Position numbers and translations under genes: made by a program. Shown in pieces: positions 1 through 64,000 of a stretch of 64,000 bases of DNA. The notes under the pieces are model-generated. The model ran no database searches and was not told the origin of the DNA. It worked only from the letters and a program-made list of their open reading frames with translations. Position 1 is the first letter of the stretch; every line of letters begins with the position of its first letter. Origin of the DNA: an uncultured Gammaproteobacteria bacterium (lineage in GTDB: Bacteria; Pseudomonadota; Gammaproteobacteria; Arenicellales; Poriferihabitantaceae); contig CAMYNW010000021.1 of NCBI GenBank assembly GCA_947259885.1, positions 8,836-72,835 on the forward strand. Reading direction: 5' to 3'.

Positions 1-306
1 CAGTACGACACTGTTCTCGTCGATCAAACGAAAATCGACATTTATTCGGGGGAAAAATGTGTTCATATTCTTTTGTTCAAAATAGTGCGCAGTTTCATAG
101 ACGAGCCTATATTGCGGGCTATTTTCTGTGTCAATTGTAAAAGTAAAGTTTTCAATACAGCCTTCCTGATCGGTGACGCTTTCAGTAAGGAGATGCCAAT
201 CGTGATCGATACGGTTTCGAACCATAAGTTTAACCGGAAGATTGTGTGCGGGTTCACCACTAGTTGCATCGAGAACAAATACTACTAATCTACCCTCGGC
301 ATTCAA
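1..306 (-). CDS. Transthyretin-like (5-hydroxyisourate hydrolase family) protein. The 3' end is cut by the window edge and the catalytic residues appear substituted.
   Basis: This frame is absent from the supplied ORF track (TTG at 306-304, no ATG). My translation is LNAEGRLVVFVLDATSGEPAHNLPVKLMVRNRIDHDWHLLTESVTDQEGCIENFTFTIDTENSPQYRLVYETAHYFEQKNMNTFFPRINVDFRLIDENSVVL. It follows the HIUase/transthyretin pattern (xHVLDxxxGxPA, TNxDGR, YF..FFPxVxVxF). The TTG overlaps the stop of the upstream gene (TTGA). Confidence 0.55.
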   Translation of the reverse strand, partial: MNAEGRLVVFVLDATSGEPAHNLPVKLMVRNRIDHDWHLLTESVTDQEGCIENFTFTIDTENSPQYRLVYETAHYFEQKNMNTFFPRINVDFRLIDENSVVL

Positions 307-1487
307 TTCTTAACGCCCTTATCATTGACCCAGCATCTGATCTGGCGCCTTTCTTGTGGCGTCATTCCGGTCTTGTTATCTGGGGGCATTGTTTGTGTGG
401 TCACGCTTCTTTCCAGTATTCTGCTTCGCAAGGAGATTACCTGTTTTGGAGTGTCAAAGACGACTCCGTTAGGAGGGTTCGAGAATGATGGATCGCTTGG
501 TGTGGAAGAGTGGCATGAAGTACATCTACGCGACACCGTATCGTAAATTTGACTTATATCTATTGTCGCTTCGCATTCTTCCAGTTGGACCAAACCAGGT
601 TTGGAAAAAAATACGATAGAGATAAACAATGAAACTGAAACAACGAGGGGTAGGACTCCGGATTTCCCCTGCTGTATTTTGGTATGAACATGTTTGGCAA
701 AGCCGGCAGCGAGCACCGCCACTGGCACAATAACCCAGCTGTAGGGATGACTGTGTACCACAGGCAAATGAATGCTCAGCATGATAAAGAAAACCGGAAG
801 CGTCATGTAATGGTTATGATCTGAGCGGACTCCAGGGTGCGATTTGTATAGTGCATCCAGCGGATGTTTGTTTTCAATGGCATGTAATAGTGACTTATGC
901 CAGGGGATAATGATGAAAAACACATTGGCGGACATAATTGTGCCCATGATTGCGCCGATGTGTAAAACCGCTGCACGGCCTGTAAATATTGAGGAAAGTA
1001 AAAACCCAAGTAACGTCACCGCTAATATTCCCAACCCAGCAGACAAAGGCAGGTTCTCAACCAGTCGAGTCTTGCAGTAGAGGTTGTATAGTAACCACGC
1101 GAATACTAAAAACACGAGGCTGATGACGATTCCTGCGCCCGTCGAAATCCCGGTCATAGCTGGCTTGATTAATGCATTGGAGGGCTGGGAATAGTAAAGA
1201 ATGCTCAGCAGAATGAATCCGGATACCCATGTCAGATAGGCTTCATATTTAAACCAATGCAGTTCGTCAGGTAGCGTCTCAGGTGCTTGCTTATGTTTTT
1301 CAACATAATAAAAGTCCCCACCTTGTATGGTCCAGAAATTTCCCTCTATTTCTTTTCTCAGAAAACTCTTGTTGAATTTATTTTCCCAGGAGAATATATA
1401 AAACGACGTCCCAATCCATACTGCGGCAATAATCACATGCAGCCATCGCATGATGAGTGCTAGCCACTCTAGTTCATAAACGCCCAT
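303..1487 (-). CDS. PuuD-like integral membrane protein with a C-terminal cytochrome c domain (urate hydroxylase family)
   Basis: 394-aa ORF. The multi-TM N-terminal domain carries family-typical strings: EWLALIMRWLHVIIAAVWIGTSFY, LHWFKYEAYLTWVSGF, GRAAVLHIGAIMGTIMSANVFFIIIP, HNHYMTLPVFFIM. The C-terminal soluble part has one CxxCH haem motif (CTSCH). Confidence 0.7.
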   Translation of the reverse strand: MGVYELEWLALIMRWLHVIIAAVWIGTSFYIFSWENKFNKSFLRKEIEGNFWTIQGGDFYYVEKHKQAPETLPDELHWFKYEAYLTWVSGFILLSILYYSQPSNALIKPAMTGISTGAGIVISLVFLVFAWLLYNLYCKTRLVENLPLSAGLGILAVTLLGFLLSSIFTGRAAVLHIGAIMGTIMSANVFFIIIPWHKSLLHAIENKHPLDALYKSHPGVRSDHNHYMTLPVFFIMLSIHLPVVHSHPYSWVIVPVAVLAAGFAKHVHTKIQQGKSGVLPLVVSVSLFISIVFFSKPGLVQLEECEATIDISQIYDTVSRRCTSCHSSTPSDPSFSNPPNGVVFDTPKQVISLRSRILERSVTTQTMPPDNKTGMTPQERRQIRCWVNDKGVKN

Positions 1488-1660
1488 GACTCATCCTTGA
1501 ATGATTTAAGGTTTGTAGTTGTTCATCTACGCTGAAGTTACCCAGTACTGGGGAATTGCTTTACGCCAAATTATTTTTTCACACCACCGATATAAATATT
1601 CTAGCATATCCAGGGGAATGCTTTGGAAGGATCAGATGTGAAGGGCGCAAAGTGGTCAGC

Positions 1661-1691
1661 GCGAAAAAAGGTACTGACTCCTTTTTCGCGA
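1661..1691 (-). terminator. Hairpin downstream of the repeat-protein gene (possible terminator)
   Basis: CGCGAAAAAAGG (1661-1672) pairs with CCTTTTTCGCG (1681-1691): about an 11-bp stem with one bulge and an 8-nt loop. It sits between the 3' end of the 1766..4861 gene and the puuD-like start. There is no clean U-tract after the stem. Confidence 0.3.
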
Positions 1692-1765
1692 TCTTGAACT
1701 CTCAGGAGTTTTTGTTTGAGTTGCTACTTCTGACGGGAAATAGTCTCCGTATATTGGTTTAACTA

Positions 1766-4700
1766 TCATACTAAGCCAAGTATCTCTTGGCCCTGTTTAA
1801 AGTATCTGGGATCAAAAATCCCTCGCTCTCCTCCCATTTTTTGCGCGGCTTCACGGAAGTCAGCGGCAGGATGTAGCGCAATGAAGGCGATATAATCACG
1901 AAAACTTTCTTCGTCCGCCGAAAAGATAGCAACGAGGATGCGGCGGTCTTCGGTAAACAGCTTAAATAATATATTCTCAGAACATTCAAAAAGTCGTGAC
2001 AGTGCTGGTGAGTCATTTAACAGCAGATTCCAGATCACATTACTATCGTAATTGACCAGAAGACGAAGCACGTCATCATTTTGTTTAAAGATTAATTGTA
2101 GTAACAAGGGATCAGATTCAAAAAGAGTTATAAGCACCGCATCCGTGTGAGCGAACAGGCTGCTCAATACGCCCTCACCATGGCTGAACAAGTTTTGTAA
2201 CACGCTGGACGGGGTAGAGAATATTGCATTGAATAGCAGAGGAGAACTTGAAAACACACTGCTTATTACAGAGTCTGGTGAAGCAAAAATAATATTCAGT
2301 GTTTTATCATCATGGGAAAAAAATGAGTGTAAAACAGAGGGGGGAAGTGATAGTAAATGCCAGGCGACATCGATATTGTGTTTCAGTAAATTTTCAAATA
2401 TCGTGGTCTCACGTTCGAATACCAGATCAATCATGTCAGGACGGATATCTACATACTTTCCGTAGTAGTGCACGAATGGCTGGCTTTGAAGTCCGAATGC
2501 CTCAATGGCGGCTCGGTCACGTCCGCTTAAAATTTCTGATGGCAAAATCGCATTTTCTTCTCCGGTGATCCGAGCCTGTAGCATCAATGCACGCACAACA
2601 CCCTCTATATCATCTAAGCTCTTATTAAGTGCATTTACTATTTCAGATAGTGCATTTGGTCCCCAGGAAAAAAAATCTTCAAGCAGCAGCTTGTCGCACT
2701 GAAACAGTTTTTCAAGTGCGTCAGGTGCACAGCTAAAAAGGAGCTCAAGAGATTGACCAGGATACGAGAACAGTTCCCACAACATTGTATTTGATGAAAG
2801 AAATAACTCCCGTAGGGTTTGTTCTGGTAACTGGAATATCAGAATTTGCACATCTGCATTGTGGGTAAACAGGTTTACTAAGACGGCGTCATGGCAATCA
2901 AACAGTCTGATTAGTACATGATCTGAATGCTGTAACATCTGATGCAGTGCTTCATCTGATGTGGAAAGCAGGCGACGTTGTGTATGCAGTGCAAGCCCAA
3001 AGAATGCTCGATGTACCAGCGGGTCATGCTGCACAAAAAGACAATGCAGTAATTGGTCTGGTTGCCAGAATAACTTACGCAATACATCATAAGGTAGTGA
3101 CAATACTTGAGCCAGTGTTGTGTTCGGCATATCAAAGAACTCTTGCAATACTGAATCAGAATGAGAAAAGATCAGATCCAGAAGATCAGCGTGTCCTGCT
3201 ACTTCGCGACGTATCGCATGCAATAAGATATTGGTTCCCTCAGAATCTCCTTTTGGCAATGGTGATTGATCAAGACGCAATCGATGAGCTGTTCCAGTTA
3301 TATTGGCACCTTCGCTACTCATCATGTTCCCTGCGGTCAGTTTTTCTGCCGGAGTGGTATAGAGCTGTGACAGGATTTGTTTGAACTCATCCTCGCCTCG
3401 TTCCAGAATGCTGTAAAGTCGATTATTGTCACAGGATATAAACAATGTAAGCGCCAAGCCGCCATCTTCTGGTGAGAAAATTTTTGACATCACTGATTCT
3501 GAGTGATTAAACAAATTCCATAACAAACTGTCTGAGAGAGAAAATAGCCAGTCCAACGTCTCTTCCTGCTGAACAAAAATGCGCTCAAGGACCAGATCGG
3601 AATGTGAGAAAATCTTTTCTATTGTAGTGTCATGATGATGAAAAACTTTAAGTAATAGCTTTTCCGAGCAAGAAAAGAGTTTTTCAGGAAGAAATCCAGA
3701 GCGTATAAATATTCGCTTGGTGACATATGACGGGTACATAAACATCCACCCCAGCAGGGTGTCACTCAAGGAAAAAAGATCTGTAAATACATCCTCATGA
3801 AGGCTAAATATTGCTGTTAGGGCATCAGGCGGTAAAGCCAGCATATCCGCCAAACTATCATCGTCAAGCACGTTGCATACTTGTTTGAGTCGATCCTGAC
3901 GTTGATACATATTTCTTATTAAAACATTATCAGTATTGGCTTTGAGTAGATAGTGAACCTTGAGCTGTTGCTGTTTTGTCGGCTCGGAAACTGATTGAAT
4001 TGATTCACGGATATTGAAAGGGATCGTGTTAGTTGCAGATGAAGGCGCATAATTATCCTCGCCCTCAAACATTGTGATTACGCTTCTTAACGATGTGGTT
4101 TCACCAGACCATGTTTCACTTTTATTTATCAGCATATTTAAAAAAATATTTAGCTCTTCAGTCTCTTTCGAAAACAACTTCTCTAGCACGTAATCATCTT
4201 GATTAAACAGTGCACTTAGTAACTCATCGGGTGAGCGAAAAAGATCGAGGAGAAACTTGTCTGGCTGTGAGAATAGATTGGTAAGATAAAAATTATCTGA
4301 ATGATTAAAGATCGACTGGATCACCTGACCATCATGAGAAAACAAATCAAACAGCGCTGTGTCAGAACCGCTGAATATTTTTTCGAACACCATGTCTGCA
4401 TGTCGAAATACTGAATCAAGCGTATCGCTTGAGTGAAATATTATTTGACGTAATAGCGTATCAGAATGGTCGAAAAAGCGATTTAGCGCAAAGTGCGATC
4501 GGCTAAACAGTGTTTCAATGACACGGGGCTCGCGTTGCAACAAACTGTCAAGAAAGGATTCAGAACACCAGAATACCTTACGTAATAAGTCCGGCGAGTG
4601 AGCAAAAAATCGATTTAATATCTTTTCATCAAGTGAAAACAAGGCTTCCAACACATTATCTGGATGGTTTGCGATAACATCAATTAATTGCGAGGTAGGA

Positions 4701-4861
4701 CGAGCGTATTTCCCGATAAAAGCAGTGAACACCCAGGAGCTGGACATGCGTTCATTGCTGCTTGGGACAGGAAACTGATTCATGTAATGCCGAAAACGAT
4801 CCAGCACAACGGGACGAACCAGACTCAGGTCATTGTTATTGTTGTCAAAACGCGTTGTCAT
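1766..4861 (-). CDS. 1031-aa protein made of four blocks of an 11-residue tandem repeat (consensus approximately S-x-[SD]-D-x-[LV]-L-x-x-[LI]-F). Function unknown.
   Basis: Long uninterrupted ORF with an ATG start. The repeats are visible in runs such as FFSHDDKTLNIIFASPDSVISSVFSSSPLLFNAIFSTPSSVLQNLFSHGEGVLSSLFAHTDAVLITLFESDPLLLQLIF, where the aromatic residue recurs every 11 residues. I see no signal peptide or TM segment. Confidence 0.8.
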   Translation of the reverse strand: MTTRFDNNNNDLSLVRPVVLDRFRHYMNQFPVPSSNERMSSSWVFTAFIGKYARPTSQLIDVIANHPDNVLEALFSLDEKILNRFFAHSPDLLRKVFWCSESFLDSLLQREPRVIETLFSRSHFALNRFFDHSDTLLRQIIFHSSDTLDSVFRHADMVFEKIFSGSDTALFDLFSHDGQVIQSIFNHSDNFYLTNLFSQPDKFLLDLFRSPDELLSALFNQDDYVLEKLFSKETEELNIFLNMLINKSETWSGETTSLRSVITMFEGEDNYAPSSATNTIPFNIRESIQSVSEPTKQQQLKVHYLLKANTDNVLIRNMYQRQDRLKQVCNVLDDDSLADMLALPPDALTAIFSLHEDVFTDLFSLSDTLLGWMFMYPSYVTKRIFIRSGFLPEKLFSCSEKLLLKVFHHHDTTIEKIFSHSDLVLERIFVQQEETLDWLFSLSDSLLWNLFNHSESVMSKIFSPEDGGLALTLFISCDNNRLYSILERGEDEFKQILSQLYTTPAEKLTAGNMMSSEGANITGTAHRLRLDQSPLPKGDSEGTNILLHAIRREVAGHADLLDLIFSHSDSVLQEFFDMPNTTLAQVLSLPYDVLRKLFWQPDQLLHCLFVQHDPLVHRAFFGLALHTQRRLLSTSDEALHQMLQHSDHVLIRLFDCHDAVLVNLFTHNADVQILIFQLPEQTLRELFLSSNTMLWELFSYPGQSLELLFSCAPDALEKLFQCDKLLLEDFFSWGPNALSEIVNALNKSLDDIEGVVRALMLQARITGEENAILPSEILSGRDRAAIEAFGLQSQPFVHYYGKYVDIRPDMIDLVFERETTIFENLLKHNIDVAWHLLSLPPSVLHSFFSHDDKTLNIIFASPDSVISSVFSSSPLLFNAIFSTPSSVLQNLFSHGEGVLSSLFAHTDAVLITLFESDPLLLQLIFKQNDDVLRLLVNYDSNVIWNLLLNDSPALSRLFECSENILFKLFTEDRRILVAIFSADEESFRDYIAFIALHPAADFREAAQKMGGERGIFDPRYFKQGQEILGLV

Positions 4862-5074
4862 AACAAAGTAAGCCTAAAGTTGATCAAGATCAAATACACT
4901 TTCTCTCGATTTGACAAATTAGGTGGCGAAGTTAAGTATTTTCTAATATACATTTAGTAAAACTTCGACAGGCAGTTATCAGAAAATTGCCAATCGAAAG
5001 TGACTATAAAATAGTATTGTGCTTAAAATTATTATAAGCAATTAGTTTAAAAAACTTCTTCAAATTATTGTAAG

Positions 5075-5099
5075 TGCAGGATGGTAAGTGATTCCTGCA
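5075..5099 (+). promoter_or_regulatory. Small hairpin in the 5' leader of the encapsulin gene
   Basis: TGCAGGA (5075-5081) and TCCTGCA (5093-5099) form a perfect 7-bp inverted repeat with an 11-nt loop. It lies about 30 nt upstream of the ATG at 5131. The SD GAGGAG is at 5119-5124. Confidence 0.25.
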
Positions 5100-5130
5100 A
5101 CCCTAACAACATAACCTTGAGGAGAAGTAC

Positions 5131-6108
5131 ATGGCTCAAAAACTCTTACCCAAGTCCAACGCGGTTGTACTTTCAAGTTCGCACAAGTCGCGCCCTTTTT
5201 GGGAAGGCCGTTCTCCACGATGGATCTGCCAAATGATGATGCAGCGCGCCTGCGTTCCGGTGACTGGTGGTATTTTTCGTTTAAACAAGGTAACTGAACC
5301 TTTTATCCCAATTCAGGTATCCGCAGGGTCGAACTTGATCAATCTTCCTGCCGAAAACCTGAATGTTATGCATTCGCACAATGAAAATACTACTTTATCA
5401 AATAGCTATGCTGCATATGATGAAGCACCGCGAGAAATTCATTTGCAACCTATTCAAACCGTCGTGAAGATGCATACCCGCATTCCAGCATTATATTCTA
5501 CCCATCATAATCAGCTCGAAATGCAGTTAAGTCTGTCTGCGGAATACATGTATGAGTCCAAGGAAAACCTGATCTACAATCATCCAGACTGGGGCTTGAT
5601 AAATAATGTTGCTCCGAAGTTGCAGATCAAAAGTGATGGTGGCCCAACTCCGGATTTACTTGACGACATGCTAAGCCGTGTCTGGAAGGTTCCTGATGTG
5701 TTTGCGATGCATCCAGAGGCTATTGCTTCGTTCAATCAGACTTGTAACAGTATGGGAATTAAGCTTGATACTCTCGAGTTTAATGGTGGTCATTTTGTAT
5801 GTTGGCGCGGTATTCCAATTTTACCGACCAATAAACTTTACCTGCATGATGGCGAAGGAAAGACTCTGCATGATCGTAATCCCGGCAAGTCAAAAACTGA
5901 CATATTGTTGTTACGCATGGGCGAGGACAAGCAGGGTGTTATCAGTCTGTATGCGGCGGGCACCGAAGGCAGTCCAAGATTTCCATTCATTACAGTTGAT
6001 TTCATGGGAATATCTGATGAATCGATCGCTTCCTATATAATGACAATGTACGTAGCGGTTGCTGTTCTGACGGCCGGTGCGCTTTGCAAGGCTGAGGTTG
6101 TCATTTAA
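5131..6108 (+). CDS. Family 2A encapsulin shell protein (SrpI-type, HK97-fold nanocompartment)
   Basis: 325 aa with a strong SD. Strings that match what I recall of SrpI-type shells: RSPRW, GIFRLNKV, VKMHTRIPALYS, WGLINNVAP, GGPTPDLLDDMLSRVWKVPDVFAMHPEAIASF, FVCWRGIPILPTNK, ILLLRMGEDKQGVISLY, VDFMGISDESIASYIMTMYVAVAVLT. There is no cNMP-binding insertion, hence 2A rather than 2B. Confidence 0.8.
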   Translation: MAQKLLPKSNAVVLSSSHKSRPFWEGRSPRWICQMMMQRACVPVTGGIFRLNKVTEPFIPIQVSAGSNLINLPAENLNVMHSHNENTTLSNSYAAYDEAPREIHLQPIQTVVKMHTRIPALYSTHHNQLEMQLSLSAEYMYESKENLIYNHPDWGLINNVAPKLQIKSDGGPTPDLLDDMLSRVWKVPDVFAMHPEAIASFNQTCNSMGIKLDTLEFNGGHFVCWRGIPILPTNKLYLHDGEGKTLHDRNPGKSKTDILLLRMGEDKQGVISLYAAGTEGSPRFPFITVDFMGISDESIASYIMTMYVAVAVLTAGALCKAEVVI

Positions 6109-6123
6109 GGTCCGGAGGTCCAT

Positions 6124-6966
6124 ATGAGTAATCCAACTACACCTGATGATGGATCGTATGCGAGCAACTCATTGACGTCTGGTGAGTATGTATATGCCCA
6201 TGCCGAGCCAGTAACTGGAGGATTCAGCTTGACGGAAGAGGGCGCAACTCCTGCATCATCGGGCCCTTCTACAGAGACAGACCCTGCCAATGAAGCCCAG
6301 GAAGAAGTACTTGAAACGGTAGATCCAGGATCTAAAGAGCACAGCGTGGCCGGTGGTGGAGAATCAATGGCTGAGGACTTGGGCACAATAGAGACCGAGG
6401 AAATTATGGATGAAATGGCGGTTGAAGCGTTTATCCCTTCTGTTCCAGCAGTTCCAGCTGACTTTGCCAGTTCGCCGTGGGCGGATCTGTCGTTTCTGGC
6501 AACGCCAGGACCGATGCCTATGCCCAGTCCAGAACTAGCTGAATCGACCCAACCACCACCGGCAGCTGCAGTATCACCAACAGCTGGATCGTCACCGGAT
6601 GTGCATCCGACTGAAATGCCGGAAACTCCTGTTACTACTGGCGTTTCCGAAATGGCAAGTGGTGAAGCGCAGGATGCACACAATCCAGCCGGTCCGGTTA
6701 ATGTCGAAATGCCCGCGCCTGCGGCAATTGAAACGCCACCGGCGCCGGTCAGCACGCCCCCGGCGCCAGCAGCGGCTGAACCGAATATAGCTGCTGGAGA
6801 GTTGCCTTCGGGCGCAGCCGCTCCAACTGGCGCTGCGGGAACGGCACCAGTAAATCTTGATTCACAAGACCCGGCGGCGATAGAGATGCAGATGCAAATG
6901 AGTGAAAATACTGCTCAGCACATGGCAAAAATTCTGCAGGATATTCTTCAAAGTGAATCACCTTGA
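6124..6966 (+). CDS. Acidic Pro/Ala/Glu/Thr/Ser-rich, predicted intrinsically disordered protein (280 aa) with a short helical-looking C-terminus
   Basis: GGAGG SD at 6114-6118, 5 nt before the ATG and 15 nt after the encapsulin stop. The composition is low-complexity (PAAIETPPAPVSTPPAPAAAEP...). The C-terminal segment AAIEMQMQMSENTAQHMAKILQDILQSESP is the only non-low-complexity part. The antisense 216-aa ORF is a GC-shadow. Confidence 0.7.
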   Translation: MSNPTTPDDGSYASNSLTSGEYVYAHAEPVTGGFSLTEEGATPASSGPSTETDPANEAQEEVLETVDPGSKEHSVAGGGESMAEDLGTIETEEIMDEMAVEAFIPSVPAVPADFASSPWADLSFLATPGPMPMPSPELAESTQPPPAAAVSPTAGSSPDVHPTEMPETPVTTGVSEMASGEAQDAHNPAGPVNVEMPAPAAIETPPAPVSTPPAPAAAEPNIAAGELPSGAAAPTGAAGTAPVNLDSQDPAAIEMQMQMSENTAQHMAKILQDILQSESP

Positions 6967-7095
6967 AACCAATAATCCAGATATGGGGGTTGATAGAATT
7001 AAGGAAGTTGATGGTTCTGTCTTAGGTGTAGTTTTAAACCTTAAAGGTGCTGGAAAATGGATACGACCATTACCAACTAGAGTGCGGTTTATTAA

Positions 7096-7554
7096 ATGAA
7101 TGACGCAATCGCCAGCGCTAATGGTCAAGTTGTGAGCAAGCTTGATCAGTCGGCCATGACAGTCAATCAGATATTCATCATTGGACTGCCAGTACTAGGG
7201 TTTATTTTTGACTCGCCGTGGCCGTTGATATTTACGGCGTCAGTTATGTTAATCGGACTTGTTATTCCGCAGCTTCGTTTGTTCAATCTTATCTATATGC
7301 ATGTGGTCAAGCCGCTCGGTTTACTGAAACCAAATGTCATTAAAGACGATCCGGCACCACATCGATTTGCGCATTTGTTAGGGGGCATATTTCTATTGAT
7401 CGCATGTGGCTTAATATTCCTCGATTACAGTGCATTAGGTTGGATATTCTGCTGGATCGTAGTTGGCCTCGCGCAATTGAATCTGCAGGCACATTTTTGT
7501 GTTGGTTGTTTCATGTATTTGCATTTAAGCAGGCTCATTTCAACCCGTAGCTGA
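7096..7554 (+). CDS. Small polytopic membrane protein, DUF4395-like
   Basis: 152 aa with about 4 hydrophobic segments and a C-terminal FCVGCFMY motif, as I recall for DUF4395. It lies 25 nt upstream of the Trx-TrxR fusion gene. Confidence 0.5.
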   Translation: MNDAIASANGQVVSKLDQSAMTVNQIFIIGLPVLGFIFDSPWPLIFTASVMLIGLVIPQLRLFNLIYMHVVKPLGLLKPNVIKDDPAPHRFAHLLGGIFLLIACGLIFLDYSALGWIFCWIVVGLAQLNLQAHFCVGCFMYLHLSRLISTRS

Positions 7555-7579
7555 CAAAAAATTACCATAAGGAAAGAAT

Positions 7580-9007
7580 ATGTTGTTCGATACGACACGA
7601 TTGTTGATTGCAATTGGTCTTCTGATTATCTTTACTACTGTAATTGGATTGTGGAACTGGGCGCATCTGCGAATTGTGCGCATACGCAGTCGTCATCGAA
7701 AGTGGCCGATGGAAGTTTGGAACGGTAAGGCAACCTTATTGTATTTCAGCACCAAGAATTGTGTCGTGTGTAAATATCAACAGGCCAAAGAGATTGAAAA
7801 AATACGCGAATTATTTTCGAAAGATTTGCTTGATATTAAAAAGCTTGATGCACTCGAACAACCAGAACTTGCGAAACTATTTGGCGTAATGAATGTCCCG
7901 ACCACCGTAATAATTGATGGTCAAGGTAATTTGCACGCATTTAACGCAAATCTGGCGAAGGTGAAGGAGCTCACGCAACAGATTAAGGGTAGCATTGGTG
8001 CGTGTGAGCCGGTGAGACAGAGCTCGATACTGGATCCGGATAAAACTGAAGAAGTAGTTATTGTGGGATCCGGTCCAGCAGGATGGACAGCTGCGATCTA
8101 TGCAGCAAGGGCTCAACTTGCACCATTGGTGTTTGTTGGCGTGGGTGACAAGTTCATGATTCCTGGTGGGCAATTAATGTGGACCACAGAAGTTGAAAAT
8201 TTTCCTGGTTGGCCTGAAGGAATCGAGGGGCCAGCGTTGATGGAGAAGCACCAGGAGCAGGCTATGCATTGGGGGGCGCGGGTTATGGAAACCGATATCG
8301 TTAATATCGATGCCAGTAAAAGGCCTTTCGAGCTTACCGACTCTGATGACAATCTAGTAAAAGCTCAGGCGGTCATAATCGCAACCGGAGCGCGTACTCG
8401 CTGGCTTGGCCTGGAAAACGAGGAGCGCCTGGCACGGAGTGGAGGCGGTGTATCTGCTTGCGCGACATGTGATGGACCAATGCCAATATTTCGTGATCAA
8501 GTAGTAGCGGTAATAGGCGGCGGTGATACTGCTCTTGAGGAAGCACTTCAACTCACAAACTTTGCCAGTCGGGTTCACATCATCAATATCACGCCAGAAC
8601 TTACTGCGAGTCAGGTAATGTGTGACCGCGCGCGCGATAATCAGAAAATTGAATTTCACTTCAACAAAACGGTTATTGATGTGATTGGTGAAGACAGAGT
8701 GGATGGATTGCGTATTCATGATGTCAGCGACAATACTGAATCAACTATGCCAGTGAAAGGATTGTTTGTGGCGATAGGGCATATTCCCAACACCGATTTT
8801 CTTAGGGATATCATGGAACTTGATGAGAATGGATATGTTGTCGTCAAGAAAGCGTTTAGGACCAATACAAGCGTGGATGGTATTTTTGCCGCAGGCGATG
8901 TTATAGACCCAAATTATCGCCAGGCAATAACATCTGCCGGTACTGGATGTATGGCGGCGATGGACGTTGAGCGTTGGTTACAACGTTCGCACGTCGCTTT
9001 GGTTTAA
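7580..9007 (+). CDS. Membrane-anchored thioredoxin-like domain fused to a low-Mr thioredoxin reductase
   Basis: 475 aa with an AAGGA SD. There is an N-terminal TM helix followed by a basic stretch (RIVRIRSRHRK). The Trx-fold segment has CVVC (7760-7771). The TrxB part has GSGPAGWTAAIYAAR (FAD), redox-active CATC (8459-8470), GGGDTALEEA, and the C-terminal GDV..YRQAITSAGTGCMAA. Confidence 0.85.
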   Translation: MLFDTTRLLIAIGLLIIFTTVIGLWNWAHLRIVRIRSRHRKWPMEVWNGKATLLYFSTKNCVVCKYQQAKEIEKIRELFSKDLLDIKKLDALEQPELAKLFGVMNVPTTVIIDGQGNLHAFNANLAKVKELTQQIKGSIGACEPVRQSSILDPDKTEEVVIVGSGPAGWTAAIYAARAQLAPLVFVGVGDKFMIPGGQLMWTTEVENFPGWPEGIEGPALMEKHQEQAMHWGARVMETDIVNIDASKRPFELTDSDDNLVKAQAVIIATGARTRWLGLENEERLARSGGGVSACATCDGPMPIFRDQVVAVIGGGDTALEEALQLTNFASRVHIINITPELTASQVMCDRARDNQKIEFHFNKTVIDVIGEDRVDGLRIHDVSDNTESTMPVKGLFVAIGHIPNTDFLRDIMELDENGYVVVKKAFRTNTSVDGIFAAGDVIDPNYRQAITSAGTGCMAAMDVERWLQRSHVALV

Positions 9008-9162
9008 CGGCTCACGGATAAGTCGGAACAAGGGTTTGGGGTCAAAGTAAAAACTCTTAGGATGAGATATGGAAATCTACTTCGAGGCCAAAGCATTAAT
9101 ATGCGGTTGATTTTGTGTTGAGCGGATGTCAGTGCGCTTCTTACTCTGACCCTTTTCCAGTG

Positions 9163-10287
9163 TTATGCCGCGGGCTGGTGCTGCGTCACGCAGTGGACTG
9201 CTCCGCCTTCGGCAGTGAGTGTAACCACCGGAATCGGGACGATTTCCCGATCTGGAAAACAATCGCCCAGAGTTTCGATTGACTGGCTATCTTGGGCGTT
9301 GCCAAATGCGGGCATCAACACGAGGTTGTTAGTGACTAAATAATTTAAATAGCTGGCGTCGGTAAAATGACTGCCAGCACCAAGTGCGGGATCGTGTCGG
9401 TCACCTATTGTAAATACACCGCCTTTGGGCAGGTTTAATGGAATTAATGTCAGTGGACTGCCGTCTTCATCGGTCGAACATTCCAGTTCCTCACGATGTT
9501 TGACAAGGTATGGGTAGCGAGGATCACTGTTGTCGTCTGTCCAGGCATATAGCACTTTATTTTTACCCACAAACCGCGCGGCAATATCGATGTGATAATC
9601 GGTGCCATCACCCAGTTCTTGTTCACAGACATCCGGCGGTGCACCGGATAGCCAGATAACATGATTTACGCCTAGGAATTCACTCAGCACTTTCTCAATA
9701 TCCATTTGATTCAATCCCGGATTTCGATTGTCATTGATGATGGAACTGCGTGTCGCCATCAGGCTGCCCGTTCCGTTGACCTCTATAGCGCCACCTTCAG
9801 ATACCAGGGGAGATACAAAAACCGGCAGATCTAAAATATCTGCGACGGTTTGAGGGATGTGTTTTTCCGCTTTGCCCCAATCCGAATACGAACCCCAACC
9901 ATTAAAATTCCAATCAGTGATCGCCAGGTTTCCCTGGCCATCGATGACAAAAATCGGGCCGGAATCACGATGCCATACATCAACGGTTTGCGTGACATAA
10001 ACGTAGATCTTGTCCATGTTGAAGCCGTAATAGTCCATCGCATCCAGAATATGCTTCCGGTGTACCTCACTCTGCGCCAGGATCTGCACGTCAACGTGCT
10101 GGTGGATTTCCCTAGACATGAGCAGCCAGGTCTTCTCCATCTTCATTTGATAGGAAAAATCCGTGCAATCGGTGGCTTTGGGGTATTTGCCAGGCCATTG
10201 CAGCCAAACTGCGGTTTGCGCCTCCCATTCCGCCGGCATTCGATAGCCGAGTTCTCTTGGCGTTGCGCTTTCGACAATGTTTGCCAT
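9163..10287 (-). CDS. aguA: Agmatine deiminase
   Basis: 374 aa. N-terminal YRMPAEWE..WLQWP, and C-terminal GGAVHCVTQHQP containing the catalytic Cys typical of agmatine deiminase. It starts 3 nt after the aguB stop. Confidence 0.9.
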   Translation of the reverse strand: MANIVESATPRELGYRMPAEWEAQTAVWLQWPGKYPKATDCTDFSYQMKMEKTWLLMSREIHQHVDVQILAQSEVHRKHILDAMDYYGFNMDKIYVYVTQTVDVWHRDSGPIFVIDGQGNLAITDWNFNGWGSYSDWGKAEKHIPQTVADILDLPVFVSPLVSEGGAIEVNGTGSLMATRSSIINDNRNPGLNQMDIEKVLSEFLGVNHVIWLSGAPPDVCEQELGDGTDYHIDIAARFVGKNKVLYAWTDDNSDPRYPYLVKHREELECSTDEDGSPLTLIPLNLPKGGVFTIGDRHDPALGAGSHFTDASYLNYLVTNNLVLMPAFGNAQDSQSIETLGDCFPDREIVPIPVVTLTAEGGAVHCVTQHQPAA

Positions 10288-10290
10288 GGT

Positions 10291-11181
10291 TTATCTGGTT
10301 TTGACCATAATATCGCCGTCCAGCGACATGATCGGACCGTAGTGCTCCGGCCGACGATCCCTGAACAAACACCAGCGATCTCGATGTTCTGCAATTGCAT
10401 CCAGATCGAATTGATGGGCCAAGACCATGGAATCATTGCGATTGGCTTCCGATACTTTTTGTCCTAAGTGATTACATATGAAGGAGGAACCGTAAAATGT
10501 GAGATGTTGATCTCCTTTGGAAGAGGATTCTGTTCCGATCCGGTTTGATGCCACTACCGGCATGATATTCGCGGCCGCATGACCCTGCATAACGGCTTGC
10601 CAGTGAGGTGCTGAGTCATGTTCTATTTCTAATTCTGAGCCTATTGCGGTGGGGTAAAGCAGTACTTCCGCGCCTAAGAGCGCCATACATCGGGCGGTTT
10701 CCGGAAACCATTGGTCCCAGCATATGCCCAATCCCACTTTACCGTAACGTGTATTCCATACCTTAAAGCCGGTATTGCCGGGAGAGAAATACTGTTTCTC
10801 CTGATAGCCGACATCGTTTGGAATATGCGTCTTGCGGTAGACGCCCAGAATCGTTCCGTCGGCATCAATCATCGCCACCGAGTTGAAATAAACTTTTCCC
10901 GCTCTCTCAAACCAGCTTACCGGCAGTACCATTTGCAGTTCCTCTGCAAGTTTTGAAAACCTCTGAATGGTTGGATTCGCATCTAATGTGCTTGCCAGCG
11001 TTAAATGTTTGGTATCCTGTTCAATGCAAAAATAGGGCGTTTCAAACAGTTCCTGAATAAGGGTGATTTGGGCACCCTGGGATGCGGCTTCACGCACAAG
11101 TTGCTCGGCTCGGTCCACATTGTCCTGAATGTTCCAGTCGCAATGCATTTGTGTGGCAGCAAGGGTTACCAGTCTAGTCAT
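10291..11181 (-). CDS. aguB: N-carbamoylputrescine amidase (CN-hydrolase family)
   Basis: 296 aa with nitrilase-superfamily strings: LIQELFETPYFC, YRKTHIP, GLGICWDQWFPE (catalytic Cys). Forms an operon with aguA. Confidence 0.9.
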   Translation of the reverse strand: MTRLVTLAATQMHCDWNIQDNVDRAEQLVREAASQGAQITLIQELFETPYFCIEQDTKHLTLASTLDANPTIQRFSKLAEELQMVLPVSWFERAGKVYFNSVAMIDADGTILGVYRKTHIPNDVGYQEKQYFSPGNTGFKVWNTRYGKVGLGICWDQWFPETARCMALLGAEVLLYPTAIGSELEIEHDSAPHWQAVMQGHAAANIMPVVASNRIGTESSSKGDQHLTFYGSSFICNHLGQKVSEANRNDSMVLAHQFDLDAIAEHRDRWCLFRDRRPEHYGPIMSLDGDIMVKTR

Positions 11182-11308
11182 AATGTCAATTCCGGTCAGA
11201 TATCGGCCAATTGAGCCTGGGTAATGATTGGATTATATAGAGCAGGTTTTGGGTCAGAGCAATAGTTATCAGTATATTTTGTGATCTGTGAAAGTCAGGG
11301 TGTTGCAT

Positions 11309-12096
11309 TCTGTCTCCCGTCTTATACACGCGACCTTCTGAATCAGGGACTTCAGGTAATTGATCCGCACCTACAAAGCTTCGCTCAGTCTCTTCGTCCC
11401 TATTCCAGTAACCGGGGCTAAGTCCAATACCAGCAATATACAGCTCTCCTTCAACACCTATAGGTGTGAGATAGCCCAGCGGGTCAAGAACCTAGTGTCG
11501 ATAGTTAGCTATTGGCTTACCGATTGGCGCTGATGTCATATGCTCAAGCAGGTCGACCGCAGTGGAAATAATCGTAGTTTCGGTGGGGCCATAGCTATTT
11601 AGCAGTCTGACTTTCCCTTTTGTCGCGGCATGCCAGAGTTTCAGATACTCTGACTTCACAGCTTCTCCGCTAATCATTAGGGTATGTACACTTGGCGCAA
11701 GTGGCTGCGCATCGAGTCGCTCCGTTAAAACGCTGAAAAATGCGGTAGGCAAACTAAGGCGCGAAATCTCCATGTCGATAATACGCTCGAGCAGCCTGTC
11801 CGGATCGATCATATCTTCAGTCCGCAGTACGAGCGTCGCGCCTGATCCCAGCGTCACAAAAATATCCTCTACGGAGAAGTCGAAGGCCAGGGATGCGAAT
11901 TGAAGATGCCGATCACTCGGTTGTATCCCGCTGACATCGCCAAAACCGTGGACGTAATTGGACAGGCTTTGATGTTTAATGGGTACACCTTTGGGTACCC
12001 CCGTACTCCCAGATGTATACATGATGTAAGCAAGCTGTTGTGGGTGAACCTCTACAGATGGATTCTGTGTTGAGCAAGAATCAATTATATCGCCTG
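11309..12096 (-). pseudogene. Relic of an NRPS/AMP-binding adenylation domain, truncated at both ends and carrying an internal in-frame TAG
   Basis: Core motifs appear in order: LAYIMYTSGSTGVPKG (A3), SAFDFSVEDIF, NSYGPTETT (A5), IGKPIANYRH-TAG(11492-11494)-VLDPLGYLTPIGVEGELYIAGIGLSPGYWNRDEETERSF (A6), RVYKTGDRM (A7). There is no start codon (upstream stop at 12097-12099), and similarity stops after TGD. Confidence 0.75.
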
Positions 12097-12317
12097 TTTA
12101 GTGTTAGGCACGCGGCATCAGATTTTCGCGCCTCCGTTGCAGTAACGCTTGCTGTTTGGTCGGAGCCATACGTCTGTTCAGAGGATGCTCTGCGAGAACG
12201 GTTGTAATATAGCTAAACTGGCGCAACAGTTACCGAAATTATTGATATGTTTCTTGATCGAAACACTGAAAACTGAGCATACTCGAGTTTTGGCTTCTCA
12301 GCATTTATTTTTTCTGG

Positions 12318-13298
12318 ATGTCCACCACTGTTACTAAATCGCGTTATTGGATGTTTATCGTGGCCGTCATGGCAGTGACAATTGGACTAACAACTCCGGT
12401 TTATAGCAGCGGCTATCCCCCGGTCAATGTCGACATGCAAGCCCGACAGGTCTCTCAGCACGTCTATTATGTGCAAGGCGTTCCGAGGGTCGCCACAGCT
12501 AATGCCGGATTTGTCTCCAATTCATCGTTTGTCGTCACTGAGCAGGGAGTAGTTGTATTTGACACACTGGGAACGCCGTCACTTGGCGCGAAGCTGCTTG
12601 AAGTCATACGTGAAATAACGGAAAAGCCAATTGTTCGCGTATACATCAGTCACTATCATGCGGACCACATGTACGGCAACCAGATTTTCCACGATCTTGG
12701 TGCGGAAATTGTAGCGCCCGAAGGGGCCGTGAGATACCTGTCCGGCGAAGACTCACAACGGCGACTGAAGGAGCGTAAGATCAGCCTGACGCCCTGGGTA
12801 AATGAATCAACTCGAGTAATACATCCCGACAGGTACCTTTACTCAGAAGAAGTTTTCACGCTCGGGGGGGTAACCATGCGCGCGGTTAATGTCGGCAGCG
12901 CACATTCTGACGGTGACATGATACTGTTTGTGGAAAGCGACTCGGTCCTGCTTTCGGGTGATATCATTTTTGAAAACCGGATTCCTTTTCTGGGTTCATC
13001 CAATACCAGGGAATGGCTTGAAATTCTTGACCAGCTGGCTGATTCAGACGCCACGACGATAATTCCTGGCCACGGACCAGCGGCGGTTGATCCCGGGAAA
13101 ATCGTTAGCCTTACCCGTCGCTACCTTTCATACGTTCGACAGGTTATGGCCACGGCCGTCGAAGAATGGGTTCCCTTTGACGAGGCATACGAAAATGCTG
13201 ACTGGACGGACTTTATCGACTATCCGGCGTTCATCGAGGCTAACCGGCAAAATGCCTATGGCGTTTACCTGTCCATGGAACAGGAGTCGCTGGAATAA
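12318..13298 (+). CDS. Secreted MBL-fold metallo-hydrolase
   Basis: 326 aa with an N-terminal hydrophobic signal (MFIVAVMAVTIGLTTPVYSS), the HxHxDH motif (SHYHADHMYG) and later SAHSDGD and PGHG. Confidence 0.8.
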   Translation: MSTTVTKSRYWMFIVAVMAVTIGLTTPVYSSGYPPVNVDMQARQVSQHVYYVQGVPRVATANAGFVSNSSFVVTEQGVVVFDTLGTPSLGAKLLEVIREITEKPIVRVYISHYHADHMYGNQIFHDLGAEIVAPEGAVRYLSGEDSQRRLKERKISLTPWVNESTRVIHPDRYLYSEEVFTLGGVTMRAVNVGSAHSDGDMILFVESDSVLLSGDIIFENRIPFLGSSNTREWLEILDQLADSDATTIIPGHGPAAVDPGKIVSLTRRYLSYVRQVMATAVEEWVPFDEAYENADWTDFIDYPAFIEANRQNAYGVYLSMEQESLE

Positions 13299-13421
13299 TG
13301 CTTCTTCCCCTCTGAGCACGCCACCTTAAAACTATATGGGTGAACAGAGGGGGTTGTTCTGACATAGAATTCACGATGTCTGTCTTAAAGTAGAAGCCAA
13401 AATATTTAGACGAGCAAAACA

Positions 13422-14393
13422 ATGGAAACAATACGTTTCAGTCTTTCGGTTTTCGTAGCGTTGATTCTGGTTGCGATAACCCATACCGCCATAGCGGACA
13501 ACGTGAAAATTACGCCGCTGGGGAGCCACGATGGGGAATTCTGTAGATTTGACCGGGCAATGGTTTTGGAAGATCCGGATGGCACCCGGCTTCTATATGA
13601 CGCAGGTCGCACAGTAGCCGGTCCAGAGGATCCTCGACTCGGTAAGATTGATGTGATTTTGCTCAGCCACATGCATGGTGACCATGTTGGTGACCAGCAC
13701 ATAGCTGAAGTGAACGCAGGCGAGTGCGGCAAACCGGATTTCACCATGAAAGCGGCGCCGAATACGAACACGGTCAACATTGCGCTTGGTAAAAATGCAG
13801 CGATTATCACCGGTAGCGACATGCCGCGTTTTTTTGCCGCAAAACTTAAGGCCCTTGATGGTGATCCCAAAGCTTCTCAACTGGTGCGCTTCGGCGCCTC
13901 GCGCCAAGTTGGGGGCGTTTCGATCGCTACTGTTCCTGCTGTACACACAAACGGGGTTAATCCAGCCTTTATTGGGGGCGATCTAGGCGACATGCTGAGT
14001 GCGGCAGGGCTCGAGATTTCTGCCGGTCCGCCGACTGGTTATGTGCTGACTTTTTCTAACGGGTTAGTGGTCTACCTGTCGGGTGACACAGGCATTACAG
14101 CCGAACAGGATGCTGTGGTTCGGAGACACTACAATGCCAAACTTGCTGTCATCAATATCGGCGATACTTTTACGACCGGACCAACCGAAGCAGCTTTTGT
14201 AATTAACGAACTGATTAAGCCGAACTCGGTGATTCCTTCGCATGCCAACGAAATAGCAACCAGAAGTGGCAAAGTTATCGAGGGCTCAAAGACAGAGGCG
14301 TTCATTTCGAGTACAAGCATACCTGTGCATCTGCCTTTGAGTGGTCGCACCATGGAGTTTGACGGCAACGGTGGTTGTGTGTCCGGCTGTTGA
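13422..14393 (+). CDS. Secreted MBL-fold metallo-hydrolase (second, non-paralogous-looking copy)
   Basis: 323 aa with a signal peptide (FSLSVFVALILVAITHTAIA) and an HxHxDH motif (SHMHGDHVGD). Confidence 0.8.
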   Translation: METIRFSLSVFVALILVAITHTAIADNVKITPLGSHDGEFCRFDRAMVLEDPDGTRLLYDAGRTVAGPEDPRLGKIDVILLSHMHGDHVGDQHIAEVNAGECGKPDFTMKAAPNTNTVNIALGKNAAIITGSDMPRFFAAKLKALDGDPKASQLVRFGASRQVGGVSIATVPAVHTNGVNPAFIGGDLGDMLSAAGLEISAGPPTGYVLTFSNGLVVYLSGDTGITAEQDAVVRRHYNAKLAVINIGDTFTTGPTEAAFVINELIKPNSVIPSHANEIATRSGKVIEGSKTEAFISSTSIPVHLPLSGRTMEFDGNGGCVSGC

Positions 14394-14513
14394 ACCAAAT
14401 CATAGCGGATGCAAAGCTTGCATGGCGACGAAATAGGCCGATTCGAGAAGTTGTTATTTTACAGCGACCCATGCCCCGTTTGAACGATACGGTTCACAGG
14501 TTGTTGATGCAGC

Positions 14514-15449
14514 TTATATGGTTTCGATAAGACCAATCATTTTTTGCCGCGTCGGTTCATCCGGCAGACGTCCGAAACCTGCTCCCATATTGTCGACCAT
14601 ATGCTTTAACTTTGAGGTGGCCGGGATAATGCAGGTCACAGCGGGGTGAGCCGCGATAAACTTCAGAAAAAACTGCCCCCAGCTGGCGCAATCGATTTCC
14701 GACGCCCATGCAGGTAACGGCTTGCCGCGCACCTTGCGAAACAGGCTGCCGCGCTGATAGGGCCGATTGATCAGCGTCGCGATACCGCGTTCCTGCGCGA
14801 TCGGCAACAGGCGTTGTTCCGCGGTCCGATTGAGGATGTTGTAGCTGAACTGCACGAAATCCAGCGGCTGGTTTTGCAGTAAGGTTTCGAGTTCGTCGTG
14901 GTAACGCCCATGAGAAGTGGTAATACCGATGTAGCGGATTTTACCCTGCGCCTTCCAGTCGATTAGGGTATCGAGATGTGTCTGCCAGTCGAGCAGGTTG
15001 TGGATCTGCATCAGGTCTATTCGATCGACGCCGAGACGTTGCATAGATTGCTTCATCTGGCGGATGCCCTGGTCCTTGCCGTTGGTCCAGACCTTGGTCG
15101 CGGTGAAGAGCTCCTGTTTGCCGTCTATTTTTTCCAGCAGTGCTCCAGTAACCGATTCTGCGTTGCCGTACATCGGCGAAGAATCGATCAGCTGACCGCC
15201 CCTGTCGAAAAAAGCCTGCATGACCTCGACTAATGGCGAACTAGCGGCGCCTCCGATGTCGACGTCGAAGGTGCGGGAGGTCCCGAGGCCGATCACCGAG
15301 ATTGGCTCTCCGCTTGACGGAATCATTTTCTTGATGGCGACTGGTTCCATTGCGACGGTATAAGCCGGTGCAAACGTGCAAGCCAGCGACGCTGCACAAG
15401 TGGATTTAAGGAATTTACGGCGGGTAAAATCATTTTCGAATTTGCTCAT
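14514..15449 (-). CDS. Aldo/keto reductase with a twin-arginine (Tat) signal peptide
   Basis: AKR-typical body (GLGTSRTF, DSSPMYGNAE, ATKVW, IDLMQIHN, RYIGITT). The N-terminus MSKFENDFTRRKFLKSTCAASLACTFAPAYTVA matches the Tat consensus S/T-R-R-x-F-L-K. I prefer the ATG at 15449 (1 nt after the upstream gene's stop) over the track's start at 15506. Confidence 0.8.
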   Translation of the reverse strand: MSKFENDFTRRKFLKSTCAASLACTFAPAYTVAMEPVAIKKMIPSSGEPISVIGLGTSRTFDVDIGGAASSPLVEVMQAFFDRGGQLIDSSPMYGNAESVTGALLEKIDGKQELFTATKVWTNGKDQGIRQMKQSMQRLGVDRIDLMQIHNLLDWQTHLDTLIDWKAQGKIRYIGITTSHGRYHDELETLLQNQPLDFVQFSYNILNRTAEQRLLPIAQERGIATLINRPYQRGSLFRKVRGKPLPAWASEIDCASWGQFFLKFIAAHPAVTCIIPATSKLKHMVDNMGAGFGRLPDEPTRQKMIGLIETI

Positions 15450-15450
15450 T

Positions 15451-16764
15451 TCAAATCTCCGGTTGCGTTCGACTGGTTGCTTCGAGGCTGTTGTTACTTT
15501 GCTCATGATAGTTGCCGAGAAAGACTGCGACCAGCGTCCACAACAGCGCTATTGCCGCGGCGATAATCGCAATCGCGCCAAGGCCAAGACCTATGCCCTG
15601 GGCGAGTCCGGTATAGGTCCAGCTGGCGAGGACATCACCGCCCCGGTAGACAACGATATCAATGACGGGTTTGGTTTTAAACCGGGTTTCGCGCTCCACC
15701 CCGGTGAACAGCATTTCCCTCCCGGGTCGTGTAATGGCGTAGTTGCCGGCGCGGCGGATGATTTGCAGGGCGACCATGATTGCGAGCCCTGGGGCGATCG
15801 CAACGGCTGTCCAACCGAGCACCATGATCGCGGGAACCAGCGCGAGGGTCACCGCCAGCCCAAGTTTAGTCGCTAGACGGCTTGTCGCAAACAGCGCGGT
15901 CGCGATAGCCAGCGAATTGACGACCAGGTCCATCATTCCCCAGTATTGGGAACGGGTGGCACGATCGTAGTCGACCATAACGTTTTTCAGCTCGAAGTAA
16001 ACAAAGGTGCTCATCATCGTGTATAGCAGAATGAACAGACCGATAGCCAGCAGGAAACGGTGACCGAGAAAATCGGTAAAGCCTGCGAAAAAATCTCCCC
16101 CGATGGACTGCGTGGAACCTGATGGCGAATCGGGTTTTTCCTCGGTCGCGCCCGCCAATCTCGTCCTGTCGAGAGAAAAAATCAGTGGAATGATCAGTAA
16201 TAGCATCAACGCGGCGACCAGCAGCAGGTTATAGACGCCAAGGATTTCCCCAAGCAGCACCGGGAGGAAGGGCCCGGCGACCGCGCCGATGCTCGCGCCG
16301 GCGCCGAACACGCCGAACAGGCGCCTGGATTGCGATCTCGAATAAATATCGGACATGAAACTCCAGAACACCGAAATATGAAACATGGCGAAAAAACTGA
16401 CCCACACGTAAAACGACTTGTCGATCAGCGCGGTATCGTCAACCCAGTGTGTTGCCGCGAAAAACAGCAGGAAGGAAGCTGCGAAAAAAAGGTATACCCC
16501 GGGAACCAGCTTTTTTAATTCGATTCTGGACACGACGTATCCGTAAGCCAGCACAGCGCCGGCGCTGATAAAAAAATTGAGCGTCCACAACCAGCTCAGT
16601 TCGGCATCGCTCCAGTCGCTGGACATGGCGTCGCGCACCGGCCTTAAAACGTAGTACGCCGCCATCAGGATGAAAACGAACAGGAAGGACATTGCCGCCG
16701 CGGGAATTTCATGCGGCTCGATTTTGATCAGCTTATTGACGTAACGGAGAAATACCGGTGGCAT
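15451..16764 (-). CDS. MFS-type 12-TM carrier resembling NTP/NDP-exchange (TLC/NTT-like) transporters
   Basis: 437 aa and highly hydrophobic. The N-terminal segment FLFVFILMAAYYVLRPVRDAMSS resembles the signature start of the ATP:ADP antiporter-like MFS family. The family assignment is from memory only. Confidence 0.55.
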   Translation of the reverse strand: MPPVFLRYVNKLIKIEPHEIPAAAMSFLFVFILMAAYYVLRPVRDAMSSDWSDAELSWLWTLNFFISAGAVLAYGYVVSRIELKKLVPGVYLFFAASFLLFFAATHWVDDTALIDKSFYVWVSFFAMFHISVFWSFMSDIYSRSQSRRLFGVFGAGASIGAVAGPFLPVLLGEILGVYNLLLVAALMLLLIIPLIFSLDRTRLAGATEEKPDSPSGSTQSIGGDFFAGFTDFLGHRFLLAIGLFILLYTMMSTFVYFELKNVMVDYDRATRSQYWGMMDLVVNSLAIATALFATSRLATKLGLAVTLALVPAIMVLGWTAVAIAPGLAIMVALQIIRRAGNYAITRPGREMLFTGVERETRFKTKPVIDIVVYRGGDVLASWTYTGLAQGIGLGLGAIAIIAAAIALLWTLVAVFLGNYHEQSNNSLEATSRTQPEI

Positions 16765-17224
16765 AAGTTTATTGTCCCGATGCGGTAACCAGCAGTATAG
16801 CCGAATCCCTTTTCACCCTTGGTTAATTGGTAGTTGCTTCAATATTTTACCCTGTCCTCAGTTACCGCGTTTTGCGAGAATTGCAACGACTTCAGCCCCG
16901 AGTTGTCGCAACAGTATTCTTAGATCCGCCTTGATTTTACAGTTGTGGTCATCACCGCCGATCACAATGTATTCGCGCTGCATTACCGACCCGACGATTC
17001 AGATCGACAAGCCTTGTGGCAGCGCCAGCGGGCGGCTGGCGAAGAGATAACGCGACTGGCTATTAGGCGGCAGGCCCCAGCACCAATGCACCATGGAATC
17101 GGGTCAAGTTGAATCTGGGCTTGGACATCAGGCCGGCCAACCTGTCCGCGAAGTTCAAGCTTGCAGTATGATGGCGTGGTGCCGTCTCGAAAGATTTTTT
17201 TAAGGCGCTAACTGGCAGCGTTCA

Positions 17225-18157
17225 TCAGGTTTTCGATGCCTGAAAGATGCTTTCAATAGACGCATCGAGCATCGCATTAAACTCGTCGTCGCTCTGCTGC
17301 GCTTTTAGACCCTCAGCCAACGCACGCGAGAAGCTGGCAACCATACCATTATTGCGCGCCAGCCGTTCGTTGGCCTGCTCGCGCGAATATCCACCTGACA
17401 GTGCCACAACGCGAACGACTTTCGGGTGAGCAATCGCATCCGCGTACAGGTTGTCTTGTTCCGGTAACGTCAGTTTGAGCATCACATGTTGGTCCGCACC
17501 CAGCCGATCCAGCTCGGCCATGATCTCGCCTTTAAGCATCGCTTCGGCCTCCGCTTTGTCGGGACAATTGATGTCTACTTCCGGTTCGATGATAGGGACA
17601 AGGCCGGCGTCGCAGATTTGCCTGCCGATCTCGAATTGCTGTAACACATTGGCCTTGATGCCATCTGCTTTGGCGTGCTTTATGACCGAACGCATCTTGG
17701 TGCCAAATATACCTTTGGATTTGGCCTTTTCCAGCAATGCGGAAAGATCGGGAATCGGCTTCATCAACTGTACGCCATTCTTTTCTTCGGCAAGTCCCTT
17801 GTCGACTTTGAGAATAGGGACCACGTGCTTGACCTCCCACAGATAGTCCGCGGTTGGGCGGCCCTCGACCTCACGGTCCATGGTGTTTTCAAACAGTATC
17901 GCTGCCAGAATCCGCTCACCGGTAAATTTGGGGCTGGTCATTATCCGCGTGCGCATCTGGTGAACCATCCCGAACATTTCTTCGTCGGTCGACCATGCGT
18001 CCTCGGTGACGCCGTAAAGGCCAAGCGCCTTGGGCGTGCTGCCGCCGCTCTGGTCCAGCGCTGCGACGAAACCGTCCTGATTCTTCATTTTATCCAGCTG
18101 TTGATCGTAATTACTCACGGAATTCCTCGACTTTGATTTTAAAAATAGTTGATTCAC
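17225..18157 (-). CDS. Fructose-bisphosphate aldolase, class I (short bacterial type)
   Basis: [21 protein letters not shown], and PILKVDKGL with the Schiff-base Lys context. The likely true start is the GTG at 18118, preceded by GAGGA at 18124-18128. That gives about 297 aa. Confidence 0.85.
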
Positions 18158-18547
18158 CTGATGCCAGGATATTATAAGCGGCTCGACGTAATCTTGCGCA
18201 ACTGATGATCGGCGTAGCGGGTGAGTATCTGGGATGATACCGCAAACTAGGTCCCCGGTTTTATCCGGTAAAATCGGTCAGAAATGGTATTGGCTCATGG
18301 GCCAATGCCTCGTTTTGGTTGTAATATCGAGCTTCATAAGGATTGACTCAGCCCTAGAAGTATCTTTTTTCAATTAACCTAGTACCATTCAAAGGTTTTA
18401 TGGCAGAAGGCGGCGCAATCGGTACAGGTTTTAAGGTATTAATTGAGACGATCGGCATAGACTATATCAGCCCAAGTGTTCTAAGAGGTAGATTCGAGCA
18501 ACCGACAACTGTGCTTTAAAACAGGCCTAAAACGGGAGGAAAAGATA

Positions 18548-18601
18548 ATGGCCGATGGCATCCGCCTGGGTGAGCTGCAAATCTACGTGACCACACTATG
18601 A
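18548..18601 (+). other. 17-codon upstream ORF ([17 protein letters not shown]) overlapping the glgC start
   Basis: GGGAGG at 18534-18539, 8 nt before the ATG at 18548. Its TGA (18599-18601) overlaps the glgC ATG (18598-18600). glgC itself has no recognisable SD. Confidence 0.35.
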
Positions 18602-19872
18602 ATACTCAGAAAAATATCCGCTTTGTCAGTCGTCTTACGCGACAGACCCTGGCCCTGGTGCTTGCCGGAGGCCGCGGCTCTCGCCTTTACGAACTGACCG
18701 AATGGCGTGCCAAACCAGCGGTACCTTTCGGGGGCAAATTCCGCATTATCGACTTCCCCCTTTCGAACTGCATTAACACCGGTATCCGCCGCATTGGTGT
18801 GTTAACCCAATACAAGGCGCATTCGCTGATTCGCCACTTGGTGCGTGGCTGGACCCGTTTCGATAGTGAACTCGACGAGTTTGTGGAAATTCTTCCCGCC
18901 TCACAGCGTGCCGGTGGCGAGTGGTACCAGGGCACTGCTGATGCGGTTTATCAAAACCTTGATATTACGCGCACACACAAACCCGAATACGTGCTGATCT
19001 TATCAGGCGACCATATTTATAAAATGGACTATGGCGACCTGATTGCCAGGCATGTTGAAACCCAAGCCGACATGACGATCGCCTGTCTCGAAGTCCCGAT
19101 CGAAGAAGCGGCCGGCTCATTCGGCGTAATGACGGTCGATGAATCCGGTCGAATCGTTGAATTCAATGAAAAACCGGCCAACCCGGCGCCCATACCGGGC
19201 CAACCGGGACTCTGCCTGGCTTCGATGGGTAATTATCTGTTTAACACCGAGTTTCTTTACGAGCAATTAATCAAAGATGCAGATGAGCCTAGGTCCTCGC
19301 ACGATTTCGGCAAGGACATCATCCCGTCGATTATCAAAAACTATCGTATATATGCGTACCCGTTCCGCGACATGGACACCGGCGAACGCGCCTACTGGCG
19401 TGACGTTGGCACGCTGGATGCCTTTTGGGAAGCCAACATGGAACTCGTCAATGTCACCCCTGAATTGAACCTTTATGACCAGAACTGGCCGATTCTGACG
19501 CACCAGGCGCAGATGCCGCCGGCCAAGTTCGTGTTTGACCGCGACGACCGTCGTGGTCTGGCGATTGACTCGATGGTCTCGGGCGGATGTGTGATTTCTG
19601 GTTCGCTGGTCAAACGATCGTTGCTATTTTCCAACGTCAGGATCCATTCCTATGCTGAAATAATAGATAGTGTCATCTTGCCCGATGTCGAAATCGGTCG
19701 TAACGCCCGCATCAATAAAGTTATCATCGATAGCGGATGTAAAATTGATGAAGGCATGGTGATCGGTGAAGACCATGAGCAGGATAAGCAACGTGGTTTT
19801 CGAGTTACCGAAAAAGGCGTGGTGCTGGTGACGCCCGATATGCTGCACCAGACAATCCACATGCGCAGGTAA
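18598..19872 (+). CDS. glgC: Glucose-1-phosphate adenylyltransferase
   Basis: [41 protein letters not shown]; 424 aa, a typical length. Confidence 0.95.
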
Positions 19873-20002
19873 TCTGAATAGTGATGAATCGATCAAGAAT
19901 TGCCGCCGACCCATTGACTGGGCAATGGTGGGATAACTGCAAGATCGAGCTCCTCGATATAGAGCCTTACACCTGTCACAGCAGTCCGAGTGTGGTGACC
20001 TG

Positions 20003-21562
20003 ATGACTCATATCCTGATGATCGCCGCGGAAAATGGCACTTTACCGGGCGGCAAGGTAGGCGGTATCGGCGACGTCGTGCGCGAAGTTCCGGTGGCGCT
20101 GGCGCAACGCAATTGCACTGTTTCTGTGGTCACCCCGGCTTACGGTATTTTTGGCGAGTTACCTGGCGCAACCGAATTGCAGATCCTAAAGGTGAGGTTT
20201 GGCGGCCGTATAGAGTCACTCAAAGTCTACCAACTGGACGGGTTCGGTGCAGACATGGTTCGGCATTATGTGCTTGAGCATCCTTTGTTCAGCAGCTGTG
20301 GCAAAGGTCGGATTTACTGCGACGATCCACCCTCGCAACCTTTTAAAACAGATGCCGGTAAGTTTGCACTATTTTGCGCAGCGGTTGCTGTGGCTATAAA
20401 CAAAGGTCTGTTCGGTGATCTTGACGTGCTACACCTGCACGACTGGCATGCGGCTCTGATATTAATTCTGCGTCGTTATGACCCAAGCTATCGTTCCCTG
20501 CAGGCACTGCGCTGCGTCTACAGTATCCATAACCTGGCCGTCCAGGGCGTCCGACCATTTGCCCACGCGGACTCGTCGCTCGAGAAATGGTATCCGGACA
20601 TGGTTTACGAGCGTAAACAACTCGCCGATCCTCGTTGGCCCGACTGTATTAATCCGACGGCAAGCGCAATTCGCCTGGCCGATGCTGTGCACACGGTATC
20701 GCCAAGTTACGCTAAAGAAATCCTGCTTCCGGGGAGCCCCGAGGCCGGTATTCATGGTGGTGAAGGTCTCGACCATGATCTGCGTGCCGCCAGCGACGAG
20801 AAACGCCTGTTCGGTATCCTCAATGGTTGCGATTACTCGCCAAATTCGGCTCCCGCAGCTGCTGACTGGCCTGCATTATTGCAGCAGATGCGTCGGCTCA
20901 TACCGCTATGGGCCAGCCGCAATCCAACACTAGCGAGTACGCATTTCATCGCCCACCAGTCACTTAGCCAGCTCACCGATCAACGACCAAAAATGCTGCT
21001 CACCAGCGTCGGCCGTGTAACCGATCAAAAGGTAGGTTTGATGCGCCAGACCACAAGTTCGGGAGTGCCGGCCCTGCATGCTGCACTGGAATTACTGGAT
21101 GACGACGGCCTGCTGCTCATGGTTGGGACAGGCGATCCGGACTATGAGCAATTTTTGTGTGAAACCGCTGCTATCTATCGCAACTTTATTTACCTATGCG
21201 GTTTTTCCGAAGCACTGGCCCAGGCTCTTTACCAACAGGGCGATTTGTTCTTAATGCCCAGTTCTTTCGAACCCTGCGGTATCAGCCAGATGCTGGCGCT
21301 ACGTGAGGGTCAGCCTTGTCTGGTCCACCGCGTTGGTGGACTCCGCGATACGGTCAAGCATAAGAGAACGGGGTTCGTATTCAGCGGCAAAAATCCAACC
21401 GAGCGGGCCGATGCAATGGTTGCTGAAGTGAAGCGCGCGGTTAAACAGTTCGATAAAAAATTCAGAAAGTGGCAGACAATGCGTAAAGCGGCAGCGGCGG
21501 CAAGATTTGAATGGTCCGACAGTATTGATGCCTATATAAAGCTTCTTTACCAGAAATCATGA
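20003..21562 (+). CDS. glgA: Glycogen synthase (GT5, ADP-glucose type)
   Basis: N-terminal MIAAENGTLPGGKVGGIGDVV (KxGGL-like), and C-terminal PSSFEPCGISQMLALREG. 519 aa. Confidence 0.9.
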   Translation: MTHILMIAAENGTLPGGKVGGIGDVVREVPVALAQRNCTVSVVTPAYGIFGELPGATELQILKVRFGGRIESLKVYQLDGFGADMVRHYVLEHPLFSSCGKGRIYCDDPPSQPFKTDAGKFALFCAAVAVAINKGLFGDLDVLHLHDWHAALILILRRYDPSYRSLQALRCVYSIHNLAVQGVRPFAHADSSLEKWYPDMVYERKQLADPRWPDCINPTASAIRLADAVHTVSPSYAKEILLPGSPEAGIHGGEGLDHDLRAASDEKRLFGILNGCDYSPNSAPAAADWPALLQQMRRLIPLWASRNPTLASTHFIAHQSLSQLTDQRPKMLLTSVGRVTDQKVGLMRQTTSSGVPALHAALELLDDDGLLLMVGTGDPDYEQFLCETAAIYRNFIYLCGFSEALAQALYQQGDLFLMPSSFEPCGISQMLALREGQPCLVHRVGGLRDTVKHKRTGFVFSGKNPTERADAMVAEVKRAVKQFDKKFRKWQTMRKAAAAARFEWSDSIDAYIKLLYQKS

Positions 21563-21574
21563 TTTGCTAATACC

Positions 21575-21862
21575 ATGGCAACTCTGGAATCCTATTACGA
21601 GTCCATTGCACGCGGGCGGCATGGTGACCCATTCAAGATTCTGGGCCCTCACGGCGCGACCAAAAACTGGACGGTGCGGAGCTTTCAACCGCAGGCCCAA
21701 GCAGTGGAAGTCCTCGACGCCAACGATGAATTACTCACGAATATGCGACCGTTGCATGGTGACGGCCTGTTCGAAGCGCGTCTGCCGTTGCCCGTTGCTT
21801 CCATATCATCGACGATCCTTATCGATTTGCCTCACCTTTCGGGGATCTCGATCGTCACCTGA
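21575..21862 (+). pseudogene. glgB: glgB N-terminal fragment, separated from the catalytic part by a frameshift
   Basis: GRHGDPFKILGPHGATKNWTVRSFQPQAQAVEVL...[10 protein letters not shown] matches the GlgB N-terminus. The reading frame then decays ([24 protein letters not shown]-stop). Confidence 0.7.
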
Positions 21863-23709
21863 TGCGAGAAGGTAAACTGCGAAATCTCGCGGATAAACTC
21901 GGCGCTCACGTGATTGAAATGGAGGGCATCGAGGGCGTGCATTTTGCGGTCTGGGCGCCTAATGCAAGCCGCGTCAGTGTCGTCGGTTTGTTCAACGGTT
22001 GGGACGGCCGTCGCCACCCGATGCGAAGCCATCCAACTGGTGGTGTCTGGGATATCTTTATCCCGGGCCTTTGCAATGGCGATTACTACAAGTTCGAGAT
22101 ACTCGACGCAAGCGGTAAACTGCTGCCTCTGAAGGCCGACCCGTTTGCGCGACAGATGGAATTGGCGCCGGGCAATGCGTCGATTGTGCACCACCACCAT
22201 TTCAATTGGCATGATTATGAATGGCTGGCCGCGAGGCGCGCGAACAGCACACTGGATCAGCCAATGTCGATTTACGAAGTGCATCTCGGATCCTGGCGCC
22301 GGCAGGCTGATCGCAACCAGATGTTAAGTTACCGCGAACTTGCGCAAAGCCTGGTCGCTTACGTCCAGGATATGGGTTACACCCATATCGAGTTGCTCCC
22401 GGTCAGCGAGCATCCTTTCGATGGTTCTTGGGGCTATCAACCCGTTGGTCTGTTCGCACCGACTTCCCGTTTCGGTAATCCTCAGGATTTCAAGTTCTTC
22501 GTCGACAGCTGTCATCATCACGGCATCGGCGTGATCGTGGACTGGGTCCCAGCCCATTTTCCAAGTGACGAATTTGGACTCAGCCGCTTCGACGGCAGTT
22601 GCCTCTACGAGCATGCGGATCCGCGCCAGGGTGCGCATCCTGACTGGGGCACGCTGATCTTCAATTTCGGCCGGCCTGAAGTTGTCAACTACTTGATTGC
22701 AAGCGCGCTGTTCTGGGTCGAGGAATACCATATCGACGCGCTGCGGGTCGATGCCGTTGCCTCCATGCTGTACCTGGACTATTCGCGGGCCCCCGGTGAA
22801 TGGGTGCCCAATCGTTACGGCGGGAATGAAAACCTCGAGGCAGTAGCATTCCTGCGCCAGATGAACGAACAGGTACACGCCAGCGGTGCGGCCACCATCG
22901 CCGAAGAGTCAACCTCATGGCCGGGCGTTTCACACCCGGTTTATCAGGGTGGACTGGGTTTCAGTTACAAATGGAACATGGGCTGGATGCACGATAGCCT
23001 CAACTACTTCGGCGAAGACCCGGTGCATCGGCGCTATCATCATGACAATCTAACATTCGGACTGCTTTACGCATTTAGTGAAAACTTTATCCTCCCGCTT
23101 TCGCACGATGAGGTGGTACACGGCAAGGGTTCGATCATCGGACGTATGCCCGGAGACGAATGGCAGGCATTCTCCAACTTGCGGCTTTACTACACATATA
23201 TGTACACGCATCCAGGCAAGAAACTACTGTTCATGGGTGGCGAATTCGGGCAAAGACGCGAATGGAACCACGACATCTCGCTTGACTGGCACCTGCTCAA
23301 CCAACCGGCGCACGCGGGTATCCAGCGCCTGGTTCGAGACTTGAACCATTTCTACCGCAGCACAGCGGCTCTCTACCAGGCAGATTTCAAACCCGAGGGT
23401 TTCGAATGGATCGACTGCAGCGATAACGAGCAGGGGGTAATTGCATTTATACGACATGGCGCAAATTCATCCGAAATGCTCGTCGCGGTGTGTAATATGA
23501 CTCCCGTAATTCGCCGCAACTATCGAATCGGCGTGTCGGTTGCAGGCCGCTATCGGGAACGAATCAACAGCGACGCCAGCGCCTACGGTGGCAGCGGCGT
23601 TGGCAACCTCGGGGAAGTCGAATCTGACGAGATTGCTGCCCATGGACGTGACCACTCGTTAAGTTTGATTTTGCCGCCGCTGGCAGCTCTAATTCTGATA
23701 CTTGAATGA
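21862..23709 (+). CDS. glgB: 1,4-alpha-glucan branching enzyme, catalytic portion (615-aa ORF)
   Basis: [85 protein letters not shown]. The same frame read upstream of the ATG gives [19 protein letters not shown], which is still GlgB-like. Confidence 0.9.
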
Positions 23710-26240
23710 CCGATAACAATTTCCCAATTGACTGCAATATGAAGCCGCAAAAGAAAACAGAAATCCCTGCTCTCGCGCCACCGGGTCACGATAGCGCCAG
23801 CCTGGTGCGCGATTTTCGGCGTTATTTCAATCACACCCTGGGACGTGATCATTACCAGAGCTCTCCGCACTACGAGTTTATTGCGCTGGCAATGACGTTA
23901 CGCGACCGTCTCATGGAAGGCAGTAATAATACCCGCCACGCTTACGAACAACAGGATAGCCGCCGGGTCTGTTACCTGTCGATGGAATACCTGCTCGGTC
24001 GAAGTCTGCGCAATGCGGTCCTGAATCTGGATCTCAACGATGAACTCGCCACAGCGCTTAACCAGCTTGGCCTCAACCAAGAGGATCTTGTCGAACAGGA
24101 ACACGATGCCGGACTCGGCAACGGCGGCCTGGGTCGGCTGGCCGCCTGCTTTCTCGATAGTTGTGCGACGCTCGGCCTGCCTGTGATTGGCTACGGCATC
24201 CGCTATCAATATGGCATGTTTCGTCAGAATATTATTGCGGGACATCAGGTTGAGGAACCGGATCCCTGGCTGCGCGGTGGCCATCCCTGGGAAATCGAAC
24301 GTTCCGAGTACGAACAGGAAGTACATTTTCGTGGGCACGTCGAACACTATCTTGACGATGAAGGACGCCGACATGCACGTTGGATTGATACTCACGACGT
24401 ATTAGCGGTTCCTTTCGACATTCCGGTACCCGGTTATCATAACGGCACAGTCAATACTTTAAGACTCTGGTCGGCCGTCGCCACTGACGAATTCGACCTT
24501 GATGAATTCAACGCTGGCAGTTATACCGAAGCGGTTGCCGCCAGAACTGCGGCTGAAAACATCACCATGGTTTTATATCCAAACGATGCCAGCGAAAACG
24601 GCAAGGAACTGCGTCTGCGGCAACAGTATTTTCTTGCTTCGGCTAGCCTCAAAGATGTGATGCGACAGTGGGTTAACCGTCACGGCGAGAATTTCGACGA
24701 TTTTGCGGAAAAACACTGCTTCCAGTTGAACGACACCCACCCCAGCATCGCCGTAGCCGAATTAATGCGCCTGTTAATCGACATTCACGGTCTAGAATGG
24801 GACCCGGCCTGGAAAATCACCAGCAATTGTATGGCCTACACCAATCACACCCTGCTGCCGGAGGCGCTTGAACGCTGGCCAGTAAGCCTGTTCGAACAGC
24901 TGGTGCCAAGGGTGCTCGATATCGTGGGCGAAATTAATAGTCGCTTTATCGCGGAAATAGCAGCACGTTGGCCAAATGACGTGGAACGCCGGGAACGTAT
25001 GGCGATCATTGAAGAAGGGCCTGAGCCCATGATACGCATGGCACATCTCGCGATCGTCGGCAGTTTCTCGGTGAATGGCGTCGCTGCACTCCATTCGAAG
25101 CTGTTGAAACAGGGTCTGTTTCGGGATTTCCATCAACTATGGCCAAAGCGGCTGAATAACAAAACGAATGGTGTCACACAGCGCCGCTGGCTCAAGACCT
25201 GCAACCCGGGACTCGCGCAACTGATTACTGCCAGCATCGGAGAAGGCTGGATCACCGACCTGAATCAGCTCGGTGATCTCACTCCTCTCGCCAAGGACGC
25301 CGGGTTCCGCGAGTCCTGGCAATCGGTAAAAAAGGCCAACAAGATGAAGGTGGCCGCACTGGTAAAACAGGCCTGCGGTGTCGATCTCTATGCCGATGCC
25401 ATTTTCGATGTGCAGGTTAAACGAATACACGAATACAAACGTCAGCTACTCAACGTATTGCATGTTATCCATTTGTTGCAAAGGATTCACCGGGGCGACA
25501 CGGCTGAGTGGACGCCACGTTGTGTCCTTATCGGCGGCAAAGCCGCGCCTGGTTACTTCATGGCCAAGACCATTATAAAGCTGATCAACAATGTTGCCCA
25601 GGTGGTTAACTCCGACCCCAGAACCAAAGGCCTGTTACGCCTGGTATTCCTGCCTAACTACAATGTCAGCATCATGGAGACTATTTGCCCCGGCTGCGAC
25701 CTCTCAGAACAAATCTCGACCGCGGGTAAAGAGGCCTCCGGCACCGGCAACATGAAATTCATGATCAACGGCGCGCTTACAATCGGTACCCTCGACGGCG
25801 CCAATATAGAGATCCGCGATGCGGTGGGTACGGAAAATTTTTTCCTGTGCGGGATGAGCGCGGAAGAGGTCGCTAAAACGCGTCCGCATTACAATCCGAG
25901 GGAAATCGTCGCGGCCGACGATGAACTGCGTGAGGTCATTGAGGTGCTGCAGAGCGGTCAGTTTAATTTATCGGAATCGGGTAGTTTCGATCCGATAGTC
26001 GACGGCATTTTAAGCCCCGAGGACCCGTGGATGACGGCCGCGGATTTTGCCAGCTTCGCGGAAGCGCAGCGCCTGGTGGCAGCTACTTTTCTGGACCAGG
26101 AGCGCTGGACAAAGATGAGCATCCAGAACACCGCGGCAAGTGGTCGCTTCTCTTCTGATCGAACCATCCGCGAGTACAACGACGAGATCTGGCGACTCGA
26201 GCCGGTATTCGCAGCCACGGCGCACCATCACCTGCCATGA
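23706..26240 (+). CDS. glgP: Glycogen phosphorylase
   Basis: 844 aa with [27 protein letters not shown] (PLP-Lys motif). The ATGA overlaps the glgB stop. Confidence 0.95.
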
Positions 26241-28333
26241 ACCGTAACAAGCTGCGTGGAACACAGCAGCCACTCGGCGCAAACTGGGACGGCCATGGAG
26301 TAAATTTTGCGCTATTTTCAGCTCATGCGGAAAAGGTTGAGCTGTGTCTTTTCGATACCGATACCCACCGCGAATTTGCACGTATCGAGCTCACAGTCAC
26401 CGATCAGATCTGGCATGCCTATCTGTCCGATTGCGGGCCGGGCACCATTTATGGCTATCGCGTCTATGGACCGTATCGTCCGCAAGACGGTCACCGTTTC
26501 AACCCGAATAAACTACTGCTCGATCCCTACGCCAGGCAGCTAAGCGGCCGGCTCTGCTGGGACAATTCGGTTTACGGGTACGATCTCGACGAAGCCGAGC
26601 TGGACATGAGCTTTGACAGCAGCGATAGCGCGCAGTTTGTTCCCAAGGCCGTCGTGGTCGATGAGGCATTCGATTGGGGTAATGATCAGCCACCGCGCAT
26701 ACCCTGGCCGCGTACGGTGATTTACGAAACCCATGTGCGCGGATTTACCATGCTGAACCAGGAAATAGACGAAAAAAAGCGTGGCAGTTTCGCCGGGCTG
26801 GCGTCTGACTGCGTGATTTCGTACCTGAAGTCACTCGGCGTAACCGCGCTTGAACTGCAGCCCATCCATGCTTTTATCGACGAACACTTTCTGGTGAAAA
26901 ACGGCTTCACTAACTATTGGGGCTACAACAGTATCGGATATTTCTGTGCTGAATCTCGCTATCTGTCGAGCGGTGATCGCAGTGAATTCAAAGCCATGGT
27001 GCGAAGGTTGCATGAGGCCAACATTGAAGTGATCCTCGACGTCGTCTACAACCACACCGCCGAGGGCGGTCAGTCAGGACCAACGCTTAGCTTTCGCGGT
27101 ATTGACAATTTGAGCTACTACCGGCTTTCGGACGACGAGAAAAGCGTCTACATTAACGACAGTGGTTGCGGTAATTCTCTCAATCTGAATCACCCGCAGG
27201 TGTTACAGATGGTTATCGACAGCCTGCGACACTGGGTAATCGACATGCATGTTGACGGATTTCGCTTTGATCTTGCGGTCAGCCTCGGTCGAGAAGCGCA
27301 GGGTTTTAACAGTAATAGTGCGTTTTTTAAGGCGATCCATGCAGATGCCGTGCTGTCGCAGGTTAAGCTCATCGCAGAGCCCTGGGACATCGGTCCGGGG
27401 GGCTATCAACTGGGCGCCTTCCCGCCGGGTTGGGCCGAATGGAATGACCGCTTTCGCGATTGTGTGCGCCGTTTCTGGCGAGGCGATTCCGGAGTTGTGC
27501 CCGAACTGGCACGCAGCCTGCATGGTTCCAGTGATCTATTTGAGCATAATGGCCGACGACCATCGGCCAGTATTAATTTTATCACCAGCCACGACGGCTT
27601 CACGCTCACCGACCTGGTCAGTTACAACGAACGCCATAATGAAGCAAATGGTGAGAATAATCGTGACGGCCATGGTGCTAACTACAGCGACAACTATGGT
27701 GTCGAAGGCCCAAGCGATGATCCCGAGATTAATCGATTGCGTCAGCGTCAGCGTCGTAATTTGCTGGCAACCCTGTTTCTTTCGCAAGGAACCCCGATGG
27801 TGCTCGCAGGGGACGAACTCGGTCGCAGCCAGCAAGGCAATAACAATGCTTATTGCCAGGATAACGACAAGACCTGGCTGGACTGGTCTGTGCTTCAGAA
27901 TGAAGCAGAAATGCTCGATTTTTTACGCCACATGATCAGGCTTAGAATCGATTACCCGCTGCTGCACCGTGATCGGTTCGTGCATGGTGAAGAACAATTT
28001 AAGCCGAGCGGTTTCACCGATATTCAATGGCTGCGCGCAGACGGCCAACCGATGAACGACGCTGACTGGCATGACCGCCGGCATAATTTTCTTGCCATGT
28101 TGTTAGCGGCTGAGGACGTGCCTGCTCGGGATCCACGCTTCATTGGCGAAAAGGAGGCGGCGCTGATTATCGTTTTTAATGCCGATTCAAGTTCGGTGGA
28201 GTTGATGCTGCCGAAGAGTGAGTTTCACTGGCATTGCATCTTTACTACTGCAAGTCATGAAGCCGCGGTTTCCAGGGACGAGCCTGTCGAAATTGAGTCG
28301 CGCTCGGTGCAGTTATTTGAATTGAAGATGTAA
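26237..28333 (+). CDS. glgX: Glycogen debranching enzyme
   Basis: 698 aa with PLGANWDGHGVNFALFSAHAEKVELCLF, VDGFRFDLA, EPWD and ITSHDGFTL. The ATGA overlaps glgP. Confidence 0.9.
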   Translation: MNRNKLRGTQQPLGANWDGHGVNFALFSAHAEKVELCLFDTDTHREFARIELTVTDQIWHAYLSDCGPGTIYGYRVYGPYRPQDGHRFNPNKLLLDPYARQLSGRLCWDNSVYGYDLDEAELDMSFDSSDSAQFVPKAVVVDEAFDWGNDQPPRIPWPRTVIYETHVRGFTMLNQEIDEKKRGSFAGLASDCVISYLKSLGVTALELQPIHAFIDEHFLVKNGFTNYWGYNSIGYFCAESRYLSSGDRSEFKAMVRRLHEANIEVILDVVYNHTAEGGQSGPTLSFRGIDNLSYYRLSDDEKSVYINDSGCGNSLNLNHPQVLQMVIDSLRHWVIDMHVDGFRFDLAVSLGREAQGFNSNSAFFKAIHADAVLSQVKLIAEPWDIGPGGYQLGAFPPGWAEWNDRFRDCVRRFWRGDSGVVPELARSLHGSSDLFEHNGRRPSASINFITSHDGFTLTDLVSYNERHNEANGENNRDGHGANYSDNYGVEGPSDDPEINRLRQRQRRNLLATLFLSQGTPMVLAGDELGRSQQGNNNAYCQDNDKTWLDWSVLQNEAEMLDFLRHMIRLRIDYPLLHRDRFVHGEEQFKPSGFTDIQWLRADGQPMNDADWHDRRHNFLAMLLAAEDVPARDPRFIGEKEAALIIVFNADSSSVELMLPKSEFHWHCIFTTASHEAAVSRDEPVEIESRSVQLFELKM

Positions 28334-28426
28334 TGTCCTGATCACATGATTCACACGACACAATGACGACTTCAAAATCTCGGTGTAGCATAGATTTACC
28401 TGTGCTAAAAACAAAATAGATTTTCG

Positions 28427-30634
28427 ATGCCGATAACCGACCACGAGGGGCTCGATACTCTATGCGCCAGCTGCGGTATCGTGCTTCACTACCACGATAT
28501 CTCCGGCCAGCATCATGAGCCCGGTATTGAAGTGAAAAAGTCTCTGCTCGCGGCGCTGCAGTTTCCGGTTAACAGCGATGAAGATATTCGGCTCAACCTT
28601 GAGAAGCTGGAGTCTCGCAAATGGGGGCGTATTATCGAAGCGGTGCTGGTAAATCGACAAAACGATTTACCAGTGCGCCTGACTTTAACTCTGGCCCCAA
28701 ATCAGATTGACGAAGCGATAAGCTGGGAGCTAAGCGAAGAATCCGGTCAACTGCTCCAAGGAGTTTGGGAAATTGATGCAGGGGATGCGGTTGGTGAATC
28801 AACAATCAATGGAACGCGGTTGATGAAATTCGAGGTTATCCTGCCGCATATCACCAGTATCGGCTATTACCAGCTAAACGTTAAATTGAGAGATAGCAGC
28901 GAGGCACAGGCAACCCTCGTCGTCGCACCCGAAACCTGCTATCAGCCACCTGAACTCGCCGGTGGCAGGAAAATATGGGGCATCAGTCTGCAACTATTTT
29001 CACTGCGTTCGGAGCGCAACTGGGGCATTGGTGATTTTACCGATCTGCAATCAGTGGTTGAGATCTTTGCCCCGCTCGGGATCAATGTGCTCGGACTTAA
29101 TCCGCTGCACGCGCTGTTCTCACACCTCCCGGAAAGCGCCAGCCCTTACAGTCCATCGAGTCGTGACTTCCTCAATCCGGTTTACCTGGATATCGAGGCG
29201 ATCGATGAATTTAAACAAAATCATGAAGCGCAACAGTACGTAAAAAACCAAGTTTTTCAGACGCGTCTACAGGCCCTGCGCGAACTCGAGTTGATCAATT
29301 ACAGCAAGGTCTGGGGTGTCAAGTTGCAGGTTCTTGAAACACTGTATAAATGGTTTAAGCAACAGCACCAGGATGCTGACTCAGCACGGATCAAAGCTTT
29401 TCGCCAGTTCCAGAAAACCGGAGGTCGGGATTTATTCAAATTTGCCTTGTTTGAGGCGTTGCAAGCGTCTTTTCACCGGCAGGATGCCGATATCGACCGA
29501 TGGCAGGAATGGCCTGAAGCCTACAGAGATCCGGAATCAGCGACTGTGAAAAGATGGGCCGATGAACATCGAGATGAAATCGAGTTTCACCAGTATCTGC
29601 AGTGGAATACCGAGCAGCAGCTGTCCGCGATCCACGAAAATTGCATAAGACATGGCATGTGCATTAGCATTTATCGCGATCTTGCGGTTGGTAACGCAAA
29701 ACCTTCGGCCCAGTGTTGGGCTGAACAAGCAGACTACGCACTAGACATGGGCATCGGTGCACCACCCGACGATTTTAATTCAAGCGGGCAGAACTGGTCA
29801 TTACCCCCGTTGCGGCCGCAGGCGCTTTTCGATCAGGCTTATCGACCGTTTATCAATACCTTGCGCGCCAACATGCGTCATGCGGGCGCAATTCGGATCG
29901 ACCACATCATGAGTTTGATGCGGCTGTTCTGGGTACCACCAGACTGCTCGCCCGAAGCGGGTGCTTATATCTCTTATCCCTTCGCTGATATGCTGGGCAT
30001 TCTTGCACTCGAGAGCCAGCGCAATCATTGCCTGATTATCGGCGAAGACCTGGGTACCGTCCCGGATGAGGTTCGCCACGCTCTCGAAATAAATAAAATA
30101 CTCTCGTACCGGATACTTTACTTTGAGAAGGACTGGCACCACGGAACGATCAAGCCGCCAGGAGAATATCCGCGTTACGCACTGTGCACATCGGGATCAC
30201 ACGACCTGCCAACGCTGCGAGGCTTTTGGCAGGGAGCGGACCTGGAACTGCGCGAGCGGCTTAATTTAAATCCATCAGACGACTTTAGAGGGCAACAGCA
30301 ACGGATTCGCTGGCGGGATCGGTTTGAGATTTTGGCGGCGCTGGCGAGGGAAAATCTGCTTGCTAGCGAAGAGATAGATGAGACTACCGCGGCTAAAGAC
30401 CTGGGCAGCGAACTGGCTCTGTCGATACAACGGTATCTGGCAAGATCGCAGTCAATGTTGTTGATGGTTCAGGTGGAAGACCTGTTACTAGAAACAAATC
30501 AAGTAAACGTGCCTGGCACAATCGATGAATATCCTAACTGGCGAAGTAAGTTGTCGACTACACTGGAAAATTGGCGAAAACAGGTTGATCTTGAGGGTTT
30601 CGCGTTTGCCGTCAATGCCGAACGCGATGCCTGA
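28427..30634 (+). CDS. malQ: 4-alpha-glucanotransferase (amylomaltase, long MalQ type)
   Basis: 735 aa with WGIGDFTDL, SPYSPSSR, IRIDHIMSL, IGEDLGTVP and NVPGT..EYPNWRSK. Confidence 0.9.
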   Translation: MPITDHEGLDTLCASCGIVLHYHDISGQHHEPGIEVKKSLLAALQFPVNSDEDIRLNLEKLESRKWGRIIEAVLVNRQNDLPVRLTLTLAPNQIDEAISWELSEESGQLLQGVWEIDAGDAVGESTINGTRLMKFEVILPHITSIGYYQLNVKLRDSSEAQATLVVAPETCYQPPELAGGRKIWGISLQLFSLRSERNWGIGDFTDLQSVVEIFAPLGINVLGLNPLHALFSHLPESASPYSPSSRDFLNPVYLDIEAIDEFKQNHEAQQYVKNQVFQTRLQALRELELINYSKVWGVKLQVLETLYKWFKQQHQDADSARIKAFRQFQKTGGRDLFKFALFEALQASFHRQDADIDRWQEWPEAYRDPESATVKRWADEHRDEIEFHQYLQWNTEQQLSAIHENCIRHGMCISIYRDLAVGNAKPSAQCWAEQADYALDMGIGAPPDDFNSSGQNWSLPPLRPQALFDQAYRPFINTLRANMRHAGAIRIDHIMSLMRLFWVPPDCSPEAGAYISYPFADMLGILALESQRNHCLIIGEDLGTVPDEVRHALEINKILSYRILYFEKDWHHGTIKPPGEYPRYALCTSGSHDLPTLRGFWQGADLELRERLNLNPSDDFRGQQQRIRWRDRFEILAALARENLLASEEIDETTAAKDLGSELALSIQRYLARSQSMLLMVQVEDLLLETNQVNVPGTIDEYPNWRSKLSTTLENWRKQVDLEGFAFAVNAERDA

Positions 30635-30914
30635 GTAGCAAACTGGTTGGCGAAAGTTTCAGCTTACGGACGGCTATAACCGTTATTCTCATTGTTCAAA
30701 ACTAGTCACAATTAGTTACATGAATCACGGACATAACAAGGTTATACTATGTTCAACTCTGTTAGGATAATAGAGTTAACTAATTGAAAATAAGATAAAC
30801 TAATTCAACTATTTGGTGCTATGTGAATGGAGGAAACGGGACTGAAAATCTCCGTGTCGAGACAGCGCGACTGCTGGCTCTATTTTGTCCCCGGCCACCA
30901 TTCAGCGAAGGTTT

Positions 30915-30993
30915 CTACGGAATTATTTTTAGACTACGATGCTATTCTTCAGTCTACGATATTATTTTTCAGGCTACGATGTGATTAATGTCT
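30915..30993 (+). repeat. Four phased direct repeats (19-20 bp unit beginning CTACGRT) in the malQ/ABC intergenic region
   Basis: Copies start at 30915, 30934, 30954 and 30974: ctacggaattatttttaga / ctacgatgctattcttcagt / ctacgatattatttttcagg / ctacgatgtgattaatgtct. A second pair, AACTAATTGAA (30778) and AACTAATTCAA (30798), also has a 20-bp period. Confidence 0.6.
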
Positions 30994-31190
30994 CTAGTTA
31001 TAAGAAGGAGGCGGCGGTAAATTATTTTCGAGCGCATGAATTTTTTATTATCCGAGCGGGTTTTCTAAAACCCAAGAATTGCTTAAAAACAATCAATCAT
31101 CAGACAATAGCGGTAGATTCCAATGAAGCAGCCAGGATTGACGAGGTCTGTCCCGCTTGCGCCTAATTTTTCACTGACTAGTAAAACTTG

Positions 31191-31973
31191 ATGCCAGACA
31201 AATCTAATACAACGCCAACAGTGCAAGTGAGCGATTTGCACAAATCATTTGGCAATTTGGAGGTCCTAAAAGGTGTCTCTTTAGAGGCGTACGAAGGAGA
31301 TATTGTTTCAATTATTGGTGCCAGTGGCTCCGGCAAAAGCACGATGTTGAGATGTATCAATGTTTTGGAGAATCCCACATCCGGCACAATACAAGTGAAT
31401 GGCGAGGCATTGGAATTCAAGCGCTCCAAAGACGGCGATATGGCTCCCGTCAGTAATCGGCAGATTGAGCGAATTCGCTCGCAGCTGGGAATGGTTTTTC
31501 AAGGGTTTAATCTCTGGGAGCATATGACCGTGTTGCAAAACGTAACTGAGGCGCCGGTGCATGTTCAAAAAATAAACAAGGCGGAGGCAATAGAGGCGGG
31601 GGAATCTCTACTTAAAAAGGTTGGGTTGTGGGAAAAACGTAACCAATACCCCATGGTATTATCTGGGGGACAGCAGCAGCGGGTTGCTATTGCGAGAGCG
31701 CTGGCAATGAACCCGAGCGCGCTTTTATTTGATGAACCAACTTCGGCATTGGATCCGGAGCTGGTTGGAGAGGTGTTAAAGGTTATTCGGGATTTGGCGG
31801 AAGAGGGTCGAACCATGATTTTGGTCACCCACGAAATGAATTTCGCGAGAAATGTATCGTCACATGTCATTTTCCTGGATAAAGGTGTAATCGAAGAGGA
31901 AGGCCCCCCACTAAAAGTCTTCTCTCAATCCGAAAGCGAACGCTGTCAAAAATTCCTTAGTGAACTAAGTTAA
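31191..31973 (+). CDS. Polar amino acid-type ABC transporter, ATP-binding protein
   Basis: Walker A GASGSGKST, signature LSGGQQQRVAIARAL, Walker B LLFDEPTSALD. Overall HisP/OccP-like. I prefer the ATG at 31191 to the TTG at 31188. Confidence 0.9.
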   Translation: MPDKSNTTPTVQVSDLHKSFGNLEVLKGVSLEAYEGDIVSIIGASGSGKSTMLRCINVLENPTSGTIQVNGEALEFKRSKDGDMAPVSNRQIERIRSQLGMVFQGFNLWEHMTVLQNVTEAPVHVQKINKAEAIEAGESLLKKVGLWEKRNQYPMVLSGGQQQRVAIARALAMNPSALLFDEPTSALDPELVGEVLKVIRDLAEEGRTMILVTHEMNFARNVSSHVIFLDKGVIEEEGPPLKVFSQSESERCQKFLSELS

Positions 31974-32008
31974 CGGCTAAACTAATCAAACCACATGTAG
32001 GACATACT

Positions 32009-32782
32009 ATGAAAACCACTATTAAACTTATTATCAGCGGCATGCTCGCCGCGTTTCTGTTTGGCAATTCCGCATTTGCGCTGAAAGTCGGCGTGGCGGC
32101 TGAGCCTTACCCACCATTCGCAGAGAAAAACGCTAGCGGAGAGTGGCAGGGTTGGGAAATTGAAATTGGTAACGCTATATGCGCGGCTATGGGCGAAGAA
32201 TGTGAGTGGGTTGAAGTTGCCTGGGACGGCATTATTCCCGCATTGGTCGCTAAAAAGTTCGACGTAATAATGAGTTCGATGTCAATTACCGAAGAGCGAA
32301 TGAAGACGATTGCGTTTTCAGATAAATACTATAATACACCTGCCGTCATCGTTGCCAACAAAGGGTCTGGAATAGATGGCACTCCGGACAGTGTGAGTGG
32401 GAAAATCGTTGGTGTGCAGGTTTCAACCACACATGAAAATTATGTGACCAAACATTTTTCTGGAACTGCTGACAGCATTAAAACCTATTCAACGTTTGAT
32501 GAGCACAATCAGGATCTGGTAGCCGGTCGTGTTGATGCAGTTGTTGGCGATTCTCTGGCAATGCAGCCATTCCTGCAAAGTGATGCTGGACAATGCTGCG
32601 AGGTTGCTGGGGAGCTGAACGATGTTGCTGTGTTTGGTCCCGGCGTAGGTGGCGGTATGCGCCAAGAAGATACGGAGCTGAAGGCAAGTTTTAATGCTGC
32701 CATTGCAAAGATTCGCTCCGACGGTACGTACAAGTCAATTTCTGAAAAGTTCTTTGACTTTGATATCTATGGCGGTGAATAA
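32009..32782 (+). CDS. Periplasmic substrate-binding protein, family 3 (LAO/octopine-binding type)
   Basis: 257 aa with a signal peptide (LIISGMLAAFLFGNSAFA). WDGIIPALVAKKFDVIMSSMSITEER is typical of SBP_bac_3. Confidence 0.85.
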   Translation: MKTTIKLIISGMLAAFLFGNSAFALKVGVAAEPYPPFAEKNASGEWQGWEIEIGNAICAAMGEECEWVEVAWDGIIPALVAKKFDVIMSSMSITEERMKTIAFSDKYYNTPAVIVANKGSGIDGTPDSVSGKIVGVQVSTTHENYVTKHFSGTADSIKTYSTFDEHNQDLVAGRVDAVVGDSLAMQPFLQSDAGQCCEVAGELNDVAVFGPGVGGGMRQEDTELKASFNAAIAKIRSDGTYKSISEKFFDFDIYGGE

Positions 32783-32856
32783 CAGCCTTCTAGGCGGTAG
32801 CTCCAATTAATTCTTTTTGATTGCGTTAAATTCAATGGCAATACGAATTTATTGAT

Positions 32857-33579
32857 GTGTTTGAAAGCCTAGGCTTAGAAGTATTGGCGTATTCCCCTCC
32901 CGGTTGGGGGGGGACCCTTATTCACGGGTTAGGCATGACGCTTAAGATCGCGTTTGGCGCATACTTTCTTGGCCTGCTGATCGGGTTGTGTGGTGCTCTG
33001 GGGAAAATATATGGCGGGGCAACGGTTAAATGGTCTTTGGAGATTTACACCACGATCATTCGAGCGGTTCCCGAGCTTGTTCTGATATTACTGTTGTATT
33101 ACGCAGGCACTGATTTACTGAATAGAGTGCTGGAATGGCTTGGCTATGAGCGGGTCGATATCAGTGGATTGGTCGCCGGGATTTGTGTGCTTGGTGTTGT
33201 CCAGGGGGCTTATTCAATTGAAGTCATCCGTGGTGCAATTCTATCTGTGTCTGCGGGACAGATTGAGGCTGCCAAGGCGTCTGGTATGTCATGGACGCTG
33301 ATGCATCGTCGGATTATTATTCCTCTTGCCGTGCCCCTTGCTTTACCCGGCCTTGCTAACTTATGGCTTATTGTTACCAAGGACACGGCGCTTCTTGCCG
33401 TGGTGGGATTTAGCGAGTTAGCGTTAGCGACTAAACAAGCTGCTGGTGGGACCAAGGAATATCTGCTTTTTTATATTGCTGCCGCCTTGTTGTACTTGAT
33501 GGTCAGTCTGACCTCTAACGCTATTTTTAAAACCATAGAACGACACTATCGCCGCGGCCAGGCGTCGGCCGAGGCATAA
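32857..33579 (+). CDS. ABC transporter permease (HisQ/OccQ-like)
   Basis: 240 aa, multi-TM. YTTIIRAVPELVLILLLYY and the EAAxxxG-type loop (IEAAKASGMS). GTG start. Confidence 0.85.
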   Translation: MFESLGLEVLAYSPPGWGGTLIHGLGMTLKIAFGAYFLGLLIGLCGALGKIYGGATVKWSLEIYTTIIRAVPELVLILLLYYAGTDLLNRVLEWLGYERVDISGLVAGICVLGVVQGAYSIEVIRGAILSVSAGQIEAAKASGMSWTLMHRRIIIPLAVPLALPGLANLWLIVTKDTALLAVVGFSELALATKQAAGGTKEYLLFYIAAALLYLMVSLTSNAIFKTIERHYRRGQASAEA

Positions 33580-33585
33580 TTAAAA

Positions 33586-34293
33586 ATGGAATGGTATTGG
33601 GTCACTGAATACGCGCCAAAGTTTGTTGAAGGCCTGTGGATCACGATCCAGCTTCTGGTTTTATCCATTGGTTTCGGCATGGCTTTGGCTACACCAATCG
33701 GCTTGGTGCAAGTCACTGGACCGAAACCTCTGGCCCTTCTTGCCAAGGGGTTTTGCTCTGTAATCCGAGGAACACCGCTGCTGATTCAGTTGTGGTTGAT
33801 TTATTATGGTCTCGGGTCGCTATTTCCTTCTATTCCGCTGATAAGGGAAAGTATGCTTTGGCCGATATTGCGGGACGCATTTCCTTATGCCGTGTTTGCA
33901 TTTAGTTTAAGTGTGGCCGGCTACTCCGGCGAAGTGATGCGGGGTGCGTTCGCCAGTGTTAATAAAGGCGAACTGGAAGCGGGAAGGGCATTCGGAATGA
34001 GCAGGTTTACGCTTTTGCGGAGGATCTGGTTCCCGCGAGCGATTCAAAATGTTCTTCCAACGCTGGCTGGTGAATTTATCTTGACCCTCAAATCTACTCC
34101 TCTGGCGGCAACAATTACAGTGTTCGATGTGTATGGTGTTGGTAGTATGGTTCGGCAAGAGACATATCGAATCTATGAGCCACTGTTGCTTGTTGCTGGA
34201 ATTTACATCTGCCTGTCAGGAATAATTATCGGGTTTTTTAGGTGGATAGAGCATAGAAGCGCGCAGCGCCGTTTGGTGGGGGTGGAGCATTAG
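33586..34293 (+). CDS. ABC transporter permease (HisM/OccM-like)
   Basis: 235 aa with VIRGTPLLIQLWLIYYG and ELEAGRAFGMS. Confidence 0.85.
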   Translation: MEWYWVTEYAPKFVEGLWITIQLLVLSIGFGMALATPIGLVQVTGPKPLALLAKGFCSVIRGTPLLIQLWLIYYGLGSLFPSIPLIRESMLWPILRDAFPYAVFAFSLSVAGYSGEVMRGAFASVNKGELEAGRAFGMSRFTLLRRIWFPRAIQNVLPTLAGEFILTLKSTPLAATITVFDVYGVGSMVRQETYRIYEPLLLVAGIYICLSGIIIGFFRWIEHRSAQRRLVGVEH

Positions 34294-34436
34294 ATGCTTT
34301 TAAGTACTGCTGAGAGAAATAGATCGATCGCTTAGGGGGGGTGGAGGCGACACGCCTAAACAGAAACAAGCAAAAGCAACTCTATATAAATTTATGACTA
34401 CTTATGAAATCAATCATAAATAGGGGGTTTACACTA

Positions 34437-35165
34437 TTACAAGATAGTATTTTCGTAGTGATGCTTTCTGGTATTACAGCGACTGATTCTCAGCTCTACC
34501 GGAGATTTGTTCAAGGTTAGAGCAACACGTTCTATTTCGAGTAATGGCGTCCCGGGTTCCAAATTCAGATGTGACGCATCATGTTTTGAGGCTGCGACTG
34601 CGCGCAGCCGCTCTTCAGCGCTATGAATAGTAATTCCATATTGCTTCTCGTAAAGCTCATAAAGCATGTTTGGCAGATTGCTGCTGTCCAACTCATCCCA
34701 ATCTTTGAACAAATGTCCTGGTAGTATAATCGTCTCGATCATAGTAGGACTCGACGACAAAGTACGCACTCTCTCTATTCGGATGATGTCTGCACGGTCT
34801 TCCAGTTGCAGTTTTAAAGTCTCGCTGCGTGATGCATGTTTCCTGTGACATCGTAACACCTTACTGTCAGGCATTACTTTTTGCTCTTTGTCATCGACAA
34901 TGTGGAAAAAGTGGAAAAGTGCTCGTTGGCTGTCATGGTTTGAGACAAAGGTTCCACGGCCCTGCTTTCTTCTGAGCACGTTATATTCTACTAGCTCTGT
35001 AACAGCCTTGCGCACCGTGCCCTGACTGACCCCCAGTTCCTGTGACAGATTCATTTCGCTCGGAATAGGATCTCCAGGCAACCAATCTCCTTTGCTGATC
35101 TTTGCAATGAGAAACTCTCTTATTTGCATATAGAGCGGAATAGCGCCCTTTCCAGATGTGATCAT
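34437..35165 (-). CDS. GntR-family (HutC subfamily, UTRA domain) transcriptional regulator
   Basis: 242 aa with an N-terminal wHTH (LPGDPIPSEMNLSQELGVSQGTVRKAVTELV) and a UTRA-like C-terminal half. Divergent from the lyase operon. Confidence 0.85.
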   Translation of the reverse strand: MITSGKGAIPLYMQIREFLIAKISKGDWLPGDPIPSEMNLSQELGVSQGTVRKAVTELVEYNVLRRKQGRGTFVSNHDSQRALFHFFHIVDDKEQKVMPDSKVLRCHRKHASRSETLKLQLEDRADIIRIERVRTLSSSPTMIETIILPGHLFKDWDELDSSNLPNMLYELYEKQYGITIHSAEERLRAVAASKHDASHLNLEPGTPLLEIERVALTLNKSPVELRISRCNTRKHHYENTIL

Positions 35166-35355
35166 TGAATCTGCTGCCTGAATGAATAAACCATAAAATT
35201 TAGAATGACAGAAAACGCCTCGTTTTTAAGGGAAAGTATATGCCCTATGTAGAATTGTGGCAAAAATGAAAGTGGATGCTCTCCCCAAATTCACAAGGCC
35301 TCAATCCCCGGCAGCTGCAGAATTGAAGATATTCAAGTAAATTATATAGTTATAG

Positions 35356-35393
35356 ACATATATAAGACTACTTGACTAGTAAAATATATATGT
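35356..35393. promoter_or_regulatory. 9-bp perfect inverted repeat in the GntR / lyase divergent promoter region (candidate operator)
   Basis: ACATATATA (35356-35364) and TATATATGT (35385-35393), 20 bp apart. The region is AT-rich, so a chance match is possible. Confidence 0.25.
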
Positions 35394-35457
35394 GTAATCT
35401 GAGCAGCGAATTTTTAAGCTAATTCTTAGCCAATTCCTAATAGATCTGGAGAAAGTG

Positions 35458-35739
35458 ATGGTTGATTTTGTTGTGCATGATGAAGGGGACAGCGTCGGTG
35501 TTGTCGTGGTCGAGGGTGTCAAAGCCGGTGATGAAATTAGTGGTTGGGTAATGGATCAAGATGTCGATATTAAGTTCAAGGCGGTCAGTGATATACCTAT
35601 CGGACACAAGCTTGCCATTAAGTTGATGAAAGTCGGGGATACGGTAATTAAGTACAGCACGGATATTGGCAAAGTTGTAGCCGACATTGGTATCGGCGAG
35701 CATGTGCATGTTCACAATATAAAGACCAAGCGCTGGTAA
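35458..35739 (+). CDS. UxaA-family small subunit (SAF domain); candidate sulfolactate sulfo-lyase subunit A
   Basis: 93 aa with GGAGA SD. HDEGDSVGVVVVEGVKAGDE...IPIGHKLAIKLMKVGDTVIKYS..IG.....IGIGEHVHVHN is typical of the UxaA/altronate dehydratase N-terminal domain when it occurs as a separate polypeptide. Confidence 0.75.
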   Translation: MVDFVVHDEGDSVGVVVVEGVKAGDEISGWVMDQDVDIKFKAVSDIPIGHKLAIKLMKVGDTVIKYSTDIGKVVADIGIGEHVHVHNIKTKRW

Positions 35740-35800
35740 TTGCGCTGGCAATTTATTGTCAAATCCAAATCCCAAGGTTTCTTTTCGAGAGAATATATAA

Positions 35801-36976
35801 ATGTATGAAGATTTAAGCACAGCAACATTTTCAGGTTACAGGCGCGAAAACGGCCGCGTCGGTGTTCGCAACCATGTCATTATCCTGCCCGTTGACGACC
35901 TTTCAAACGCGGCCTGCGAAGCAGTTGCCAATAACATTAGTGGGGTTATGGCATTGCCTCACCCTTATGGAAGGCTGCAGTTTGGAGAAGATCTCGAATT
36001 GCACTTTCGTACCCTGATCGGTACCGGGGCCAATCCTAATGTCGCCGCAGTTGTTGTTATTGGCATCGAAAATGGCTGGACACAACGCATCGTTGAGGGC
36101 ATCGCCGCAACCGGTAAACCCGTGACCGGGTTTGGCATAGAACAGCACGGAGATCATGAAACCATTATGGAGGCTTCCAAAGTAGCAAAGGAATACGTTC
36201 AGTGGGCATCTGAACGGGTTCGCGAAGAAGCACCACTCAGTGAGCTTTGGATTTCTACTAAATGTGGCGAGTCCGATACCACTTCAGGTTGTGGTTCAAA
36301 CCCGACGGTTGGCAACGCTTTCGACAAGATGTATCCACACGGTGCTACATTACTTTTCGGGGAAACTTCAGAGGTTACAGGTGGAGAGCATCTGGTGGCT
36401 GCACGGTGCAGAAACGATGAAGTTCGAGAGCGTTTCATGTTTATGTTCAATCGTTACCAGGACATGATAAATCGTCATAAGACCTCCGACCTTTCTGATT
36501 CGCAGCCAACCAAAGGAAACATTGAAGGTGGTTTATCAACCATCGAAGAAAAAGCCCTCGGCAATGTTCAGAAGATTGGTAAAGAATGCCTCGTGGACGG
36601 CGTGCTTGATAAAGCCGAAGCGCCAACCGGTCCGGGTCTGTGGTTTATGGATTCATCTTCAGCCGCAGCTGAAATGGTAACCCTGGCGGCAGCGGCGGGA
36701 TATGTCGCACATTTTTTCCCTACCGGGCAGGGCAATATTATCGGTAACCCGATCATTCCGGTCATCAAGATATGCGCGAATCCGCGTACCCTCCGTACCA
36801 TGGGCGAGCACGTCGATGTCGATGTTTCGGGTCTGCTGCGCAAAGAAATGTCCCCGAGTGACGCTGGCGACAAGCTGCTTGAGTCGATGTTTCGGACGGT
36901 TAACGGACGGCTGACCGCGGCCGAGGCTCTGGGACACCGGGAGTTTGTGCTTACTCGTTTGTATGAAAGCGCGTAA
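35801..36976 (+). CDS. UxaA-family large subunit; candidate sulfolactate sulfo-lyase subunit B
   Basis: 391 aa. [20 protein letters not shown], Cys-rich [15 protein letters not shown], and [17 protein letters not shown] are typical of the altronate/galactarate dehydratase C-terminal domain. Confidence 0.75.
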
Positions 36977-37066
36977 AGCTGCAATCATTTAACACGAAAT
37001 TGTTGGGTCAGTGAAAACTGGCCCTGTCAATCATAAGCATTATCAACGACTGGGTGAATTTATTAA

Positions 37067-38380
<1,314 letters not shown>

Positions 38381-38506
38381 CCGATATCTGTTGTCGCTAT
38401 ATCGAAAATAATGACTGTTTGTCGGCGCCGGTGTGGCTATAAATTAACCTCAGGTGCAAGCACTCGCGAGTCGGATTCCAGCTCCATTGAATTTCACTGT
38501 TAAGGT

Positions 38507-38917
38507 CAGAAAATATACAAATTGCTACTTTTTCCGCTAGCGCTGGACCAGGGTCATGGCCACAGGTCTATGGAAATTGCCAGACGGCTCAGAGCGTAAG
38601 GCGGCAAGATCATTGCCGTACATGTAATCGATCAGGTTCCCAGTTTCGCGAATTATTACCTGTCGTCCGAAAATGAAAAGAAAATCCATGAATCAGCCAA
38701 AAAGGCTATTGAGGAACGAATTGGTGCGGAGAAGGATGCTGAAGTGGTAGTGCTCACCGGGCACCCGGGACGGACGATTACCGATTATGCGGAAAAAATT
38801 GGTGCAGACTGCATTATTGCTGGATCTCATAAACCGGAAATGAAGGATTTTTTACTCGAATGAACCGCGGCGCGCATTGTGCGTCACGCACCCTGCTCGG
38901 TAAACGTCATACACTAA
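38507..38917 (+). pseudogene. Universal stress protein (UspA family) pseudogene
   Basis: My translation: KIYKLLLFPLALDQGHGHRSMEIARRLRA-TAA(38597)-GGKIIAVHVIDQVP...VVVLTGHPGRTITDYAEKIGADCIIAGSHKPEMKDFLLE-TGA(38861)-TAARIVRHAPCSVNVIH-stop. The Usp fold pattern is intact, but there is no start codon and there are two in-frame stops. Confidence 0.65.
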
Positions 38918-38951
38918 GAACGGCACTCTGTTCGATCTGGTTGCATATTGA

Positions 38952-38972
38952 GAATAGGGAATAGGGAATAGG
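38952..38972 (+). repeat. (GAATAGG)x3 tandem heptamer
   Basis: Read directly. It lies in the junk DNA between the Usp pseudogene and the IS relic. Confidence 0.8.
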
Positions 38973-39055
38973 GGACTGAGAATCCCTCCGTGTTGGCACA
39001 GCGCGGCTACCGGCCCAATTGTGTCGTAGTCACCACAGCAATCCCTTTGGAACAC

Positions 39056-39250
39056 GTTCTTGGTATTGCCCTGCAGCCATTGTTTGCCCGATTCCAGGAA
39101 CTCTCTGCTCCAGCGGTAATAGACGTTTTGATTCAGGCCTTTTCGGTGGCACAATTCAGCCGCTATTTCCTCGCCGCGAAATTCTTCCAAAACAATACTG
39201 ATCTTACCTTCCGCTGAATGCTTTCGACGGGATTTACGATGGATGGCTTT
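39056..39250 (-). mobile_element. Relic of an IS3-family transposase orfA (HTH part only)
   Basis: The minus-strand translation KSRRKHSAEGKISIVLEEFRGEEIAAELCHRKGLNQNVYYRWSREFLESGKQWLQGNTKN fits the IS3-type OrfA N-terminus (..RR.YS.E.K..IVLE.LRGE..IAELCRREGI....YY.WSKEFLEAGK..L.GDT). There is no start codon (upstream TAA), no orfB, and I saw no inverted repeats. Confidence 0.55.
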
Positions 39251-39426
39251 GACGAATTACGCAGAACTGGAATCGCGCGTATTAAGACTCCGATGGATAA
39301 TAATAAATTAACAAATGTCTCTCGCAATATTTAACGCACTTTGGCCTCAACCGTTCTGACGGGATACACTTAGAGTACCTATATATTTGTGTGATCAGCG
39401 TACAAAGCATCCAATTACCCTTACAG

Positions 39427-40743
39427 ATGTTGAAAAGTTCTTTGATCCTTCTTCAGTGTTTACTAATTTTGCTTGCTTGTTTAGGTGCGCACTCACACGC
39501 GCAGCAAGTGTCGACTGTGGAGGATGAGAGTGCTCCGATCGATGTTGAAACCCGGGAGCTGAGTGCCGAAGAAGATCCACTGTTGAGCTCAAAGATTCAG
39601 CGTGATGCCTCGCTTGAAGAAGGGGAAGGGGAAGGGGAAGGGGAAGGGGAAGGGGAAGGGGAAGGGGAAGGGGAAGGGGAAGGGGAAGATCCAGCGCCCG
39701 CCTTCGGTTTCGATTTATACGGCAGCTTCCGTGTCCGCTATCGTGAGCAGGGTAGCGATGCGGCATGGGAAGACGGCGGTTCGCGGTTAGGCATCGAAAT
39801 CGAGAATCGATTCTCAGAAAAATCTTTTCTGTTTGCTCGCTATGAAAGTGGTTTAAACGTACTGGATGCACTAGACCGGGATAAAAGTGCGGAGGAATTC
39901 AAAGATACCATTTTTACCCGGCTTGGCTATGTCGGTCTGGAAACCCCATCCATTAATATCATCGCAGGTAAGAACTGGTCCACATATTATGAGGTGGGGG
40001 CATTCACCGATCGTTTTATGGGTGCCGGAGGGGATGCAAGCGGGGTCTTCAATGCCGAAACCGATGGTGGACCAACCGGTACGGGCCGTGCGGATAGCGC
40101 CCTTCAAACAAAACTATCACTAGATTTTCTGTCGCACAGAGTGTTCAAGCCGTTTAATCTGAATGTTCAGATGCAGCATGGTAACGCTATCCCGTTTGGC
40201 GGTGATTCGCATTACGGTACCGCAATCGGAATCAGCTCGGTTATGACCACTGAAAGCAACTTCACTCTTGGCGTTGCCTATAACCATGCAGAAGTCGATC
40301 TCGACGATGATTCTTCGCTGCGGGACGTTGGCTTATCGGGTGATGCCCGTTCGCTTCTTATTGGTACGCGGGCATTTGGTGAGCGCTGGTATGCAGGCAT
40401 AGTGCTGGCCAAAATGGAAAATCACGAGACGACAGATGAGGGCGTCTACTTCGATGGCTTGGGCAGCGAATTCTATGGGCAGTATCAGTTGTCTGACCGG
40501 GTTTGGTTTGTTGGGGGATACAATATATTGGAGCCTGATTCCCGCCAGGCCCAGGCCGGAGACTACAGAATCAGATATCTAATGACAGGCTTTAGGTATT
40601 CCTTTGACGATTTCAGGCGCATGATTTTCGCAAATGTTCGTATCAACGACAGCCTTGATGCCGATGGTACCCAGGCCGCAAACATCTACACGATAGGAAT
40701 AAGGTGGGACCTGACATCGAAAGGATGGCACCCGTCAAATTAA
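39427..40743 (+). CDS. Outer-membrane porin (general/anion porin-like beta-barrel) with an N-terminal (Glu-Gly)n tract
   Basis: Signal peptide MLKSSLILLQCLLILLACLGAHSHA-QQ (I prefer the ATG at 39427 to the GTG at 39391). Alternating beta-strand pattern: FGFDLYGSFRVRYRE, GSRLGIEIENRF, LFARYESG, FTRLGYVGLE, and C-terminal YTIGIRWDL. Confidence 0.75.
   Translation: MLKSSLILLQCLLILLACLGAHSHAQQVSTVEDESAPIDVETRELSAEEDPLLSSKIQRDASLEEGEGEGEGEGEGEGEGEGEGEGEDPAPAFGFDLYGSFRVRYREQGSDAAWEDGGSRLGIEIENRFSEKSFLFARYESGLNVLDALDRDKSAEEFKDTIFTRLGYVGLETPSINIIAGKNWSTYYEVGAFTDRFMGAGGDASGVFNAETDGGPTGTGRADSALQTKLSLDFLSHRVFKPFNLNVQMQHGNAIPFGGDSHYGTAIGISSVMTTESNFTLGVAYNHAEVDLDDDSSLRDVGLSGDARSLLIGTRAFGERWYAGIVLAKMENHETTDEGVYFDGLGSEFYGQYQLSDRVWFVGGYNILEPDSRQAQAGDYRIRYLMTGFRYSFDDFRRMIFANVRINDSLDADGTQAANIYTIGIRWDLTSKGWHPSN
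39619..39684 (+). repeat. Perfect hexanucleotide microsatellite (GAAGGG)x11 inside the porin gene
   Basis: Counted directly: 11 uninterrupted units plus a partial GAAG. It encodes (EG)11, in frame. Confidence 0.95.
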
Positions 40744-41545
40744 CGAATTCGGCGACTTGTTGTTCTTTCGATTTTTTATTTGTGGGACCGGGGTATCAAG
40801 GACACAGAGAACCTGTATAAGTGATGTATTCCTGTCGTATGCCGTTGGCAAAATTGGATATTAGAGGAATGTGTTTATATGAAACTAATCAATCGAACCT
40901 GTGCAGTCGGTCTAATCCCAGGCCTGTAGAATATAGAGTCGGTATTAACCCTTGCGTTTGTAAGTAGATCTGACCGCTTTTTATCTTGGAATAGTGTTTA
41001 AAAATCTTCACTCATCCATTAACTTTTAGTTTACAAGACCTGATTCCATGCCTTATCAATTCTGCGAGAGCTTGTTGAGTTGTTTTAAAGCATTGAAAGC
41101 ACTAGACGAAGGATAGCGTCAGAGAGAAATCGAGACAGTTATTGATGGGTCAATCGATGCCTATGAATGATGTTTTGTGATCTTTTAATATCATCGTAAC
41201 GACCGGATCAGCATCCGTTACACCTGCTGTTTTAGTTGTCTGGAGCCTAAATTAAGTAGTACCGCTGAAACAGACCACCAGATCGACTTCTCGCGGTTTT
41301 AACCAGGCTTCTAGCCTAAAAAGCAAACCTTTATCAGATACAACCGACCGCTTATCTAAAATATTTGACAACGATATTCTGAGTAGATGTAATACTTTTA
41401 CATAGTGCTTGTCTAAGCCATTGTTTGGACTACGCTGCTCCCATGTTTTACCCATCATCGGTGCGATGTCATTATTCAGAGTAACGTCAGGTTGCGAATA
41501 ATGTGATTAAACAGTGGCTTCACTGAATCATACTTGAGAAGTCGC

Positions 41546-42445
41546 ATGACTGATAAGAATTCGATCAAGGGCCGTCGCAGGTTACTGCTATCAATTGCCG
41601 CTGGCAGTGGCGCTGTGATGACAAGTAAAATGCTGCCTGAAATTTGGGCTGAGCCAGTTGTCAACGCCGTGATACTTCCCGTCCATGCACAGGTAAGTCC
41701 GGGCCCTATATCCAGCTGCGGTCGCACGTTCAGTTATACCGATCCCACCGCTAATCCAATCTCAGTGCAAGTGCCGGCCTGTGCGTCTTCTGCATCGCTG
41801 GCGCTGATTGGTGGCGCTGCAGGCGGCGGCGGCGGTGGTGGTGGCGGTGAGACAGGCGGCGCTCTTGACACCGGTGGTAATGGGGGCCAGGGCGCGGCAG
41901 GCGCAATTAACAATACCGTTGTCACGGTCAATCCAGGAGAAATGTTGTCCGTTTATGTAGGCGGCGGCGGTGGCGGTGGAGTAGGCGGTCAAGGTTGCTT
42001 CAGTGGCGGGTGTCCCGGCACAGGAGGGCCCGGGGGCGCCGGAGGAAATGGAAATCCAACTGGCCCCAGTGGAAGTCCAGGCGTGACTGATGCCTCCCCT
42101 GGGGCCGGCGCGGGTGGTTCATCAGCGGGCGGCGGTGGCGGTGGGGGTGCAGGAGGGACATCCAGTGTTTCCGGTTCGTTTGGCGCACAGGCTGCTGCCG
42201 GTGGCGCTGGCGGTGGTGGTGGCGGTGCAAAGGATGGGTCCGATCCGGTCACGGCCGGTGACGGGCAAGATGGCATCGCAGGCGGAGCGGGAGGTGATGG
42301 TGGCAATGACGGGGACGGGGGTGCTGGCGGAGCCGGTGATCAATCCACCGGGGGCGGTGGCGCCGGCGGTACTGGAGGGACCGCTACGGATGGAGCAACA
42401 GGCATTTCTGGAAACAATGGAAGCGTGCAGATTACCTTTAGCTAA
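41546..42445 (+). CDS. Secreted glycine-rich protein (poly-Gly tracts; resembles the bacterial 'glycine-rich domain' proteins) with a Tat-like leader
   Basis: I prefer the ATG at 41546 (MTDKNSIKGRRRLLLSIAAGSGAV...LPVHAQ). The mature part reads FSYTDP..ISVQVPACASSASLALIGGAAGGGGGGGGG...VTVNPGEMLSVYVGGGGGGG, followed by Gly/Ala/Asp low complexity. Antisense ORFs here are shadows. Confidence 0.75.
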   Translation: MTDKNSIKGRRRLLLSIAAGSGAVMTSKMLPEIWAEPVVNAVILPVHAQVSPGPISSCGRTFSYTDPTANPISVQVPACASSASLALIGGAAGGGGGGGGGETGGALDTGGNGGQGAAGAINNTVVTVNPGEMLSVYVGGGGGGGVGGQGCFSGGCPGTGGPGGAGGNGNPTGPSGSPGVTDASPGAGAGGSSAGGGGGGGAGGTSSVSGSFGAQAAAGGAGGGGGGAKDGSDPVTAGDGQDGIAGGAGGDGGNDGDGGAGGAGDQSTGGGGAGGTGGTATDGATGISGNNGSVQITFS

Positions 42446-42613
42446 AGACTGATAGGTTTAGGTAGGATAAGCCTGTGTTCTTCTATCGATTCCTTCAGTA
42501 AGTTCTGCTATCTGCCAAAACTGTAATTGATCGGATGTTTGAAATTAATGTTTACAGCCAGAACTACTGACTCTTAATTCAACGAGCTTTCAACAGATTT
42601 CGGGAACTACATT

Positions 42614-43216
42614 TTAGATCGTAGCTGGGAAGGTTAAGACAAAGGTCAAATTATTCATGGCACCTGCGTCGCAATCAACCACGCCTTGATTTGTCGCGGT
42701 TACCGGCACATTGAGACCGGGCCCAGCGGCACTGATATCTGCTTGGGTGATTGTATAAATCTCAGTGGCGGTGTCCTGCTGTTGCGGAAGGGGCGTTCCC
42801 GTGTTGCCGACTAAGGGTGTAAGAATTGGGCCACCGTTAAAGGCGATCTGCCAGGCTTCCATATTCGGCCCTTCATTACCAGTAAGATCGCCGTTAGCCG
42901 TCACCGTTAGTGTGCCATCGCCAGTTGGCGTAAATCCGCCGGTGGCCCAGTCGAACAGGAAAGGTGCGGGGTCAGGAACCGGGAGGCCAGTGTTTAGCAC
43001 TGCACAAAGCTCACCCGACGACAAGGTCTGGGAAAAAGTCGTACGTGTGGGCCCGGTGCGCGCGCTGGTCTGAGCGTGAGCAGGAAGTAGCACACTATCA
43101 ATCGCGGGTTTAATCCAACTTTCTGGCATTACTTTGCCGGTCGCGACTGCGCCACCACTCACTACAATGGATCTTAATAACTTACGGCGACTTTCTATAT
43201 GACTTTTATCAAACAT
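42614..43216 (-). CDS. Secreted protein of unknown function sharing the same ~50-aa Tat-like leader
   Basis: 200 aa: MFDKSHIESRRKLLRSIVVSGGAVATGKVMPESWIKPAIDSVLLPAHAQ, then a Thr/Gly/Pro/Asn-rich, probably beta-rich domain. Convergent with the glycine-rich gene. Confidence 0.7.
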   Translation of the reverse strand: MFDKSHIESRRKLLRSIVVSGGAVATGKVMPESWIKPAIDSVLLPAHAQTSARTGPTRTTFSQTLSSGELCAVLNTGLPVPDPAPFLFDWATGGFTPTGDGTLTVTANGDLTGNEGPNMEAWQIAFNGGPILTPLVGNTGTPLPQQQDTATEIYTITQADISAAGPGLNVPVTATNQGVVDCDAGAMNNLTFVLTFPATI

Positions 43217-43573
43217 TAGCTTCTCTCATATCGATTGAGTGAGGATTATAAATGCTCACACGGTTACATCATATAGTGGAGTAGACACGTTATTCTAATT
43301 TGGTGGTTGTTGTATTCAATGAATCCCACCTATTGAGCATGCCTAGCTGGAATGCATTTTTGTTAAGCATTACACAGTACTCGAAAGAAACTTTCAAATA
43401 TATTGGATCAGCGACCTATTTTCTCCGACGAACGCATGATTTTCTTATTGAGTGTGCCCTTATACCGGAGATGAATAGGCGACAATCTATTTATCAGCTA
43501 CACACCAAAAATGGATTGAATTGCGAATTAGACAGCCGTAAATTTTGATAAATCACTGTTCGTTACGCATTCA

Positions 43574-44701
43574 TTATTCCAAATACTTTCTAAACTTAAT
43601 TACGCTGAGGGTTATGAACCCTATGGCAAATCCTGTTAACGCCAGGTAATCATGATAATGATCGATAATTCCATTACCCTTAAGTAAAAGTCCCCGGATC
43701 ACTTCCACGAAGTAGGTGAACGGTAGAGCGTAGGCAACAGGTTGAAGATAACCGGGCATCGCTTCCACCGGAAAGATAAATCCTGAGAGAAGGATGGAGG
43801 GGATTAAGAAAAAGATAGAAAGAAAGATCGCCTGCTGTTGAGTCTGGCTAACGGTTGAAATAGCAACCCCGAGTCCAATCAATCCGCTGACGTAAACTAC
43901 TGCAAGTAAAAACAACGGCCACTGTGCTGCGTGGGGCAGGGGAAGATCAAAAAATGTTGCGCTAAGCACCAGCACGATATAGAAATCGGCAAATGCGATC
44001 AACACATATGGAAGCAATTTGCCACAGATGATCTTGAAACCGCTGACCGGGCTGACGATCAATTGTTCGAGGGTATGATTTTCTTTTTCCCGCACTACAG
44101 CGGTACCCGTAAGGATCAGCGCGACCTGCATGATCAGCACGCCGATGACGCCGGGCAGAAAAAACCAGGTTTCCTTTTTGTCCGGATTGAACAAAACTTC
44201 CACATCAAGGAAAAACGGATCATTTGCGACAACAACAGGGTCGGCATCTGGATCCAGGAAGTACATGTCATTGGTCACCGCATCGTCGGTGATGGCGTAT
44301 TTATTGTTGTCCATGGCAGTCGCAAGAGAAGGCATGGTGCCATCGACATACATTTTTACGGTGGGCTGATTGTTCTCAGTAAGTTCGAAACTGAAATTAC
44401 CGGGAATGTACAACCCAGCACGGGCTTTCCCTTTCTGGATCGCGTTCTTGATGGCGGCTTCGTTCTCTACCTCGTAAAGCTGAAAATAACCTTCGGCCCA
44501 GATGTTTGTTTTGATCAGATTGCTGAATATTGACCGATCTTCGTCGACATAAGCCATTTGCACATTTTCAGGCTCGAGCTTAAGGGCCAGGCCGAACAGA
44601 ATCATCAAGACAATCGGGAAGAAGAGAATAAAACCGATCAAACGCGGATCGCGCTTAAGCTGCAGTAACTCCTTGTTCATGATGGCTAGAACTGATTTCA
44701 T
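43574..44701 (-). CDS. ABC-2 type transporter permease
   Basis: 375 aa: one N-terminal TM, a large extracytoplasmic loop, then about 5 C-terminal TMs. This is the typical ABC-2/YhhJ-like layout. 4-nt overlap with the upstream ATPase gene. Confidence 0.85.
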   Translation of the reverse strand: MKSVLAIMNKELLQLKRDPRLIGFILFFPIVLMILFGLALKLEPENVQMAYVDEDRSIFSNLIKTNIWAEGYFQLYEVENEAAIKNAIQKGKARAGLYIPGNFSFELTENNQPTVKMYVDGTMPSLATAMDNNKYAITDDAVTNDMYFLDPDADPVVVANDPFFLDVEVLFNPDKKETWFFLPGVIGVLIMQVALILTGTAVVREKENHTLEQLIVSPVSGFKIICGKLLPYVLIAFADFYIVLVLSATFFDLPLPHAAQWPLFLLAVVYVSGLIGLGVAISTVSQTQQQAIFLSIFFLIPSILLSGFIFPVEAMPGYLQPVAYALPFTYFVEVIRGLLLKGNGIIDHYHDYLALTGFAIGFITLSVIKFRKYLE

Positions 44702-45612
44702 TTTTTGTTTTTTGTAAGCGTGATGAACACATCTTCCAGGGTCGCACTAACTGCGGCTGGCTCGCTTGCCACCTGGGGCCAGTTATTTAGGAATTCCTGC
44801 AGTTTACCCAGATCAAATTCGCTATCCCCAATCACACGCACGCTGTTGCCGAATCGATTTACCATCAATACCCGATCCAGCTGTTGTAATGCCGCCATCA
44901 TTTTTGGATCGTGTCCGCTGTCAAAAGCATATACGTGTTTATCCTCCAGATGCTCTCGAATCTGCGCAGGGCTGCCAAAGGCAACCTGTCGTCCTGAACT
45001 TAAGAAACTAAGCGTGTGGCAGCGTTCCGCTTCTTCCATATAGTGGGTGGTGACAAACAGGGTTTTACCTTCGGTAGCAAGATCGTAAAACAGATCCCAT
45101 AGCTCTTTACGGGTTACTGGATCGATTCCGGCGGTTGGCTCGTCGAGGAATATGAGATCGGGGTCATGACTGATCGCGCACGCAATCGACAACCTACGCT
45201 TGTACCCTCCTGAAAGCTGCCCGGCGTAGCGCGCTGAGAATTGTCGTAAATCATATATATCGAGCAACTTCTCCTGTCGCCCCGTATCGAAATTGTCGTA
45301 CATGCTGCTGTAAAAGCTCAAATTTTCTTTGACCGTCAGTTCGGGATACAGCGCGAAATGTTGCGCGACGTAACCGATGCGTGATTTTATCTGCTTGAGT
45401 CCAGTGGACAGATCGAAACCAAGCATGCTCGCAGAGCCGGAAGTAGGGCGCAGAATGCCCGACAGCATTCTAATGGTTGTGGTCTTACCGGCTGCATTGG
45501 GCCCAAGTAGGCCGAATATCTCACCAGGGCCTAATTCGAGGTCGAAACCGTCGACTGCGGTGAAATTCCCGAATGTTTTGGTCAACTGAGATACGCACAG
45601 TGATGACGTCAT
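44698..45612 (-). CDS. ABC transporter ATP-binding protein (ABC-2 / DrrA-like exporter subunit)
   Basis: Walker A GPNAAGKTT, signature LSGGYKRRLSIA, Walker B LIFLDEPTAGIDP. Confidence 0.9.
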   Translation of the reverse strand: MTSSLCVSQLTKTFGNFTAVDGFDLELGPGEIFGLLGPNAAGKTTTIRMLSGILRPTSGSASMLGFDLSTGLKQIKSRIGYVAQHFALYPELTVKENLSFYSSMYDNFDTGRQEKLLDIYDLRQFSARYAGQLSGGYKRRLSIACAISHDPDLIFLDEPTAGIDPVTRKELWDLFYDLATEGKTLFVTTHYMEEAERCHTLSFLSSGRQVAFGSPAQIREHLEDKHVYAFDSGHDPKMMAALQQLDRVLMVNRFGNSVRVIGDSEFDLGKLQEFLNNWPQVASEPAAVSATLEDVFITLTKNKK

Positions 45613-45853
45613 TTTCTGATCACAATCTACTATTTAGGGTGGTATAAAGCTTCACTTCAGAAACGCCGGTGGTTGAAGTGAGGATAGAAATCATTCTCGG
45701 TCGAGACTTAAACCTAGTTGTACATCAAATAGGTGACGGTGAGTTGAAAAAGTAAACTGTCCGTTACCTTTAATTACCTTTAACGCTAATCGGGCACCTT
45801 CTCGGTGTAAAATAGCGGGGACAATATTCAAACTCAATTGATAGAATCTGAAG

Positions 45854-47179
45854 ATGAAAAGTACAGCAGAAAGAATAGTAGACCCAGCACCAATGTCGGC
45901 TCAATCGAACGATGACTTGATGCAGCGGCGCGGGCAGGCAGTGGCACGTGGCGTGGGTGCCATTCATCCGGTATTTGCCGAACGGGCCGAGAATGCCACG
46001 GTGTGGGATGTCGAAGGAAATGAGTATATTGACTTCGCTGGCGGCATTGCGGTGCTGAATACCGGCCACCTTCATCCCAGGGTTAAACAGGCGGCGGCCC
46101 GGCAGCTCGAAGCATTTTCCCATACCTGTTTTATGGTGCTGGGATATGAAAGTTATGTCGAGTTGTGCGAGAAGATAAATGCTCTGGTGCCCGGGGATTT
46201 CGCGAAGAAAAGCGCGCTGTTCACCTCCGGCTCGGAGGCGGTAGAAAATGCGGTCAAGGTTGCGCGAGCATGGACCAAACGAGCCGGCGTGATTGCCTTT
46301 ACTTCCGGTTATCACGGTCGCACCATGGCGACTCTGGCGCTTACCGGCAAAGTCGCCCCTTACAGTACCGGAATGGGGCTTATGCCGGGTGCGGTTTTTC
46401 GTGCTGAGTTCCCTTGTGCAGTGCATGGTATCAGTGAAGATGACGCGATTGAGTCAATTCATAGAATTTTTAAAAATGACGCGGAACCAGCTGATATTGC
46501 GGCAATAATTTTAGAGCCGGTACAGGGCGAAGGTGGATTTTATGTTGCCTCTCCAAGCTTTATGCAGCGCTTGCGCGAGATTTGCGATGACCACGGTATT
46601 GTGCTGATAGCAGACGAAGTGCAGACCGGTGCCGGCCGAACCGGGACCTTCTTCGCAATGGAACAGATGGGGGTGGCGGCTGACGTTACCGCATTCGCAA
46701 AATCTATCGCTGGAGGATTTCCCTTATCAGGAATAACGGGTAAGGCGGAAATCATTGATGCAATCGCCCCTGGAGGTCTTGGCGGTACCTATGGCGGCAG
46801 CCCTATTGCCTGCGCGGCGGCACTTGCGGTGCTGGAGGTGTTTGAAGAGGAGAAACTGGTCAAACGATCGGCAGAAATTGGAAAGGTGATGACCGAACGG
46901 CTAACAAAGCTCGCCGATCGTTACAGCACCATAGGGGAAGTTCGGGGTCTGGGCGCCATGGTAGCCGTTGAGTTGTTCAAGGATGGCGATCATAGTCAGC
47001 CTGATGCCAAACTCGCAGCAGATATATTATCTCTGGCCAGGAACAAGGGATTGATTCTGCTGTCATGCGGTACTTACGGCAATGTGGTGAGGTTACTTGT
47101 GCCGCTCACGGTGCCAGATCAACAGCTAAACAAAGGTTTGGACATCATCGAACTGTGTTTTGACGAACTGATGGGCTGA
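45854..47179 (+). CDS. gabT: 4-aminobutyrate--2-oxoglutarate transaminase
   Basis: Class III aminotransferase: VWDVEGNEYIDFAGGIAVLNTGHLHPRV, LIADEVQTGAGRTG, FAKSIAGGFPLSG (PLP-Lys). The start could also be the ATG at 45893. Confidence 0.9.
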   Translation: MKSTAERIVDPAPMSAQSNDDLMQRRGQAVARGVGAIHPVFAERAENATVWDVEGNEYIDFAGGIAVLNTGHLHPRVKQAAARQLEAFSHTCFMVLGYESYVELCEKINALVPGDFAKKSALFTSGSEAVENAVKVARAWTKRAGVIAFTSGYHGRTMATLALTGKVAPYSTGMGLMPGAVFRAEFPCAVHGISEDDAIESIHRIFKNDAEPADIAAIILEPVQGEGGFYVASPSFMQRLREICDDHGIVLIADEVQTGAGRTGTFFAMEQMGVAADVTAFAKSIAGGFPLSGITGKAEIIDAIAPGGLGGTYGGSPIACAAALAVLEVFEEEKLVKRSAEIGKVMTERLTKLADRYSTIGEVRGLGAMVAVELFKDGDHSQPDAKLAADILSLARNKGLILLSCGTYGNVVRLLVPLTVPDQQLNKGLDIIELCFDELMG

Positions 47180-47204
47180 GGCTAAAAGAGACAGCCACTA
47201 TAAT

Positions 47205-47240
47205 AGAGAATCCGGATTTTCCGAATAAGTCGGATTCTCT
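47205..47240. terminator. 10-bp perfect hairpin between convergent gabT and amidase genes (candidate bidirectional terminator)
   Basis: AGAGAATCCG (47205-47214) pairs with CGGATTCTCT (47231-47240), with a 16-nt loop. There is no strong U-tract. Confidence 0.4.
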
Positions 47241-47261
47241 CTATAGGACTGATTTACCCCT

Positions 47262-48764
47262 TCAGTTGGCAGGGAATTGCGGCTCGGATAACTCCCCGGG
47301 GGGCGACACGGATTCCAGATCAGGAATGTAACCCACCTGCGCAGAGTCAGTCTGCCCGCCGTCGGCTCTTGCGACAAAATCGGGAGCAATTTGGTGCTGC
47401 CAGCCGATAATCTTTTCGATTGCTTCGGCGGCATCCAGCACCTCCAGATCGTGGCCTGGTCGCCCCATAATCTGTAAACCCACCGGTAATCCGCTTTCTC
47501 CAAAGCCCATTGGAATAGAGCAGGACGGCATACCGGTTAAGTTGGCGTCGTAGAGTAACCCAGCCCAGTCAAGCCACGGATAGGTGATCTCTTTTTGTTC
47601 AATCGCAACCGGATGGGTTAGAGAGCCGTCGAACGCTTCGCAGCCAAGCGCAGGGGTGATCAGAATGTCGGAATGACTGCGATCGAACATTGCGCTGTAG
47701 GCGTTGAAAATTTCTCTCTGATGCGAATGGGAATCGGCGATATCCTGATCGGTAAACCTGCTGCCGAAGTGAATGAATTCGCGTGCATACCTGCCTACGA
47801 TATGCCTGAAATCGGGGTGATTGAATTCCTGATCTCGTTTATGTAGCCACATGTCATGGGTCGCAAGAGAGGCCCATGTGACGACCGAAGAAGTCAAGCC
47901 GGGATTGGATTCGATACAGGTGATTTCTGCATCTGCAAGCTGCAGGGCTACCTGCCTGAAACACTCGCGAATCGAAGCGTCTACGGGTGCAAAACCAAGA
48001 TCTTCAGAAACGACAATTCTTAGCGGGGCGTCTTTTTCTTTCTTCGGCGCTGGCATCAGTTTGTCGTGGGTCGCGACGGCATCGAACATCAACCTGGCGT
48101 CCGCTACCGAGCGTGCCATTGGACCGTAGGCGATCAAAGCGTCCCAGGTTCCGAAGCCCGGGCCTCGAGGCACCACACCGTGGGTAGGTTTAAACCCGAC
48201 GACACCGCAAAAGGCTGCGGGGATGCGGATCGAACCCCCACCATCACCACCCAAGGAGAAACTGCCAACTCCCGCTGCAATGGATGCCGCGGCGCCGCCG
48301 GAAGACCCACCGGGCGTTTTACTCAGGTCCCACGGATTACGGGTCGCCCCATACAGCGGGGAATTGTTGGTACCGCTGAGACAAAATTCAGGGCAGGTGG
48401 TCTTACCGAAAATCACCGCACCGGCTTGCTCCAGCCTGTCGACCGAGCGGCAGGTCGCATTGGGAATAAAATTGACCAGGGATTGCGACCCGTTGGCGCA
48501 GCGCACCCCCTTTAGCCATTGCGAATCCTTGATTGAAACGGGCAGTCCACAGAGTGGGCCTGGGCGTCCTCTTCGTAGGACTCTGTCGGCCTTGTCCGCG
48601 GCCTCCATGGCGCGCTGGTCCAGGCGCAATGCAATCGGATTGACTGTGCCCGCTATGCGGGTTGCCCGTTCAAGAGTGGCCTCAAGTAATTCGGTAGCGG
48701 AAACCTCTCTGCGCAGGAGTGCGTCGCGTTGTGCTAACGCTGATCGATCAATCCAGGAAGTCAT
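47262..48764 (-). CDS. Amidase (amidase-signature family)
   Basis: 500 aa with the AS motif GGSSGGAAASIAAGVGSFSLGGDGGGSIRIPAAFCGVVGFKPTHG. Confidence 0.85.
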   Translation of the reverse strand: MTSWIDRSALAQRDALLRREVSATELLEATLERATRIAGTVNPIALRLDQRAMEAADKADRVLRRGRPGPLCGLPVSIKDSQWLKGVRCANGSQSLVNFIPNATCRSVDRLEQAGAVIFGKTTCPEFCLSGTNNSPLYGATRNPWDLSKTPGGSSGGAAASIAAGVGSFSLGGDGGGSIRIPAAFCGVVGFKPTHGVVPRGPGFGTWDALIAYGPMARSVADARLMFDAVATHDKLMPAPKKEKDAPLRIVVSEDLGFAPVDASIRECFRQVALQLADAEITCIESNPGLTSSVVTWASLATHDMWLHKRDQEFNHPDFRHIVGRYAREFIHFGSRFTDQDIADSHSHQREIFNAYSAMFDRSHSDILITPALGCEAFDGSLTHPVAIEQKEITYPWLDWAGLLYDANLTGMPSCSIPMGFGESGLPVGLQIMGRPGHDLEVLDAAEAIEKIIGWQHQIAPDFVARADGGQTDSAQVGYIPDLESVSPPGELSEPQFPAN

Positions 48765-48820
48765 TAAAGTTTATTGGGTGAAAGCGTCGATTTAAGGAGC
48801 GGGACAGTTACGAGTTTCTA

Positions 48821-49249
48821 TTGTTTTGCACTGACACTATGGACCATAATGTAGGCAAGCAGCTGTTTATTGTCAACACTATGGATCAAGATGTATCTCT
48901 GGGGATTGTTGGTGCCATTGCCCAGGCAGATATCGCACCGATGCGCGGAGCGGGCCGTATCGCCGATTATGCCCTGATTTACCGGGTAGTGCGCCTGCAT
49001 CAGGGTGGCGGTTACGGTGATCAGAACCGGCATCCGCTTGCCTGGGCCGCCGCGCTGTACGTCGATGGTCAGCTTTATCGCGTGTTCAACGCCCGGGGTG
49101 CCGGACGTGAATGGGTGAGCCTGGATAAACTTGGTAACTGGCTGCGAGAACAGGGTTTCTGGTACTGGTGGACGCGCAACGATCTCGAAGTTCTGGGTGA
49201 GGCAGAGAACGAATTCGAAGCACCGGATCCGCCCTTTATGCCGCTCTAA
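48821..49249 (+). CDS. Hypothetical protein
   Basis: 142-aa ORF with plausible coding composition. The C-terminal part reads YRVFNARGAGREWVSLDKLGNWLREQGFWYWW. I recognise no family, and the start is uncertain. Confidence 0.4.
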   Translation: MFCTDTMDHNVGKQLFIVNTMDQDVSLGIVGAIAQADIAPMRGAGRIADYALIYRVVRLHQGGGYGDQNRHPLAWAAALYVDGQLYRVFNARGAGREWVSLDKLGNWLREQGFWYWWTRNDLEVLGEAENEFEAPDPPFMPL

Positions 49250-49255
49250 GCAGCT

Positions 49256-50251
49256 CTATTCTTTCGCATAATCAACTGCATAGGAACCACTTACAAAGTG
49301 GTTTATGGCAAAGTCCCACCGATGCTGCGGCCAGAGGTAGGACGCCTGGCGCGAAACAGGTCGGTACACCGCGGTATAGAGCGTGCCGAATCCGCGCCGG
49401 TAGGCATTGTTAAAAATCGGGGGCCTTAAGAATCCGGCGATCAGACCTTCGGCAGTTTCTTCGGTATCCGCCAGGATGGATTGCACCGCGCTTTCTCGCT
49501 CGAGCGTAGCGGTTGCCCAGGCGTGGCGCGGCCACTCCACTTTTCCCTGGTGATTGGTGGCGACCGGCACCTGGCGTACTACCGGCAGTTTATCCGGGGC
49601 GACATAAACCGTGGCAAACCTTTGAGATGGATCCACCACTGTAATGTTGTACGACATGTGGGTCGGCACTCTTTGCAGCACTTCGATCGCCTCATCAGTA
49701 GTTTTACAAAATTCGAGGATGTAACGAAGAATGAGCGGTATGCCAAATCCCTTTCCAGATTCGAGGCGGCCTCCAAATGCCAGCGACACCGCGAGTCCCG
49801 ATTCATTGATACCGTCGAGGACACCCCAGAGGGCGTCTGACATGGCGATCACGGTTTGTCCGTTCCAGCACGATTTCAGCAGCACCGCTTCGAGTCGCTG
49901 TGCACTGTAATCGTAATTGCGCACCAGCAATGGTTCGTCACCGGTCCAGACCGCTTGTGTGCACCCACTGAGATAGGGAGGGGGGCAATAAAGAGATAGG
50001 AAGCGGGACACCATATCGCCGCCGCCTGCCAGTTCGCACAGACGTTCGAAAGTGGGGAGCAGTTCCGGCATATGCTGACGCAGAGCGCGTCTGCTTTCCA
50101 CATAACTTGGTCGGGCTGCGTCCCCCTCGGACGAAAACCAGGTCTGATAGAGCGGCCAAAGGCGACGCTGCAGTGCCTGCCAATGCGTTCCCGGCAGCGA
50201 CTCCTCGACAGCCTGAAAGGTCGCCGAGGTCGCATTGTGCGAGCTGGTCAA
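49256..50251 (-). CDS. C45-family Ntn enzyme (acyl-CoA:6-APA acyltransferase / choloylglycine hydrolase-like)
   Basis: 331 aa. Candidate autoprocessing site YLSG-CTQAVW, followed by LLVRNYDY, as in C45 peptidases. The TTG start directly abuts the stop of the ATP-grasp gene (TAG-TTG). Confidence 0.55.
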   Translation of the reverse strand: MTSSHNATSATFQAVEESLPGTHWQALQRRLWPLYQTWFSSEGDAARPSYVESRRALRQHMPELLPTFERLCELAGGGDMVSRFLSLYCPPPYLSGCTQAVWTGDEPLLVRNYDYSAQRLEAVLLKSCWNGQTVIAMSDALWGVLDGINESGLAVSLAFGGRLESGKGFGIPLILRYILEFCKTTDEAIEVLQRVPTHMSYNITVVDPSQRFATVYVAPDKLPVVRQVPVATNHQGKVEWPRHAWATATLERESAVQSILADTEETAEGLIAGFLRPPIFNNAYRRGFGTLYTAVYRPVSRQASYLWPQHRWDFAINHFVSGSYAVDYAKE

Positions 50252-51712
50252 CTATAAAATCTTGAACGCGTCCTTTTTAAGTCCAACCGGCGGTGCAGGC
50301 GCATTATCAACCTCTTCCAGAGACATGCCCTGGTACTCGCCGACGATGCCGTTTATCCACGCCTTGGCGCGATCGTTTAATTCAAAATCGTCGGTCATCA
50401 GACGCCCCCGTGTGATCAAGATCCCAAGATCGGCACCCTTGTAGCGGTAATCTCCCTGACCGCTGATGCGCAGATAGAAGCCATGGCTCTCATCTTCAAC
50501 CGCACGCCGGTGATAATCGAAGCGTGTAAACGAAATACTATTGTCATCCTGCAGTTTCCAGATGCCTGATTCTGGCGCTTTGGTAATGTAGTCGATGCTT
50601 TGATCGACATGTTTAATCACCAGCTGGCTCCAGCTGTCAATATTGTCAGGATCCGCCCAGCGCTGATTGAGTTCATCGATATCGATTTCAAACGGTACAT
50701 CGGAAAACTCCAGCAGGTGAAACAGAAAAAGCGGCGCATCAGCATGGGCAAACGCAGCGTGATTGGTCATTGAGCTGGCGCCGGTCACCCTTGGATTCAA
50801 TTCACCCAGATAGAGCTCATTGCTGGCCAGGTCGATCAGAAAGTCTAATTCAAAGTAGCCGCGATACCCTTCCTCGCGGAGCGCTTCGCCAAAGTTTCGG
50901 GTGTAGTTTCGTGCTTTGTCGCGTATCTCCTGGTTGAATGAATCAGCAAAAATTTCATTACCACACCATCCGCCCTTGTACGGTGTCAATTCCTTGAACC
51001 CAACGAGTTCTGTCATTAAAGGACCAACGATGGTGCCGCATTTCGTTGCGCAGGCTTCGATGGCTGAACCCCGGCAGTTGATGCGTTTCATTATTTTCAT
51101 TTCCGGTTCGGCAATGATTTCTTCCTTGTGCCTGTCCCAGTCCTCTTCGCTCGCGATAAAGAAGGTGGTTTTTCCGGAGTCCCCGAATGCGGTTTGCAGA
51201 ACGAGATCGTCACCCAGGCCTTCGGAGGCTTTCTGCAGATCATCATAGCTTTTTATGGTGGCGAGTGCGTTTGGTACGCTTGGCACACCGGCACGATTGC
51301 CAATGCGTACCGTTTCGATCTTGTTATCCATCTTTGATCTGAGCTTCGCCGAAGGAAACCATATATCCAGTCCGGTTTCCTTGCAAATCGATTCAGTCTC
51401 CTCGTTAAACATCAGAAACACCGCTTTACCGCCGGGACCCCGATGGTTGATGTAGTCCACTACCTCTTTATGCTGCAGCAAGTAGTTGTTGATATCTTCG
51501 ATACCAGTAAATTCCCGGTGCGGCTGTTCTTCAGGGATCCGCACGTTAGGGTGACGGCCGTCGAAACAATCGATGTAGTTGATATAGCGAAAGTTGCGTA
51601 CCCATTCGTTGATGCCAAGCAGGTTAAAATTGGTGGCGCTAACGAAATAAATCGGTGTTTCATTACGGTGAAAATAACGACGGATATCAGAAAGGCCTGA
51701 CAGTTTTTTCAT
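50252..51712 (-). CDS. ATP-grasp family carboxylate-amine/peptide ligase-like protein
   Basis: LVLQTAFGDSGKTTFFI, GGWCGNEI, YRGYFELDFLID, and LGELNPRVTGAS (Mg/ATP-binding E-x-N) are ATP-grasp hallmarks. I prefer the ATG at 51712 (GAGGA 8 nt upstream) over the GTG at 51880. Confidence 0.6.
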   Translation of the reverse strand: MKKLSGLSDIRRYFHRNETPIYFVSATNFNLLGINEWVRNFRYINYIDCFDGRHPNVRIPEEQPHREFTGIEDINNYLLQHKEVVDYINHRGPGGKAVFLMFNEETESICKETGLDIWFPSAKLRSKMDNKIETVRIGNRAGVPSVPNALATIKSYDDLQKASEGLGDDLVLQTAFGDSGKTTFFIASEEDWDRHKEEIIAEPEMKIMKRINCRGSAIEACATKCGTIVGPLMTELVGFKELTPYKGGWCGNEIFADSFNQEIRDKARNYTRNFGEALREEGYRGYFELDFLIDLASNELYLGELNPRVTGASSMTNHAAFAHADAPLFLFHLLEFSDVPFEIDIDELNQRWADPDNIDSWSQLVIKHVDQSIDYITKAPESGIWKLQDDNSISFTRFDYHRRAVEDESHGFYLRISGQGDYRYKGADLGILITRGRLMTDDFELNDRAKAWINGIVGEYQGMSLEEVDNAPAPPVGLKKDAFKIL

Positions 51713-51891
51713 TGTATTGATCCTCGTTTCTGAATTTTCCGGCTCATGAGAAGCAGGTTCTTGAGCGGTTTCAGGGCTAATGGATTGGTGTGGCGGGTCC
51801 GGTGGTAGCACCGTTTGGAACCAAAGCTTCAACCTGCTGAACAGGGAGGCGATAAATGTGAGTATAGGTGCTTCAGCCACGAAAGGAAATG

Positions 51892-54678
51892 TTATGCGGT
51901 TCGCTCAGCAGCTCTGGCAAGCGCATCGTCGGTAAACACAATCAATCCGAGTTCAGGTTCGTATCCGTGAATCTCCTTAACATCCAGCTTACGCATGAAA
52001 GTGATGATGTCGCTGCTGATGACCTGGCCCGGCACTAAAACTGGGAAGCCCGGCGGATAGGGGATGACAAAGCTCGCCGATACCAGCTCACGCCCTGCGT
52101 CGATTTCCTTCTCAAGACCGCCGTTACCGATATCCACATAGCTGTAATTGATATCGTCATAAGCGAGAAAGAATGCCTTTCTTAGATCTCCATCAGGCGT
52201 GTTTTTGTCTGGTTGAGGCCGGAACGCATCATGGAAGCGGCTGAAATCCGGCAGCGGGGGTAAATCTTTGGTAAGTGAATGTACCCTTTTTTGTAGCAGA
52301 CGAATTTCCGAGCTGCTGTATTCCTCGCGCTCTTGTTCAAGTTCGTCGGCTATTTTTGTCAATACCTCTATCAAGAACGCGACAGAGCTGCGGGTGGTAC
52401 CTATATTGGTCATAAACAGTACCGTGTTACGCGACGTCTTGTTGATCTGAATGCCGTATTTATCCATCAGGTACTGATTTTTGAAGGTGTCGCCGTCAAT
52501 TCCGGTTTCACCAAGATACAGCGTCAGCCTTGTCGGATCGACCACGAAGTCGTCGATCTCCCAGGCTTTTTCCATTCTGTCATTTACCCATCCGGTTTCA
52601 GGATCGAAATAAGACTTGATGCCGGAAGGTCGATATTCTTCAGGCACCATATCCTCGGCCACCAGGAAGCGGAAGTGCTTGCGCAGCTTCGGACTGTTTG
52701 CGACCTGCTCACGAATGGTCATCGCAAGTTCGATTTGCTTCTGCACCATTTCATAGCCTTCAAGCTCTACCTGCCTGCGGCCCAGATCCAGCGATGCGAG
52801 AATCTGGTAGTTGGGCGATGTCGAGGTGTGGGTCATGAACGCTTCGTCGAAAGGTTCGGCGACTTTTTGTTTGAAAAGCTGATCGTAAATATGAATCATG
52901 GACCCCTGGCGCAGTGCGGTCAGGGATTTGTGCGTAGATTGTGTTGCGTATACCCGCACCTTGACCAGGTCTGGGTCGGGTAGCAGTCGGGTTTCCAGAA
53001 GTTGCTCCGGGGTTGGTGCATCGCCAAGCGCCTTCTTTTGCGCAATATATTGTTCGCGGTAATCTTCAGTGCGGTAGCGGATGGCGAGTTTTCTCGCCAC
53101 GGCCATGGCGGTCCGCTGACGATAGGTGGGCGTGAATGCGGCAAATGCAAACCAAGCTTCGTCCCACAGAAACACGAGGTCCGGTTTGATTGCCAGACAT
53201 TCTTCCATCACTCGTTCAACATTGTAGACCACGCCGTCAAAAGTACAGTTGGTCAACAGCAACATCTTTACCTGGTCCAACCGGCCCTCGGTGCGATACG
53301 TCAGCAGCCTCTGTTTGATTTCCGAGAGACTTACCGCACCATACATCGAATATTGGTGCAGGGGATAAGAATCCAGGTAAGACACGTGAGCGCCAGAAAG
53401 CACCAGACCGTAATGATGGGATTTATGGCAGTCCCGATCGATCAGGACGATATCACGCGGTTTTACCAGCGACTGCACCACGATCTTATTCGCGGTGGAG
53501 GTTCCGTTGGTGACAAAGTAGGTTCGTCTGGCGCCAAAGGCCCTGGCTGCATATTCCTGGGCACGTTTGATTGGACCGTGAGGCTGCAGCAGGGAATCGA
53601 GCCCGCCGGATGTCGCCGAGGTTTCGGCCAGGAATATGTTAATGCCGTAAAAATTGACCATATCCTGAATCCAGTTCGAATTCGTAACCGATTTGCCACG
53701 CGAAATGGGCATGGCATGAAACACCCCGGTGGGTTTCTGGCTGTATGATCGCAGCGCGTTGAAAAATGGCGTTTCGTACCGACGCTGGATCCCTCGTAGC
53801 AGATTGAGATGCAGCTCCAGGTAGTCGTCGTGACGATAAAACACACGCCGGAAGATTTTCGAGCTGGAGCCAGCAATGGATTCAACGGATTCGTCAGTGA
53901 CCAGATACAAATCGATTTCTGGCCTGAGTTCGGCCAGCACAGCGCCCAGCATTGGACCATTCCCGGTATCTGCCATATCTTCATAATCAACATCACTGAT
54001 CGAACGCGTGTAGCGGTTCAGAATCTCCAGATGGTTTTTTGACCGCAGCGGAAACTCGTAACGGATAACGCATGCCTGAATATTGTAATTGAACACTAAT
54101 GCTATCAGTGCGTCTTCAAAACTGGGCACCGCGATCAGGTTATAGACGAAATCATCCTCGGGCCGGATTACACGCTCGAATCCTTGTTTTAGAGTATCAA
54201 TTTCCTGATATGCGTTTTTATCGACGAACAGTGTTTCAAAGTAGGGCTTGTGGTCCGTCGCGGCCTGGCGTTTTTTATCCTCCGCGTAGTCTCGTGAATC
54301 TTCTCTGGCTGCGTTGAGCGGGTGAATTTCCTTGAGCCCTTGTTGACGGTAATTACCGCTGGTAATATTCCAGACAACATTGGAGATGCATTGTTCGAAT
54401 GCGGGATAGTTCTTGCCCTTAAGTAACTGATGAAGGAGTTCCATCAGGCTGTGCGAGGGGTAGGCGGTATATTCTTCTAGTGTTTTAAGTACGCCCAGTA
54501 AATACTCGACCTTCTGTAGAGCGTCGGAATAGTCCTGTCTAGACTGCTGCCGCTTTCTTAGTCGGGTGGCGTATTCTGATAGCCTGTGCCATCCATCAAA
54601 GCGGAACTGTGTCGGACTATGAAAGTAATCCAGACGTATTTTTTCGTCTTCAGTCTCTCGGTTGTGGTGTTTATTCAA
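51892..54678 (-). CDS. Large (928 aa) Orn/Lys/Arg decarboxylase-fold PLP enzyme with an extra N-terminal extension
   Basis: OKR_DC_1 features: FHAMPISRGKS, SATSGGLDSLL, TNGTSTANK, DRDCHKSHHYG, and YATQSTHKSLTALRQGSMIH (PLP-Lys). A CheY-like wing segment lies at about aa 145-215, preceded by about 140 aa that I cannot assign. Confidence 0.85.
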   Translation of the reverse strand: MNKHHNRETEDEKIRLDYFHSPTQFRFDGWHRLSEYATRLRKRQQSRQDYSDALQKVEYLLGVLKTLEEYTAYPSHSLMELLHQLLKGKNYPAFEQCISNVVWNITSGNYRQQGLKEIHPLNAAREDSRDYAEDKKRQAATDHKPYFETLFVDKNAYQEIDTLKQGFERVIRPEDDFVYNLIAVPSFEDALIALVFNYNIQACVIRYEFPLRSKNHLEILNRYTRSISDVDYEDMADTGNGPMLGAVLAELRPEIDLYLVTDESVESIAGSSSKIFRRVFYRHDDYLELHLNLLRGIQRRYETPFFNALRSYSQKPTGVFHAMPISRGKSVTNSNWIQDMVNFYGINIFLAETSATSGGLDSLLQPHGPIKRAQEYAARAFGARRTYFVTNGTSTANKIVVQSLVKPRDIVLIDRDCHKSHHYGLVLSGAHVSYLDSYPLHQYSMYGAVSLSEIKQRLLTYRTEGRLDQVKMLLLTNCTFDGVVYNVERVMEECLAIKPDLVFLWDEAWFAFAAFTPTYRQRTAMAVARKLAIRYRTEDYREQYIAQKKALGDAPTPEQLLETRLLPDPDLVKVRVYATQSTHKSLTALRQGSMIHIYDQLFKQKVAEPFDEAFMTHTSTSPNYQILASLDLGRRQVELEGYEMVQKQIELAMTIREQVANSPKLRKHFRFLVAEDMVPEEYRPSGIKSYFDPETGWVNDRMEKAWEIDDFVVDPTRLTLYLGETGIDGDTFKNQYLMDKYGIQINKTSRNTVLFMTNIGTTRSSVAFLIEVLTKIADELEQEREEYSSSEIRLLQKRVHSLTKDLPPLPDFSRFHDAFRPQPDKNTPDGDLRKAFFLAYDDINYSYVDIGNGGLEKEIDAGRELVSASFVIPYPPGFPVLVPGQVISSDIITFMRKLDVKEIHGYEPELGLIVFTDDALARAAERTA

Positions 54679-55325
54679 GTGTCGGTGTTATGATTTTTCG
54701 TACGTACCGTAAACTCATCATACGCTGTTGCGATTATGAGGTCCAGAATCAGTTGCGAGTCACTGACAAACCACAACAACAACTAATCACCTTGCAGAAA
54801 TAACTATTTTTGTATCGTTTCGTGGTTGCTGCTTTATACATCACCACTTTTCTGAGCTTTTTTGCAAGCAGTAAAGTGGAGAAATTTCCAGGCGCGACAT
54901 GGCATATTTTTTCAGGAATTTGGTGCACACGTGAGCGTTTTCTTCATCACCAGTGAACCGATAAAAGTTCTCTATTTTCGATTTGTTGCAGAGCATTCTG
55001 CTGAGTGTTTTGCGTGGGCGTACTGGCTGCTTGTTCAAAGTTTTTACTGCAGTGACCTGAATTTTATCAATGATAATTTATAAATTGGTGGTGTGGCAAA
55101 CCGAGCAGCGGCGCGGACCTGAATTTTTCCAGCGGTCTAGATCGATCGAACTTATGGATAAAACGAAATGACTTGCGAGTGAAGGGCATGCATGATTTCC
55201 CGGCCTTGATTGGCAAAACAGATTAGACTGATAAATGTGCAGGCAATATTTAGCCCATCTATTTGTCAGTTAATGTGTTTTCCGTTATGCATTCTCAGTT
55301 TTTTACTGGAGATTTGGAATCCTGG

Positions 55326-55589
55326 TTAACGTAACGCGCTCAAGTTGGCGGTCAACGAAACATTTGATAGCTCGAGTTGTTCGTTTATCTTGTGTGCCAG
55401 GTCGGCTTCGGGACCGCAGCCAAGTGTAGCGGCGTTACGGTGAGCTACAGTGGTTTGCTGCACAGCCTTAATAAGGGTGCGTTCAACGATCCTGGAAATT
55501 TTCTGCCTCACTTCGTCGGAAAGACTTACATCTGGAAAAGCTCTATCCAGCTCGTCGACTGTATCATCAGCTAGTGTTTTTAAAGTCAT
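55326..55589 (-). CDS. Hypothetical small protein (87 aa)
   Basis: ATG start, helical-looking sequence, isolated transcription unit. No family recognised. Confidence 0.4.
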   Translation of the reverse strand: MTLKTLADDTVDELDRAFPDVSLSDEVRQKISRIVERTLIKAVQQTTVAHRNAATLGCGPEADLAHKINEQLELSNVSLTANLSALR

Positions 55590-55798
55590 GGGATACCCTT
55601 TTAGTAATCAAAGTTATTAGTAATTAAATAAATCAAGATGTGGAAGTATTATATAGTAGTCTTTGCGGCACTTTAATATCTATCTACACACTAAATACAG
55701 CGATCAATAGCATGCTTTGTGTCCGAAGGATTTGCAATTTGCTAGGTTAAGATGTCAACATCGCTCGGGTTGAACATTAACTGGAAAAGAATAGGACA

Positions 55799-56047
55799 AT
55801 GTTTGGAGAAAAGCACGATTTATTGCACGAGTTTCCTCAGCACAAGGAGCTTATTCATCAGTTAAAGATGAATAATGCACGCTTTGCTCGATTATTTGAC
55901 GATTACCATGATATAGAACATGAAGTTCATCGGATAGAGCAGGGAGTTGAAACTCCCTCGGACGAATATCTGGAGCTTCAGAAAAAGAAGCGACTGCACT
56001 TAAAAGACGAGTTGCTTGCAATAATTAAGGGCTCGACAGCGCGTTGA
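55799..56047 (+). CDS. YdcH-like DUF465 protein
   Basis: 82 aa. HDLLHEFPQHKELIHQLKMNNARFARLFDDYHDIEHEVHRIE is a typical DUF465 pattern. Confidence 0.8.
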   Translation: MFGEKHDLLHEFPQHKELIHQLKMNNARFARLFDDYHDIEHEVHRIEQGVETPSDEYLELQKKKRLHLKDELLAIIKGSTAR

Positions 56048-56196
56048 GCGTTAAACCCACGCTATGGTGAAAATACGAAGCCATGCCCATTATAATAACT
56101 CGCAAATGGTAAACAACCTGATGACCTGCACAAACTAACAGGCGACTTCAGTGGTGTTGGAACAAACTGTCGAAAGATACTAGGGGAATAGGGGGC

Positions 56197-56796
56197 TTAT
56201 TCAACCAAAGCGCGTTCGAGGTCGGCAAAGGTATGTGCTCTAGCGCCGGATTGTAATTTCGTGTTCAACATTTTCTCAATATGTGAGGAAGAAAACATTC
56301 CCCTAACACGCTGAAGTCCGTCCTTGTCGGTCTCTACTACCAGGATGTGCTGTCGACTGCTTGATTTGTAGGTTTCAACGATATCCCCGACCCGTGCTTT
56401 CAATACGTCACCGTGATCGAGGGCTTCAAGCTTTTCTAGTGGTGTAAAAATATCCTGCACCAGGACATCTTCATGCCGGCCGCCGTGTTCCTGTACATAT
56501 TGCAATGGCTTTTCGCCAAAAACATCATTATAGGTGACAAGCCCTAACAGATTCTGATCATTCTGGGTGACGAATAGTAGACGTACACCGCAGGCAATCA
56601 TCTTATGATTTGTCTCACCGATGGTTGCGGTTGGTGTAATTGTAAATGGCCGGACACGAGTGAAATCGGTCAACACCGCGGCAGAATTGTCTTCGAGAGA
56701 AACCACGGACTTATTTCCGTCACTCTCTGCTGCAACCCGCGTTGTCTGGTTCAGATATTGGTATGATAAGCTGTGATACTGAATAGTCATAGTCAT
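56197..56796 (-). CDS. CBS domain pair protein
   Basis: 199 aa with two CBS-like units (VRPFTITPTATIGETNHKMIACGVRLLFV...LLGLVTYNDV and VQDIFTP..LEALDHGDV......HILVVETD...LQRVRGMFSSSHI). Confidence 0.7.
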   Translation of the reverse strand: MTMTIQYHSLSYQYLNQTTRVAAESDGNKSVVSLEDNSAAVLTDFTRVRPFTITPTATIGETNHKMIACGVRLLFVTQNDQNLLGLVTYNDVFGEKPLQYVQEHGGRHEDVLVQDIFTPLEKLEALDHGDVLKARVGDIVETYKSSSRQHILVVETDKDGLQRVRGMFSSSHIEKMLNTKLQSGARAHTFADLERALVE

Positions 56797-57083
56797 TTCC
56801 TCCAGCTATTATTGTTATTATAGTAACAAAATGCGGGGCTGGAAGTTGTTTTTCGATATCGTTATAGAGAGTTAGGTAAAATCCACAATAACGAGTTGTC
56901 GCATGGCAACCAGACATTACCGAATCGTCATAATTCAGGTATCCAAGAGGCCCTCTGGTTGATTGCAAAATTAGGGGTATACACTAAATCCTTATGCTGA
57001 TTATCATAGGTAACATAATGCGGTTCCCCTGCTAAATTATTAAAATTTCACGCCTCAACTTCAACTAACTGATAATCATTTCC

Positions 57084-58211
57084 TTGCGCGTTAGCTCTAA
57101 AGATTCTGTTGTATCGTTTCAAAATGTCTGGAAACGATATGGTGAAGTAATTGCTGCCAGTAATCTCAATCTGGACGTCCAATCAGGGGAATTTCTTTCT
57201 TTTTTGGGGCCATCGGGCTGCGGTAAGACCACCACATTGAGAATGATTGCAGGTTTTGATCAACCCAGTGAGGGAGATGTCATACTAAAAGGTAAGAGGG
57301 TCAATGGCGTACCCGCGTTCAAACGGCCGGTGAACATGGTATTTCAACACTATGCATTGTTTCCACACTTAAATGTTGCGGACAATGTTGCCTATGGTTT
57401 GAAACAACGGTCCCCGAGGCCTCCTTCAAAAGAAATTGAATCCAGAGTGTCAGAGTCACTGGAGCTAGTTCAACTTGCTGGATACCAGAATAGGAGAATC
57501 TGGGAAATGTCCGGTGGACAGCAGCAACGGGTAGCCCTTGCCCGAGCCCTGATTAATAAGCCGGAAGTCCTATTACTGGACGAACCCTTAGCGGCACTAG
57601 ACCGCAAGCTCAGACGAGAAATGCAGATTGAATTGCAGAATCTGCAACGAAACGTAGGGATTACATTTATTCTGGTCACCCATGATCAGGAGGAGGCGCT
57701 ATCCATGAGTGACCGCGTCTGTATTATGCGCGAAGGAGAAATTATTCAGGTCGGCAGTCCACGAGAACTGTATGACAATCCGCTTAATCGCTATATCGCT
57801 GATTTCATTGGGAAATCAAATTTCTTTGATGGCGTGGTCCAAAAATCCTCGGCAAACGATCTGGAAATCAGACTTAACAATGGCGCCCAAATCGTGGCTG
57901 CGAATAGCCGCCAACATAATACGTATGCATCTGCTGCACCAGTAACGATTAGTATTCGACCCGAGCAGTTAATGCTTTCGCGGCGAGTTTCCCAGCTGCC
58001 AGATGAAAAGGCGATTGTCATAAACGCAGCAGTGCGGAACCGGATCTTTTTAGGCGAACACACTGAATACCTTTTATATAATGAGCAATTCGGTGAATTC
58101 CTGGCGTTGTCTCCAAGGCAGAATGAGATTGGCGAGCCGCCATTCGAAGTAAACGAAGATATTCACATCAGTTGGAATCAGGAAGCTACTCTGGTTCTTA
58201 ATCATGACTGA
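57084..58211 (+). CDS. potA: Spermidine/putrescine ABC transporter ATP-binding protein
   Basis: GPSGCGKTT, MSGGQQQRVALARAL, LLLDEPLAALD, and a C-terminal TOBE-like domain. TTG start. Confidence 0.9.
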   Translation: MRVSSKDSVVSFQNVWKRYGEVIAASNLNLDVQSGEFLSFLGPSGCGKTTTLRMIAGFDQPSEGDVILKGKRVNGVPAFKRPVNMVFQHYALFPHLNVADNVAYGLKQRSPRPPSKEIESRVSESLELVQLAGYQNRRIWEMSGGQQQRVALARALINKPEVLLLDEPLAALDRKLRREMQIELQNLQRNVGITFILVTHDQEEALSMSDRVCIMREGEIIQVGSPRELYDNPLNRYIADFIGKSNFFDGVVQKSSANDLEIRLNNGAQIVAANSRQHNTYASAAPVTISIRPEQLMLSRRVSQLPDEKAIVINAAVRNRIFLGEHTEYLLYNEQFGEFLALSPRQNEIGEPPFEVNEDIHISWNQEATLVLNHD

Positions 58212-58254
58212 AAATGACCATGTAGCACCTTAACCACACGAAAAGGAGAAGACC

Positions 58255-59415
58255 ATGTCAAAAGACAATCAATCAATCACTAAAAAACAATTCATGAAAG
58301 AATTGTGGCGTTTTAAAAATGGTTCAATCAGCCGGCGTCAGTTTCTCGGCGTAACGGGGCTGGGGGTCGCCACATCAGTTCTGGCAGGCGCAATGCCCGC
58401 ATTGATTCCACGAAAAGCCTGGTCCGCATCGGATATTGGTGATCGCGTAGTGTTAGCAACCTGGCCTAACTACCATGATCCGGCAAATTTCGAAAAATTT
58501 ACCGAGGTAACTGGTGCGCATGTCCAGGTAAATGTATTTGGCTCTAACGAAGAGATGCTGGCCAAGTTACAGGCGGGTGGCAGCGGTTGGGATGTGTTTG
58601 TTCCTACCAATTACACCATTACCACGTATGTTGGCGAAGACCTGATTGAACCACTTGAGCTTTCTAAAATCCCGAATTACGCTGCAGAAGCATTTGATCC
58701 TCGATTTTCCGATGCAGGTTCTGTAGATGGCACCGTATACGCGGTACCAAAAAACTGGGGCACAACGGGTTACGTGGTTAACAACAAACACACTGATGGT
58801 CGGAAGTTGACCAGCTGGAAAGATTTCTGGGACATTTCGATGAATGAGTTTACGGGCAGGACCATGGTTCATGACTATCAACTTACTACCATAGGTAATG
58901 CTCTAAAGTATTTTGGCTATTCGTTTAACTCGGTAGATCCAGCTGAATTGGCCGATGCCGAGAAATTGCTGCTGGAAGTTAAACCACACCTTTTTGCGAT
59001 AAATAGTGACTATCAACCGCCACTGAGAAACGGCGATGCGTGGATGTCAATGTGCTGGACAGGTGACGGAAAACAACTCAATACAGATATACCAGAAATG
59101 GAATACGTCCTCGGTGTGGAAGGTGGGGAAATCTGGAGTGATTACTTTGCCGTTCCGAGAGGAGCTGAACACCCGGATGCTGGTTATGCATTAATTGACT
59201 TCATGCTTGACCCAGCAGTTAATGCAAAGGAAGTTTTGGCACATGGCTATCCGGTGGCGGATAGTCGAACCAACGATTTGTTGCCCAAGGAGCTTCTGGA
59301 GGATCCGATTTTATACCCTGCCCAGGAGTTGCTTGACGCGTTGGAATTTGGTGCGGCTGCAACCCTTACAGATCCCAACCGTGCTGAATTGTTAGCCCGC
59401 TTTAAGGCGGCCTGA
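58255..59415 (+). CDS. Polyamine-type (PotD/PotF family) periplasmic binding protein with a Tat-type signal
   Basis: 386 aa. SRRQFLGVTGLGVATSVLAGA, then VVLATWPNYHDP, VFVPTNY, YAVPKNWGTTG, MCWTGDG. Confidence 0.85.
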   Translation: MSKDNQSITKKQFMKELWRFKNGSISRRQFLGVTGLGVATSVLAGAMPALIPRKAWSASDIGDRVVLATWPNYHDPANFEKFTEVTGAHVQVNVFGSNEEMLAKLQAGGSGWDVFVPTNYTITTYVGEDLIEPLELSKIPNYAAEAFDPRFSDAGSVDGTVYAVPKNWGTTGYVVNNKHTDGRKLTSWKDFWDISMNEFTGRTMVHDYQLTTIGNALKYFGYSFNSVDPAELADAEKLLLEVKPHLFAINSDYQPPLRNGDAWMSMCWTGDGKQLNTDIPEMEYVLGVEGGEIWSDYFAVPRGAEHPDAGYALIDFMLDPAVNAKEVLAHGYPVADSRTNDLLPKELLEDPILYPAQELLDALEFGAAATLTDPNRAELLARFKAA

Positions 59416-59454
59416 CTAAGAAATCTTGACCGGAATAGTTGTAATCAATTTCCT

Positions 59455-60306
59455 ATGAAGAGCAGCTTGGTACATCGGTTACTGTTGTTACCAGCAACAA
59501 TGTGGTTGCTGGTTATGCTGGTGTTACCGCTGCTCGTGGTCATTATTTTCAGCTTTGGTGATCGCGGGCCGGCAGGCGGGTATGTGCCGGGATTCAGCCT
59601 GGACCAGTATGCCAACTTGCCTGCCCGTTTTACTGCATTTAAAAACACCATGATTCTGGCGCCGGCGGGAACGTTGGCAGCGCTCCTGATCGCCTATCCG
59701 CTGGCATATTATCTTGCAGTAAAGGCAAATCCGAACATAAAAACTGTTTTGCTGGTGATGATTATCGTTCCATTCTGGACCAGTATTTTGATCAGGACTT
59801 ACGCCTGGATTTATATTTTGGGGGGGCAGGGAATCCCGAAAATGCTGGAGTTTTTTGGCGTCGAGGGCGTCCGACTGATCAATACACCTTACTCGGTCTT
59901 AATCGGTATTATATATGGCTACCTGCCGCTGATGGTGTTTCCAATTTACGTTAGTCTGGAGAAACTTGATAAACGATTGCTCGAGGCTTCTCAAGATCTT
60001 GGGGCATCGCCGATCCGTACATTTCGCAATGTGACCTTGCCGCTGTCGATTCCAGGAATAGCCACCGGCTGCATGCTTGTATTTATTTTACTAATGGGAG
60101 AATTCCTGATCCCCGCATTACTGGGCGGTGGCAAAGTATTTTTTATAGGGAATGCACTGGTTGACCTGTTTTTACAGTCGCGCAACTGGGCCTACGGTTC
60201 TGCCGTAGCGACAACTTTAGTTATTGTGATGCTGCTAACGGTGAGCATCTATATGAAACTGATGATGCGAGGGTCTAACATTCGCGAAGAAGTCTCGTTA
60301 CTTTAG
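59455..60306 (+). CDS. potB: Polyamine ABC transporter permease
   Basis: 283 aa, 6 TM, with the EAA loop LLEASQDLGASPIRTFRNVTLPL. Confidence 0.85.
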   Translation: MKSSLVHRLLLLPATMWLLVMLVLPLLVVIIFSFGDRGPAGGYVPGFSLDQYANLPARFTAFKNTMILAPAGTLAALLIAYPLAYYLAVKANPNIKTVLLVMIIVPFWTSILIRTYAWIYILGGQGIPKMLEFFGVEGVRLINTPYSVLIGIIYGYLPLMVFPIYVSLEKLDKRLLEASQDLGASPIRTFRNVTLPLSIPGIATGCMLVFILLMGEFLIPALLGGGKVFFIGNALVDLFLQSRNWAYGSAVATTLVIVMLLTVSIYMKLMMRGSNIREEVSLL

Positions 60307-60315
60307 AGATTTGAT

Positions 60316-61149
60316 ATGCGACTTTACGCAATCGCTATTTATTTGTTTCTGTATTCGCCAATTGCGATTATTGTTCTGTTTAGTTTTAATGCTGGTCGAC
60401 ATGCAAGTGACTTCACTGGGTTGTCGGTTAAATGGTATGGCAAGGTTTTATCGAATCCGTTTGCTATGGAGGCTTTAACAACCAGCCTTACCGTCGCTTT
60501 GGCATCTGCCATCTTCGCCAGCGTGTTTGGCACCATGGCGGCACTCGGACTGCAAAAGGTGAAAGGCCGAGTCAGGGTGGTTTACGATGCTGCTATATAT
60601 GTCGCCATTATGATTCCAGGAATTGTAATTGGAATCGCAACCCTGATTGCCTTAGTTACAGCTTTCAAATTTCTTAACCCCGCTTTACAGGAATTTTGGC
60701 CTTCCTGGCTTGGTAATGTGCCGAAACTGAATATGGGATACACCTCTCTTATAGGGGCGCACACAATGTTTACTATGGCATTGGTGATCGTGATTGTACG
60801 TTCTCGAGCCGCAGGTATGGATCGTGCATTGATCGAGGCTTCGGCGGATCTCTACGCCACGCCATGGGGCACATTTTGGCAAATTACGTTTCCCCAGATT
60901 TTTCCGGCTATTCTGGCTGGGTTCCTACTAAGCTTTACCTTTAGTTTTGATGATTTCATCATTGCATTTTTTGTGGCGGGTACCGAAACAACACTGCCGA
61001 TATACGTGTTCTCGTCTATTCGACGGGGGGTTACGCCTGAAATCAATGCGATTGGTACCATGGTTTTGTTAACTTCTCTCGCTCTGCTGGTTGCTGCACA
61101 ATTTCTATTACGATACCGAGATCGGCAGTCTTCGAAAATAAATTCATAG
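60316..61149 (+). CDS. potC: Polyamine ABC transporter permease
   Basis: 277 aa, 6 TM, with the EAA loop LIEASADLYATPWGTFWQITFPQ. Confidence 0.85.
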   Translation: MRLYAIAIYLFLYSPIAIIVLFSFNAGRHASDFTGLSVKWYGKVLSNPFAMEALTTSLTVALASAIFASVFGTMAALGLQKVKGRVRVVYDAAIYVAIMIPGIVIGIATLIALVTAFKFLNPALQEFWPSWLGNVPKLNMGYTSLIGAHTMFTMALVIVIVRSRAAGMDRALIEASADLYATPWGTFWQITFPQIFPAILAGFLLSFTFSFDDFIIAFFVAGTETTLPIYVFSSIRRGVTPEINAIGTMVLLTSLALLVAAQFLLRYRDRQSSKINS

Positions 61150-61171
61150 GTCTCAGGCTTTGGGGGTACGA

Positions 61172-62050
61172 TTAATCTTTTGGCTCGGTCAAAGCGTTGT
61201 CAATTGCAGTATGGATGATTCGAAATACATAACCTGCATTCCAACTATCTCCGTCGAATGAGTTGTGTTTTGTGTTATTTACTAAAACCACTTCAACATC
61301 ATCACGATGATTGACGTCTTCTCCAGTGATCGGTCCGACAAAGTCATGTTCACCAAAAACAAAAGTCATCGGCACATTGATGATTTTGATTAACTCCAGT
61401 GCTGCCAGGCCGGCCATGTGCACGTTGTATGTTGTATGTGCGGCGAGCTTGCCAGTATAGACATGTGGGTCATTCTTAATAACGTGAAGCACGCTTTCAT
61501 CGTCTGAAATTAATTCCGGGCTAAATGGTAAGACATCTATTTTCTTAATAAAGCGTGAAATCAGCGACACGACAGATCCGAAGCGTAAAGCTAGTGGATG
61601 CACGACATGACCAACTTTAAGCGCAGGATGCAGTCCGATCATAGCTTTGACATGGCGTAGCGTGCGTGCTTTGAGATTAGGTCGTTCATCCTTTAAAAGG
61701 GCATCCATGGCGTGCACCAGCAGGGGAAAGCCATAGGAATAACCCATTAAAACAATCGGCGTTTCCTCCGTTATTGACTTGTGACGGAGAGCCTTCAATA
61801 TCGCATGGGTCACACTATCAACGTCATGCCTGTAATCTTCGACCGAACAGCGTTTACCAAGGGACAATCCATGTCCGCCTAAATCAAAGGACAGAATTCC
61901 GCATCCTATTCCAACCAGATTATTGAAGAAATGTCGATGTGTCATGACATGGTCGCGTAAGCCATGTACGAACAACACCAGGCATTTCATTTCCTTCTCG
62001 GGGGCGACGAAGTAGTATTGCAGGCCGTTAAGTATTTCGGTTGGCTTCAT
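61172..62050 (-). CDS. Alpha/beta hydrolase (lysophospholipase/monoacylglycerol lipase-like)
   Basis: 292 aa with LVLFVHGLRDH and the nucleophile elbow GYSYG. Confidence 0.8.
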   Translation of the reverse strand: MKPTEILNGLQYYFVAPEKEMKCLVLFVHGLRDHVMTHRHFFNNLVGIGCGILSFDLGGHGLSLGKRCSVEDYRHDVDSVTHAILKALRHKSITEETPIVLMGYSYGFPLLVHAMDALLKDERPNLKARTLRHVKAMIGLHPALKVGHVVHPLALRFGSVVSLISRFIKKIDVLPFSPELISDDESVLHVIKNDPHVYTGKLAAHTTYNVHMAGLAALELIKIINVPMTFVFGEHDFVGPITGEDVNHRDDVEVVLVNNTKHNSFDGDSWNAGYVFRIIHTAIDNALTEPKD

Positions 62051-62488
62051 TAACTATATCGGTTGTTGTGGTTGCATTATGCTGCAGTATGAAACGATGC
62101 AAAACACGCGTTTCAGAGATATTGTAACGAATAAAGGTGTCAGGTTGGTTTCATGTCTCTGTAGTGCTTCGGTTCATTATAGACAAGAAATGAATCACTC
62201 CTTGTTCTGTTATACGCGGCATCTCGAAGAAATTCTATTTAATGTTTGCACTTAAAAGCAGGCCAGATAATGGAGACCTCATGTGGTCCAAGCAAAAGAC
62301 AATTTAGGGCACAAATACAATCTCTTCCGACTAACTTATTGATCAAGTCAGAGACGATGCAGATCTCAGTTGAGGGTTGAAACTTGGCCCTTAGGGATTG
62401 AGCATTTACCACTGGTCGAAAACTCTATTAACAACTTCAAAAAATGAGTTTTTGCAATTGAAACCAGTGTTTGATTATTGATACTCAG

Positions 62489-62520
62489 CATGCCGGTTAT
62501 CCGGTATATTCACCGGCATG
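62489..62520 (+). promoter_or_regulatory. 9-bp perfect inverted repeat whose right arm contains the start codon of the RND adaptor gene
   Basis: CATGCCGGT (62489-62497) and ACCGGCATG (62512-62520), with a 14-nt spacer. The ATG of the 62518 gene is the last 3 nt. Confidence 0.3.
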
Positions 62521-63696
62521 GTAATCGGAAAATCACTGACTTTACTAATTGTCGCTGCCGCTCTCGGTGGTCTTGGCTGGCTGATTTTTCAGCAACTAGA
62601 AGAACAATCCAGGGATGTGCCACCTCAGCAACGAACTGTTAGAGCTGTCCCGGTAGAGACGGAACAAGTAATAAACGGACGAATGGATCAGGTGAGGGCA
62701 TTCACCGGAACGCTAGATGCTAACCAGGAGTTTGTGGTCTCTGCCAAGGTCAGCGGCAGGGTCGAGGAAGTCACCGTAGATCTTGCCGATACTGTACGCC
62801 GCAATCAAATTGTGGCGAGATTGGATAATGCCGAATATCGTCAGGCGCAAACCCAGGCTGAAGCCGATCTTGCCGTGGCAAGAGCAAATTTTGCCGAAGC
62901 CGAAAGCCTGTTAAAAATTGCAGACCGAGAACTTGCCCGAGTCAATACCCTGAAGGAACGTGGTGTCAGCTCGGAATCAGAACAGGACACTATCCAGGCC
63001 AACCAGCTTGCACGTTCGGCCCACCTCGATGTCACCCGCGCGCAGGTGACTCGAGCAGTCGCAGCGGTTGAAACCGCACGCATACGGCTCGGCTATAGCG
63101 ATGTCACAGCGAGTTGGCAGGGTGGGAATGATTACCGGGTTGTGGCTGAGCGCTACGTTGACGAAGGAAGCACGGTTGGCATTAATGAGCCTTTATTGCG
63201 CGTGGTTGAAATGGACCAGGTGATAGCGGTGTTCTATGTTACCGAACGTGACTATAGGTTGTTGAAACCGGACCAGAGCGTATCGCTTGAGACAGACGCC
63301 TATCCGAACGAGGTATTCGTAGGACGCGTCGCTCGGATCGCGCCGGTATTCCGCGCAAGTACGCGTCAGGCGAAAGTGGAACTGTTGGTGGATAATAATG
63401 ATCTGCGCCTCAAGCCAGGCATGTTTGTGCGGATCAGAGTTGTTCTTGAAAGTATTGAGGACGCGACAATTGTGCCCGAATCGGCCCTTGTGACCAGAGA
63501 CGATAAGGTCGGGGTTTTTATGCTGAATCCGGATGGCGTCACGGTGCGCTGGCAGGAAGTCGAGCCCGGAATTCGTCAGGGGCATCTGGTTGAAGTTGTC
63601 ACGAATGAGCTGCTTAAGGGTAGCGTAATCACTTTAGGTCAGCAGTTACTCGACGATGGATCGAGTGTGACCGTACAAGAGAATAAATTAGAGTGA
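62518..63696 (+). CDS. RND efflux periplasmic adaptor (membrane fusion protein)
   Basis: 392 aa with an N-terminal anchor, a coiled-coil hairpin (AEYRQAQTQAEADLAVARANFAEAESLLKIADRELARV) and beta-barrel strings (LKPGMFVRIRV). Confidence 0.85.
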   Translation: MVIGKSLTLLIVAAALGGLGWLIFQQLEEQSRDVPPQQRTVRAVPVETEQVINGRMDQVRAFTGTLDANQEFVVSAKVSGRVEEVTVDLADTVRRNQIVARLDNAEYRQAQTQAEADLAVARANFAEAESLLKIADRELARVNTLKERGVSSESEQDTIQANQLARSAHLDVTRAQVTRAVAAVETARIRLGYSDVTASWQGGNDYRVVAERYVDEGSTVGINEPLLRVVEMDQVIAVFYVTERDYRLLKPDQSVSLETDAYPNEVFVGRVARIAPVFRASTRQAKVELLVDNNDLRLKPGMFVRIRVVLESIEDATIVPESALVTRDDKVGVFMLNPDGVTVRWQEVEPGIRQGHLVEVVTNELLKGSVITLGQQLLDDGSSVTVQENKLE

Positions 63697-64000
63697 ACAT
63701 TTCCCGGGCCAGTGTCAAGCGACCCGTGTTCACTCTAATGGTGACTCTGGCAGTTGTTGTGCTGGGTTCTGCAGCGCTTAGTCGTCTTAGGATTGATCTG
63801 CTGCCCAGCATAGAGCTCCCTACAATCACCGTGCGCACCAGTTACGATGGCGCCGATCCGCTGGTGATGGAACGCCTGGTCACGCAAATCGTGGAAGAAA
63901 TTATCGCCACCGTGCCGGGGGTTGTGGAAATGACATCAAGGTCCTATGAAGGTAACAGTCGCGTTCGCGTAAGTTTCGCCTGGGGAACCGATGTCGATAC
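63693..64000 (+). CDS. RND efflux permease (AcrB/HAE1-like), 5' part only
   Basis: The GTG at 63693 overlaps the adaptor stop (GTGA). VNISRASVKRPVFTLMVTLAVVVLGSAALSRLRIDLLPSIELPTITVRTSYDGADP is a typical RND N-terminus. It runs off the window. Confidence 0.85.
   Translation, partial: MNISRASVKRPVFTLMVTLAVVVLGSAALSRLRIDLLPSIELPTITVRTSYDGADPLVMERLVTQIVEEIIATVPGVVEMTSRSYEGNSRVRVSFAWGTDVD

Follow-up and report, generated by a model that had tools for sequence, protein, structure and literature searches.

Two enzymes of Mycobacterium tuberculosis, characterised separately in 2025-2026, are the closest described systems. Rv2531c is a four-domain 'cloaked' glutamate decarboxylase (PDB 9N0N, 9N0O and 9N0P; PMC13506015, PMC12329521). 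It is a Mg-dependent enzyme that forms GABA from L-glutamate, both in vivo and in vitro, without using lysine, ornithine or arginine, and its deletion abolishes the labelling of cellular GABA from glutamate (PMC13506015). The enzyme shows hysteresis and a K0.5 of 509 mM for free glutamate (PMC13506015), and it may thus be that free glutamate is not its true substrate. Its residue R576 has been proposed to bind the free gamma-carboxylate (PMC13506015). Rv1722 (GabtS) catalyses the ATP-dependent ligation of GABA to trehalose; GABA is the acyl donor, and free GABA is used by the purified enzyme, in enzyme assays with n=1 (bioRxiv 10.64898/2026.04.15.718621). Both genes are listed among those that the ancestor of slow-growing mycobacteria gained (PMC3087520).

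Outside the mycobacteria, homologues of these two enzymes are encoded in one tightly co-inherited operon together with unstudied hydrolases. The operon analysed here is located in a stretch of 64,000 nucleotides from an uncultured gammaproteobacterium (the window), and its first three genes encode a decarboxylase, an ATP-grasp enzyme and a C45-type enzyme. A sequence-only reading of the window had been unable to match this trio to any described pathway, and a literature search likewise found none that covers it.

Other systems resemble the trio in chemistry or in logic. Carnosine/homocarnosine synthase is an ATP-grasp enzyme that couples beta-alanine or GABA, both omega-amino acids, to an amine, and insect Tan is a C45 Ntn hydrolase that splits beta-alanyl amines. 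The likeness of the trio to this pair is at the family level; the two occur in different organisms and, to our knowledge, are never encoded together. Glutathionylspermidine synthetase/amidase (Gss) pairs an ATP-dependent ligase with an amidase acting on the bond that the ligase forms, an arrangement that permits regulation of the conjugate pool. A ligase and a hydrolase are similarly kept together in the present system, as operon partners here and as fusions in other organisms, but Gss has a CHAP hydrolase fold rather than the C45 and amidase signature (AS) folds and acts on other substrates, and no sequence relationship was found.

Organization of the locus

The trio genes are all minus-strand ORFs, as first read, and the TAG stop of the ATP-grasp gene does directly abut the TTG start of the C45 gene (Table 1). 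In the longest ATP-grasp ORF, the initial 56 codons show no conservation, even in relatives that are 75-97% identical, and this extension was dropped as coding sequence for that reason. The ATG at 51712 has a GAGGA ribosome-binding site in front of it and is thus most likely the true start in place of 51880, giving a predicted protein of 486 aa and a 179-nt gap after the decarboxylase gene.

Table 1. Coordinates of the module and of the neighbouring gabT gene in the window
Feature	Position	Strand	Length	Remarks
Decarboxylase	54678..51892	minus	928 aa	TTG start; OKR_DC_1 family
ATP-grasp ORF	51880..50252	minus	542 aa	GTG start (longest ORF)
ATP-grasp ligase, likely protein	51712..50252	minus	486 aa	ATG at 51712
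C45 enzyme	50251..49256	minus	331 aa	TTG start
orf142	48881..49249	plus	122 aa	Trp-rich; ORF open from 48821
AS amidase	48764..47262	minus		PF01425
gabT, 4-aminobutyrate--2-oxoglutarate transaminase	45854..47179	plus		NF005985; context gene draining GABA

The three-gene unit originally delimited is genuine but too small. In the source bacterial family the module comprises five genes, the trio together with orf142 and the AS amidase, the latter in place of the C-N hydrolase found elsewhere. The orf142 gene is convergent with the C45 gene and divergent from the AS amidase gene. The intergenic regions have no Rfam match and no unusual RNA structure, and promoter and terminator scans performed no better than on shuffled sequence. 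Exact contigs of the decarboxylase gene are present in two metatranscriptome runs, a weak sign that it is expressed; the lack of metatranscriptome cover over other parts of the stretch is uninformative.

The decarboxylase

Assignment of the decarboxylase to the OKR_DC_1 family was correct, as was recognition of the STHKS motif (residues 581-585), which contains the PLP lysine K584. Residues 22-923 align with residues 22-904 of Rv2531c (PDB 9N0N, E 2e-254; 9N0O was matched too), and the protein has the same four-domain architecture of approximately 930-950 aa, in which the wing domain is preceded by an additional N-terminal domain. The N-terminal extension of about 140 aa is therefore real, but it is not unassigned as had been thought; it is the extra domain of the solved Rv2531c structure. 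All 66 orthologues, and Rv2531c itself, align from about residue 16-22 through the end of the decarboxylase, and this common length excludes an annotation-length artefact.

Residues H418, K419, K584, R590, T620 and N746 are invariant across the 66 orthologues, and the equivalents of Rv2531c H405, K406, R576, T606 and N731 are identical in the decarboxylase. Unlike Rv2531c, the position of R718 is occupied by lysine (K733 here) in all 66 operon-linked orthologues, a conservative change. Against NCBIfam equivalogs of the lysine, arginine and ornithine decarboxylases, a class that includes LdcC, CadA, AdiA and SpeC/SpeF, scores of 195, 170, 170, 164 and 148 bits compare with cut-offs of 968, 1056, 1167, 794 and 1310, respectively, and the enzyme is thus not a standard biodegradative lysine or arginine decarboxylase. 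Strong homology predicts a long-form KOR-fold PLP enzyme of the Rv2531c type that would convert L-glutamate to GABA, with the substrate transferred from Rv2531c, with which about half of the residues are shared. The widespread label 'Orn/Lys/Arg decarboxylase' is an annotation error. The gene heads an operon with the ligase and hydrolases here, whereas in M. tuberculosis Rv2531c is not adjacent to Rv1722.

Homologues of the decarboxylase are also carried on Sinorhizobium plasmids. The S. meliloti genes SMa0680 and SMa0682 were considered, and no link to the decarboxylase was made; two papers merely list both genes.

The ATP-grasp ligase

The ATP-grasp protein scores 778 bits against NF005096 (PRK06524; cut-off 684), and its E-L-N-P-R motif is present as GELNPRV. 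It is 46% identical over 434 aa (E 9e-143) to P0427 of M. tuberculosis strain CAS/NITR204, used as a stand-in sequence for Rv1722. Identity to the M. aquaticum homologue given in Table S1 of that enzyme's preprint (bioRxiv 10.64898/2026.04.15.718621) is 48%, and P0427 and that homologue are 51% identical to each other. The ligase is 67-82% identical across phyla.

The AF2 model (pLDDT 91) has a three-domain, biotin-carboxylase-like ATP-grasp fold. Foldseek returned generic biotin carboxylase and PurK folds only, and the resemblance to biotin carboxylase structures (TM about 0.6, 12-16% identity) is one of shared fold only; no close relative was found among solved structures. Biotin carboxylase identity was rejected, with 21 bits against the accC model TIGR00514 (cut-off 626) and at most 36 bits against other models (cut-offs 597-1114). 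The original description of the protein as a ligase is thus upheld, its family (NF005096, with GabtS as a relative) is not a well-known one of unrelated role, and the widespread pipeline label 'biotin carboxylase' is an annotation error.

Like Rv1722, the protein belongs to NF005096, has a full-length ATP-grasp fold and is encoded alongside a hydrolase. We infer a GabtS-family ligase that would activate the carboxylate of GABA and join it to an acceptor, a substrate transferred from a homologue at 46% identity. The two differ in several respects. The partner hydrolases are the C45 enzyme and the AS amidase here and a beta-lactamase-fold protein for Rv1722. The operon-linked, proteobacterial ligases form a clade whose C-terminal tail is disordered and closes with an invariant F-K-I-L motif, which is missing in more distant family members; the mycobacterial homologues end in G-L-K-P-L. 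Finally, the source genome (97% complete) and 35 of 50 trio-bearing genomes yielded no OtsA, TreS or TreY, though trehalose could still be supplied by uptake or by a route such as TreT.

Trehalose is thus probably not the acceptor in these organisms. The missing trehalose synthesis genes, together with partner hydrolases that are of the amidase type in every proteobacterial case, are the whole basis for proposing that the acceptor is probably an amine and the product a GABA amide.

The hydrolases and orf142

The C45 enzyme matches PF03417 (E 6e-33) and NF040521, C45_proenzyme (178 bits, cut-off 85). In 73 orthologues, conservation reaches at least 97% at Cys97, in the R111-N-Y-D-Y motif and at N233-H234; an alignment of 11 sequences shows no variation at G96 or C97. 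The autoprocessing-like G-C-T site noted earlier is S-G-C97-T-Q, with the Cys nucleophile kept. No solved structure is close to this protein, which is predicted to be a self-cleaving Ntn (Cys) hydrolase/acyltransferase that may cleave or transfer the GABA conjugate.

Residues 25-443 of the AS amidase match PF01425 (314 bits), and no NCBIfam equivalog cut-off is reached (best 310 bits against 506). The gene adjoins the trio in all nine trio-bearing genomes of the same family and is present in only one of 15 without the trio. The C-N hydrolase type found in other cassettes is absent from the source genome. In this lineage the module has the AS amidase as its second hydrolase, at the place that the C-N hydrolase occupies elsewhere.

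The orf142 gene is similarly restricted, occurring beside the C45 gene in nine of nine same-family genomes with the trio and in none of 15 without it. Its 13 orthologues have 36 invariant residues in common. There is no Pfam or NCBIfam match, and the AF2 model (pLDDT 75) has no fold match. It may be a regulator, perhaps of the AS amidase.

Distribution and genomic context

Across 80 loci spanning four phyla, nearly all have the genes in the order decarboxylase, ATP-grasp, C45, and the trio is syntenic in genomes other than the source genome. Among 40 relatives, it is gained and lost as a unit; the C45 gene tracks the ATP-grasp gene exactly, present in 16 of 16 genomes with it and in none of the 24 without. 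Two loci lack the decarboxylase, and in these gabT and a C-N hydrolase gene are located directly upstream of the ligase and C45 genes. Natural fusions occur as well. P0426 joins an AS amidase to an ATP-grasp protein, its amidase half being 47% identical over 468 aa to the AS amidase here, and other fusions join ATP-grasp proteins with beta-lactamase-fold hydrolases. An apparent fusion of decarboxylase and ATP-grasp protein, P0430, was set aside: it covers no more than half of either protein and could be an artefact of assembly.

The recurrent neighbours across loci are gabT, aldehyde dehydrogenase and TAXI-TRAP transporter genes, not polyamine genes. In 30 of the 80 loci a gabT homologue is found no more than 10 kb from the trio, and the gabT of the window scores 803 bits against NF005985 (cut-off 713). 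In the source genome, contig C31 carries an SSADH gene, and a search for a canonical glutamate decarboxylase (GAD) came up empty, leaving the decarboxylase of the trio as the only candidate for this activity that was detected. There is about an even chance that the module as a whole is an accessory, horizontally mobile and cytoplasmic one that makes GABA and reversibly conjugates it.

Proposed pathway and alternative readings

In the proposed pathway, the decarboxylase would convert L-glutamate to GABA, a step for which the homology is strong. The ATP-grasp enzyme would then phosphorylate the GABA carboxylate with ATP and pass the 4-aminobutyryl group to an acceptor; here the family is given by homology and the chemistry is presumed. 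The C45 enzyme and the AS amidase may return free GABA by cleaving the conjugate or else a by-product, for example the lactam 2-pyrrolidinone, and orf142 may regulate the amidase. At the level of annotation, the adjacent GabT and the SSADH encoded elsewhere in the genome would channel GABA to succinate. The conjugate could be a reserve, for carbon/nitrogen or for stress, or could act as a compatible solute. Such a route from glutamate to GABA and on to reversible ATP-dependent conjugation, predicted from homology, could equally well prove right or wrong as a branch of GABA metabolism without earlier description.

It may instead be that only the decarboxylase and gabT handle GABA, and that the ATP-grasp enzyme, the C45 enzyme and the amidase act on another carboxylate, their substrates having diverged from that of Rv1722. 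ATP-grasp families often shift specificity, 46% identity leaves room for such a change, and where trehalose genes are lacking at least one substrate must differ. This is nonetheless unlikely given the strict co-inheritance of the ligase and C45 genes with the decarboxylase, the adjacency of the ligase-C45 pair to gabT at loci without the decarboxylase, and the exceptional conservation of the ligase across phyla.

A reversal of the order of steps is distinctly unlikely. The ATP-grasp enzyme would first link the gamma-carboxylate of glutamate to an acceptor, either a small molecule or its own conserved C-terminal lysine tail; the decarboxylase would then act on this gamma-glutamyl conjugate to yield the 4-aminobutyryl conjugate directly, and the hydrolases would release or transfer it. 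Gamma-linked glutamate does leave free both of the groups required by a PLP decarboxylase, alpha-amino and alpha-carboxyl, and the very poor affinity of Rv2531c for free glutamate, its hysteresis and the F-K-I-L tail of the operon-linked clade are consistent with this order. However, purified Rv1722 takes free GABA, deletion of Rv2531c abolishes GABA labelling from glutamate, the equivalent of R576, the proposed binder of a free gamma-carboxylate, is invariant in the orthologues, and the tail is not shared by the distant and mycobacterial family members.

The sequence-only reading, in which the decarboxylase forms a diamine or agmatine-like amine, the ATP-grasp enzyme adds a carboxylate and the resulting amide is trimmed or transferred by the C45 enzyme, all in a polyamine-centred pathway, is not supported and is highly improbable: the OKR_DC_1 family is best known for lysine, ornithine and arginine decarboxylases, the R718-equivalent position is unlike that of Rv2531c, and aguBA and a pot-like ABC system (its PotD-like protein at 147 bits, cut-off 582) occur elsewhere in the window, but these genes are local company while the neighbours conserved over 80 loci belong to the GABA shunt, the full-length homologue Rv2531c does not use the three amino acids, the decarboxylase is far below every corresponding cut-off, and GABA is the acyl donor of the characterised ligase relative.

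Implications for GABA metabolism

If GABA is indeed made and conjugated by this module, the C45 enzyme and the amidase are candidate enzymes for the breakdown step of a GABA conjugate, and the operon offers a testable origin for the mycobacterial GABA-trehalose pathway. More tentatively, and with some doubt, it is possible that the proteobacterial module makes a new intracellular GABA amide (either GABA linked to an amine or amino acid, or oligomers of a few GABA units) that is split by the two amidases. This would constitute a new reversible cycle of GABA storage or osmoprotection in marine and soil bacteria, ancestral to the GABA-trehalose pathway acquired by slow-growing mycobacteria. Hundreds of environmental species, of which several can be grown in culture, are predicted to contain a new GABA-containing metabolite.

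Composition of the operon

The three co-directional genes of the sequence-only reading are recovered as minus-strand ORFs by ORF listing and translation, with families assigned from Pfam and NCBIfam, and the motifs quoted there are all found in the window translations. The TAG stop of the ATP-grasp gene does directly abut the TTG start of the C45 gene. The first 56 codons of the ATP-grasp ORF are unconserved, even where the core of its relatives is 75-97% identical; a GAGGA site stands 7 nt ahead of an ATG at 51712, and the homologues are mostly 485-486 aa long. Judged from the sequence, the true start is most likely 51712 rather than 51880.

Features of the operon and its surroundings
Feature	Position	Strand	Length	Family or remark
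Decarboxylase	54678..51892	-	928 aa	OKR_DC_1 (Pfam, E 3e-74)
ATP-grasp ORF	51880..50252	-	542 aa as ORF	NF005096/PRK06524 'biotin carboxylase', 778 bits (cut-off 684)
C45 Ntn hydrolase	50251..49256	-	331 aa	C45_proenzyme NF040521, 178 bits (cut-off 85)
orf142	48881-49249	+	122 aa	Trp-rich
Amidase-signature (AS) amidase	47262-48764	-		
Upstream stretch	54679-56196		1.5 kb	42-44% G+C, without long ORF
ORF in upstream stretch	55326-55589	-	87 aa	no family
DUF465 gene in upstream stretch	55799-56047	+		
PotD-like binding protein	58255-59415			

The decarboxylase

Residues 22-923 of the decarboxylase match the 'probable amino acid decarboxylase' Rv2531c (PDB 9N0N/9N0O) at E 2e-254, and the match of classical Arg/Lys/Orn decarboxylases is confined to the core, with E values no better than 1e-53. 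The length of the protein is no annotation artefact: orthologues and Rv2531c align with it to its end, starting at about residue 16-22, and an extra N-terminal domain characterises the Rv2531c subfamily (PMC13506015). In vitro, Rv2531c converts L-glutamate to GABA in a reaction that requires Mg2+ (K0.5 509 mM, Hill number 4); Lys, Orn and Arg are not substrates, and deletion of the gene abolishes GABA labelling in cells (PMC13506015). The residues highlighted in that study are identical in the window enzyme and invariant in 66 operon-linked orthologues, with the exception of R718, whose place is taken by Lys in every one of the 66. The earlier polyamine-centred interpretation, in which a diamine or agmatine-like amine would be made and ligated, is thus not supported, since the window enzyme is a full-length homologue of one that does not act on Lys, Orn or Arg. 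A canonical glutamate decarboxylase was not found in the organism's own genome (best 44 bits versus a cut-off of 380).

The ATP-grasp ligase

The ligase belongs to the family of Rv1722 (GabtS), which carries out the ATP-dependent ligation of GABA to trehalose (2026 preprint, bioRxiv 10.64898/2026.04.15.718621). The link was made via mycobacterial homologues in Table S1 of the preprint and a strain record, P0427, and not via the sequence of Rv1722 itself. Named mycobacterial members of the family are among the profile search matches, and two from species given as Rv1722 homologues in Table S1 are 48% identical to the window ligase over its full length. P0427, a 'biotin carboxylase-like protein [M. 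tuberculosis CAS/NITR204]' found in a search among longer proteins, is an ATP-grasp protein over residues 1-447, with 46% identity to the window ligase (E 9e-143); its identity to the M. aquaticum homologue is 51%, as required by Table S1. An AF2 model of the window ligase (pLDDT 91) is a three-domain ATP-grasp, resembling biotin carboxylases and PurK at the fold level only. Identity as a biotin carboxylase was rejected, such models giving at most 36 bits.

The ligase ends (50252-50290) in a disordered tail with the terminal motif F-K-I-L, which is invariant in 13 aligned close relatives and recurs, slightly varied, in other ligases of Gamma- and Alphaproteobacteria. The mycobacterial homologues end in G-L-K-P-L, and the F-K-I-L motif is absent from distant family members. 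Alphaproteobacterial ligases (at loci L016, L019, L022 and L024) carry at the N-terminus a long tract of low complexity, enriched in Ala, Lys, Thr and Pro and of up to about 380 residues, as do a named Paeniglutamicibacter protein and its relatives (P0420-P0424); the window ligase has no such tract.

Distribution and inheritance

With each species represented by a single genome, the ligase was located in at least 578 species; cultured carriers include Sulfitobacter litoralis DSM 17584, Marivibrio halodurans, Roseivivax jejudonensis and Thiothrix eikelboomii. Among the 80 best loci, from Gamma-, Alpha- and Betaproteobacteria, Planctomycetota and Eiseniibacteriota, the order decarboxylase, ligase, C45 is common to nearly all with contigs long enough (tblastn and ORF clustering), which bears out the neighbourhood conservation that the sequence-only reading had made a check of its proposal. 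At two of the exceptions, L026 and L031, the ligase and C45 are immediately preceded by gabT and a C-N hydrolase. The ligase is present in 16 of 40 relatives, C45 in the identical 16, and the decarboxylase in 14 of these; both misses are fragmented assemblies, in one of which the ligase match begins at the contig end. All three genes are absent from the other 24, among which are complete genomes of the same genus in a single contig, and a search of 150 other families in the class found no ligase. Given this pattern of presence and absence, the trio is a patchily distributed accessory unit, gained or lost whole. Both Rv1722 and Rv2531 figure among genes gained by the ancestor of slow-growing mycobacteria (PMC3087520), in keeping with a common origin in such an operon.

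Partner hydrolases and orf142

Natural fusions, found among longer proteins, join the ligase to PF00144 beta-lactamase-fold hydrolases in both domain orders and, in P0426, to an AS amidase, whose amidase half is 47% identical to the window AS amidase over 468 residues. In P0427 the ligase runs on into a PF00144 domain, and the two genes are therefore adjacent in that M. tuberculosis strain; the fusion itself appears to stem from a frame error, given the break in the alignment at residue 447.

A C-N hydrolase is present in 62 of the 80 loci, and in about 52 it is the gene immediately preceding the decarboxylase. None is present in the window or in most of its nearest relatives (L001-L003, L005, L006), where orf142 and the AS amidase instead follow C45; L004 has the trio alone. 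No cassette-type C-N hydrolase was found in the organism's own genome. Within the window's bacterial family, orf142 and the AS amidase adjoin the trio in all nine trio-bearing genomes; where the trio is lacking, orf142 occurs in 0/15 and the AS amidase in 1/15. The local module thus comprises five genes (47262-54678). Replacement of the second hydrolase by one of a different fold suggests that its task is amide cleavage.

The conserved Trp-rich family of about 120 aa to which orf142 belongs has no Pfam, NCBIfam or fold match. In the window, orf142 and the AS amidase are transcribed divergently; in a relative from the window's bacterial family (G224:C1:2164014-2172024), the decarboxylase and ligase are themselves divergent, in place of the usual order on one strand, and orf142 and the amidase remain adjacent. 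Members also occur at L019, L035, L038, L042, L052, L066 and L077. In Alphaproteobacteria, orf142 is found shortly upstream of gabT and on the other strand, most such loci having a glyoxalase-fold gene between the two. In its placement the family resembles a regulator of GABA-related genes that is transcribed divergently from them.

Genomic context and possible expression

A gabT gene lies two genes from the trio (803 bits versus a cut-off of 713), and SSADH is present in the genome. About 16 related loci (L011, L012, L015, L020, L021, L039, L047, L053 and others) have a TAXI-type TRAP transporter beside the cassette, consisting of a DctM-DUF3394 fusion and an NMT1_3 binding protein, in most cases with a Usp gene; it may be the route of substrate import, and is absent from the window. 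The ligand of the window's PotD-like protein need not be a polyamine, since it scores 147 bits against a PotD cut-off of 582.

The intergenic regions match no RNA family and show no unusual folding. One sediment metagenome run (X1) differs in length in the likely promoter region: 23 nt are inserted at window position 54770, within a GTTGTTGTTG-type repeat shortly before the decarboxylase start. Sediment metagenomes contain the stretch, and two metatranscriptome runs yield exact contigs over the 5' and 3' ends of the decarboxylase, a weak sign of expression because DNA carry-over is possible.

Acceptor and proposed function

Trehalose is probably not the general acceptor, because OtsA, TreS and TreY do not rise above noise in the organism's own genome (97.3% complete) and any of them occurs in only 15 of 50 trio-bearing genomes. 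As C45, the C-N hydrolases and the AS amidases are all of amide-cleaving classes, we infer an amine acceptor in proteobacteria.

The literature searched holds no description of the operon, its hydrolases or its product, in line with the earlier statement that the trio matched no described pathway; the separate enzyme families came to light in 2025-2026. The best reading, to which we give an even chance, is a module for forming GABA, conjugating it to some acceptor and releasing it. The decarboxylase would convert glutamate to GABA, the ATP-grasp ligase would conjugate it, and the hydrolases would release GABA from the conjugate.
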